DNA from: a virus
Lineage: Duplodnaviria; Caudoviricetes
DNA length: 40,439 nt
IMG/VR virus record: IMGVR_UViG_3300032155_000017
Span: 1-40,439 of that record
Reading direction: 5' to 3' (one strand)
The notes below the pieces were generated by a model that was not told where the DNA came from, did not search any database, and saw only the letters and a program-made list of their open reading frames with translations. The translations under genes were made by a program, and so were the position numbers. Each line of letters begins with the position of its first letter. Within the stretch, counting starts at the first letter, position 1. Shown in pieces: positions 1 through 40,439 of the stretch.

Positions 1-192
1 ATGACTGAGCACGAGTCCAAGGACAAGGGAATGAACAGGGCCTGGGTGTTTCTTGGCGGCTGCCTGGCCGGTGTCGCTGGCGTGTTCGTGGCGGCCATCG
101 TGTCTGACACCCCGGCAAGCCTGGAAGGCAGCAAGGAGCGCGAAAAGGAAGCGCAACTGGCGCTGCCGGAGGGTGAGGCTGGAGGAAGCTAG
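1..192 (+). CDS. small hypothetical protein with one predicted TM segment
   Basis: 63-aa ORF with hydrophobic stretch AWVFLGGCLAGVAGVFVAAIV; followed by a GC hairpin at ~204-224. Confidence 0.5.
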   Translation: MTEHESKDKGMNRAWVFLGGCLAGVAGVFVAAIVSDTPASLEGSKEREKEAQLALPEGEAGGS

Positions 193-308
193 GACAAACT
201 GCAGGGGGGCTGCGGCCCCCCCCCAAAAAAAAAAGTGCAGGCGGTTCAGCCGCGCACCGTCCGGATTACGTCCACGCGGGCAGCCTGCCATGTCGGGCGC
301 AACCCGTC

Positions 309-344
309 GACTTGAGGGGTGACTTGGGGGCTGACTTGGGGGGC
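309..344 (-). repeat. three tandem 12-bp repeats (GACTTGRGGGnn on +)
   Basis: gacttgaggggt gacttgggggct gacttggggggc; the reverse complement closely matches 40182-40217 in the Fic gene. Confidence 0.7.
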
Positions 345-765
345 GGGTAGCCCCGGTAAACGTGTTTCCGATGGTGGGGTTCGATGCCGTATTTGGAAAG
401 CGATGCGCTTCAAGCCCCCTGGAGGAGTTGGCTGGAGAGGGAATCTGTCGTGGCCGGAGAGGGCGACTGAGGGGAGAAGATGGCGCTGGATGGGGGAGTG
501 GCCGTTCAGTAAAAGAATGTGAGAGGTCGAGCAGGGGAGGGTGCCCTCGCCTCGTGAAGCTCACCGTTTTTCAGAAAAAAAGAAAAAGAAGTGAGTTTTG
601 TCAGGTTTTGTCAGGGGATTCGTGGAAATATTTTTTTGCTTTTTGTGTTTTTGATGCCCGCAGCACATGCACGATACGTGCCCTTTTTGTGGCGACGACA
701 CCGTCGTCCGCCCCTCGGTTTCTGACCAAGACACCGATGTCGATCGGTTCGAGGGGATGCCCAAC

Positions 766-1983
766 TCACTTCTTGAACGGTACGACCTTGCTCTTTGCGG
801 GCTTGGCTGGCTCGGCGTTGATGGCCACGGCGAAGCATTCGTCTATAACCGACGCTGCCCGTTTCATGGCTTCATCCGCGAGGTGCGCATACCGTTGCGT
901 CATCTGCGGACTGCCGTGGGTCAGAAGCTTCTGCAGGGTAAACAGGTCCACCTTGCCGCTGGAAGCCAACCATGAGGCATAGGTGTGGCGCAGGCCGTGC
1001 AGGGGGCGGAAGTCATCGGGGAGCCCAGCCTTCTTGCGGATGCGGCCCAGGAACCGGCGAACCTCCACACGCTTCCCGCCATCCTTTCCGGGGAAGAGGT
1101 AGGGGCTACCCGTGGGCTGGATTGATTGCAGGATGGTCCGGGCTGCCTCGGTCATGGGGATTTGCGTGGTCTTGCCGCTTTTGGCGACGGCACCGCGCAG
1201 GTGGATGTGCCCGTTGCGGAAATCCAGGTCATCCCATTGCAGCCCCAGCAAGGCTCCCCGGCGCATGCCGGTGGCAAGGGCCAGACGCACCATCGCGGCG
1301 AGGTTCTGGTCCTCGTCCTCGTCCAGTGCGTCGAACAAGGCCTTGGCCTGTTCGGGTGTCAGGCATTCGGTCTTGATGTTGTCCACTTTGGGCATGTCGA
1401 AGTGCAGGCGGGAGATGTCCGGCATGGAGCACAGGCCACGCTTTGCCCCGTAGCGAATGAGACGGCGCAGCAGTCCGAGCACATGCTTGACCGTCTGGGG
1501 CGCCTTACCTTCGGCTTCCAGGTCACGCCGCAGGGCATCCACATGCGCCGTCCGGATGTCCTCCGGCGTCTTTTTCGCGAAGCGGGCGAGGATAGGGCGG
1601 ACATTGCGAGCGTCCGGCTTTGCACTGGGGCGGTCACCGTGCGCGGCCTTGTACGTCTCCCAGAGCAGGGTCATGGTGGGCTTCAAGCGATCCGCCTGCC
1701 GGGCATCCTCGGCCTTCTTCCGGCGCTCCTGCAACGTGACCGGTCCGTTGCCCGTTTTCTTGGCAGCGCGGATTTCGGCCAGGGTTTGCCGGGCCTTTTC
1801 CAGGGTCCATCCCTGGCTTGCCCACCCCAGCCCTTCCTCGCGGCTCTCGCCGTCTATCTTGTAGCGCAGGGCAAAGTAGGCGTCCGGCTTTTTCCCGTGC
1901 TTTCGGGTCAGGTGCTCGTACTTGCGTATGCCCCGTTCGACCGTCGTCCACTTCGTCCGATTCTTGCCCGTTTCCTCGCTCAT
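766..1983 (-). CDS. int: tyrosine recombinase / phage-type integrase of a tRNA-targeting island
   Basis: N-terminal arm-binding-like region; catalytic motifs ATGMRRG (R), KSG (K), HGLRH (HxxR), LLTHGS, TQRYAH (Y); ATG at 1983 preceded by GGGAGA; adjacent to the tRNA fragment. Confidence 0.92.
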   Translation of the reverse strand: MSEETGKNRTKWTTVERGIRKYEHLTRKHGKKPDAYFALRYKIDGESREEGLGWASQGWTLEKARQTLAEIRAAKKTGNGPVTLQERRKKAEDARQADRLKPTMTLLWETYKAAHGDRPSAKPDARNVRPILARFAKKTPEDIRTAHVDALRRDLEAEGKAPQTVKHVLGLLRRLIRYGAKRGLCSMPDISRLHFDMPKVDNIKTECLTPEQAKALFDALDEDEDQNLAAMVRLALATGMRRGALLGLQWDDLDFRNGHIHLRGAVAKSGKTTQIPMTEAARTILQSIQPTGSPYLFPGKDGGKRVEVRRFLGRIRKKAGLPDDFRPLHGLRHTYASWLASSGKVDLFTLQKLLTHGSPQMTQRYAHLADEAMKRAASVIDECFAVAINAEPAKPAKSKVVPFKK

Positions 1984-2025
1984 TCTCTCCCACCTTTCTC
2001 CCATTTCTCTCCCACTTCTCTCCCA
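1983..2025. repeat. 11-bp-period direct repeats TTCTCTCCCA, candidate integrase arm-type sites
   Basis: exact copies at 1983-1992, 2005-2014 and 2016-2025, plus TTTCTCCCA at 1995-2003, lying between int and the att core. Confidence 0.6.
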
Positions 2026-2159
2026 CCTTTTCCGGTGATATCGAGTGAAGCGCGATGAAGATCGTGGGCAAAAAATCACCTATTACTATACGAAATGTCA
2101 ATATTTTTTGGTGGAAGAATGAAGGGTGGTGAAGGGGGGTGAAAATGCCATTTTTCAGA

Positions 2160-2204
2160 CTTCTAAGCTCTTGGCCGGGGGTTCGAATCCTCCCGGGCGC
2201 ACCA
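2160..2204 (+). tRNA. 3' fragment of tRNA-Arg(TCT): att-site duplication, not a complete tRNA
   Basis: CTTCTAA anticodon loop, GCTCT, T-arm GGGGG-TTCGAAT-CCTCC, acceptor strand CGGGCGC-A-CCA; no D-arm or 5' acceptor strand upstream. Confidence 0.85.
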
Positions 2205-2210
2205 AAATGA

Positions 2211-2223
2211 AATCAAGTGGTTG
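2211..2223 (+). promoter_or_regulatory. IHF consensus site next to the att core
   Basis: AATCAAGTGGTTG matches WATCAANNNNTTR. Confidence 0.55.
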
Positions 2224-2249
2224 GATGATAGAAAGAGCACGCTCGGCAA

Positions 2250-2284
2250 GGGTTGGAAAAACTTTTCCAACCCTATTTCCAACC
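2250..2284. repeat. palindrome plus direct repeats TTTCCAACC (candidate arm-type sites of a second element)
   Basis: GGGTTGGAAAA-AC-TTTTCCAACCC; TTTCCAACC at 2264-2272 and 2276-2284. Confidence 0.5.
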
Positions 2285-2334
2285 TTGGGGATGTGAATAG
2301 AAATACCCTGGTGGCAGTCCAGGTGAGAGCAGAG

Positions 2335-2366
2335 GGCGCGGGGCTTGGTTCCGCGCCTTTTGTTTT
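2335..2366 (+). terminator. intrinsic terminator
   Basis: GGCGCGG...CCGCGCC stem followed by TTTTGTTTT. Confidence 0.55.
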
Positions 2367-2582
2367 GGGTCGACATGGGCTGATTTCACCCGCCGTTCCT
2401 TCCGCTTGATGGGTATGAACGGTTTTTGTTGGGGCGGGGTGTTGATCTTCGCAAGGGTGGTCACAGCGGTTGGCTCGGCCACAAGGTGCGAAAATCCCCC
2501 CCGGTGGTTTCTCCCCATTTAGGTTGGTTTGGCCTGCCGGGGCGGGGTACGCGGTATTGCGGAGTTCCCCTTGGGTGGAAAA

Positions 2583-2629
2583 TGTACGCGCGCGCGACGT
2601 TTGACACGGCGGCGCAGCCCGCTTGGCAC
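2583..2629 (-). repeat. prophage right end (attR) with two transposase-binding-like motifs
   Basis: reverse complement reads GTGCCAAGCGGGCTGCGC...GTGTCAAACGTCGCGCGCGCGTACA, ending in CA. Confidence 0.7.
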
Positions 2630-2630
2630 T

Positions 2631-2666
2631 AAAAGCCCCCGACGAAAAAACTTCGCCGGGGGCTTT
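2631..2666 (-). terminator. terminator downstream of the methyltransferase (possibly bidirectional)
   Basis: AAAAGCCCCC...GGGGGCTTT inverted repeat with A/T tails. Confidence 0.7.
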
Positions 2667-2708
2667 GTGTTTTGCTCCACGGACAGTGCGTTTCCGTGGT
2701 CAGCACGT

Positions 2709-3461
2709 CTAGGTGGCCAGCGCGTCTTGGTGGGCCGCAGCGATACGGTCGGCAGCGATGCGGTGGTATTCGGGCGATAGCTCGATGCCAAGGAACCGCC
2801 TTCCGGTAGCCATGCAGGCAACGCCGGTGGTGCCACCGCCGGTGAACGGGTCAAGCACCAGTCCGCCGGGCTGCGTCACGGCCAGCAGGTCGCGCAGCAG
2901 GGCCACAGGCTTGCCGGTCAGGTGGGCCTTCTCTGCCGGATTCACGCTATGCCGCAGCACGCCCGGCAGGCATTGGCGCGTGGCCGGGCTGGCCTTGCGT
3001 TTCACCGCGTAGACCAGGAATTCGGCGTCTCGTCGGAATTCCCCCAGCAGGGGCCGGGCGGACGGCTTGTGCCAGACCACCAGCCCGCGCCACAGCCACC
3101 CGGCAGCCTGCACCGCGTCGGTGGTGGACGGCAGTTGCCGCCAGTCCGTGAAGACCAGTAGCGGTGCGCCGTCGCGGGCCATGCGCCAGCATTCGGTCAG
3201 CCATAGTGTGGCCCATGTGGTGAAACTGCGCTGGTCCTTGTTGTCGCCCAGCATGGCGGGGTAACTGCGCTTTGTGCCGCCGGTCTGATACTTGGTCGCC
3301 GGGTCGGCCTGTTTGGTCGTCAGGGTCATCCCGCCGCTGGAATACGGCGGGTCGGTGACCACGGCATCCACGCTTTCGCCGGGCAGTTCCCGAAGCACGG
3401 TCAGGGCGTCGCCCTGGTGGATGGTGGCCACGTTGCCAATGTGTTCAATCGGTCGGTCCAT
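2709..3461 (-). CDS. DNA methyltransferase (N6-adenine/N4-cytosine, beta class) at the mom position
   Basis: motif IV DPPY, HLTGKP, and motif I VLDPFTGGGTTG. Confidence 0.92.
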   Translation of the reverse strand: MDRPIEHIGNVATIHQGDALTVLRELPGESVDAVVTDPPYSSGGMTLTTKQADPATKYQTGGTKRSYPAMLGDNKDQRSFTTWATLWLTECWRMARDGAPLLVFTDWRQLPSTTDAVQAAGWLWRGLVVWHKPSARPLLGEFRRDAEFLVYAVKRKASPATRQCLPGVLRHSVNPAEKAHLTGKPVALLRDLLAVTQPGGLVLDPFTGGGTTGVACMATGRRFLGIELSPEYHRIAADRIAAAHQDALAT

Positions 3462-3630
3462 GCGAGGTCTCTCTTGAGGCTCGCGGGCCTTCCGCGTCGG
3501 GGGTCGTGCCCCTCACGTGGTTCAGCGTCCCGCAGCGCGGGCATTTGATGGTGAGGTCGATGGCCTCTCCCTTGGCCAGCAGGCGGCGGCAGTTGCCGCA
3601 GCGCACTTCCCTTTGCGTGTGTCCTGTCAT
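3445..3630 (-). CDS. com: Com-family zinc-finger translational regulator
   Basis: EVRCGNCRRLLA...IKCPRCGTLN (two CxxC pairs); overlaps the start of the downstream modification gene, as Mu com does with mom. Confidence 0.9.
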   Translation of the reverse strand: MTGHTQREVRCGNCRRLLAKGEAIDLTIKCPRCGTLNHVRGTTPDAEGPRASRETSHGPTD

Positions 3631-3705
3631 GCGTTAGTGGGTGGTCGTGGCCTTGCGGCTCTGCTAACGTTCCCGGCACCCTTGCCCTTCGGGGCAGGGG
3701 GCCAC

Positions 3706-3806
3706 GGAACAGCGGAGCAAACCGGCGGGCGGCTACCCGTCGGGGGCCGTGGTCCGGCGTGCTTGCGCCGGGCCGGTGGGGGCGCGGAAACGCCCCCGCC
3801 TGTTCC
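3706..3806. ncRNA. putative multi-stem structured RNA next to com
   Basis: closing helix GGAACAG(3706-3712)/CTGTTCC(3800-3806) encloses three GC hairpins. Confidence 0.4.
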
Positions 3807-3818
3807 TCTCGGCATCGT

Positions 3819-3867
3819 GCCCGGTCGCGCCTTCCCGTTTGGCGGTGCGCGACCGGGCCTTTTCTTT
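3819..3867 (+). terminator. terminator-like hairpin with U-tract on the + strand
   Basis: GCCCGGTCGCGC...GCGCGACCGGGC followed by CTTTTCTTT. Confidence 0.55.
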
Positions 3868-3917
3868 CCGTCCCTCTTCGATTTTCAGTGAACATGCCCG
3901 GCGCGCGGGCAACCACC

Positions 3918-4481
3918 CTACGTGGGATAGCTGACCATGATGGCCAGCACGGCGGCCACGGGGTCGGCGGTGGCCTGCGCGGCCAGCAGGGCCTGTTCCA
4001 GTTCCACCCGGCGGGCGGTCAGCCGTTCCACCAGATACGCCAGCCCTTCGGGGTCACTGACGGCCATCAGGGCAGAACCAACGGCCACGCCGGTGGCAGT
4101 GGCATCCGCCCCGGCCAGCACGCCCGCGAGGGCCGTGTCATACCCGGCGCGAATCTCGCGCGACTTGGCGGTGCGGGCCTCTTCCAGCGAAGGGTGCGGC
4201 TCCGTCTCGCTCCAGCCGTCCGGCAGCGGCCCCAGCGCGTCCACCACTTGCGGGGTGCCGTCCGCCAGCCAGCCCGCCTTGCCCCGGTGGTCCTCGACGT
4301 ATTCCCAGGCATCTCCCCGCGCGTTCAGGACGCGGGCATGCCCGGCGCGCGCGGGCGGCAGCGGTGCGGCGTCGGTGGCCACGGCATCGGCGGGAAGGGA
4401 CACCCATGGTTCGGGCTTCGTCCAGTCTTCGGTGCGCAGGTACTCGCGCGTGGACCTGTGATAGATATGAATGGTGGGCAT
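3918..4481 (-). CDS. tail fibre assembly protein
   Basis: IYHRSTREYL...WEYVEDHRG...LGPLPDGWS, typical Tfa-like motifs; directly downstream of the fibre gene. Confidence 0.8.
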   Translation of the reverse strand: MPTIHIYHRSTREYLRTEDWTKPEPWVSLPADAVATDAAPLPPARAGHARVLNARGDAWEYVEDHRGKAGWLADGTPQVVDALGPLPDGWSETEPHPSLEEARTAKSREIRAGYDTALAGVLAGADATATGVAVGSALMAVSDPEGLAYLVERLTARRVELEQALLAAQATADPVAAVLAIMVSYPT

Positions 4482-4490
4482 GCGCTGCTC

Positions 4491-5360
4491 CTAGACGTAG
4501 ATAATGAACATGACAGCCGTGTTCTTCATGCGGGTTTCCGTGTCCCCACGGTAGCCGGTGGAGTTGGCCGTGGCCGAGGAAAAGCCGTTGTTGTTCGAGT
4601 CGGTGCCCTGGCAGCCGTTGGAGCCGAGGGAACCCGAGGCGCTGTTGCGGCTCTGCGGGTGGTTGTGCGAGGCGAAGGCGTCGGCCTGATAGCTCAAGAG
4701 CACACGCGCGGCGTCCAGTCCCCGGCCGTTGTCCCATCCGCGCGGCGCGACGCCGCGCATGTCCAGCAGGCGGATGTGGGTTCCCGCCGCATCGCGCACT
4801 CCGGCATCCGTGCAGCGGTAGAACGCCTCGGCCGTGGCGTTGTCCGTCTCGCCAACCCACGCGCGCAGCAGGCGGGGGAAGGTTGCCAGCGACACCACGC
4901 TGCCGTTCAACTCCAGCCCTGCGGGCAAGCCGTCGGAAAGCGTTGGGATGGTCGCCTTGCCCCACATCACGATCTCGCCCGCCCGCATGTCCCGCACGGC
5001 GGCGGTCACGTTGGCCCGCCCCAGCAGTTCCGCCAGTTGTGGCGGCGAGATGTAGCCGTTCCCCACCCCGGCTTCGGCGTCCTCGTCGGTGGCCCGGCGC
5101 ACCAGTCCCGGTGTTTCCGTGGTGGCGTAACCGGGCATCGCGGGCGCGGCGTTGGCGATCAGCGCGGTGATGGCCTCCAGCAACTGGCCGTTGTCGTCCT
5201 TGTCCAGGGCGATGCCCGCCCCGGCGATGACGGCGGCCACCTCTTCCTGCACGGCGTTCAGCCATTCGGCGCTGACTTCCGTGGCGGCGGTGGGGATGGT
5301 GGGGTCGCCTTCGGTAAAGCGGTTGTCCGGCGTGGCGCCGGGGGTGTCTATGCGGTGCAT
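4491..5360 (-). CDS. tail fibre protein (Mu gpS-like N-terminus, collar domain)
   Basis: MHRIDTPGAT...FTEGDP...SAEWLNAVQEE; DMRGVAPRGWDNGRGLD...SYQADAFASHNH...ETRMKN collar motif. Confidence 0.88.
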   Translation of the reverse strand: MHRIDTPGATPDNRFTEGDPTIPTAATEVSAEWLNAVQEEVAAVIAGAGIALDKDDNGQLLEAITALIANAAPAMPGYATTETPGLVRRATDEDAEAGVGNGYISPPQLAELLGRANVTAAVRDMRAGEIVMWGKATIPTLSDGLPAGLELNGSVVSLATFPRLLRAWVGETDNATAEAFYRCTDAGVRDAAGTHIRLLDMRGVAPRGWDNGRGLDAARVLLSYQADAFASHNHPQSRNSASGSLGSNGCQGTDSNNNGFSSATANSTGYRGDTETRMKNTAVMFIIYV

Positions 5361-5403
5361 GGCGGCTCCTGTCCGTTGCTCTCCGTTCCGTAACTATCCA
5401 TAA

Positions 5404-5973
5404 CTATCCGTAGACGAACAGCACCTTGGTGTGCGCCGGGGCAAGCCTGCGCATCACGCATTCCAGAATCTCGTCGCCCCAATGGGCCAGCGGTTCGCCC
5501 GCCGCGCTGCGTCCGGCCCGGAACCGGTGGACGGTCTGCGCGGGCGAGGCCACGGCCCATGCGAATTGCCAGTCGCCGTTAGTCAGGGCGTCACCGGCGC
5601 GCGACCGCCCGGCCCGGAAGGGCTGGTATTCCCGCACCGTCACCGTGTAGCCCAGCATGGCCCCCAGCCGGACGTACCACCCGCGCGAGAGGCCGCCGCG
5701 CTCCTGCACGGCGATGGCCAGCGCGGTGATGCGCTCTTGCAGGGTGCGTTCGGCGCGGGCGCACGGGTCCGGCAGGCCGTAGACGCGCTCCCAATCCTCC
5801 AGCCATTCCGTGGCCCGGAAGGGGTTGATGCCCAGCACCGCCCGCACGGACGCGGCCAGCGCCGCATCCAGCGCCGCGCCCTCTGCGGTGAGGTGCGCGC
5901 CGATGGCCGTGCCGTTGGGGTCGTAGCTGACGGGCGGCAGCAGCGTGCGCAGCAGGGTGGCGTGCCCGCTCAC
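5404..5973 (-). CDS. baseplate protein gp48 / YmfQ (DUF2313)
   Basis: GTG start overlapping the gp47 stop; LLPPVSYDP, WERVYGLPD, PFRAGRSRAGD, PAHT motifs. Confidence 0.85.
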   Translation of the reverse strand: MSGHATLLRTLLPPVSYDPNGTAIGAHLTAEGAALDAALAASVRAVLGINPFRATEWLEDWERVYGLPDPCARAERTLQERITALAIAVQERGGLSRGWYVRLGAMLGYTVTVREYQPFRAGRSRAGDALTNGDWQFAWAVASPAQTVHRFRAGRSAAGEPLAHWGDEILECVMRRLAPAHTKVLFVYG

Positions 5974-7031
5974 ATGGCCTCCACGGTGACGATGCCAAGG
6001 CGCGGCCATTCTATGCGCGCGGCATCCACCACGGCCTGCTCGTTGGCGGCGGGGGCGGCCACCTCGCAGTCGGCCACGCCGGGCAGCCCGGAAATGATGG
6101 CGGCGATGCGCGACCGCACCACCAGCCCGCCCGGCTCCAGCGTCAGGAAGTAGGCGGCCAGGGCGGCCTGCACCTGCGCCGCAAGGGTGGCCAGCAGCAC
6201 GCCGGACAGGCGCACCCGCACCTGCACGTCCACGGACAGCGGCGCGGGCGGCAGCACCAGCGCATCCTTGCAGGCCACCGGGCGCTTGGCGTCGATGCTG
6301 GCCTGCGCGGCGGCCACCAGTTCCGCCGATGGCAGCCCCCCGGCGGACAGCACGGCCACGTCCACGGTGCCGATGCCCCGGCGCAGCGGGTAGACCCACG
6401 CCCCGGTGATGCCCGGCACCTCCATGGCCCAGCGCCGGTAGTCGTAGCGGTTGCCGCCGCCGGGCGGGTTGCGCATGTAGTCCAGCAGGCGGGCCAGCAG
6501 TTCCGCGTCGGTTTCCGCGTCGGTGCCGCCGGTGAGGGTCAGCCGGGCCTCGGCCTGCACGCCCGTGGGCGCGGTGACGAACAGCACCGGCTCGTCCGCG
6601 TAATCGGGCATGGCCCCGGCGCTGGCCGCCGCGCAGGCGATGGTGGCCGTGCCGCCCTCGTTCAGGGTGATGGCCGCCGTGGTGGCAAAGGTGGCCCCGG
6701 TGGCCACGTGGCGCACCGGGGTGGACGCAGGCACTTCCGCCCCGGCGGTGCCGGTGACGGTCAGCGTGCCCGTGGCCGTGGTGGCCGCCTTGCGGGTGAT
6801 GCCGCGCAGGGACGCATGCAGTTCAAGGTAGGCGGTATCCGCCGTGTCCGGCAGAATCTGGCGGGCCATCCACGCCTGATGCTGGTACAGGCCCTCCACC
6901 GCAGAGGCCACGGACGACGCGCGCACGTAGGCGTCGCTGTCCGTGCCGGTGGCGGCGTCGGGCAGCAGGTTCTTCACGTCGCGCAGCAGGGCCGCGCGTA
7001 TCTGCTCGAAGGTGGGGATGGTGAAAGACAT
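5970..7031 (-). CDS. baseplate wedge protein gp47 / J-like
   Basis: QILPDTAD, GGTDAETDAELLARLL, GGNRYDYRRWA, GTVDV motifs. Confidence 0.9.
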   Translation of the reverse strand: MSFTIPTFEQIRAALLRDVKNLLPDAATGTDSDAYVRASSVASAVEGLYQHQAWMARQILPDTADTAYLELHASLRGITRKAATTATGTLTVTGTAGAEVPASTPVRHVATGATFATTAAITLNEGGTATIACAAASAGAMPDYADEPVLFVTAPTGVQAEARLTLTGGTDAETDAELLARLLDYMRNPPGGGNRYDYRRWAMEVPGITGAWVYPLRRGIGTVDVAVLSAGGLPSAELVAAAQASIDAKRPVACKDALVLPPAPLSVDVQVRVRLSGVLLATLAAQVQAALAAYFLTLEPGGLVVRSRIAAIISGLPGVADCEVAAPAANEQAVVDAARIEWPRLGIVTVEAM

Positions 7032-7040
7032 GGCCGCCCC

Positions 7041-7412
7041 CTACGCCACCTGAATAGGATGGGTGTACATTTCGTGGCGGCCCGCCGCGTCGGTGACTTG
7101 CACATGCAGCAGGCAGCGCCCGCCGCCGGAATCGTCCCGGCCCAGCCCGCTGACGGTAACGCTGACGGCGCGGGCGCGCCCGTCCGTCACCAGCGGTTGC
7201 AGGGCCTGTTCGGCGTACTGGACGGCCAGACGCTGCACCCGAGCCACGTCCTTTTCCCGCTCCAACTCGTGCAGGCGCGACCCCACGGAAGGGGCCGCCC
7301 ACCACGTGCCAAGGGGCGTCATCAGGCGCAGGTAGACGGCATTTGCTAGACTGGAAATGCGCTCGCCGGTATAGTCGCCCGTAAGTGTATCAAGTGCGGC
7401 ATCGGTACCCAT
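7041..7412 (-). CDS. baseplate protein gp46
   Basis: NAVYLRLMTPLGTWWA...GSRLHEL...YAEQALQPL, typical of GP46. Confidence 0.85.
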   Translation of the reverse strand: MGTDAALDTLTGDYTGERISSLANAVYLRLMTPLGTWWAAPSVGSRLHELEREKDVARVQRLAVQYAEQALQPLVTDGRARAVSVTVSGLGRDDSGGGRCLLHVQVTDAAGRHEMYTHPIQVA

Positions 7413-7463
7413 GCCGCCACTCTAGTGGCGGCTGGGATGGAAGACAGGGGGAAGGGGTTCAGT
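7413..7463 (-). promoter_or_regulatory. late-promoter-like element (copy 1)
   Basis: minus strand ACTGAACCCCTTCCCCCTGTC, 18 nt, TAGAGT within hairpin GCCGCCACT/AGTGGCGGC, 6 nt, then ATG of gp46. Confidence 0.7.
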
Positions 7464-7733
7464 CGGATATGCACAATCGATGATTCGGCGCTGTGCATCC
7501 ATGTTTCCCAAGGAAGCGATATTGCAAATGTGCCATCTATTTCCTCAAAGAAATTCTATTTAGATAACAGTAGTTAAACCGTCACCAGATTCGGTTTGAC
7601 GCGACTCGGAACGCTATGCCTTGTCAGAAGAAGACAGAAGAACGAGGTCGCTAAGGCAACTTCGACTTCAGGGTGGAACTGTCCAAGAAAACCTAGTCCG
7701 CTACAATTTTGATATAAAAGAGAGGGTTCCTTT

Positions 7734-8477
7734 ATGGAAACATCACACTGGAATGTCGATTGGGAAAAATGGAATGCAGATCTTCGGTCTGGAGAATTAA
7801 TTTCTTTTTGTGTGAAGGGAACTGCATATGAAAATGACAATGGAGAAAGCAGAGCAAGTATAATAGACAAAATGAATACAAGTGAGCGCGTCGAGCTAAA
7901 ACATGATATTAATAATAAATATGACAGTGATGCGATAGGGGTATATTGCGCCAATGGCATGATAGGATATGTCCCTAAAGGAATGCTGGATGAAGTTTCG
8001 TCTGTTATAAAAGATGATGTAATGGTTAAGGCTAAGGTTAAAACGGGGCAATTTTCGCAAAAATATGTCGTAATTGAAATTCTTATTCCACAAAAAACCG
8101 GACATAGAAACACTAAAAACTATACTCTAGAGTCAAAAGTTGTGGGAATTTCAAAAGACGAAAAAGAAAACATTGTTCCATTTTTAGATATTGGTGAAGA
8201 GGTTTTGGTTTTTTTCATATATAGCAAGAGCGATTGCAGATATTCAGACGATGTATATGTTACCCCAAAAAGCTATTTCACCTACGATGATGAAACAATA
8301 CTCGGAAGATTAGAGAAAAAGAGTGCCCTAGAATTTAAAAAACACATCGAAACAACTATTCAAGATGAAATCAACTGGTTTGATATGCAAAGAAAAGGTT
8401 ACGTTGTGCGCGGAAGCGTGAAGAGTGCATCCCCTTCTGGCCAGCTAATAGTAAAGATAGAGGTGGGAAAGGCATGA
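7734..8477 (+). CDS. AT-rich moron: HIRAN-domain protein (possibly tandem HIRAN)
   Basis: VKGTAY...NKYDSDAIGVY...IGYVPK HIRAN signature; second degenerate repeat KVVGISK...ILGRL; antisense to the phage genes and low GC. Confidence 0.75.
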   Translation: METSHWNVDWEKWNADLRSGELISFCVKGTAYENDNGESRASIIDKMNTSERVELKHDINNKYDSDAIGVYCANGMIGYVPKGMLDEVSSVIKDDVMVKAKVKTGQFSQKYVVIEILIPQKTGHRNTKNYTLESKVVGISKDEKENIVPFLDIGEEVLVFFIYSKSDCRYSDDVYVTPKSYFTYDDETILGRLEKKSALEFKKHIETTIQDEINWFDMQRKGYVVRGSVKSASPSGQLIVKIEVGKA

Positions 8478-8541
8478 CAAACTGCACAGAAATGTATCCA
8501 TCACGCGGTGATTACACTCGGAAGCCATCTACGGGAATCTC

Positions 8542-9144
8542 ATGCAAGACCGCGATATATACGACATAATAAATACATGCGCCTCTGTTTTTTCGGCCAT
8601 AGGGACAGTCGGCGCTGTGTCTCTCACAATGTACATGCTATACACAAAATCCCGGCAAGGAATTAAAATGTCCATTGAAATCGGGAGTGTATGGACTTTC
8701 CGCTCAGGGGAGCAACTTTTTATCTCCAACGAATCTTGTTCGGATGAACTCAAAGACATTGCCACCGAGCAGGAAAAATTTTTACTATTAACAATAAGAA
8801 ACACATGTGAAACGCAGATTAATATTGAATCATTATATATTTCGTGCCCCGGCTGTAAGCAGTCATGCATGATATCTGCAACCTTTACTGATCCAAATTA
8901 CTACACAGCGCACATTTCTCCTCACACTTCACATTCATTCAAAATACCATACGATTTAGTTTCTCAAAATAGATATATTGAACGCATTGAAGACATTGAC
9001 AACATAAAGCTATACATACAAACAACAATGGGAAGCACATTCAGTTCGTTTATTCCTGAAGAACTTAAGCAAGATATTAAACGCCGCAACACAACCTACT
9101 CCGCCTCCCCCGTCGTCCCACCCGAATCCCCCGGATGGCGGTGA
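8542..9144 (+). CDS. AT-rich moron: hypothetical protein with N-terminal TM segment
   Basis: 200-aa low-GC ORF; hydrophobic ASVFSAIGTVGAVSLTMYML; 3' end overlaps the gp45 stop. Confidence 0.65.
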   Translation: MQDRDIYDIINTCASVFSAIGTVGAVSLTMYMLYTKSRQGIKMSIEIGSVWTFRSGEQLFISNESCSDELKDIATEQEKFLLLTIRNTCETQINIESLYISCPGCKQSCMISATFTDPNYYTAHISPHTSHSFKIPYDLVSQNRYIERIEDIDNIKLYIQTTMGSTFSSFIPEELKQDIKRRNTTYSASPVVPPESPGWR

Positions 9145-9722
9145 TGACGCAGACTGATACCCCCGGCGACGTGGTCCCCTTCAGAGGTCACGTCGCCGGT
9201 CGTGTTCAGGTCCGCGTCCAGGGTGGCCCGTGCGCGGGTGCCGTCCATACCGCCGAAGCCCAGAGTCGGTGACGTGAAGGTGGTCCCCTCGCTGGCCGTG
9301 GCCTGCCACTGCTTGGTTTCCATCCGGATGGATTCCCTGGCGGCCACGCGGAAGTGGTCGCAATCCACCTCCACGATCTTCTCCTTCTTCAGCGTGATCT
9401 TCGCGCCCCACTGGTTGTAAACGCACACCTCGCCCCCTTGCAGGGCCTGCACGCGGAAGGCCCCGTTTTCGGTGGCCACCACCACGGAATGGGCCGTCTT
9501 GCCGCCCAACGGCAGCAGGATGCACTGCGTACCGGCGGGTGGGGCCGAGGTGAAGCCGAAGTGCTGGAACAGCTCCGCCGCCTGCACCTGCTCCCCGGCC
9601 AGCGCCGCCGCCTGCACCAGTTGCACGCCGGGCTTGCTGTCCAGCCCGGTAAGCCGGGCGCGGAACGCCTGCCGCACCGTGGCCAGCGTGCGGTTGATCA
9701 TGGCCTGCACGCGCTGCATCAT
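9096..9722 (-). CDS. baseplate spike protein gp45 / gpV
   Basis: ELFQHFGFTSAPPAG, GEVCVYNQWG, C-terminal SLRHHRH iron-binding HxH tip. Confidence 0.9.
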   Translation of the reverse strand: MMQRVQAMINRTLATVRQAFRARLTGLDSKPGVQLVQAAALAGEQVQAAELFQHFGFTSAPPAGTQCILLPLGGKTAHSVVVATENGAFRVQALQGGEVCVYNQWGAKITLKKEKIVEVDCDHFRVAARESIRMETKQWQATASEGTTFTSPTLGFGGMDGTRARATLDADLNTTGDVTSEGDHVAGGISLRHHRHPGDSGGTTGEAE

Positions 9723-9751
9723 GGCCGGGTCTTCCCTCTGTGTGCCAGCCC

Positions 9752-9832
9752 CCTTTCGCCGCGTGCGGCGAAAGGCATACGGGGTGCAGGGGACGCGGTC
9801 CCCTGCCGGGGGTGCGGGGGCAGCGCCCCCGC
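9752..9832. repeat. cluster of three GC-rich palindromes (REP-like)
   Basis: CCTTTCGCCGC/GCGGCGAAAGG; GCAGGGGAC/GTCCCCTGC; GCGGGGGC/GCCCCCGC between gp44 and gp45. Confidence 0.55.
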
Positions 9833-9851
9833 TGTGTCACGCTGCCACGTC

Positions 9852-10952
9852 CTACACATCCACCACCTCCATCTCCGTTGCCGCGTCGCCCTTCTTGCGT
9901 TTGCGGTGCTTGCCCACGTCCGGCAGCCACACGCCGTCTTCCTTCAGCAGCAGTTCCGTTACCTGTCCCCGGTCGCGGCCACCGATGAAGGTGCGCCGCA
10001 TCAGGAACAGGGTGGCGTCCAGCCCGTGCGGTTCGGACAGCACGCGCACCCGCTGCCCCGGTTCCCACAGGGGGCCGGTGCCGGTGGCGTCGGTACAACG
10101 GTGACCTCGCACGGTGGCCTGCACCTGAAAGCCGGACAGTCGCCCGTCGGCCAGCAGCTTGCGGGCGCGGCGGCGGGCCATGTCTTCCGTGTCGCACTGC
10201 GATTCCACAACCACCTTGGGCCGGTGCCACGCCACGCCGGAATCCCTGGCCACCGCGCGCAGGGCGTGTTCGCCCTCGGCGTCTTCCGTGCCGTGGTTCT
10301 GGCCCAGCACGGTGACCTCCGAATGCCGCCCCTCCACGGATTCGCTGACGGTCAGGGACAGCATGTTGTTGACGCGCCCCTCGTCGCCAAAGCGCAGCAC
10401 AAGGTCTGCCACGGGCTGCGCGGTGTAGTCCGGGCCGCCCACCACCAGCGTGCCGTCCGGCGCGAACCACGGCCACATGCCGTTGGCCTCGGCCACCTGT
10501 TGCAGGGCGTCCCACGCGGTCATGCCCGGTTCCACGGTAATCTTCTCGCGCCGGTCGCCAGTACTCACCCGGACGCGGCTGATGCCCAGCGGTCGCACGA
10601 TGCGCGCCACGGCCTCTTCCAGGTCGATCTGCCGGGCCACGAACAGCGGCGCGGAACAATCCACCAGTACGGCGGCACCATCCCGCCCGGACAGAGACAG
10701 GGTATGCTGCCCCTTGCGGATGGCCCGTTCCACCCGGTCGATGCGGCCAGACAGCACCGCCTGCCCGCCCACGGCCATGGTGACGGCGGCCCACGGGCGC
10801 ACCGACTGCGGCACGGCGTCCGCCGGGATGCCCAGCGACACGCGCCACGCATCGGCGGGGGTCAGCAGGTCGCTGTCCAGTTCGTAGCTGGTCCAGTCGC
10901 GGTGTTCCCTGCCGCCCACGATCAGGGTGACGGCGTCGCGTTCAGCGGGCAT
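9852..10952 (-). CDS. baseplate hub protein gp44 (Mu gpP)
   Basis: WTSYELDSDLLTPADAW, GRDGAAVLVDCSAP, LWEPGQRV motifs; start set at MPAERD. Confidence 0.9.
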   Translation of the reverse strand: MPAERDAVTLIVGGREHRDWTSYELDSDLLTPADAWRVSLGIPADAVPQSVRPWAAVTMAVGGQAVLSGRIDRVERAIRKGQHTLSLSGRDGAAVLVDCSAPLFVARQIDLEEAVARIVRPLGISRVRVSTGDRREKITVEPGMTAWDALQQVAEANGMWPWFAPDGTLVVGGPDYTAQPVADLVLRFGDEGRVNNMLSLTVSESVEGRHSEVTVLGQNHGTEDAEGEHALRAVARDSGVAWHRPKVVVESQCDTEDMARRRARKLLADGRLSGFQVQATVRGHRCTDATGTGPLWEPGQRVRVLSEPHGLDATLFLMRRTFIGGRDRGQVTELLLKEDGVWLPDVGKHRKRKKGDAATEMEVVDV

Positions 10953-12282
10953 ACCCCACCACCTCCTGCCCGGCGGCAAGGAAATTGGGGTTGCGGATGG
11001 CCGGGTTCAGGCGCTCCAGTTCGGCGGCGCGGCGGTAGTCGCCATACAGGCGGTGGGCCAGCAGGTGCAGGTTGCAGGGGGCGTCCACCACGTGGGTCAC
11101 CAGCGGCGGACTTTGTTCGATGACCGCCGCGCCCAGTTCCTGCAACGCCAGCGCCGCATCGCGCAGGGCCTGCGCCACGGCGTAGGCGTCCTGCGCGGGC
11201 AGGACGATGCGCGCGCCGTCCATGGCGTCCTGAATGCGGTCGCGCAGGTTGCCCACCACGGCCTCCACTTCCTGCGGGGTCAGGGTGGGCGCGGCGGCCT
11301 CCTCCTGCAACAGCGCAGTGGCCTGTTCCGTTAGCAGCGCCGTTTGCGTGACGTTGGCCAGCACGGCCAGTTGCGCGTTGGTGGCACCCTGCGGGGTGGA
11401 AAGGTCCGCCTGCTGGGCCGGGCGCGCGGCGTCCGCCGTGGGTATGCTGACCGTGGGCGAGGTAACGGCCTGCCCCGTGGACGGCCCGGCGGCCATGCTG
11501 CCCGCGTAGGCGCTGACGCCCGCCGGGTAGCTGCGGCCCGTGCCGCCGGTCAGGCTGCGCGACGGGAACGCCTGCGACAGCTTTTGCCAGTTGCGAAAGC
11601 CACCGCCCTGCACTGCCAACGGGTCTGCCGCCACCTGCTGCGCGGCCTGAAGATCGGACAGGTAGGCGGACGGAAAGTCCAGGTAGTACACCGCAGACCG
11701 CCCGGCGCGCTGCACGGCATCGTACTCGTCCAGCGTGCCGTGCATGCTGTTCAGCACGTCCACCTTGTCGGCAAGGCTGTACTGCTTGGCGGTCTGTTCC
11801 AGCCAGCGCGCGAAGGAGTGGCCCGACGCCTCGCTGGCCTCGCCCGTCGCCCCTTCCGCGTTCAGGGCCGCGCCTTCCGCCGCGCCGCGCGCGCCCGTTG
11901 CGCCAAGAAAGGCGTTGTCCGTCCCGGCCTCCACGAATTCCAGCGCCACCTCGGCGTAGTCGGGCTGCTCCCCTTCGTGCGGGATGTCCCACGAGGCCGC
12001 GCGCACGGTGACGGAGCCGAACACCGGATGCACCAGTTCGCCGGGGCCGGATTCCTCCAGCGCCGCCACCAGTCTTGCCAGCCCGGCCTCGTACTGCGGG
12101 CCGTTGAAGACGGCGGTAAGGCTGATGCGCCGGGCCTTGCGCCCCATGTCTTCCACTTCCGCGCCGGGGCGGTAGGGGTATTCGTGCTCCACCAGGGCGC
12201 GTTCGCCCTTGTCGCGGGTGCGCAGCACCTCGAAGCTCGCGCCCCGAAAGCTGGCGTCCAGCAGGTTGTCTTTCCATGCCAT
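10942..12282 (-). CDS. DNA circularisation protein (Mu gpN / gp43)
   Basis: LLDASFRGASF, EHEYPY, EDMGRKAR, GELVHPVFG, LAHRLYGD...LNPAIRNPNF. Confidence 0.9.
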   Translation of the reverse strand: MAWKDNLLDASFRGASFEVLRTRDKGERALVEHEYPYRPGAEVEDMGRKARRISLTAVFNGPQYEAGLARLVAALEESGPGELVHPVFGSVTVRAASWDIPHEGEQPDYAEVALEFVEAGTDNAFLGATGARGAAEGAALNAEGATGEASEASGHSFARWLEQTAKQYSLADKVDVLNSMHGTLDEYDAVQRAGRSAVYYLDFPSAYLSDLQAAQQVAADPLAVQGGGFRNWQKLSQAFPSRSLTGGTGRSYPAGVSAYAGSMAAGPSTGQAVTSPTVSIPTADAARPAQQADLSTPQGATNAQLAVLANVTQTALLTEQATALLQEEAAAPTLTPQEVEAVVGNLRDRIQDAMDGARIVLPAQDAYAVAQALRDAALALQELGAAVIEQSPPLVTHVVDAPCNLHLLAHRLYGDYRRAAELERLNPAIRNPNFLAAGQEVVGYAR

Positions 12283-12302
12283 GCGATGATCCCGTTGCGC
12301 CG

Positions 12303-14243
12303 TTAGTGGCGGGTGGCGTCGCGCCCGTTCACTTCGTTGACGGCGCGGGCCACTTCCCGGCCATCCAGTTGCAGCACCGATTCCACGCGCACCACGCGCT
12401 CGTCCTTGAAGATCATGTCGCCCAGCTTCTGGCCAAGGCCGGTGCCGCCCAGCCAGCCCAGCAGCCCGCCGCCGATGCCGCCCACGCCCGCGCCCACGGC
12501 GGTGCCGATGCCGGGGGCCACCAGCGTGCCCAGCGCGGCCCCGGCCTTGGCCCCCAGCGATGCCCCGGCCAGCGTTCCGCCAAGCCCGCCCGCCGTGGCC
12601 ACGTGGGCGGCGTTCTTGTCGTTGCGGCTCATGGCGCTTTGCTCGGTGGCGTACACGTCATAGGCGGCACCGGCCACGGCCAGCAGGCCACCGGCGCGCC
12701 CGGCAAGGCGACCGGCCAACTTACCGAACCCAGCGCCGCGCCCCGCCGCACCGGCTGCGCCCCCCGCCCCGGCGGCACCGGCACCGCCGGTCAGCATGCG
12801 CAGCCCGCCAAAGGCCGCAGCAGCCGCCGTCATGGCACCTATGGCCGTGGCCGCCTCCATGGCCGCCGTGGTCAGGGCGGGAAATTCGGCACCGAACGCG
12901 GCCAGCCTTTCCATGGCCGGGTCCAGGTAGGGCTTCACGTGGGCCAGCATGCCGGATGCGGCGATGTCCTTCTCGTTGCTGGCCTGCTGCGCCTTGAAGG
13001 CAGAGGTGGAGGCCACCACGCCGAAGGCGGTTTCGCCCGCGCCGGTGGCGTTGCGCATGCCGCCCAGCACGTCGGCCACGTAGCCCTTCTGGGTCATCTC
13101 CGCGACAAGGGCCAGCAGGGCCTGCCGGTCCTGCATCACCCGGCCCACGGCGGACGCCTGAAGAATGTCGGCCATGTCGTTCAGGGCGGACGCGCGGTCG
13201 CCGCCGGTGGCCCCTGCGGCTTTCGCACGCGCGGCCTGAAAGCGTTTGTCCCTGCCCACCACGCGGGTTTCCACCAGCCGGATGAACGCATCCAGCGGCA
13301 GTTCGCCATTTTCGCGGGCCTTGGCCAGCGACCCGGAAAGGTCGATGCCCAGCTTCCTGAAGTCCAGCGCGGCATCGCTGCTGTTCATCTTGGCCAGCAG
13401 GTTGACGAGGTTGTTACCCGCCTGGTCCTTGTTGCCCGCCGTGACGGCGGACGCCTGCGCGCTGGCCAGAATGCGCTCGAACCCGGCCATGCCCTTCATG
13501 CCCTGCGCGTTGGCCATCATCTGCGGCAGCCAGCGGGCCATGTCCTTCAGTTCAAAGCCGCCCATCTGCCCGGCCACCATGGCCCGGTCCAGCGCGGCCT
13601 GCGCTTCTTCCGGCTTGAAGAAGCCCTGCTGCACGCCCCGGATGACGATGTCCGCAAGGTCGCCGGATGCCGCGCCCGACGCGGTGGAATACTTCTGCAA
13701 CACCGGCAGCAGGCTGGTTGCCGCGTCCGCCTGGATGGCCCCGGACGCCAGCATCTTGTCCAGCGCCTCGGCGGCTTCGTCGCGGGTGCCGCCGCCGGTG
13801 CGCACGGCCCCGGTGATGGAGGCGTCCAGTTGGGTCATGCCCGCACGGCGGCCCGCCACGTCGCGCTCGGCATAGGCGGTGTTGGCCATCTGCGCCACGC
13901 GGCGCTCGTAGTCCATGGGCTTGGCCAGCGCCCGCCCGGCCACGTAACCGCCCGCTGCCACGCCCGCCTGCACCTGTCCTACCGCCTTCACGGCGTTGGA
14001 TGCAGCGCTGGCCACCCCGCGCAGCGACTGCATGGCCGTGCGCGACAGGCGGTCCACCTGCCGCAACCCGTTCAGCAGGCCGCCGAAGCGCATGCGGTCC
14101 GTATCGGCGCTGGCGCGGGCAAGGCCACGGGCTGCCGTGGTGGCATCCCCGGCAGCCCGCGTCACGCCGTCCAGCGCCCGCCCCGCATCGCGCCCCATCT
14201 GGTTGCGCAGCCGCAGCATTACCTGCACGACCATGTCGTTCAT
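12303..14243 (-). CDS. tail tape measure protein
   Basis: 646-aa Ala/Gly-rich protein; AGQMGGFELKDMARWLP; C-terminal LDGREVARAV; position after the tail chaperone. Confidence 0.88.
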   Translation of the reverse strand: MNDMVVQVMLRLRNQMGRDAGRALDGVTRAAGDATTAARGLARASADTDRMRFGGLLNGLRQVDRLSRTAMQSLRGVASAASNAVKAVGQVQAGVAAGGYVAGRALAKPMDYERRVAQMANTAYAERDVAGRRAGMTQLDASITGAVRTGGGTRDEAAEALDKMLASGAIQADAATSLLPVLQKYSTASGAASGDLADIVIRGVQQGFFKPEEAQAALDRAMVAGQMGGFELKDMARWLPQMMANAQGMKGMAGFERILASAQASAVTAGNKDQAGNNLVNLLAKMNSSDAALDFRKLGIDLSGSLAKARENGELPLDAFIRLVETRVVGRDKRFQAARAKAAGATGGDRASALNDMADILQASAVGRVMQDRQALLALVAEMTQKGYVADVLGGMRNATGAGETAFGVVASTSAFKAQQASNEKDIAASGMLAHVKPYLDPAMERLAAFGAEFPALTTAAMEAATAIGAMTAAAAAFGGLRMLTGGAGAAGAGGAAGAAGRGAGFGKLAGRLAGRAGGLLAVAGAAYDVYATEQSAMSRNDKNAAHVATAGGLGGTLAGASLGAKAGAALGTLVAPGIGTAVGAGVGGIGGGLLGWLGGTGLGQKLGDMIFKDERVVRVESVLQLDGREVARAVNEVNGRDATRH

Positions 14244-14246
14244 GCG

Positions 14247-14438
14247 CTATTTCCTCTTCAGCCTGCGGTTGACCACCCGCCTGCTGCCCGGCGCGGGGCC
14301 GTGCCCCGTCAGCAGTTCGATGTAGGTGCGGATTTCGGGCAGGGACATGGCCCGCACCTCTTCCAGCCGGAAGCCGCGATGCACCAGGGCCAGTTCCGCC
14401 AGCCTCAGCTCGCGGCAACGGCGCTCGCGGCCATCAGC
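14247..14438 (-). CDS. -1 frameshift extension of the tail assembly chaperone (gpGT-like)
   Basis: slippery A AAA AAG at 14444-14438; the -1 frame is open for 63 codons (ADGRERR...EEVRAMSLPEIRTYIELL...RK*). Confidence 0.75.
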   Translation of the reverse strand, partial: ADGRERRCRELRLAELALVHRGFRLEEVRAMSLPEIRTYIELLTGHGPAPGSRRVVNRRLKRK

Positions 14439-14734
14439 TTTTTTCGCAGCCGGTCCTCCGCCGCGTTGAGCTGACCGAACTCGGTATCCGGCAGCGCCCC
14501 CAGCAGTTCGGGGGTAATGGCATCCTGCGGCAGCGTGCCCAGCCGGGTGATGGTGCGCGCCCAGATGTAGCGGGTGATGCGGGTTGGATTGGCCCCTTCG
14601 CCCGCCTCTGCCATGGCGTCTTCCACGTCGGCCATGGTGGGCAGGCGCATCTCGAAGTCCTTGTGCCAGTCACCGGATTCATCCTGCCAGCCGATGGTCA
14701 GGGTGCCGGTTTCGGTCATGGGGGTGCGGGTCAT
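14405..14734 (-). CDS. tail assembly chaperone (Mu gp41-like)
   Basis: 109 aa between tube and tape measure; FEMRLPTMADVEDA. Confidence 0.8.
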   Translation of the reverse strand: MTRTPMTETGTLTIGWQDESGDWHKDFEMRLPTMADVEDAMAEAGEGANPTRITRYIWARTITRLGTLPQDAITPELLGALPDTEFGQLNAAEDRLRKKLMAASAVAAS

Positions 14735-14737
14735 GGT

Positions 14738-15112
14738 CTATTCCTCCACGCGGTCCATTGCCGCCAGCGTCACATCCACCTTGGCCTCGTTGTCCACGCT
14801 GTACTTGCGGGCATCGTCCATGGCCACGCAGTCCAGATACGATTCGCGGGTGCCCCCTTCGGTCACGGGGTAGATGGTCACCTTGGCCCCCACGATGGCG
14901 TCCCAATCGGGGGCGTTCTCCTTGGGGATGGGCAGGGTGAGCTTCAGCGTCCATTCATGCACGCCCTGCGCGAAGCCGCTGGGCTTGCCCTTGCGGTTCA
15001 TGGTCTTCACCAGTTTGCGACCGCTCTTGTGGTCGATGTCCACGGACTCGACCTCGTATTCCTTGCCGTCGATTTCGAGGATGACGGCGCCGAGGTATTC
15101 CTTCAGGGCCAT
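14738..15112 (-). CDS. tail tube protein
   Basis: EYLGAVILEIDG...GRKLVKTMN; follows the sheath gene. Confidence 0.8.
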   Translation of the reverse strand: MALKEYLGAVILEIDGKEYEVESVDIDHKSGRKLVKTMNRKGKPSGFAQGVHEWTLKLTLPIPKENAPDWDAIVGAKVTIYPVTEGGTRESYLDCVAMDDARKYSVDNEAKVDVTLAAMDRVEE

Positions 15113-15124
15113 GGGGTTCTCTCC

Positions 15125-16546
15125 TTACAGCAACAGGTCGATGCGGCCCGCAAAGACATGCAGCCCGTTGACCACATCGACCGGGATCTTCGCGTTCAGG
15201 CGGTTGGCGTCCTGCGCGTCGCGCTCCACGATGACGCCGGGCAGGTTGGCCTTCACTTCCTCTACGATTTCCAGTTCTTCCAGCTTCAGCAGCACGTCTA
15301 TGATCTCGCTGCGCACCTTGGGGGGCGTGCGGGCGGACAGCTTCTCGCGCGGGAAGCGCAGGCTGATGCGTTCGCGCACGGCCTTGCGCACGTAGTCCAG
15401 CGTGCGGATGGTGGTCAGGTCCAGCAGGGACACGTCGTCCACGCCCTGGGCGTCCACCGTGTAGGTGGTGACGGCGCGCACTATCTGCACCACGTCGCCC
15501 GGCCCCGTTTCCAGCGGGGTGACGCCGTTGTGCAGGGCCGTTTCCTGCTCCATGCGGCCAAGGCGTTTGGCCACCGGCGGCACGGCAATGCCCGAAAGCG
15601 TCAGGGTGTTCAGGGGGCGGGCGGGGTCTTCCTCGCTGGCGACCACGGCCCCGTAAGCGGCGGCCACCTCGTGCGGCAGGCTGACCGTGCCGGGCAGCAC
15701 CGCGCCGCAGATGCGCCCGCTGTTGACCTGACCGGCCAGCGTGGTGGCCTGCGCCAGCGTGCCGGTGGTGGCGAACACGCCCACGGCCCCGCGCTGTTCC
15801 AGCGCGTGCGACACGGCGTCCAGGTGGTCGCGCAGGGTGGCAAGGTTGTCCTGCGCGGCGTAGGGCGTGACCAGAATGTGGTGCCCGCCCAGAAACAGGG
15901 CGGCCAGCGCACCGGCAATGTCCGGGTCCGTTTGCCCGCCGGACATGGCCGTTACCTGCACGGTCAGCCCCTGCACCGTATGGCTGGCGGAAAGCGGCAC
16001 CTGATTGCCCAGCGCGCCCTTGTTGCGCGCCGTGAGGGTGACCACGCCGCCCTCTGCGGCAGGCGTGACCGGCAGGTAGCGGGCCGTGCCGACGGCCTGC
16101 GCCAGCGCGGCGGCGACAACGGCGGCAGTGTCGCCCTTGGCCACGGCGATCTTCACGGTCTGGTTGCCGATGGCCAGCGCGATGACGCCCGAAGACGTGG
16201 CCGTGCCGATGATGCCCACGGTGCCGGACGCGGCAATGGACGCATCGTCGTCATCCACGGCCACCACGGTCAGGTACAGGTACGGGTTGGCGATGATGGC
16301 GGCGCGCACCATCAGGTGGGCCACGCTGCCCTCGCCAAACAGGATGCGGGCTTCCTCGTCCGAAAACACGTCCACCGGCACCAGCGCGGGCTGGCTGCCC
16401 CCGGCGGTGCGCTGGGCCACCAGCAGCACGCGCTGTTCGTTGGCGGGCAGCGTGCGCACGGCAAGGCGGGTGTTGAACTCCAGGTACTTGCCCGGCTTGC
16501 GGATGGACGACGGCAGCGTGTCGAAGGAAACGTTAGGGCTTGCCAC
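15125..16546 (-). CDS. tail sheath protein (Mu gpL)
   Basis: SIRKPGKYLEFN, EEDPARPLNTL, LHNGVTPL, TIRTLDYVR, VVNGLHVFAG. Confidence 0.93.
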   Translation of the reverse strand: MASPNVSFDTLPSSIRKPGKYLEFNTRLAVRTLPANEQRVLLVAQRTAGGSQPALVPVDVFSDEEARILFGEGSVAHLMVRAAIIANPYLYLTVVAVDDDDASIAASGTVGIIGTATSSGVIALAIGNQTVKIAVAKGDTAAVVAAALAQAVGTARYLPVTPAAEGGVVTLTARNKGALGNQVPLSASHTVQGLTVQVTAMSGGQTDPDIAGALAALFLGGHHILVTPYAAQDNLATLRDHLDAVSHALEQRGAVGVFATTGTLAQATTLAGQVNSGRICGAVLPGTVSLPHEVAAAYGAVVASEEDPARPLNTLTLSGIAVPPVAKRLGRMEQETALHNGVTPLETGPGDVVQIVRAVTTYTVDAQGVDDVSLLDLTTIRTLDYVRKAVRERISLRFPREKLSARTPPKVRSEIIDVLLKLEELEIVEEVKANLPGVIVERDAQDANRLNAKIPVDVVNGLHVFAGRIDLLL

Positions 16547-16817
16547 GGGTGGCCTCCTTGCTGACGCTGGTGGCGGGTTCTTCGTCGCCTACCTTGGGCG
16601 ACGCAGTCGGCGCGGTAGCGCCTGAAAGGTCGGCGGCGGGCGAAGGCGGCTTTGCCGCGTTCGCATCCGAACCGCCACTGGCAGGGATCAAATCGCCATC
16701 GGTGATGCGGCGGCGGTAGTACGGGGTATCCGGCACTTCCACCGGGGTCTGTTCGATGTACCGGCGGGGCATGCCTTCCATGGGCACCTTCACGCCGGGG
16801 ACGGCTTTCACGAGCAT
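16533..16817 (-). CDS. gp38-like protein (DUF2635)
   Basis: VKAVPGVKVPME...VPDTPYYRRRITDGDL. Confidence 0.8.
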   Translation of the reverse strand: MLVKAVPGVKVPMEGMPRRYIEQTPVEVPDTPYYRRRITDGDLIPASGGSDANAAKPPSPAADLSGATAPTASPKVGDEEPATSVSKEATRGKP

Positions 16818-16818
16818 G

Positions 16819-17439
16819 TCAGTTCCTCCCCTGTTGCAGGGTCAGCAGGTCCACGGCGTCGGCCTCGCCGTCGTCGGGTTGCAGGTGGTAGCGCAGGCCC
16901 ACGGCTGCCAGTTCCGGCAGGGGCGCGCCGGGGGGCGTGGCCGGGTTCAGCGGCGGCGCGGGCAGGCGCAGGGGGTAGCGGGTGTGCCATTCCTGCGCGT
17001 AGACGCTGACGCCCTGGTCTTGCAGCCTGCCGTTGTACAGGCTGCGGGTGCGACCGGGCCGCAGCGGGTCCATTTCCAGCCCCTGGGCCGCCCCCTGTTC
17101 CGTGAAATCCTGGCACATCAGCAGGGCGCGCACGTCTTCCAGCATCTGGTAGGTGCCCACCTGCACGGCGTCGCCCTTGCGGGTGGCCGCCTCGTTGCGC
17201 AGGTTGCGGGCCGCCACCAGCACCACCCACGTGGCGGGCACGTGCCAGACTGTGCGGCTGGTGCCCACGGGCGCGGGGTCTCCCTCGCCCTTGAAGGCCA
17301 CCCACACGGCAGGAAAGGCCCGGACAACCTGCCGGGCATCCCCGTCCAGTTCGCCGCCGTAGGTGGCCACGGTGCGCAGGTACGGCAGCCCGGCCTCGCC
17401 AAGGCGGCGGATGATGGCGTCCTCTATGGCGGCGATCAT
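16819..17439 (-). CDS. gp37-like tail terminator (DUF1834)
   Basis: MIAAIEDAII...VATYGGELD...PAVWV; ATGA overlap with gp36. Confidence 0.82.
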   Translation of the reverse strand: MIAAIEDAIIRRLGEAGLPYLRTVATYGGELDGDARQVVRAFPAVWVAFKGEGDPAPVGTSRTVWHVPATWVVLVAARNLRNEAATRKGDAVQVGTYQMLEDVRALLMCQDFTEQGAAQGLEMDPLRPGRTRSLYNGRLQDQGVSVYAQEWHTRYPLRLPAPPLNPATPPGAPLPELAAVGLRYHLQPDDGEADAVDLLTLQQGRN

Positions 17440-17855
17440 GCGTCGTCCCCTTCGGGCACGGACAGCCAGTCGCGCCGCCCGGCATGGATAACCACCCCGC
17501 TGCCGGGGGCCGGGGCCGCCGCGCCGGGCAGCACGGCCCGGCCCGCCGCCACATCGCGCAGCCAGCTTACGGCGGCCCGGTAGCGTTCGACGATGGTGTC
17601 CGTTTCCGTGGCCATGCCCCCGGTGAGCCGGTAGCGGGCCATGTCGCACACGGCGGTCAGCAGCGCCGGGGGCACCTCTGCCAGGGGCAGCGGGTAGCGC
17701 GCGGCAAGGTAGCTGTCCGCCTCGCTGGAGGCCCGGTTCAGGGCCTCCAGCGCGACGGTGGCGTCCACCTGCCCGGTGTTCTCGCGGTCGGTGACGGCTA
17801 TCACCTCGTCCAGCCCGAAGGCCGCGACCAGATCGTCGGGGGTGGCGTAGGCCAT
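17436..17855 (-). CDS. gp36-like head-tail connector (DUF1320)
   Basis: MAYATPDDL, ADSYLAARYPLPL, CDMARYRL, RYRAAVSWL. Confidence 0.88.
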   Translation of the reverse strand: MAYATPDDLVAAFGLDEVIAVTDRENTGQVDATVALEALNRASSEADSYLAARYPLPLAEVPPALLTAVCDMARYRLTGGMATETDTIVERYRAAVSWLRDVAAGRAVLPGAAAPAPGSGVVIHAGRRDWLSVPEGDDA

Positions 17856-18272
17856 CTACTTGCCCGCCTTGCCGTTCTGCTTGGCGTTGGGCTTGTCGCT
17901 GGCCTTGCTGGCGGGCGTGGCCGGGACTTCGGCAGGGCCTTCGGCGGGGACTTCCGCCGAAGCGGGAGCCGGAGCCGGGGCCGCTTCGGGCGCTGGCTGC
18001 GCGGCGGGGGCATCGCCCGTGCCGCTTCCTTCATGAGTGACCTGCGCGACCGGAGCAGACAGGGCCGCATCGGCCACCGCCCCGGCTTCCGCTTCCCCGG
18101 CATCCACCGGCGTGCCCAGCGGCACGGCCAGCAGCACCGGGTCGGCAAGGATGGCCGACATGCGGGCAGGCCCCAGTTCTTCGGCGTTCACCACCGTCCG
18201 CTCCGGGCTGAAGCGCAGCCCGGCCCGGTAGCGGCATTCCACGTTCTTTCGGGTTGTCACGGCGTACCGCAT
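17856..18272 (-). CDS. gp35 / HI1506-like protein
   Basis: RYRAGLRFS...ILADPVL followed by an Ala/Pro-rich tail; follows the capsid gene. Confidence 0.65.
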   Translation of the reverse strand: MRYAVTTRKNVECRYRAGLRFSPERTVVNAEELGPARMSAILADPVLLAVPLGTPVDAGEAEAGAVADAALSAPVAQVTHEGSGTGDAPAAQPAPEAAPAPAPASAEVPAEGPAEVPATPASKASDKPNAKQNGKAGK

Positions 18273-18283
18273 GGCGCGCCCCC

Positions 18284-19213
18284 CTAGCCCAGCCACGCCA
18301 CGGGCACCACGGTGGCCGCGTCGAACCACTTGTTGGTGCCGCCGCCGGGCAGTTCGGACACGCCCACAACGCCACGGGCCGCGCCGTTCAGGGTGGGCGG
18401 CACCACCAGCAGGGTGGACGCCTTGCCGCCGCTGCCAAGGCCCAGCGGGCGGCCACCGTCGGCCTTCATGGTTTGCAGGGCCACCAGCGCCGCCTCGAAG
18501 TTGTCGGCGGTCAGCGGGTGCTGGCTGCGCACGGCCATCTGCCAGAAGCCGTAGCCCGCGTTGCAGCGGTAGCGCACGCCGTAGGGAATCTCGTCCTTCA
18601 TGAACACGTGGTCATTGTCGGGGTTGGAGATCATTTGCAGTTCGGGCTTGGTGCGCTCCTGAAAGATCAGCGGCTTCAGCGGGCGGCTGACATCGAGCAG
18701 GAACCACGCCGCGCCGGGGTTGGCGCCGGGCACAAGGTTGTTGCTGACCAGCATGGCCTCGCCGGTGCCGTCCACGTTGGGGTAGACGGGGTGGTCGGTG
18801 TCGAAGAAGTTCTGGCCGTCGAAGCAGGTGCGGGCGTGCCCGTTGGCCAGCAGGGGCCAGACCAGTTCGTCGGGGTGGGTGGCCGCGCCGTAGCCCATTT
18901 CCTCGAACAGGGGCGTGTAGATGCCAAGGGCGTCGTCTTCCACGGACGTGCGCGAGACGCCCACGGTGCCTTCGTACAGCTTGTTGGAGATGGCGTAGCC
19001 GTGTTCCTTCATGTCCTTGAACACGCGGTCGCCCACCCATTCGCGCAGCTTGGGGAACTGGCCCAGCCAGCCGTAGGTGTTCTGCGCGGCGGTGCTGGGA
19101 ATGAGCGTGGCCACCTTGTCCCACATGGGCGCGGCCTTGGTCTTGCCGCGCTGGAAGGCGGCGGAAAAGCCGGTGCGCAGGCTGTTCAGCAGCGCGCTGG
19201 TGATGACGGCCAT
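18284..19213 (-). CDS. major capsid protein (Mu gpT)
   Basis: YGWLGQFPKLREWVGDR, CFDGQNFFDTDHP, KPLIFQER, AGYGFWQMA. Confidence 0.95.
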   Translation of the reverse strand: MAVITSALLNSLRTGFSAAFQRGKTKAAPMWDKVATLIPSTAAQNTYGWLGQFPKLREWVGDRVFKDMKEHGYAISNKLYEGTVGVSRTSVEDDALGIYTPLFEEMGYGAATHPDELVWPLLANGHARTCFDGQNFFDTDHPVYPNVDGTGEAMLVSNNLVPGANPGAAWFLLDVSRPLKPLIFQERTKPELQMISNPDNDHVFMKDEIPYGVRYRCNAGYGFWQMAVRSQHPLTADNFEAALVALQTMKADGGRPLGLGSGGKASTLLVVPPTLNGAARGVVGVSELPGGGTNKWFDAATVVPVAWLG

Positions 19214-19216
19214 GGA

Positions 19217-20380
19217 TTACTTGCCCTCCTTGCTGGCGCGGAACTCTTCGGGAGTCAGGCCCAGCTGGTTCATGGTGTAGGTGTCTTCATCGGTAAGGGC
19301 CGCCGTGCCCGGCACGGGGTGGGGGGCAACGCGGGTGGTCTGCATGGCGGTCAGGGCGGCCACCGGCACGGCCACGGAAAGGTAGTTGCGCAGGGCGTCG
19401 GGGTCGGTTCTGGCCAGTTCGCGCGCCCACGGCTCCACGGCCTTGTTCAGGCGGCCATCGGCCAGCGCCGCGTCGATTTCCACCGACATGGCGGCCACGG
19501 TCTGCCCGGTTTCCAGTTCTGCCACGCGGGCCTGCAAGGTGGCGGCGGACTGCTGCAAGGCGGTCAGCGCCTCCATGGGCACGAAGCGGGCCGGGTCCGG
19601 GGTGGCCGACGACAGCGCGGCAATTTGCGCGCGCTGTTCGGTGAGCAGGGCCAGCAGGTCCACGGTGGCGGGCTGACTGGCGGGGGCGGCCCCGTCGGTG
19701 GCGGCGGCTTCGCCTTCGCCGCCCAGCATGGCCTTCAGCTTGTCCAACTGCTCCATGATGTCCTGCGCCGTGGCCGTGACGGGCAGGTTCAGCATCCAGC
19801 GCAGGCGCTCCAGAAGTTCATCCATTGCGGTCTCCTGTGTTGCGAGGTCTTCCACGGCTGCCACGACGCACATGCCGTCAAGGGCCGGGGTGTTGGTAAG
19901 CGCGGCGCTGATGATGCGCAGCACCGCGCCGGTTGCGGCGTCGAAGGAAAAGACGGGGGAGATGAAGAGGTATTCTTTCGCCGTGATGTAGGCGCGGGCA
20001 CGCTCGGTCCAGGTAACGGCGGCGAACAGGCCACGCCCCGGCAGGTAGGTGACGGCATCAATCCACCCGGCAGCCGGGGCAGGTTTGCCGTTCTCTTTTG
20101 CTTTCAGGGTCTGGTGTTCGTAGTCGATGACCAGCGGGGTTTCGCGGGCCTGCGCATCGGCCACCACGGGGGCGGCAATGTCTGCATCAAGGCACCACGC
20201 GGTTAGCGCGCCCTTGGTCATGGATGCGGGGCGACCATCGCGCGCGGCAAAGCTGCCGTCCGGCAGAAGCTGGACGTTCAGCCCGTCGGGAAGGTCGGAA
20301 GGACCGTCGCCCACGGAAAGGGGCACGGTAAGGACTGCGGTGGGGTGCGTTGTGGAACGCGGGGGCTTTAAATGCGACAT
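19217..20380 (-). CDS. Mu-like prohead protease I with in-frame scaffold (Z) segment
   Basis: LVIDYEHQT, APAAGWI, YLFISPVF, ALTNTPAL; internal AGGAG plus ATG at 19825 (MDELLERL) for the scaffold. Confidence 0.9.
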   Translation of the reverse strand: MSHLKPPRSTTHPTAVLTVPLSVGDGPSDLPDGLNVQLLPDGSFAARDGRPASMTKGALTAWCLDADIAAPVVADAQARETPLVIDYEHQTLKAKENGKPAPAAGWIDAVTYLPGRGLFAAVTWTERARAYITAKEYLFISPVFSFDAATGAVLRIISAALTNTPALDGMCVVAAVEDLATQETAMDELLERLRWMLNLPVTATAQDIMEQLDKLKAMLGGEGEAAATDGAAPASQPATVDLLALLTEQRAQIAALSSATPDPARFVPMEALTALQQSAATLQARVAELETGQTVAAMSVEIDAALADGRLNKAVEPWARELARTDPDALRNYLSVAVPVAALTAMQTTRVAPHPVPGTAALTDEDTYTMNQLGLTPEEFRASKEGK

Positions 20381-20431
20381 GCCCCCGGTATACGGGGGCA
20401 TGTGGTGTAAGACAGGGGGAAGGGGTTCAGT
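20378..20431 (-). promoter_or_regulatory. late-promoter-like element (copy 2, PI-equivalent)
   Basis: ACTGAACCCCTTCCCCCTGTC, 18 nt, TATACC in hairpin CATGCCCCCG/CGGGGGCATG, 6 nt, then ATG of the protease. Confidence 0.7.
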
Positions 20432-20437
20432 GGGTAA

Positions 20438-21313
20438 TTAAACGTCGAGAAGTTCACGCAAGAATATTTTCCGCAAGTTATGTAACTCATAATTCTGGCG
20501 AAATACTTCTGGAATCCATAATATTAAATCGTCAACATTGATGTCATCCTCTTTAATATTATGATATTTAGCATATTCTTCGATGCACCTTCTTATCGCA
20601 CCTTGTGTAAGAAGTGCCATCCATTTTTCACCAACCCTATAAAAATCACTCGTTGGAGTTTTTAACTTTAAAATGCTATCTCGAAGCATTGCAAAATCAG
20701 ACGCGAGTGATTCTTGAAGCGTTTTGAATGCATCGTGTATGTCAACTTCTTTCGTTTCTATATTTGAAATTTTGATGTTGCTAAAGTTTTTTAGAAAAGA
20801 CCTGTAATTTTTTCCAAGCGATGCATTATATGTATTTTTTATGGCATAACTAAGTTCTGATTTAAAATTTTCTATGCCGCCATGGCGTAAGTCCCGAGGG
20901 TATTCTATATGCTCTATCACGCCAGTATCAAAAGAATAGTCTGTGTGTTTGTCCTTGACAATTACAACAGGCTTATCAAACGCAAGCCTCATCCCTAATT
21001 CAAACATTACATTAGGATTCTTATGACTTACATCGCAAACGACAATTTCATTATTATATACATTCCTAACTATTCTTTCGTGTATTACTCCAACTTCATT
21101 TGCATCGCTAACAAGCTGAGGTTTAAATCCAGCACTAGATATGGCAGAAAATAAAATAGACTTAACATCCGCCCAATGCTCTTTTGTACATTCAAGCATG
21201 TCCCCTATTGGCATAAGAACACCGCATATACGTTCTTCACACGAAGAAGCACATTCTTTAGCGGAATGCCCAGTTTCCGTGGTATTCTCTCTGCGATCAC
21301 TCGTCTTAGACAT
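20438..21313 (-). CDS. AT-rich moron: nucleoside 2-deoxyribosyltransferase/TIR-like fold protein
   Basis: CGVLMPI...IVVCDVSHKNPNVMFELGMRLAFDKPVVIV...FDTGVIEHIEY; low GC. Confidence 0.75.
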   Translation of the reverse strand: MSKTSDRRENTTETGHSAKECASSCEERICGVLMPIGDMLECTKEHWADVKSILFSAISSAGFKPQLVSDANEVGVIHERIVRNVYNNEIVVCDVSHKNPNVMFELGMRLAFDKPVVIVKDKHTDYSFDTGVIEHIEYPRDLRHGGIENFKSELSYAIKNTYNASLGKNYRSFLKNFSNIKISNIETKEVDIHDAFKTLQESLASDFAMLRDSILKLKTPTSDFYRVGEKWMALLTQGAIRRCIEEYAKYHNIKEDDINVDDLILWIPEVFRQNYELHNLRKIFLRELLDV

Positions 21314-21461
21314 AGGATATCTCCTAGCTGGACTTCAGTTCTGGCGTACAAAACAAGATGATCTCACATACACATAGCCTATTTAATGGCGTTAACGTAA
21401 CGTTAGAATCCATGCAAGAGCCAATCGACATGCTCAGCAAGGCAATAGCGCAAATGGCATC

Positions 21462-21950
21462 CTAGAAGGTCGATAAGTGCCTTTGCACCTCCGCGTGCAA
21501 AATCCCCCGTATCTCCTCCTCGTCCTCCGGCCCTACGCCCAGAAACGGGCGGGCCGGGATGTCACCCCACGGGATGGGGCCGCCCCGCTTGGTGGTGCCG
21601 AACGCGCCTTTCTTCGTGCCAAACTGGTGGGTGGGGGCATAGGGCACGTTGGTGCCCACGGTGGCATGGTCCGGGCCGTAGTCCGCGTGCAGGCTGCCCG
21701 CAAGCTGGCCGCGCACCTGAAGGATGGGGCCATCGTGCCCGGTCTTGGCGCGGCGGCCTATGGTGACCGGCGACAGCGGGTGCCATGCGTTGCCGGTGAC
21801 CGGGTCGCGCTGCCCGGCAAAGGCCCGTTCCGGCGCGTCGGCCAGCACGCCCGCCAGTTGCCGGGTAACGGGTGTCATGTCCCGGCCCAATTCCACAAGG
21901 CGGGTAAGCCCGTGCTCCAGGCCGTCGAAGTTGACCTCTATTTCGATCAT
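21462..21950 (-). CDS. virion morphogenesis protein (Mu gpG)
   Basis: WHPLSP, ILQVRGQL, VGTNVPYAPTHQFG, IPARPFLG; start MIEIEV after AGGAG. Confidence 0.9.
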   Translation of the reverse strand: MIEIEVNFDGLEHGLTRLVELGRDMTPVTRQLAGVLADAPERAFAGQRDPVTGNAWHPLSPVTIGRRAKTGHDGPILQVRGQLAGSLHADYGPDHATVGTNVPYAPTHQFGTKKGAFGTTKRGGPIPWGDIPARPFLGVGPEDEEEIRGILHAEVQRHLSTF

Positions 21951-21965
21951 GGCTAGTCTCCTTGG

Positions 21966-22078
21966 TACAAGACGGGTGCGACACGGTGATATTCTGCCTG
22001 CCGTAGCACGGGCCATGGCCCGGAGCGCCTTGTGGGGTTTCCGCTTTTGCGGGTGGCAGGCCCCACCGCCCCCTTGTA
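21966..22078 (-). ncRNA. putative pseudoknotted RNA between gpF and gpG
   Basis: closing TACAAG/CTTGTA, GTGGGG/CCCCAC, CCGC-AAAA-GCGG, CGGGCC/GGCCCG, and crossing CCTGCC/GGCAGG. Confidence 0.45.
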
Positions 22079-22093
22079 TCCGCCCGGTGCGGC

Positions 22094-23350
22094 CTAATGG
22101 TCCGCGCCGGGCTGTTTCTTTTCCGTCTTTCGCAACTGGCCCACGATGCGCGCCCGCTGGGCGTCGTCGCGGCTCAAGCGCCAGAAGCTGACCAGATACA
22201 GTTCGTCGCCCTTGCGGGTGGCCTTGACCACGCTGACGTAGCCGCCCGGCTCGTCCAGCACGTAGACCAGCCGCAACGCGCCGTCCTGCACCACCTCTCC
22301 CTGTTCCACCACATCCTGCACGCGGGCGTAGTCCGCCAGCGTCAGTTCCGGATGGTGCCGCCGCTGCTTGGCCCAGGTTTCCGGCGACAGCCGGGCAAGG
22401 GCGCTGGTGCCGCCTATGCGTGCGGCGTCGTCCGCCGCCAGCACGGCCACGGGAAAGTGCCCCTGCGGCGCGGCGGCCCACGCGGCGAACGCCTCGCCTT
22501 TTGTCAGGTGGCGCACGGCGGCTGCGGCCAGCGCCGGGTCTGCCGCCCGCAGCTTGCGTGCCGCCTCGTCCAGCATGTTGGCCAGCCCGGCAGCGCCGGG
22601 GTTGTAAGAAAAGCCAGGGTCCGTCCAGGCTATTTCCCCGGCCTGCGGCACCTTGTAGCCGGTCACGGTGCGCCGGGTGACCTCGCCGGTACGGCGGTCC
22701 ACCAGTTCCCGCTCCTGCGTGACCATGCGGCCCGCGCCCCGCTCCACCGTCAGCCCTTCCGCCTTCAGCCTGCTTGCGGACAGCGCCCGCTTGCGGCAGC
22801 GGCACCCCCAGCCGTTGGGCGGGTAATGGGTGGACCAGAACGGATCATCGTAGCGGAACACGCGCCCGTGCAACACCTTGTGCGTGGGGCGCGTGAGGAA
22901 ATCCACCACGGCCAGATACTGCCAGTATGGCCGGGCATCGGCGTTTTCCAGCGCCTGCTTGTAGCGCCCGGCCATGTAGGCGGCCTGCATGTTCTGGCGG
23001 TAGATCAGCCGCAACCGGGCCGGGCTGCCCATGCGCACGGTGCGCGTGGTGCCGTCCGCCGCCGTATCGGTGCGTTTGCCCCACCAGCCCTTGCGGCGCA
23101 GCACCGGCTCCAGCGTTTCGCGGAACCAGCGTTCCGTCTTGCCGTCCCGCAGGGCGGTGGTCAGCCCGTCGCGGATGTCCTGCAACACGTCCAGCCGGGC
23201 CAACCCGGCCACGGTGAACGCCTGCGCGTGGGCCTGCTGCCACAGTTCCTTCCAGTCGAAGGTGACGGCGTAGCCCTTGGCCGTGAAGTAGGCGATGGCC
23301 TCCTTGGGCGGCAGGCCCATGGCGTAGGAGAGGGAAGGTTGTGCTGGCAC
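22094..23350 (-). CDS. MuF (gp30) minor head protein with C-terminal PBECR-like nuclease extension
   Basis: AFTVAG, YPPNGWGCRC, DPGFSYNPG, then HHPELTLADY...VVKATRKGDELYLVSFWR. Confidence 0.85.
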   Translation of the reverse strand: MPAQPSLSYAMGLPPKEAIAYFTAKGYAVTFDWKELWQQAHAQAFTVAGLARLDVLQDIRDGLTTALRDGKTERWFRETLEPVLRRKGWWGKRTDTAADGTTRTVRMGSPARLRLIYRQNMQAAYMAGRYKQALENADARPYWQYLAVVDFLTRPTHKVLHGRVFRYDDPFWSTHYPPNGWGCRCRKRALSASRLKAEGLTVERGAGRMVTQERELVDRRTGEVTRRTVTGYKVPQAGEIAWTDPGFSYNPGAAGLANMLDEAARKLRAADPALAAAAVRHLTKGEAFAAWAAAPQGHFPVAVLAADDAARIGGTSALARLSPETWAKQRRHHPELTLADYARVQDVVEQGEVVQDGALRLVYVLDEPGGYVSVVKATRKGDELYLVSFWRLSRDDAQRARIVGQLRKTEKKQPGADH

Positions 23351-23402
23351 AGGATATTACCTATTGAAAGGGGACTTATCTTCATTCCACACGAGGGTAG
23401 CC

Positions 23403-23621
23403 ATGGACGTTTTCATTGCAGGGCTTGGCGCGAACCGCCCTTATGAGCACTTGTCCCAGAAGCGTGTGACAAGAGCACTTCGACTCGCCTTGCGCTCAAA
23501 ATACGGGATAGAAGCCGTAAAGGTCTCTTGCACCGCCATATGGCAGATTGATGCATGGGTTGTGCAGGCAACGATCAACGGTAAACCAACACTCTGTCGC
23601 GTACTGGCTGGAACATCATGA
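23403..23621 (+). CDS. small antisense hypothetical protein inserted between portal and gpF
   Basis: GAGGG RBS plus ATG 23403, 72 aa, lower GC, fills the intergenic gap. Confidence 0.55.
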   Translation: MDVFIAGLGANRPYEHLSQKRVTRALRLALRSKYGIEAVKVSCTAIWQIDAWVVQATINGKPTLCRVLAGTS

Positions 23622-25271
23622 TGTTTCCCGCGCTGACACGCGCCCCCACACTTCGCTGACGAAGATCGCCCGCGCCAGCAGGTCTTCCAGCTTGCGGCCC
23701 TCCATCCGGGGGTACAGTTCGGCAAGGCGGGCCAGCAGGTCCGCCGGTTCCGCGCCGTCGCGCAGTTCCTGTAGCAGCGGCTCCAGCAGTTCCTCCATGG
23801 CGGCCAGCATGGCCCCGTCGGGAATCTCGGCGTCGTCCAGCGCCTGCTGGTCCGGGTACGGCGCGCCGCCGTCACCATCTGCGTCCCCGTGGGCAGCGGC
23901 CAGCGCCACGGCGGCGGCCCGGCCTTCCGCATCGCCATCGCCCGCATCACCCGCATCGTCATCACCGGGGGCGCGGGTGCCCAGCACTTCCTCGTCGCCC
24001 TGCGGCAGGGGAATCTTCAGCTTTTCATGCGCCCACGCGGCGGGAATGCGCATCACCCCGGACAGCTTGGGCAGCGCGTCGGCGTAGGTGGCGATGTCCG
24101 CCGCCTGCCGGGTGTCGAACCGGAACCACGGCAGCAGCCGGGCGTCGGCCACGCCCGCGTTCAGCACGGCCAGCGGGGCCAGCACCTGCCGGGTCAGCGT
24201 GCCCGCGATTTGCAGCGCGTCCGAGGTCAGCAGGTCGTGGCGAATCTCGTTGTGTACCGCGCCCAGCGCGTTGGTGCTGCTTTTGCCGTCGGCCTGGCTG
24301 GTCAGGGTGCCGCCCAGGATGGCCTTGGACATGCCGCGTTCGCAGCGGTCCACCAGCACGCCGAAGTGGTCGTGGGTGGAGTTGGGCGGCGTTTCGAAGA
24401 CGATCTCCATGCCCTGCGGGATGATGCCCGCCGCGTCGCGGCCAAGGGCCTGCAACGCCCGCAGCAGGGCCGCCTTGTCTTCTTCCGTGCTGGCCGCCGG
24501 GTACTTGCCCAGGCGAAAGGGCATGCCATGCACCTCCACATAGGCGGCGTTGGAGGCCAGCGCGTAGGACCGGATAAGGTAGCTCCACGCCAGCACGCGG
24601 AACAGCCCGGCGCGGGCCAGCCAGCCGGAACGGGACCGGTGGGTATGCAGCACCCAGCCCAGCGTTTCCAGTTCCGCGCCTTCTGCCGTGCCGTCGCGCA
24701 GGCGCAGGGCGTTGCGGTCGTGCGGCGGGGTCTGGAACCACGTCTGCGGGCGGAAGTGGAACGCCTGCGGCAGGTGCAGCTTGCCCTCGCGCCCCCATTC
24801 GATTTCCAGCGCGGCAAAGCCGTGGCCCACGCCGTCGGCCATGTCCAGAAACAGGTCATCCACGTTGGCCAGCGCGTCGAACTGTTCGCGCACGGCATCG
24901 GCCACGCGGCGCGCCGCCGCATCCCCTGCGCGTCCCGGCAGGATTTCCCAGTCCAGCGTCAGCAGCGCCCGCTTGCGCTTGGCCAGTTCCGCCGCAAGGT
25001 GTTCGCAGCGGTCTTCCATGTCCGCGAACAGGACGTGCTGTTGCAGGATATCGCCATCGTCTGCGGATTGCAGGATGTTCTTCAGCCGGGCGGGCGTGAG
25101 GCCGTGGGTAAGGTTGGCCCAGCGTTCCCAATACAGTTGGGCCACGGTGGTGGGCAGGTCATCCAAGGATGCGTCCGCCGTGGCCCCGTCGCGGGTTTGC
25201 AGGCCGCCGGAAGGCAGGAAGGTGCGGGTAAAGGCGCGCGCGGCGCTAGACAAACGATCCATGAAGCCCAT
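23616..25271 (-). CDS. portal protein (Mu gp29, DUF935)
   Basis: GLTPARL, LFADMEDR, GMPFRLGKYP, MSKAILGGTLTS, ALGAVHNEIR. Confidence 0.92.
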   Translation of the reverse strand: MGFMDRLSSAARAFTRTFLPSGGLQTRDGATADASLDDLPTTVAQLYWERWANLTHGLTPARLKNILQSADDGDILQQHVLFADMEDRCEHLAAELAKRKRALLTLDWEILPGRAGDAAARRVADAVREQFDALANVDDLFLDMADGVGHGFAALEIEWGREGKLHLPQAFHFRPQTWFQTPPHDRNALRLRDGTAEGAELETLGWVLHTHRSRSGWLARAGLFRVLAWSYLIRSYALASNAAYVEVHGMPFRLGKYPAASTEEDKAALLRALQALGRDAAGIIPQGMEIVFETPPNSTHDHFGVLVDRCERGMSKAILGGTLTSQADGKSSTNALGAVHNEIRHDLLTSDALQIAGTLTRQVLAPLAVLNAGVADARLLPWFRFDTRQAADIATYADALPKLSGVMRIPAAWAHEKLKIPLPQGDEEVLGTRAPGDDDAGDAGDGDAEGRAAAVALAAAHGDADGDGGAPYPDQQALDDAEIPDGAMLAAMEELLEPLLQELRDGAEPADLLARLAELYPRMEGRKLEDLLARAIFVSEVWGRVSARETS

Positions 25272-26922
25272 GGTCATCTCCGTCGGTGTCCATATCGTGG
25301 AAGGGACTGCGGCGCGGGGCCGCCGTGAAGGCGTCGCGCAGGCTGACAAAGCCGCCGCTGGCGATGCGCCACAGCATTTCCAGCGCGTCCGGGCCGTCGT
25401 CGTGGTCGGCCTTGGGGAAGTGGCGCAGCTGGTCTGTCAGCGTCTGCTGCGAGGGGTGCAGGCGGATGCGCCCCTGCACCATGTAGGGTTGCAGGGTTTC
25501 TATGCGCAGGTGCTTGTCCGTGCTGTTGACCACCGGCTGTACGGGAATGGCGATGCCGCGCGCCACGGCCCGTTGCGCCAGCACGTGGGCGAAGAATTCC
25601 TGAAACTGCACGGCCTCCACGCCCCACAGCAGGCAGCGGTATTCAAGGTGCGCGGCAATCACGTCTTCTATGATGCGGTCGGGGTGGCGCTTGCGGATCA
25701 GGGCTTCCACCACGTCCAGCGTCATGGTGGGCCGGTGGAAGCCGCCCACAAGGATGGCCGAAGGGTCGCGCCCCGCGCCGTGCTTGCCCAGCGACGGGTC
25801 TACCGCGCCGAAGAACAGCCAGTCCGCCCGGCGGTCCACCCAGAAGGTGATGCAGGCGGCAAAGGGGGCGTCGTCGCCGGAAAGCGGGTCGTTCTGCTGT
25901 TCCGCGTCGAAGGCGGCGTGGTCTTCGGCCCGCTTCAGCATCAGCTTGTACAGCGGGCGCATGGACGGCCACGACACCTCGGCGTTGCGCTCCATGTCCG
26001 CCGCGTTGGCGGCGTGGAAGGCGCGGGCGGCGTCTGCCCCTTCGGCGCGCAGGATGCCTTCCCAGCGGTCCCACAGGTCCATGCGGTCGGGCCAGCGGAT
26101 GACGGCCCGGAACCGCTTGCCCCGCCACAGGGGTTTTTGCAGCGTGCGGGCCAGCACCGAATCGTAATGCAGGATGGTGCCCACGTAGATCACGTCCATG
26201 CTGTCGTCCGCCGGGCCAAGGGACAGCACCGTGCGTTGCAGCCAGCCTTGCAGCTTGTCGCGCTGTTCCGGCTTCAGGACGTTCTCGTCGTTCTCCAGGT
26301 CATCCAGCACGGCAAGGTCGGGGCGGTGCGGGCCGTGGCGCAGGCCGCGCATGCGCTTGCCCGCGCCCAGCGCCTGCAACTTGACGTTGCTGCGGGTGAC
26401 GATGGTGCCCACGTTCCACACCCGGCCCTGCCCGGCGGCATCGGGAAAATCCATGCCGATGCGCGGGTTGGCTTCCAGTTCCACCTTCACCGCTTCCAGC
26501 AGGGCGGCGGCCTGTTCCAGCGCGTCGGCTATCAGCAGCAGGTACCGCTTGCGCCCGGTCAGCACACACCACAGCACGAAGAACAGCGCCACATAGGTGG
26601 ACTTGGCCTCGCCGCGCGGGGCGGCCACGGCCAGCTTCACGCCTTCCGGCGCGGCCACGATGCGGGGCAGTTCCTCGTCCAGCCAGCGGTGCAGCACGGA
26701 ATCGCCGCCGCTCTTGGCGTAGTGCGGGAAGTAGGTGCGCCGGAAGAAGACGAAGTCGTCCTGCGCCTGTGCGCGACGTTTGGCACTGGCTTGCGGGTCT
26801 GCGGCAAAGCCGGAGCATTCCGCCTCCACCTGCTGGCGCAGGGTGGCGGCAAGGTCGCCAAGGGCCAGCAGGAATTCCTTGCGGGACAGCTTTGGCGTCA
26901 TGCGTATCGGGCGCTTGCTCAT
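25246..26922 (-). CDS. terminase large subunit (Mu gp28)
   Basis: Walker A APRGEAKST, Walker B VLDDLEND, GTILH, VDPSLG, HDDGPDALE. Confidence 0.93.
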   Translation of the reverse strand: MSKRPIRMTPKLSRKEFLLALGDLAATLRQQVEAECSGFAADPQASAKRRAQAQDDFVFFRRTYFPHYAKSGGDSVLHRWLDEELPRIVAAPEGVKLAVAAPRGEAKSTYVALFFVLWCVLTGRKRYLLLIADALEQAAALLEAVKVELEANPRIGMDFPDAAGQGRVWNVGTIVTRSNVKLQALGAGKRMRGLRHGPHRPDLAVLDDLENDENVLKPEQRDKLQGWLQRTVLSLGPADDSMDVIYVGTILHYDSVLARTLQKPLWRGKRFRAVIRWPDRMDLWDRWEGILRAEGADAARAFHAANAADMERNAEVSWPSMRPLYKLMLKRAEDHAAFDAEQQNDPLSGDDAPFAACITFWVDRRADWLFFGAVDPSLGKHGAGRDPSAILVGGFHRPTMTLDVVEALIRKRHPDRIIEDVIAAHLEYRCLLWGVEAVQFQEFFAHVLAQRAVARGIAIPVQPVVNSTDKHLRIETLQPYMVQGRIRLHPSQQTLTDQLRHFPKADHDDGPDALEMLWRIASGGFVSLRDAFTAAPRRSPFHDMDTDGDDHGLHGSFV

Positions 26923-27425
26923 GCCTTGCCCCCGTAGTGCCGGGAAAGCTCGAAGCCGAACGGTTCCAGCACTTCCAGCAGGGCCTGCGCGTGGCCGGGA
27001 AAGTGCTCGCGCACGAATTCGCCCAGCAGGCCCAGCACCTCCAGCGCAAGGGCCAGTTCGTTGGTTTCCGGCATGACGCGGCGGCAGGCGGCCACCGTCT
27101 TGTTGAAGCTGTCGGCAAGGCTGGCCAGGATGTCCGCGCGTTCCTTTGGCTTCAGGGTGCCTTCGCGCAGTTCGTCCAGCAGGGTCTTGTGCTGCACCAT
27201 GTAGTCGGTCAGCACCTGCCGGGCCACGTCGTCTGTGCCGCCCATGGCCAGCATGCTGGCGGTGCGCGCCTTGTCCCAATCGTCGCCATCGGCCTTGGCC
27301 TGCCGCTTCCAGCGGGCAGCCGTGGACGCGGGCACGCCCGCCCTGGCAGCGGCCATTTCCAGCGGCAACTGGTCGTAGATGAAGGCGGCGCGCAGTTGCC
27401 GCCGGGTTTCATCGGCGTGGGCCAC
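26919..27425 (-). CDS. DUF1804 / gp27-like putative terminase small subunit
   Basis: HTH, then TAARWKR...GDDWDKAR, LASLADSFNK; GTG start. Confidence 0.82.
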   Translation of the reverse strand: MAHADETRRQLRAAFIYDQLPLEMAAARAGVPASTAARWKRQAKADGDDWDKARTASMLAMGGTDDVARQVLTDYMVQHKTLLDELREGTLKPKERADILASLADSFNKTVAACRRVMPETNELALALEVLGLLGEFVREHFPGHAQALLEVLEPFGFELSRHYGGKA

Positions 27426-27426
27426 G

Positions 27427-27642
27427 TCAGCCCCCCAGCAGCTTGGCTTTGATGTAGGTAATGCCCACGGCCACAAGGCCGCCGGTCAGCCCGCCGGAAA
27501 TGCCCCCGGCCACCGCCCCGGCGGTGATGGCCCGGCGCTCCATGCGGGCGGTGCGCCGGTCCACCAGGTCCACCTTTTCCGCGATGCGCTCCAGCAGTTG
27601 CAGTTCGCGCCCGGCTTCACCGGCGCAGTCATCCTTGGTCAT
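27427..27642 (-). CDS. small membrane protein
   Basis: coiled coil followed by AGAVAGGISGGLTGGLVAVGI; typical Mu-like position. Confidence 0.7.
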   Translation of the reverse strand: MTKDDCAGEAGRELQLLERIAEKVDLVDRRTARMERRAITAGAVAGGISGGLTGGLVAVGITYIKAKLLGG

Positions 27643-27655
27643 GCGTGTCTCCGCA

Positions 27656-27922
27656 TCATGCGCCGCCGGGCAGTGAGCCGAGGCGGTCCGAGAGTTTGTC
27701 CAGCTTGGCGTCGATGTCCTTCAGGCGGTCCAGCATTTCGGTGCGCATCAGTACGTAGTCGTCGCGGCGCACGCACTGGTCGGTGACGCGCTGGCGCAGT
27801 TCCGCCAGTTCTGCCTTCAGGGCCTCGTTCTGCTGCTTCAGCCCGTACAGCACCACGCCGCCAAGGCTGCCCACCACCCCCAGCAGCGTGGTGACCAGCA
27901 GCAGCACCCATTCCATGCTCAT
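27656..27922 (-). CDS. gp25-like membrane / coiled-coil protein
   Basis: N-terminal TM segment; VRRDDY...IDAKLDKL. Confidence 0.7.
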   Translation of the reverse strand: MSMEWVLLLVTTLLGVVGSLGGVVLYGLKQQNEALKAELAELRQRVTDQCVRRDDYVLMRTEMLDRLKDIDAKLDKLSDRLGSLPGGA

Positions 27923-28614
27923 GGGGCCACCGCGAAGTTGACCAGGGCGTTGACCTGCGCTTCCAGCGCCTGACAGCGCCCGCCGTAGTCGCGGATGTGG
28001 GCAAGAATGTCCGCCCCGCTGACGGTGGCTGCGCCCGCTATTCCGGGTGCTGCGCGAAGTAGCCCGGCGTCAGCGCCGGGGGCGGCGTGGGCCGTTGCGC
28101 CAGTTCCGGCGGCAGCGGCGTCTTCGGGCAGGGGGCCACCACCGGCACCGGCGGCAGGGGCGAGGCCGATTGCCTCGTTGTACAGGCGCACGAAAGCAGG
28201 GCCGAACACAGGGCCAGCAACAGCAATGTCTTGCGCGGCATGGGCGGCAATCCTCCGGGAGAATTCGCGGCGGGCATCGGCAAGGCGCGTGCGCGTCTGC
28301 ATCAGTTCCGCCGCAAGGGTGTTGGCGCGGGCGGTTTCCTCCTCCAGCTTGCGCCGGGCAGTACGCTCCGCATCGGCCACGGCCAGGGCGCGGACGGTGT
28401 TTTCGTCCGCGTGCTCGGCCCGCAGTTCGGCCAGCGCCCGCTGGCCACGTTCCGACGTGGCGGCATGGGCGGCCTGTTCGGCCTTGAGGCTGGCCGACAG
28501 CAGGACGCAACGCACCCCGGCCACGGCCAGCAGCACAGCAAGCACGGCGGCCCCGGCGGCAAGCGCCAGCAGGCGCGGCTTTGGGGACAGGAATGCGGCG
28601 ATGGTTTCCAGCAT
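27919..28614 (-). CDS. i-spanin (Rz-like)
   Basis: N-terminal TM, Ala-rich coiled coil, FVRLYNEAIG, CQALEAQVNAL; downstream of the endolysin. Confidence 0.75.
   Translation of the reverse strand: MLETIAAFLSPKPRLLALAAGAAVLAVLLAVAGVRCVLLSASLKAEQAAHAATSERGQRALAELRAEHADENTVRALAVADAERTARRKLEEETARANTLAAELMQTRTRLADARREFSRRIAAHAAQDIAVAGPVFGPAFVRLYNEAIGLAPAAGAGGGPLPEDAAAAGTGATAHAAPGADAGLLRAAPGIAGAATVSGADILAHIRDYGGRCQALEAQVNALVNFAVAP
28038..28241 (-). CDS. embedded o-spanin lipoprotein (Rz1-like)
   Basis: GGAGG RBS; MPRKTLLLLALCSALLSCAC signal/lipobox; Pro-rich mature part; nested out of frame in the i-spanin. Confidence 0.7.
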   Translation of the reverse strand: MPRKTLLLLALCSALLSCACTTRQSASPLPPVPVVAPCPKTPLPPELAQRPTPPPALTPGYFAQHPE

Positions 28615-29402
28615 CAGGAACGCCCCCCTTCGCAGCTTCCCCCGCCCCAGCCCGCCGCCTCGTAGACCGGTTCCAGCATCAGCAGGATGCGCCGGGGGTA
28701 ACCCCGGTTCTCGCGGAAGGCGTTGGCGGAACGCCCGGCGTTGACGGCCTCCACGTTGCCCCACCACACGGCGGGGTTGCGCCCGCGCGTGGCGGCCAGT
28801 CTGGCGTCGCGCTGCACCCAGCCCAGCCCGCCGTTGTAGGCGGAAAGGGCCATGGCCATGCGGTCGCAGGGGGTGGCGGCGCGCACGCGCTGGTGCAGCC
28901 ACAGGTCGTAGGCGACCATGGCGCGCAACGCCCACGCGGGATTGAAGGGGGCAGGCTGGCCGGTTTGGGGCATGACCGTGGGCAGCCAGCGGGCAGTGGA
29001 CGGCATGAACTGCGCCAGCCCCTGCGCGCCCACAGGCGACACGGCGTCGGGCCGCCACTCGCTTTCCTGCTGCACCTGCGCCGCAAAGGTGGCCACCGGC
29101 GCGCCAAGGCCCCATTCCAGCCGGGCCGCACGCACCAGCACGGAACGGTGCGCCTGCGCCTCGCGGGGGATGGAGGCGGCGCGGGCGGAATAGCTGAACC
29201 ACAGGTGCAGGAGAATGGCGGCAAGCAGGGCTATGCCAAGGACGCGCAGCGCCTCAAGGAACCACCCGAGGAAGGATAACGCGGCGGAAACAAACAGCGC
29301 AGCAAGCCGCCTGCCGAACGGAGTAGCAGGTGCAGGCGGCCAAACCCACACCTCCCACCCGAACGGAAGCCGGATTGCCCGGTAGCCCTTGTGGAAGCCC
29401 AT
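28614..29402 (-). CDS. endolysin, lytic transglycosylase (SLT) with N-terminal hydrophobic segments
   Basis: QQESEW, AVSPVGAQGLAQFMP, ALSAYNGGLG, ENRGYPRRI. Confidence 0.9.
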   Translation of the reverse strand: MGFHKGYRAIRLPFGWEVWVWPPAPATPFGRRLAALFVSAALSFLGWFLEALRVLGIALLAAILLHLWFSYSARAASIPREAQAHRSVLVRAARLEWGLGAPVATFAAQVQQESEWRPDAVSPVGAQGLAQFMPSTARWLPTVMPQTGQPAPFNPAWALRAMVAYDLWLHQRVRAATPCDRMAMALSAYNGGLGWVQRDARLAATRGRNPAVWWGNVEAVNAGRSANAFRENRGYPRRILLMLEPVYEAAGWGGGSCEGGRS

Positions 29403-29404
29403 GG

Positions 29405-29776
29405 CTAAAGCCCCAGCCCCACGGCCAGCATGGCCATGCCCATCAGGAGAATGCGGCGCAGGCACGCGACCATGAACAGGGGCTTGGATTCCGTTACCAC
29501 CGGGAAGTCATCAACGCCGTCGGGCCAGTCGCCGGAGCCGATGCGGTCGCGCCATTCCTCGCACAGGTAGCCTTCGGGCCGGGCGTAGGGGAACAGCCAG
29601 CGGTCGATCCAGTAGGCGGCCACGGCGGCCAGCATGACCAGCGTGACCTTGTAGGTGACGATCAGCGCCTCTCTGGGCGAGGCGTGCCAAAGGAACAACC
29701 ACAGCGCGACGGCAATCAGGCTGCACAGCAGCATGCGCGCGTGCCGGATGCCGCGCAGACGGGACAGGATGGACAC
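29405..29776 (-). CDS. putative holin (2-3 TM)
   Basis: YKVTLVMLAAVAAYWIDRWLFPYARP...LRRILLMG..LAVGLGL; GGAGG RBS plus GTG. Confidence 0.82.
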   Translation of the reverse strand: MSILSRLRGIRHARMLLCSLIAVALWLFLWHASPREALIVTYKVTLVMLAAVAAYWIDRWLFPYARPEGYLCEEWRDRIGSGDWPDGVDDFPVVTESKPLFMVACLRRILLMGMAMLAVGLGL

Positions 29777-29836
29777 GACGGCCTCCCTTGCAAAACAGGT
29801 GCAACAACGTTTCGCCAGGGCAGCCGCCACAATGCA

Positions 29837-29899
29837 GCCGCCCCCGGTGCTGCCATATTGGCAGCAACCGGGGGCGGCGACAGAAGGAAGGGGTTCAGT
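29837..29899 (-). promoter_or_regulatory. late-promoter-like element (copy 3, Plys-equivalent)
   Basis: ACTGAACCCCTTCCTTCTGTC, 18 nt, CAATAT at the apex of the long hairpin GCCGCCCCCGGT-TGCTGCCA/TGGCAGCA-CCGGGGGCGGC. Confidence 0.65.
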
Positions 29900-29907
29900 G
29901 GGGCGTG

Positions 29908-30231
29908 CTAGATCAGGTGCTGGACAAGACGGAAAGAACCTATGACGCCCAACATGAAAAGGCCCGCAATGAAGCCCCACGCGGCAGTAAAGGAGACAGG
30001 CAATTCTTTTCTCGTTTCCTTCGCGGCATAGATGCCGACCAGCATGAGCATGGGACCGCCAAGCAAGTATACCTTTACCGGCGGGAAACGAGCAGCAAGC
30101 TCCGCAAGTATCCCGGCACCCAGCATCACCATCAGAACGAACACCACCGCAAACCGATAGCGAGGCATGTACTTCAGCATTGCAACGACAATGCCGATGA
30201 ACGCACCAACGAGAATCGCATACATCAACAT
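29908..30231 (-). CDS. small multi-TM membrane protein (accessory)
   Basis: 107 aa, ~4 hydrophobic segments, GGAGG RBS, lower GC. Confidence 0.7.
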   Translation of the reverse strand: MLMYAILVGAFIGIVVAMLKYMPRYRFAVVFVLMVMLGAGILAELAARFPPVKVYLLGGPMLMLVGIYAAKETRKELPVSFTAAWGFIAGLFMLGVIGSFRLVQHLI

Positions 30232-30239
30232 GGAACCTC

Positions 30240-30701
30240 CTACACCAGACGCCCCTGTGCCGGGGCAGATTGACGGGGGGGCACGGCATCTGGCCCTTTC
30301 AGGATCAGCCAGACTCGTCTGTCGGAAAGCCTATAGCGCAGGGCAAGTTCCGCGACAACATCCGTTCCGGTGCGCCCGGTCCGTATCTCAGCGTCGAAAT
30401 GTCGAACTATCTCCGTATCCCGCGCCCTGCGCAACGCATCGGCACAGCGGGGAATGTACAGGTTGGTTCCGCCGTACTGCTTGCACAGGATGTCGGCGGC
30501 CTTCACCCCCACGGCCTGCTCCAGCAGGTTGAAACGCAGTTCGCCCATCCGGTTCTCGCGCTTGGGAACCGGGAACGTCGTGCCGCCCAGCGCCTCCACC
30601 AGCCGCAGGGTGTCGGGCATGCCGATAAGCCCGGCAATCTCGCGGGCCATGGCGGGCATGCTGTCTTCGTGCTGCATGATCTGCAAGACATCGCGCGTCA
30701 T
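30240..30701 (-). CDS. mor: Mor/C-family transcription activator
   Basis: LVEALGGTTFPVP, YGGTNLYIPRC, RDTEI, ELALRYRLSDRRVWLILK. Confidence 0.88.
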   Translation of the reverse strand: MTRDVLQIMQHEDSMPAMAREIAGLIGMPDTLRLVEALGGTTFPVPKRENRMGELRFNLLEQAVGVKAADILCKQYGGTNLYIPRCADALRRARDTEIVRHFDAEIRTGRTGTDVVAELALRYRLSDRRVWLILKGPDAVPPRQSAPAQGRLV

Positions 30702-31138
30702 GCATCTTCCTCCTTGCCCGAGCGGCGGCGCGCATCCTTCACCAGAGCCACCATGACGGCCTTTAGCTGGTCCGCGTCGCACCATTCCAGCTTCTCCACC
30801 CCGAACATGCGCCGGGCAATGGCTTCCGCGTAGCTCCACGGCCTGCCGTTGTCGGCAAGCAGCGCCTCCACCTTGGCCAGCAGGGCGGAACCTCCGGCCT
30901 TCACGCGCGGCTTGCGGCCCTTGCGCGTTGCCGCCTTGGGCTGCCAGCCCTTGGCCCGTAGTTCGGCCACCACGGCCACCAGTTGCCTGTCCGTCAGGCC
31001 GGACGCGGAGCGTTGCCCGGTCACCCGTTCCAGCAGGTCGCGGTACACGCTTTCGCCCAGGGCCAGGTCCTTCCGGGCGATGTGAATCTTGGCCAGCAGT
31101 GAATTGCGGCCTTCGGACCGGGCGTCAGAAGTCGCCAT
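30698..31138 (-). CDS. gemA: GemA / gp16 family protein (DUF1018)
   Basis: LAKIHIARKDLAL...YRDLL..VTGQRSA, KVEALL, WSYAEAIARRMFGVEKLEW. Confidence 0.88.
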   Translation of the reverse strand: MATSDARSEGRNSLLAKIHIARKDLALGESVYRDLLERVTGQRSASGLTDRQLVAVVAELRAKGWQPKAATRKGRKPRVKAGGSALLAKVEALLADNGRPWSYAEAIARRMFGVEKLEWCDADQLKAVMVALVKDARRRSGKEEDA

Positions 31139-31340
31139 GTGCCACCTCCAGCAGGCTGCGCTGGCCCGGTCGTTGCCGTTCCGCGCGGGTGTTCAGGGCA
31201 TGGACGCAGGCTGCGGCGTTCACCGTGGCGGCGTCGGGGTCGTTGGGGTCCACGAAGAACAGCGCCACGATGCGGTTGCGCTCGGTGTCGCGGATGCACG
31301 GCATGTCCGTATTGGTGCGGGAACGCTGGTACCGCTGCAT
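31125..31340 (-). CDS. hypothetical early protein
   Basis: GGAGG RBS plus ATG; tightly packed in the operon. Confidence 0.6.
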   Translation of the reverse strand: MQRYQRSRTNTDMPCIRDTERNRIVALFFVDPNDPDAATVNAAACVHALNTRAERQRPGQRSLLEVAHGDF

Positions 31341-31342
31341 GG

Positions 31343-31795
31343 CTACCTCCGGCATTCGGATACGGGCACCTGAACCAGCCCACGCCCGAACAGCAGGACG
31401 TGGACGTACCAGCGGGCATCAGCCCCCTGATGCGGTTGCGTCGCGGTGCGGGTGCGGTCGTACAGGGGCGTTCCGTCCGGGGCGCGCCCACCGTTGGCAA
31501 CGCGGACGGGGGTGCCCACGGGCAATTCCGGTCGCGGCTCTTCGGCGGGCGCGGCATCGCCCGACAGCGGCCCCAGCAGCCGGGCCACCAGCCCGCCCAC
31601 CGCCGCAGGGGGAAGAAAACTGTACTTCTCGCCGCCCACGCGCACCCATCGCCCGCCCTGGCGCACCCGGAACACCCCGGCGACCGCGCCGGGCTGGCCG
31701 GGCCACAGTTCCGCCGGGAACAGTTCAAGGCTCACTGGCGTTTTGCCGGGCAGGGTAAGCAGAATATGGGCTGTTTTCTTGCGCGGTTCTGCCAT
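31343..31795 (-). CDS. hypothetical early protein
   Basis: GGAG RBS, 150 aa, phage-like codon usage; first gene after hammerhead 1. Confidence 0.65.
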   Translation of the reverse strand: MAEPRKKTAHILLTLPGKTPVSLELFPAELWPGQPGAVAGVFRVRQGGRWVRVGGEKYSFLPPAAVGGLVARLLGPLSGDAAPAEEPRPELPVGTPVRVANGGRAPDGTPLYDRTRTATQPHQGADARWYVHVLLFGRGLVQVPVSECRR

Positions 31796-31814
31796 GTGGA
31801 CTCCGCATTTCTCG

Positions 31815-31884
31815 TTGGCTGCTCGTCAGGCCGGGGCCGCCACGCCCCGACGACCGCCCCCCATCACAGGCGGGGCGGTTTCGC
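31815..31884 (-). ncRNA. type II hammerhead ribozyme (copy 1)
   Basis: GC-GAAAC-CGCCCC-loop-GGGGCG-GTC^-GTCGGGGC-GTGGCG-GCCCCGGC-CTGACGA-GC-AGCCA; intact CUGANGA/GAAA/GUC core. Confidence 0.85.
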
Positions 31885-32151
31885 TCAACTGTGTGCAGGT
31901 TGCGGGACTTTCACTTCTACCTTCGTCAACGGGTACTTGATTCGCAGTTCGCCGATGCCCTCCATAGGGGGGATAATCCGTACCTTGTGGCCGACTTTCA
32001 GGGCATCCATGGGTTCCAGCAGACGGCTCCCAACCCACAGGGAAGCCTGAAACGGTCGGCAGTCTATGACCTCCCTGTCGCAGATGTCCCACTCCAAAAA
32101 ATCCTGCATGTGATCTTCAAAGGTCACGGTGATGATGGTGACCGCTTCCAT
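31885..32151 (-). CDS. hypothetical protein bracketed by two hammerhead ribozymes
   Basis: 88 aa, AAGGA RBS, lower GC; TFEDHMQDFLEWDI...DCRPFQASLWVG. Confidence 0.7.
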   Translation of the reverse strand: MEAVTIITVTFEDHMQDFLEWDICDREVIDCRPFQASLWVGSRLLEPMDALKVGHKVRIIPPMEGIGELRIKYPLTKVEVKVPQPAHS

Positions 32152-32161
32152 AAGTGTTCCT

Positions 32162-32223
32162 TTGGCTGCTCGTCAGGCCGGGGCCGCCACGCCCCAGCGA
32201 CCGCCCCGAAGGGCGGTTTCGCA
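32162..32223 (-). ncRNA. type II hammerhead ribozyme (copy 2)
   Basis: TGC-GAAAC-CGCCC-TTCG-GGGCG-GTC^-GCTGGGGC-GTGGCG-GCCCCGGC-CTGACGA-GCA-GCCA. Confidence 0.87.
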
Positions 32224-32460
32224 TCACTTGCACAAGATGCGTTTTGCTGTCGCCGCATCATATCCCGCCTCTATCAGACGGGATGCGGCATCGTTCCTGA
32301 TGCCTCGCACTATTGCGGAACGGTCATCTTCCTTGCGTTTGCGAAATGCCGGGTTGTCGGAAAGTTCCGGCATCTGCTCCGGTGACAAGTTGGGGTGTCG
32401 CAACACTCGCTCCGCAAACAACCTGACCATGTAGTTGAGCCGCAGCTTGTCCCGCGCCAT
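32224..32460 (-). CDS. hypothetical early protein
   Basis: 78-aa ORF filling the gap; stop codon abuts hammerhead 2. Confidence 0.6.
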   Translation of the reverse strand: MARDKLRLNYMVRLFAERVLRHPNLSPEQMPELSDNPAFRKRKEDDRSAIVRGIRNDAASRLIEAGYDAATAKRILCK

Positions 32461-32467
32461 GACTCAC

Positions 32468-32962
32468 CTACGCGGCCTTGTAGCTCAGGGTGGCCTTGGC
32501 TTCCTGAATCCGCAGGCAACCCGCCACGTCGCGGGCCAGCGGGTTGTCGCCATCGGTGGCAAGGCTCACCAACTTGGGTTCGGGCGAATAGGTGGCCTTT
32601 TCCTTCACGAGGTCGGGGAAGCGGTCGCCCAGCAGTTCACGCAGGGCGCCCACGTCGGCAATGGCCACGGAATCCCGCAGGGACACGGTGCAGTCCACGC
32701 CCGCGATGACGATGTGCAGGGTGCCGTTGCCGTCCATCCAGCGCGGCACCTCGGCAAGAATCTTCGCGTTCACTTCCTCCAGCTTGTCCTTCAGCCCGTC
32801 GATCTCGTTCTTCAGGGCCGCACCGTGCAGCACCAGTTCGCCCAGCGAGGCCGGGGCGGTGAAGGTCTGCTTGCCCAGCTTGACCGTTGCCACGGGCGGC
32901 GTGGGCAGGTGGGACACGTTGGATTCCTGCACCTTCTTCAGTTTCTTTGCGGCGGTCGCCAT
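32468..32962 (-). CDS. hypothetical early protein (coiled coil; lies in the Gam/DUF3164-like position)
   Basis: GGAGG RBS; LKNEIDGLKDKLEEVN coiled coil; LLGDRFPDLV. Confidence 0.65.
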   Translation of the reverse strand: MATAAKKLKKVQESNVSHLPTPPVATVKLGKQTFTAPASLGELVLHGAALKNEIDGLKDKLEEVNAKILAEVPRWMDGNGTLHIVIAGVDCTVSLRDSVAIADVGALRELLGDRFPDLVKEKATYSPEPKLVSLATDGDNPLARDVAGCLRIQEAKATLSYKAA

Positions 32963-32963
32963 G

Positions 32964-33293
32964 TCAGTTTCCTCCATTCTGTTGGTCGGGTTGGGGTCTG
33001 TGGGGGCAAGCCTGGCAGGCGCGCCAGTGGCGCAAGGCTGCCGGGCTGGATGTCGGCAAGGGGCCGTTGTGGCGGGCGCATTCCAGCGCGGTCAGTTCAC
33101 GCCCCAGAAAGGGGCACGCCACCCGCCCGTAGGTTTCGAGGATGCGTTGCGCCATGCGGTCGGTGCGGCCAGGGTAGCGCCCGGCCAGCAGCAGGCTGAC
33201 CGATGGCCGGGACACGCCCAGTTCGCGCGCCACCGCCGCCTTGGTGCGGTCTGCGGCGGCGTGGCGCAGCAGTTCCAGCCAGTCATGCGTCAT
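32964..33293 (-). CDS. HTH protein with Cys-rich C-terminus
   Basis: KAAVARELGVSRPSVSLLLAGRY; CPFLG...C...WRACQACP. Confidence 0.75.
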   Translation of the reverse strand: MTHDWLELLRHAAADRTKAAVARELGVSRPSVSLLLAGRYPGRTDRMAQRILETYGRVACPFLGRELTALECARHNGPLPTSSPAALRHWRACQACPHRPQPDQQNGGN

Positions 33294-33876
33294 GAGCGGC
33301 CCCCTGTTGCGCCAGTTCGGCCAGTGTCGGAACGCGCAGGACTTCGCCGGTGTTCGGGTCCGTCAGGGTGCGTGTGGCCTTGTTGAAGGCCGGGGCTTCC
33401 GGCCCGGTGTTGCGGTCGCGCCGCAGGCGGTAGCGTTGGGGGTGCGGGCCATTGCCCCGGCGGGGCAGCGCCAGCAGGTAGCCCGTGGAGGCCAGCGCCC
33501 GGATGTAGGCGCCAAGGTTCCTTTCCGCATCGACCTCGCTGCCGTCGCACAGCATGGTCAGCAAATCGTCCAGGCTGAAGCCGTCGCGCATGCGCATGGC
33601 CCGCCACGCCTTGGCGCGCAGGGTGTTGCCCCGCCTGCTGGCAGCCGTAGCAGTGCTGGGGCCGCCCTTGGGCTCATAGCCGGTGGCCAGCACGGCGCGC
33701 CCCGCTTCCGTGATTTCGTGGACGCCAGCGTGCGAGACGATGAACCCTTTCCCCCTCAAGTTCTTGCAGGCATTGCGGGCGGACTCCGTACTCACGCCGA
33801 GCACGGACGCAATGCTGCGCGTCAGCTTGGGGCCTGCCGCAAGTTGCGTCAGGATGTCGCGTCCGTACCACGCCAT
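33283..33876 (-). CDS. winged-HTH DNA-binding protein
   Basis: N-terminal wHTH; LRAKAWRAMR, YIRALASTGYL, YRLRRDRNTGPEAP, DPNTGE, common after B in Mu-like phages. Confidence 0.72.
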   Translation of the reverse strand: MAWYGRDILTQLAAGPKLTRSIASVLGVSTESARNACKNLRGKGFIVSHAGVHEITEAGRAVLATGYEPKGGPSTATAASRRGNTLRAKAWRAMRMRDGFSLDDLLTMLCDGSEVDAERNLGAYIRALASTGYLLALPRRGNGPHPQRYRLRRDRNTGPEAPAFNKATRTLTDPNTGEVLRVPTLAELAQQGAAHDA

Positions 33877-34659
33877 CTAACGGCCCCCCGCCGCCTGTGC
33901 CCCCGTGCGGGGTGCGCGGCCCTGCCGGGCGGTATTGGCCATGCGCGGGGTGCGGGCCTGCCAGTCGTAGGACAGGGGCACCCCGGCCACGTCGGCCATG
34001 GTCACCGTGGCCAGTTCGTTCACCTTGGCGATGCGTTCGATGGTGGCCACGATGTTCAGCACCTCGCGCATGCGCCCGCCGGACAGGCGATGCACCTCGG
34101 CCACCAGTTCATCGGTCAGGGGCACTTCCGAAAGCTGCCCGCAGGCGTGGGCCACATCGGCCAGCGAGGCGGGGCGGAATTCCACCACCTGCGCAATGCG
34201 GCTGTTGATCTGCTTGTGCCGGGCGATGTTCTGCTGGATGCGCTCCATGCCGATCAGCACCACGGTCACCTCGGCCCGGTCGGACAGGTCGCGTACCTTT
34301 TCCAGCACGGCGGCGGCTGACGACAGGGTGAATTCCGCCTCGTCGATGACCAGCGGGGCCTGCGTTTCCACCACGTGTTCCAGCAGCCGCCCGAACAGTT
34401 GCTGCGCCGTGCCGCGCGGGTCCACCCGCAGTTCCTTGGCCAGTTCGGTCAGGAAGTATTTCGGGGTCCAGTCCACGTTGGCCCGCAGGAACACGGCCCC
34501 GGTTTCGGCGGCCCAATGCCCCACCGTGTGGCTTTTGCCGAAGCCCGGCGCGCCGTGAACCAGCATCATCCCGGCTTCCGCCGCGCCGCGCTGTTCCACC
34601 GCCTGAATGCCTGCGGTGAACCGGGTGTAGTTTTCCGTCCTGACGAATTGCTTGCGCAT
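33877..34659 (-). CDS. MuB: MuB-like AAA ATPase (transposition protein B)
   Basis: Walker A GAPGFGKS, Walker B LVIDEAE, VRDLSD, VVLIGM. Confidence 0.9.
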   Translation of the reverse strand: MRKQFVRTENYTRFTAGIQAVEQRGAAEAGMMLVHGAPGFGKSHTVGHWAAETGAVFLRANVDWTPKYFLTELAKELRVDPRGTAQQLFGRLLEHVVETQAPLVIDEAEFTLSSAAAVLEKVRDLSDRAEVTVVLIGMERIQQNIARHKQINSRIAQVVEFRPASLADVAHACGQLSEVPLTDELVAEVHRLSGGRMREVLNIVATIERIAKVNELATVTMADVAGVPLSYDWQARTPRMANTARQGRAPRTGAQAAGGR

Positions 34660-34667
34660 GGTGTCTC

Positions 34668-36842
34668 CTAGTTCTCGGTATGGGCGAGGGCCTTCCAGCC
34701 CGGCCACGCGATGCCTTCGTGCACGTAGCGGTCGTGACTGTCGGCGTACTCGAAGGTTTCGACGTACCGGCACAGCCACGGTTCATCCTTGTCCAGCCAG
34801 CGGTCCTTGTGGCGCATCAGCCATTCGTACCGCTCGTGCCCATGCGCGAAGCACGGGCGGGGTTGTTGTTCGGGGGCGGGGGTGCGCAAGGGCGCAACGT
34901 CCAGCGTGACGGAGGGGGCGTCGGGCGCGTCTGCCCGTGCGGGCAGCGGTTCACGCGGGGCAAGGCTGTCGGCCACCAGAGTGATGACGTGGGGCCGCTC
35001 GGCCTCGGGCAGCACAAGGGTTGCGCCGGGAGCGATGCGGTTGGCCTTGGCCTCCAGCCGCTTGAGTTGCGCGGCCTCCCGCTGGGCGCGGGCGGCTTCG
35101 ATGCGGGTCTGCTGGAAGTAGGGAATGCTGTTGCCGTCCAGCACGGCGTCGCAAATCTTGTGGCCGTCCATGGTCCAGACGTAGACCCGGCTGGCATCCC
35201 ACACGTCGTAGCGCACCATGACCGCGTCGCCGTGGTACGGGGCAAGGTCGTCGGCGTAGTAGATGCCGCCGCCGAAGCGCACCTCGCCGTTGCGCACGAT
35301 GCGGCGCTCTGCGGGCATGAAGAAATCGTTGGAGCAGGCGGCGGGAACGCGCACCGGCTCCCACCCCGTGGAAAGGAAGTGCTGCCATGCCTCGTCGGGC
35401 GACATGTGGCGGCGCGTGCCGCTGGCGTCGGTGGTCATGGGCAGCGCGCGGTGGGGCGTGGCGTTGTATTCGGCAACGCGCTCCAGCATGGCCGTCTTGA
35501 ATTCGTCCCACGTGGGCATCAGGGCCGTGCGCGCGCCGCGCTTCAGGGCGTCGCGGGTGATCTTGTAGACCTTCTTGGCCGCGTCCGCGTCCATGTCGCG
35601 GTGCGTGCAGGTGGCGAACCGCTTGGCCACCGGGTCGCAGAAGGTGGGCACGGCGCGCTCCATCAGGCCCTTGCCCTGCGGGCGACCAGGAATGGATGCG
35701 GCGCGTTCGATGCCGAGGCGGGCCAGCATCCCCGTTCCGGGGGCGGTCAGCAGCAGGTTGTCGTAGCCGGGGCCGTTGTCCGAGTAGAACATGGCCGGAA
35801 TGCCGCCGAACAGGCAGGCCATGCGCAGCGCATCCAGCACGCCCTGGGCGTTTTCCGCGTAGTTCAGCGAAATGCCCACGCAGCGCCGGGTGGCCACGTC
35901 CAGTACTATGGTGACTTCCGGCTTGAACGGCTGGCCGTTGTGCGGGTTGCGGATTTCGGCGTCGAAAGTGGTGCCGTCTGCCGTGTAGCAATCGCCGGGC
36001 AGCATGTCCTTTGTGGAGCGGCGCTTGTGCGGTTGCAGTTTCAGCAGGGCGTTGCCCGTCCTGCGGCCCCGCTCCAGTTCCGGCAGCGCCACCTTGGCCG
36101 CCCAGCGTTTTACCGCGTGGATGGACGGCGGCGTGCCCGTCAGCGTGCCGTCCGCGTAGGCGCGGCACAGGTCGCGGTGGGCCTGCGTCAGGGACGGCTT
36201 TTGCGGCAGACGGAAGAACGCGAGGAATGCGTCCGCCCACGGCGGCACCGTCATGTCCTTGGCCTTGTGCTTGGGCACCAGGGCGTCTTCGCCGCCCTTG
36301 ATGTACAGGGTGCGCCATGCGTACAGCCTGCGCCGCGAAAGGCCGCGCTTGTCGCCGCTGCCGAAGCGGTCGTTGGCGTCGCGCACCGCGCGCATCAGGT
36401 GCGCGGGCAGCGTGCCGTCCGCCGCGTCCTGCACCAGCTTCATGATGGCCGAGTCCACGCCCGTCAGCACGGCAAGGCGTTCCACCTCACGAATGAGGGC
36501 AAGGCGCGCCATGGCGATTTCGCGCTGGCGGTTGGAGCAGTGCTTCAGCGGGGACATGCGGGCGGCGATGGCCCGGCGCGGGTCGGCGGCATCAAGCGGC
36601 GGCAGCGCGGGCAGGTTCTTTTCCGCCTCCTGCGCCGCCGTGCGCAGCATCCCGTCCAGCAGGGCCTTGCGCGTGGTCTTGGGCATGGAGGCAAGCAGCC
36701 ACTCGTTGCCGCCGCCGCGCCCCTTGCGGGGGCGGGAAGTCCAGCCTTCACGGCTTGCGCGCCGTATCACCGTGGACTCGGAACTGATTCCGAGCAGGGG
36801 CAGCAGGTCGCGCGTCGTGTATGCTTCTTTCGGGGATGCCAT
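34668..36842 (-). CDS. MuA: MuA-like DDE transposase
   Basis: N-terminal Mu HTH (RASREGW...GRGGG.EW); ADGTTFD, YSDNGPG, PQGKGLMER; YNATPH; Mu transposase C-terminal region. Confidence 0.93.
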   Translation of the reverse strand: MASPKEAYTTRDLLPLLGISSESTVIRRASREGWTSRPRKGRGGGNEWLLASMPKTTRKALLDGMLRTAAQEAEKNLPALPPLDAADPRRAIAARMSPLKHCSNRQREIAMARLALIREVERLAVLTGVDSAIMKLVQDAADGTLPAHLMRAVRDANDRFGSGDKRGLSRRRLYAWRTLYIKGGEDALVPKHKAKDMTVPPWADAFLAFFRLPQKPSLTQAHRDLCRAYADGTLTGTPPSIHAVKRWAAKVALPELERGRRTGNALLKLQPHKRRSTKDMLPGDCYTADGTTFDAEIRNPHNGQPFKPEVTIVLDVATRRCVGISLNYAENAQGVLDALRMACLFGGIPAMFYSDNGPGYDNLLLTAPGTGMLARLGIERAASIPGRPQGKGLMERAVPTFCDPVAKRFATCTHRDMDADAAKKVYKITRDALKRGARTALMPTWDEFKTAMLERVAEYNATPHRALPMTTDASGTRRHMSPDEAWQHFLSTGWEPVRVPAACSNDFFMPAERRIVRNGEVRFGGGIYYADDLAPYHGDAVMVRYDVWDASRVYVWTMDGHKICDAVLDGNSIPYFQQTRIEAARAQREAAQLKRLEAKANRIAPGATLVLPEAERPHVITLVADSLAPREPLPARADAPDAPSVTLDVAPLRTPAPEQQPRPCFAHGHERYEWLMRHKDRWLDKDEPWLCRYVETFEYADSHDRYVHEGIAWPGWKALAHTEN

Positions 36843-36850
36843 GGCAGTCT

Positions 36851-37093
36851 CTAAGCGGCAGCGCGCGAATCAATATCGTGGGGCAGGCTCAACCAGCGTT
36901 CGGGGCAGCCGAGGTCCAGCAGCTTGCGCAGCACCCGCCGGTTGTTCCTCCGGCCCCATATGGTGCTGGACACCAGCGAGTTGTGGACGCCCAACTCTTC
37001 CGCGATGGCCACTTGGCTGATGCGCTTGCTGCGCAGCCATCCGAGAATGCGGTAGGTCTGACGCTGCCTACCGGTTCCGATTCGCCATTCCAT
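36851..37093 (-). CDS. Ner/Cro-like small HTH protein
   Basis: ISQVAIAEELGVHNSLVSSTIWGRRNNRRVL. Confidence 0.72.
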   Translation of the reverse strand: MEWRIGTGRQRQTYRILGWLRSKRISQVAIAEELGVHNSLVSSTIWGRRNNRRVLRKLLDLGCPERWLSLPHDIDSRAAA

Positions 37094-37532
37094 CCTCAAG
37101 CTCCATTTCGAGTTGCCGTACCGTCTTGCGGCGGCGTTTGGTTTCCCAGCACACGTGCCCGTAATCGCGAAGGCGCTTGTCCTCGGCGGTCATGACGCCG
37201 CAGCCGAGCAGCCCCAGCAGTTGCGACAGGGGTTGCACGCTGCCTATGGCAAGGCAGAAGACCTCCAGGGCCAGCACGGAAGGAAGGTGTTCGCGGTCAG
37301 CGGGATTGAGCCACTTGTCGAGCGTGGCAGAGGACAATTGACGGGCGTTGCCGGTGGTCAGCCTGACACCCGCTTCCGACGCCATGGCGTTCATGCGGTC
37401 CACAACCTGCGCGCGGGAAAGCCCGCACGAGGCAAGGGCGCGCTGCATGGACGCCTTCAGCGTGGCATTCAGCCCGGCAAGGCGGGCCGCCTTGTCGTCG
37501 AAAAGCGAGCACTGGATCGCAGTCACCGGCAA
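37068..37532 (-). CDS. CII-like phage regulatory protein
   Basis: LSRAQVVDRMN...LSSATLDKWLNPADREHLP...FCLA; start uncertain (TTG). Confidence 0.65.
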   Translation of the reverse strand: MPVTAIQCSLFDDKAARLAGLNATLKASMQRALASCGLSRAQVVDRMNAMASEAGVRLTTGNARQLSSATLDKWLNPADREHLPSVLALEVFCLAIGSVQPLSQLLGLLGCGVMTAEDKRLRDYGHVCWETKRRRKTVRQLEMELEDGMANRNR

Positions 37533-37658
37533 CCGTCCGTCTGTTTCTGGGTTTACCGTCCGGAATCTCTAACGCTCCGGACGTTGACCCGTGCAGGCCG
37601 GGCGGATAAGGTCAACTTGCTACGGTGAAACCTTTACCGCCCCGCAGCTCCGTTTTTA

Positions 37659-37965
37659 TCCAAACGGTATAGAAAGTCAACGCCGAATGGCGCAAAACTT
37701 TCCCGTTCGGGCTTTGCGAAGCTTCGGGAAAACATTCCAAACGGTTAAGTCTGGCCGCGCGCAAAAGTCGGCGCGGTCAAGCCTTGCAAAAGTTTGGGAC
37801 TGGAAGTTTTGCGTATGATTGGCAAGCGAATCGAAGAATTGCGGGGCAAGATTTCGCGTGAAGCCTTTGCCGCCGAACTTGGCGTGCATGCCCAGACCTT
37901 GGCGCGCTATGAGAAGGGCGAACGCCTTCCCGACAGCACATTTCTGGAAAATATATCCAAACGGT
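37659..37965. promoter_or_regulatory. candidate operators TCCAAACGGT (3 copies)
   Basis: exact copies at 37659-37668 and 37736-37745 (divergent intergenic region) and 37956-37965 (inside the repressor gene). Confidence 0.45.
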
Positions 37966-38531
37966 TCAGTGTGGCCCCGGCATGGCTGCTCCTGGGCGAA
38001 GGGCCGATGCACGGTGCCGAGCGGGCCGCTGGCTTGAGTACGGGCACGCCCCCTCCGCCTCCAGTGCTGACGCCCGTCACGAGTGAGAGTCACGTAATAG
38101 AATGCGCGGACTGCCAGATCATGCTGGTGCCCATGGTGGAGGCGAGGTTAAGCGCGGGCACCGGCAGCTTCGAGACTGGCGACGATGTGGAACGGCGCTA
38201 CGCCTTTCGCACGGACTTCCTCATGCGCAAGGGGCAGCCGTCAGCCATGGTGCTGATGCGGGTGACCGGCGACAGCATGGAGCCGGACATCAAGCACAAT
38301 GACGCGGTGCTTATCGACCAGAGCCAGCGTGTTCCGCGCCCTGGCCTGCTGTACGCCGTCGGCGTTGAAGATCTGGTCTACCTCAAGTCTGTGAACGCCG
38401 AGCCGGGCAAGCTGGTCCTTTCCAGCTACAACCCCGACTATCCGCCGATTGAAGTGGACGCGCGAGGCGACTTGTCCAACGGAATCCGTATAATTGGTCG
38501 TGCTGTATGGGTAGGTCGTGAATTGAACTAA
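37815..38531 (+). CDS. CI-like repressor: XRE HTH plus S24 peptidase
   Basis: SREAFAAELGVHAQTLARYEKGERLP; LSAGTG cleavage site; VTGDSMEP (Ser); YLK (Lys); IIGRAVW. Confidence 0.92.
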   Translation: MIGKRIEELRGKISREAFAAELGVHAQTLARYEKGERLPDSTFLENISKRFSVAPAWLLLGEGPMHGAERAAGLSTGTPPPPPVLTPVTSESHVIECADCQIMLVPMVEARLSAGTGSFETGDDVERRYAFRTDFLMRKGQPSAMVLMRVTGDSMEPDIKHNDAVLIDQSQRVPRPGLLYAVGVEDLVYLKSVNAEPGKLVLSSYNPDYPPIEVDARGDLSNGIRIIGRAVWVGRELN

Positions 38532-38558
38532 CCGCTCAATCTTATTTGGGAGTGTGTA

Positions 38559-39011
38559 ATGTCAGAATACAAACTCGCCGAAGAAATTGTGGCATTAAGC
38601 GAATCGGACAACTGGCAAGATGCAAAGCATGAGTGGAAACTTATTCACATATGCTATGAAGATGAGCCAGACACATGCCTATGCGGTCATTTTCCAATAA
38701 AAGAACTATGCTTTCTTAAAAACAAAAAAAATGGCAGGGAGACTTTTGTTGGAAATTGTTGTGTTAAAAAATTTCTTGGAATATCAACAGGAACACTATT
38801 TACGTCACTTAGAAAAATTAAAAACGATCAAGACAAATCACCATCAAAAGATCTGATACGCCACGCTCACGTTAATAGATGGATAAACGACTGGGAAAGA
38901 AATTTTGCCATTGATAATCTTAGAAAAAGAAATTTGACAGGATTTCAAATTGCAAAGCGCAGAGAGATAAATCGAATCATAATTCGAAGAGCCATTAAAT
39001 CATCCAGTTGA
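38559..39011 (+). CDS. AT-rich hypothetical Cys/His-rich protein downstream of the repressor
   Basis: GGGAG RBS; AKHEW, TCLCGHFPI, FVGNCCVKKF; low GC. Confidence 0.75.
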   Translation: MSEYKLAEEIVALSESDNWQDAKHEWKLIHICYEDEPDTCLCGHFPIKELCFLKNKKNGRETFVGNCCVKKFLGISTGTLFTSLRKIKNDQDKSPSKDLIRHAHVNRWINDWERNFAIDNLRKRNLTGFQIAKRREINRIIIRRAIKSSS

Positions 39012-39076
39012 ATTGTGTTTTATCCGTTAGCAGATGCGGAACTAACCCCAAAAGCCACGTGGGTGCGGTAGAAATA

Positions 39077-39116
39077 AAGACAAACGGGCGGTCCGAAGGG
39101 TCCGCCCGTTTGTCTT
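39077..39116 (+). terminator. long hairpin terminator of the repressor operon
   Basis: AAGACAAACGGGCGG...CCGCCCGTTTGTCTT, perfect 15-bp stem. Confidence 0.7.
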
Positions 39117-39134
39117 CCATGCCTGTGATGATCC

Positions 39135-39296
39135 GTGCCAATCGGCGCACACTCTTCTGTGCATTTCTTCCAAAAGTGCCCAAAACGCTGCGCGCTAGAT
39201 TCGGCACTAAATTTTCTTCAAACGCCTTGCGGCGCAAGGGCCAACGGCACACGAGCATGCTTCACCCCGTTGTGCCAATCTGAATGCCTCCCCGGT
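39135..39296. repeat. prophage left end (attL) with GTGCC-AA-type transposase-binding-like motifs
   Basis: GTGCCAATC at 39135 and 39272, GTGCCCAAA at 39176, inverted GGCAC copies at ~39203 and ~39246. Confidence 0.6.
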
Positions 39297-39413
39297 GAAA
39301 AGGTGCGAACAAAGGGAGCGTGATTTCAAGGGATAATGCGGATTGGCATTTCCCCTTTAATTCAGCTATGGTAGCAAGGTATTGGCACGCCAGACATGCC
39401 GAAGGGGCACTTC

Positions 39414-40439
39414 ATGAGCCAGCAGTACCAGCCGCCTTTCTCCATCACCCCAGCCATCGTCACTCTTGTCGGCCGGATCAGCGAAGCCGTGGGGCGGTTG
39501 ACCATTCTCCGCGAACAGGCGGCGTCACTCCGGTTGCGGCGTATCAACCGTATCCGCACCATACGCGGGTCGCTCGCCATAGAAGGCAACCAACTCAGCG
39601 AAGCGCAGATCACCGCCATTCTCGATGGGAAACGGGTCATCGCGCCTCCCCGTGAAGTTCAGGAGGTGCGTAATGCCCTTGCCGCGTATGAGCGTTTCGA
39701 TGACTGGAACCCTGTCGTCGAAAAGGATCTGCTGGAAGCGCACGGAATCCTGATGTCCGGCCTGATCGACGAGGCAGGCAGCTACCGCCGGGGTGGCGTC
39801 GGCGTGTTGGAAGGTTCCCACGTTATCCACCTGGCTCCCCCGGCCGACCGGTTGCCTGCGCTTATGGGCGATCTGTTTCACTGGTTGGCGACCAGCGATG
39901 CCCACCCGTTGGTTGCAAGTTCCGTGTTCCACTACGAATTCGAATTCATCCATCCCTTCGCCGACGGGAATGGCCGCATGGGGCGGTTGTGGCAGAGCCT
40001 CATTCTGGCCCGTTGGAACGGGTTGTTCGCCGATCTCCCGGTGGAGAACCTGATCTTCGCGCATCAGGCCGAGTACTATGAGGCGTTGCAGGAAAGTACG
40101 CGACAGACGGACAGTGCCCCCTTTATCGAGTTCATGCTCACGATGATTTTCGATGCCGTGATCGCGTCCGTTGCTCCAGATGCCCCCCAAGTCGCCCCTC
40201 AAGTCACCCCCCAAGTCGGGCAGCTATTGCAGGCCATACATGGCGAAATGTCCCGTGAGGAGTTGCAGGATGCACTTGGTCTGCAAGACCGCAAGTCTTT
40301 CCGGGAGCGCTATCTCAAGCCGGCCCTGGCGGACGGGTTCATCGAGATGACCGTTCCCGAAAAGCCCAATAGCCGCTTGCAGCGGTATCGACTGACGGAC
40401 AAGGGGCACCAGTGGCTGCAACTCCGTCGTGAAGGGTAG
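39414..40439 (+). CDS. fic: Fic-domain protein with C-terminal wHTH
   Basis: HYEFEFIHPFADGNGRMGR Fic motif, GSLAIEGN, xPQV linker repeats, PEKPNSRLQRYRLT C-terminus. Confidence 0.92.
   Translation: MSQQYQPPFSITPAIVTLVGRISEAVGRLTILREQAASLRLRRINRIRTIRGSLAIEGNQLSEAQITAILDGKRVIAPPREVQEVRNALAAYERFDDWNPVVEKDLLEAHGILMSGLIDEAGSYRRGGVGVLEGSHVIHLAPPADRLPALMGDLFHWLATSDAHPLVASSVFHYEFEFIHPFADGNGRMGRLWQSLILARWNGLFADLPVENLIFAHQAEYYEALQESTRQTDSAPFIEFMLTMIFDAVIASVAPDAPQVAPQVTPQVGQLLQAIHGEMSREELQDALGLQDRKSFRERYLKPALADGFIEMTVPEKPNSRLQRYRLTDKGHQWLQLRREG

Follow-up and report, generated by a model that had tools for sequence, protein, structure and literature searches.

Twin type II hammerhead ribozymes on either side of a small accessory gene of a Mu-like prophage probably cut the early transcript into linear pieces

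Introduction

Among the closest described systems are the hammerhead clusters of Perreault et al. 2011 (PMC3088659), in which, according to the part of that paper available to us, the ribozymes flank single prophage genes of inconstant identity. Three of these clusters cleave in vitro and one in E. coli, the available text reports that no spliced or circular products were detected, and processing into single-gene mRNAs is proposed there. Olzog et al. 2021 (PMC8782182, likewise available in part) demonstrated cellular as well as in vitro cleavage for three type II hammerheads of Desulfovibrio vulgaris; the one termed loc 2 gave the fewest reads, too few for a conclusive analysis of read ends, and at loc 3 a portion of the reads was uncleaved. 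Among the gene associations of bacterial hammerheads, that with Mu-like phages is the strongest, for a reason given as unknown (PMC10085705), and why phages carry self-cleaving ribozymes is still presented as an open question in the accessible portions of two papers (PMC6765202, PMC10085705). In the accessible literature on these hammerheads we found no measurement of the effect of cleavage on expression.

Here we analyse a twin hammerhead locus in a viral DNA sequence of 40,439 nucleotides, referred to throughout as the window, which is one complete provirus record of the Mu type. A sequence-only reading of this DNA had proposed that two ribozymes excise a single-gene RNA from the early operon, that this RNA is a stabilised or circular message, and that the ribozyme repeats may also serve as recombination points for cassette gain and loss.

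Results

The genes for the transposase, the transposition ATPase, GemA and the Mor-like activator all lie on the minus strand around the ribozyme pair, and the features of the region are as follows.

33877..36842, minus strand: Mu-like transposase and transposition ATPase genes (phrog_310, phrog_296), upstream part of the early operon
32468..32977, minus strand: 169-aa gene (phrog_27552), whose stop codon is the left break of a 584-nt indel
32224..32460, minus strand: 78-aa upstream gene (phrog_23109), low GC; the closest relative lacks both this gene and the 88-aa gene
32160..32224, minus strand: upstream type II hammerhead ribozyme (Rfam RF02276, 75.7 bits, E 3e-14)
31852..32198, minus strand: 347-nt RNA predicted from the positions of the two cuts
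32158..32162, minus strand: AAGGA, the ribosome-binding site for the 88-aa gene, immediately behind the tail of the candidate pseudoknot, from the sequence
31885..32151, minus strand: enclosed 88-aa gene (phrog_27241), mostly-beta predicted fold, conserved QDFLEWD and CRPFQ motifs
31813..31886, minus strand: downstream type II hammerhead ribozyme (Rfam RF02276, 68.3 bits, E 3e-12)
31343..31795, minus strand: 150-aa downstream gene (phrog_18900), from its PHROG match
30240..31138, minus strand: Mu GemA gene and Mor-like late activator (PF06252; phrog_836), downstream end of the early region

The order in the window is 169-aa gene, 78-aa gene, ribozyme, 88-aa gene, ribozyme, 150-aa gene. A scan of positions 29800-38000 returned no promoters, and terminators at chance level. 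In the annotated phage collection the ribozyme region was unmatched, and five records matched GemA only. Elsewhere in the window, a Fic/DOC family gene occupies the prophage end (39396-40439, plus strand), an AT-rich ORF with no PHROG or Pfam match lies behind the repressor (38559-39011, plus strand), and a hydrophobic ORF of 53% GC, also with no match in either collection, lies behind the late activator (29908-30231, minus strand).

The claim of two full-core hammerheads on the minus strand, for which a comparison with Rfam covariance models had been suggested, was borne out: both copies score far above the RF02276 gathering cut-off of 37 bits, match the model (clan CL00010) over its full length (positions 1-66) with no broken pairs, and are the only Rfam matches at gathering score in the whole 40.4-kb window. 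In the sequence itself each copy shows GAAAC, stem III and GUC, then stem I (8 bp, with the loop GUGGCG), CUGACGA and stem II, which has 3 bp in the upstream copy and 2 bp in the downstream one. Stem II is open, and loops close stems I and III, as in members of RF02276. Both match the hammerhead core C3 U4 G5 A6 N7 G8 A9, G12 A13 A14 A15, U16 H17, for which we used the list in the available part of PMC3088659; they differ from RF02276 in that N7 is C and in that the downstream copy has 8 extra nucleotides in the stem III loop. In the upstream copy, stem I pairs 32198-32191 with 32184-32177, CUGACGA occupies 32176-32170, and a candidate pseudoknot joins 32189-32186 to 32166-32163. The UGGC/GCCA complementarity behind this loop-to-tail pseudoknot is present in both copies, the tail being fixed by our search pattern and two-sided covariation therefore uncountable. 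The differences between the copies preserve pairing, as the sequence-only reading had noticed, in that the single G-U pair of stem I is pair 3 in one copy and pair 2 in the other, and the stem III loops differ. Minimum-energy folds recovered stems I and III, and not the whole junction.

Each ribozyme begins within the predicted 0-1 nt of a stop codon: in the upstream copy the stop codon ends at 32224 and GCGAAAC runs from 32222 (1 nt), and in the downstream copy the stop codon ends at 31885 and GCGAAAC runs from 31884 (0 nt). At 32222-32226 and 31884-31887 the stop codons abut the GAAA core strand, and in 94 of 169 family members the gap between stop codon and GAAA strand is likewise at most 2 nt. 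Because of this abutment a terminating ribosome would cover the GAAA strand, and upstream translation might gate cleavage. With C17 at 32199 and 31852, the predicted cuts fall at 32199/32198 and 31852/31851 and the piece between them, 32198-31852, is 347 nt long, in agreement with the cut sites and length first proposed. This piece contains the AAGGA ribosome-binding site and the whole 88-codon ORF; it would begin with a 5'-OH and a hairpin from its first base and end with the stem III hairpin and a 2',3'-cyclic phosphate.

A pattern built on the window motif located 118 viral and 57 genome loci of this ribozyme family; because the core, the tail and stems II and III were all set by this pattern, only stem I and the flanks are informative. 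Seven of these 175 loci failed the stem rules and were dropped, and a structure matcher returned 209 matches in 180 distinct contexts. Because most of the genome loci are in Desulfovibrionaceae, the host of the window phage probably belongs to this group. Stem I occurs as 79 distinct 22-nt variants in which each of the eight pairs is kept in 76-79 of the 79, with exchanges among C-G, G-C and A-U, and because its sequence varies while the pairs stay, selection on RNA structure is indicated. Loop I carries GG(C/U), which can pair with the pattern-fixed GCC tail, in 180 of 180 contexts. A same-strand ORF stop lies at most 12 nt before the ribozyme in 169 of 179 members (6.8% at random positions; 15/179 on the opposite strand), and an ATG with a ribosome-binding site comes next in 129 of 179 (12.8% at random; 6/179 on the opposite strand). 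The ribozyme anatomy is plain from the sequence, and across the family the element sits behind one gene's stop codon and ahead of the ribosome-binding site that follows. Homologues of MuA, MuB or GemA were near in 132 of the 152 contexts with long flanks. The flanking proteins form 112 families, and among the 59 representatives scanned, of 111 listed, the commonest upstream gene encodes an HU-type protein (36/172) and the commonest downstream gene is GemA (18/170). At five loci (L035, L067, L075, L097 and L156) hammerheads sit directly before the MuA transposase gene, a position that is itself a second site, about 4-6 kb away from the accessory region. Near pairs, less than 2.5 kb apart, number 22 among the 180 contexts, and 10 of the 22 enclose one called ORF, drawn from 9 families.

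The enclosed 88-aa protein matched no Pfam family. Its predicted structure is confident (pLDDT 86); searched with this model, the PDB gave no match at E 0.001 or better and BFVD gave one, to an uncharacterised phage protein. The family had 13 matches in one search and 36 viral loci, and a ribozyme lies within 1.2 kb at 2 of these 36 and directly in front at 1; single-sequence searches of viral contigs with the 88-aa and 78-aa proteins added no new loci. We considered whether the gene and a ribozyme travel as a fixed unit and rejected this: of 116 homologue loci the structure matcher placed a ribozyme near 2, and Rfam did so for 3 of 40, one of the latter three being a near-identical strain (L218). 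The 88-aa protein belongs to a genuine family that mostly occurs without ribozymes, so its gene was probably captured into the slot. In the near-identical strain (L218:928-992) U16 of the upstream ribozyme is changed to G. This is probably a sequencing error, since coverage of the contig is 2.6-fold and another T-to-G change lies close by. In a lower-GC phage (L208:629-1524) an HU gene and a hammerhead are followed by a 182-aa protein with a domain related to the 88-aa protein. The enclosed ORF had been described as lower in GC, and at 54.7% against 65.2% for the window it is; the ribozymes do not bound the low-GC stretch, which must be wider than the ribozyme-bounded piece because the 78-aa ORF outside the pair is also low (56.5%).

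The same junction is recognisable in relatives, and the content of the slot varies among them. In L006 (about 72% DNA identity) the gene order is the same and both ribozymes are intact, with an unrelated 79-aa gene (phrog_21034) in the slot; over 35 positions of the 3' part, the window copies differ from the upstream copy of L006 at 4 and 2 positions. The two L006 ribozymes correspond letter for letter, and in length and 313-nt spacing, to loc 2 and loc 3 of D. vulgaris as printed in the available part of PMC8782182, and the loc 2 3' fragment is the start of the enclosed RNA in this layout. The two closest relatives of the window have one ribozyme each. In L004 (87-93% identity) the 169-aa gene, a ribozyme and the 150-aa gene follow one another and 584 nt of the window are absent, one end of this indel lying at the 169-aa stop codon and not at a ribozyme. 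The same join appears in sequencing runs X3 and X18, and run X4 shares the join of 169-aa gene to ribozyme. In L005 the 169-aa gene and ribozyme precede an antisense lipoprotein-like ORF (4625-5050, minus strand). Directly downstream of the ribozyme this ORF takes the place of the 150-aa and 71-aa genes, a GC hairpin lying in between, and it is possibly an exclusion moron. An empty form, 78-aa gene, ribozyme, 150-aa gene, occurs in distant phages only (L007, L011, L015 and L120; 34-38% protein identity). Contig depth of the enclosed unit was tried as a sign of mixed forms and set aside as unreliable: X2 gave a lower value (66 against 112 and 154) but X5 was flat (34 against 30 and 31). Among the RNA-run contigs examined, none spans the 88-aa gene or the two ribozymes of the window, and two of the RNA runs are probably DNA; one contig from an RNA library (X18), possibly also DNA, is uncut across the single ribozyme of a relative, which counts against the cleavage reading.

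Gene order was compared using gene-end flanks only, which avoids the bias of alignments entering the conserved ribozyme. In a sample whose loci all bear ribozymes by choice, are related and not independent, and carry our own gene calls, 34 of 47 ribozyme junctions were broken at 85% identity, compared with 157 of 429 among the other small-gene junctions nearby; the excess persisted when locus pairs were matched (38 observed, 17.2 expected). It is modest when the comparison is made with junctions that have a gap of at least 40 nt, 20 of 41 of which were broken (p 0.0008, 0.03 and 0.06 at 80, 85 and 90% identity). These breaks are no more than suggestive of ribozyme junctions being preferred sites of gene gain and loss. 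Two loci that are 98-99% identical (L160:3036-4130 and L014:3024) differ by a 1,094-bp segment lying exactly between identical 59-nt hammerheads and comprising one ribozyme and two genes (a 77-aa ORF and an HNH endonuclease) at 42% GC, where assembly collapse is possible. An empty-site form exists elsewhere for 5 of 19 testable pairs, and similarity is slightly higher within near pairs (0.873) than within random pairs (0.844; p 0.04). The proposal that the repeats are points of cassette gain and loss is thus upheld in part: breaks are enriched, and exact repeat-to-repeat gain or loss is seen between L160 and L014, but not between the window and its nearest relative.

Discussion

Our findings are best accounted for, and in our judgement likely so, by two hammerheads that flank an 88-codon accessory gene and cut the early transcript into linear pieces, among them the 347-nt single-gene RNA, uncoupling the accessory gene from its neighbours, while their DNA at times provides a crossover point. 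The ribozymes probably punctuate the early mRNA. Cleavage by the window copies is likely by analogy, the orthologous pair being active in cells (PMC8782182, from the accessible part), and the original proposal of single-gene RNA excision by type II hammerheads is in this sense likely. The two copies would cut during transcription, the double cut would free the linear RNA with its terminal hairpins, and decay and translation of the accessory gene would be uncoupled from those of the adjacent genes. At the DNA level, the conserved 60-nt junction sequence would at times serve as a crossover point for genes entering or leaving the slot.

The fate of the excised RNA is where the initial proposal fared worst. 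The ends left by hammerhead cleavage, 5'-OH and 2',3'-cyclic phosphate, are those joined by RtcB-type ligases. Ligation into a circular mRNA could draw on RtcB in three of five host genomes that carry the ribozyme family, the other two yielding none in assemblies that are possibly incomplete. We nevertheless regard such circles as highly improbable, because the folded circle rebuilds the ribozyme and gains no structure: stems I and III re-form across the circle junction with pair probabilities of 0.79-1.0, restoring a cleavable ribozyme, and the fold z-score is -0.28, against -0.47 for the linear RNA, neither of them unusual. The available text of PMC3088659, with no spliced or circular products for such clusters, also argues against the circular mRNA first suggested. 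Rolling-circle translation was considered and dropped, as 347 is not divisible by three, a stop codon ends the ORF and pair lengths show no frame preference. The excised product is thus modelled as probably linear. A 5'-OH end confers resistance to RNase E-type decay, yet in the glmS case it is a substrate of RNase J, and an RNase J-family gene (TIGR00649) is present in all five host genomes checked. A stabilised mRNA, also suggested initially, is not favoured by the D. vulgaris data, where the upstream ribozyme of the pair, loc 2, is the one with the fewest reads (PMC8782182, available part).

Two further readings concern what the ribozyme is kept for. The ribozyme may matter singly, as a processing mark before the next gene, the twin layout being a by-product of acquiring a gene together with a ribozyme that it carried in or duplicated; the 347-nt piece would then have no special role. 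Most family members are indeed single, the two closest relatives have one ribozyme, and the 88-aa family rarely has one nearby; L006, however, keeps the twin layout with both ribozymes intact around a different gene, and we consider this reading unlikely, noting that it is largely compatible with the linear-processing explanation, the one point of difference being selection on the pair. That the ribozyme is retained chiefly because it marks a boundary for DNA recombination, as a gene-cassette site with RNA cleavage secondary, would fit the enriched gene-order breaks, the exact segment separating L160 from L014, the empty-site forms and the slight likeness of near pairs. It appears improbable to us, as stem I varies with its pairs kept, which speaks for selection on RNA structure and lowers DNA identity, and the closest indel of the window has one end at a stop codon; the exact 347-nt deletion was also not seen in eight sequencing runs, a weak argument given that contigs break at repeats. 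In addition to processing RNA, the ribozymes may double as gene-swap boundaries, and this role, for which the evidence is moderate, is the only part of our account that goes beyond published work; our literature search, with most subscription papers outside reach, found no paper testing ribozymes as recombination boundaries.

More generally, we tentatively suggest that the hammerhead of Mu-like phages infecting sulfate-reducing bacteria may be a junction with two uses, its RNA freeing the message of each accessory gene from the adjacent ones and its DNA offering the crossover point for swapping such genes, and that it forms a plug-in slot in which a captured gene would gain a processed 5' end. 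The window locus does not settle why phages carry self-cleaving ribozymes. It does place one junction in a natural allelic series, twin with one gene, twin with another, single, and single followed by an antisense gene, among the relatives of a model bacterium that can be cultured and whose ribozymes are validated, which makes the questions of processing and gene swapping directly testable.

In comparison with known systems, the window pair is a further and largely ordinary case of a published arrangement, and not a new layout. As in clustered prophage hammerheads, at least two same-strand ribozymes surround one gene of variable identity; with the clusters of PMC3088659, as far as its available text goes, the locus shares several hammerheads around single genes or short blocks and a pseudoknot between loop I and the 3' tail (in the window, complementarity), and it differs in hosts and genes, gene turnover at ribozyme sites being no part of that account. 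The boundary sequences of phage mosaicism (PMC3029335, available in part) resemble the locus in being short conserved junction sequences where homologous recombination can swap modules, whereas the window boundary is a catalytic RNA gene at which recombination is deduced solely from comparing genomes. Retrozymes and viroid-like RNA circles (PMC6155905, available in part) also have tandem hammerheads a few hundred nucleotides apart; the window copies instead flank a protein gene of an operon, outside long repeats, and the enclosed RNA is not the highly structured monomer that would hold a ribozyme inactive, its z-scores being unexceptional and its stems re-forming. The D. vulgaris loc 2/loc 3 pair shares the ribozyme sub-family, the twin layout and the junction itself, 169-aa gene, 78-aa gene, ribozyme, small gene, ribozyme, 150-aa gene, GemA. 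It differs in the enclosed gene (79 aa, phrog_21034, in L006 against 88 aa, phrog_27241, in the window), in the distance from cut to cut (315 nt against 347 nt in the window) and in that the window copies are known from sequence alone.
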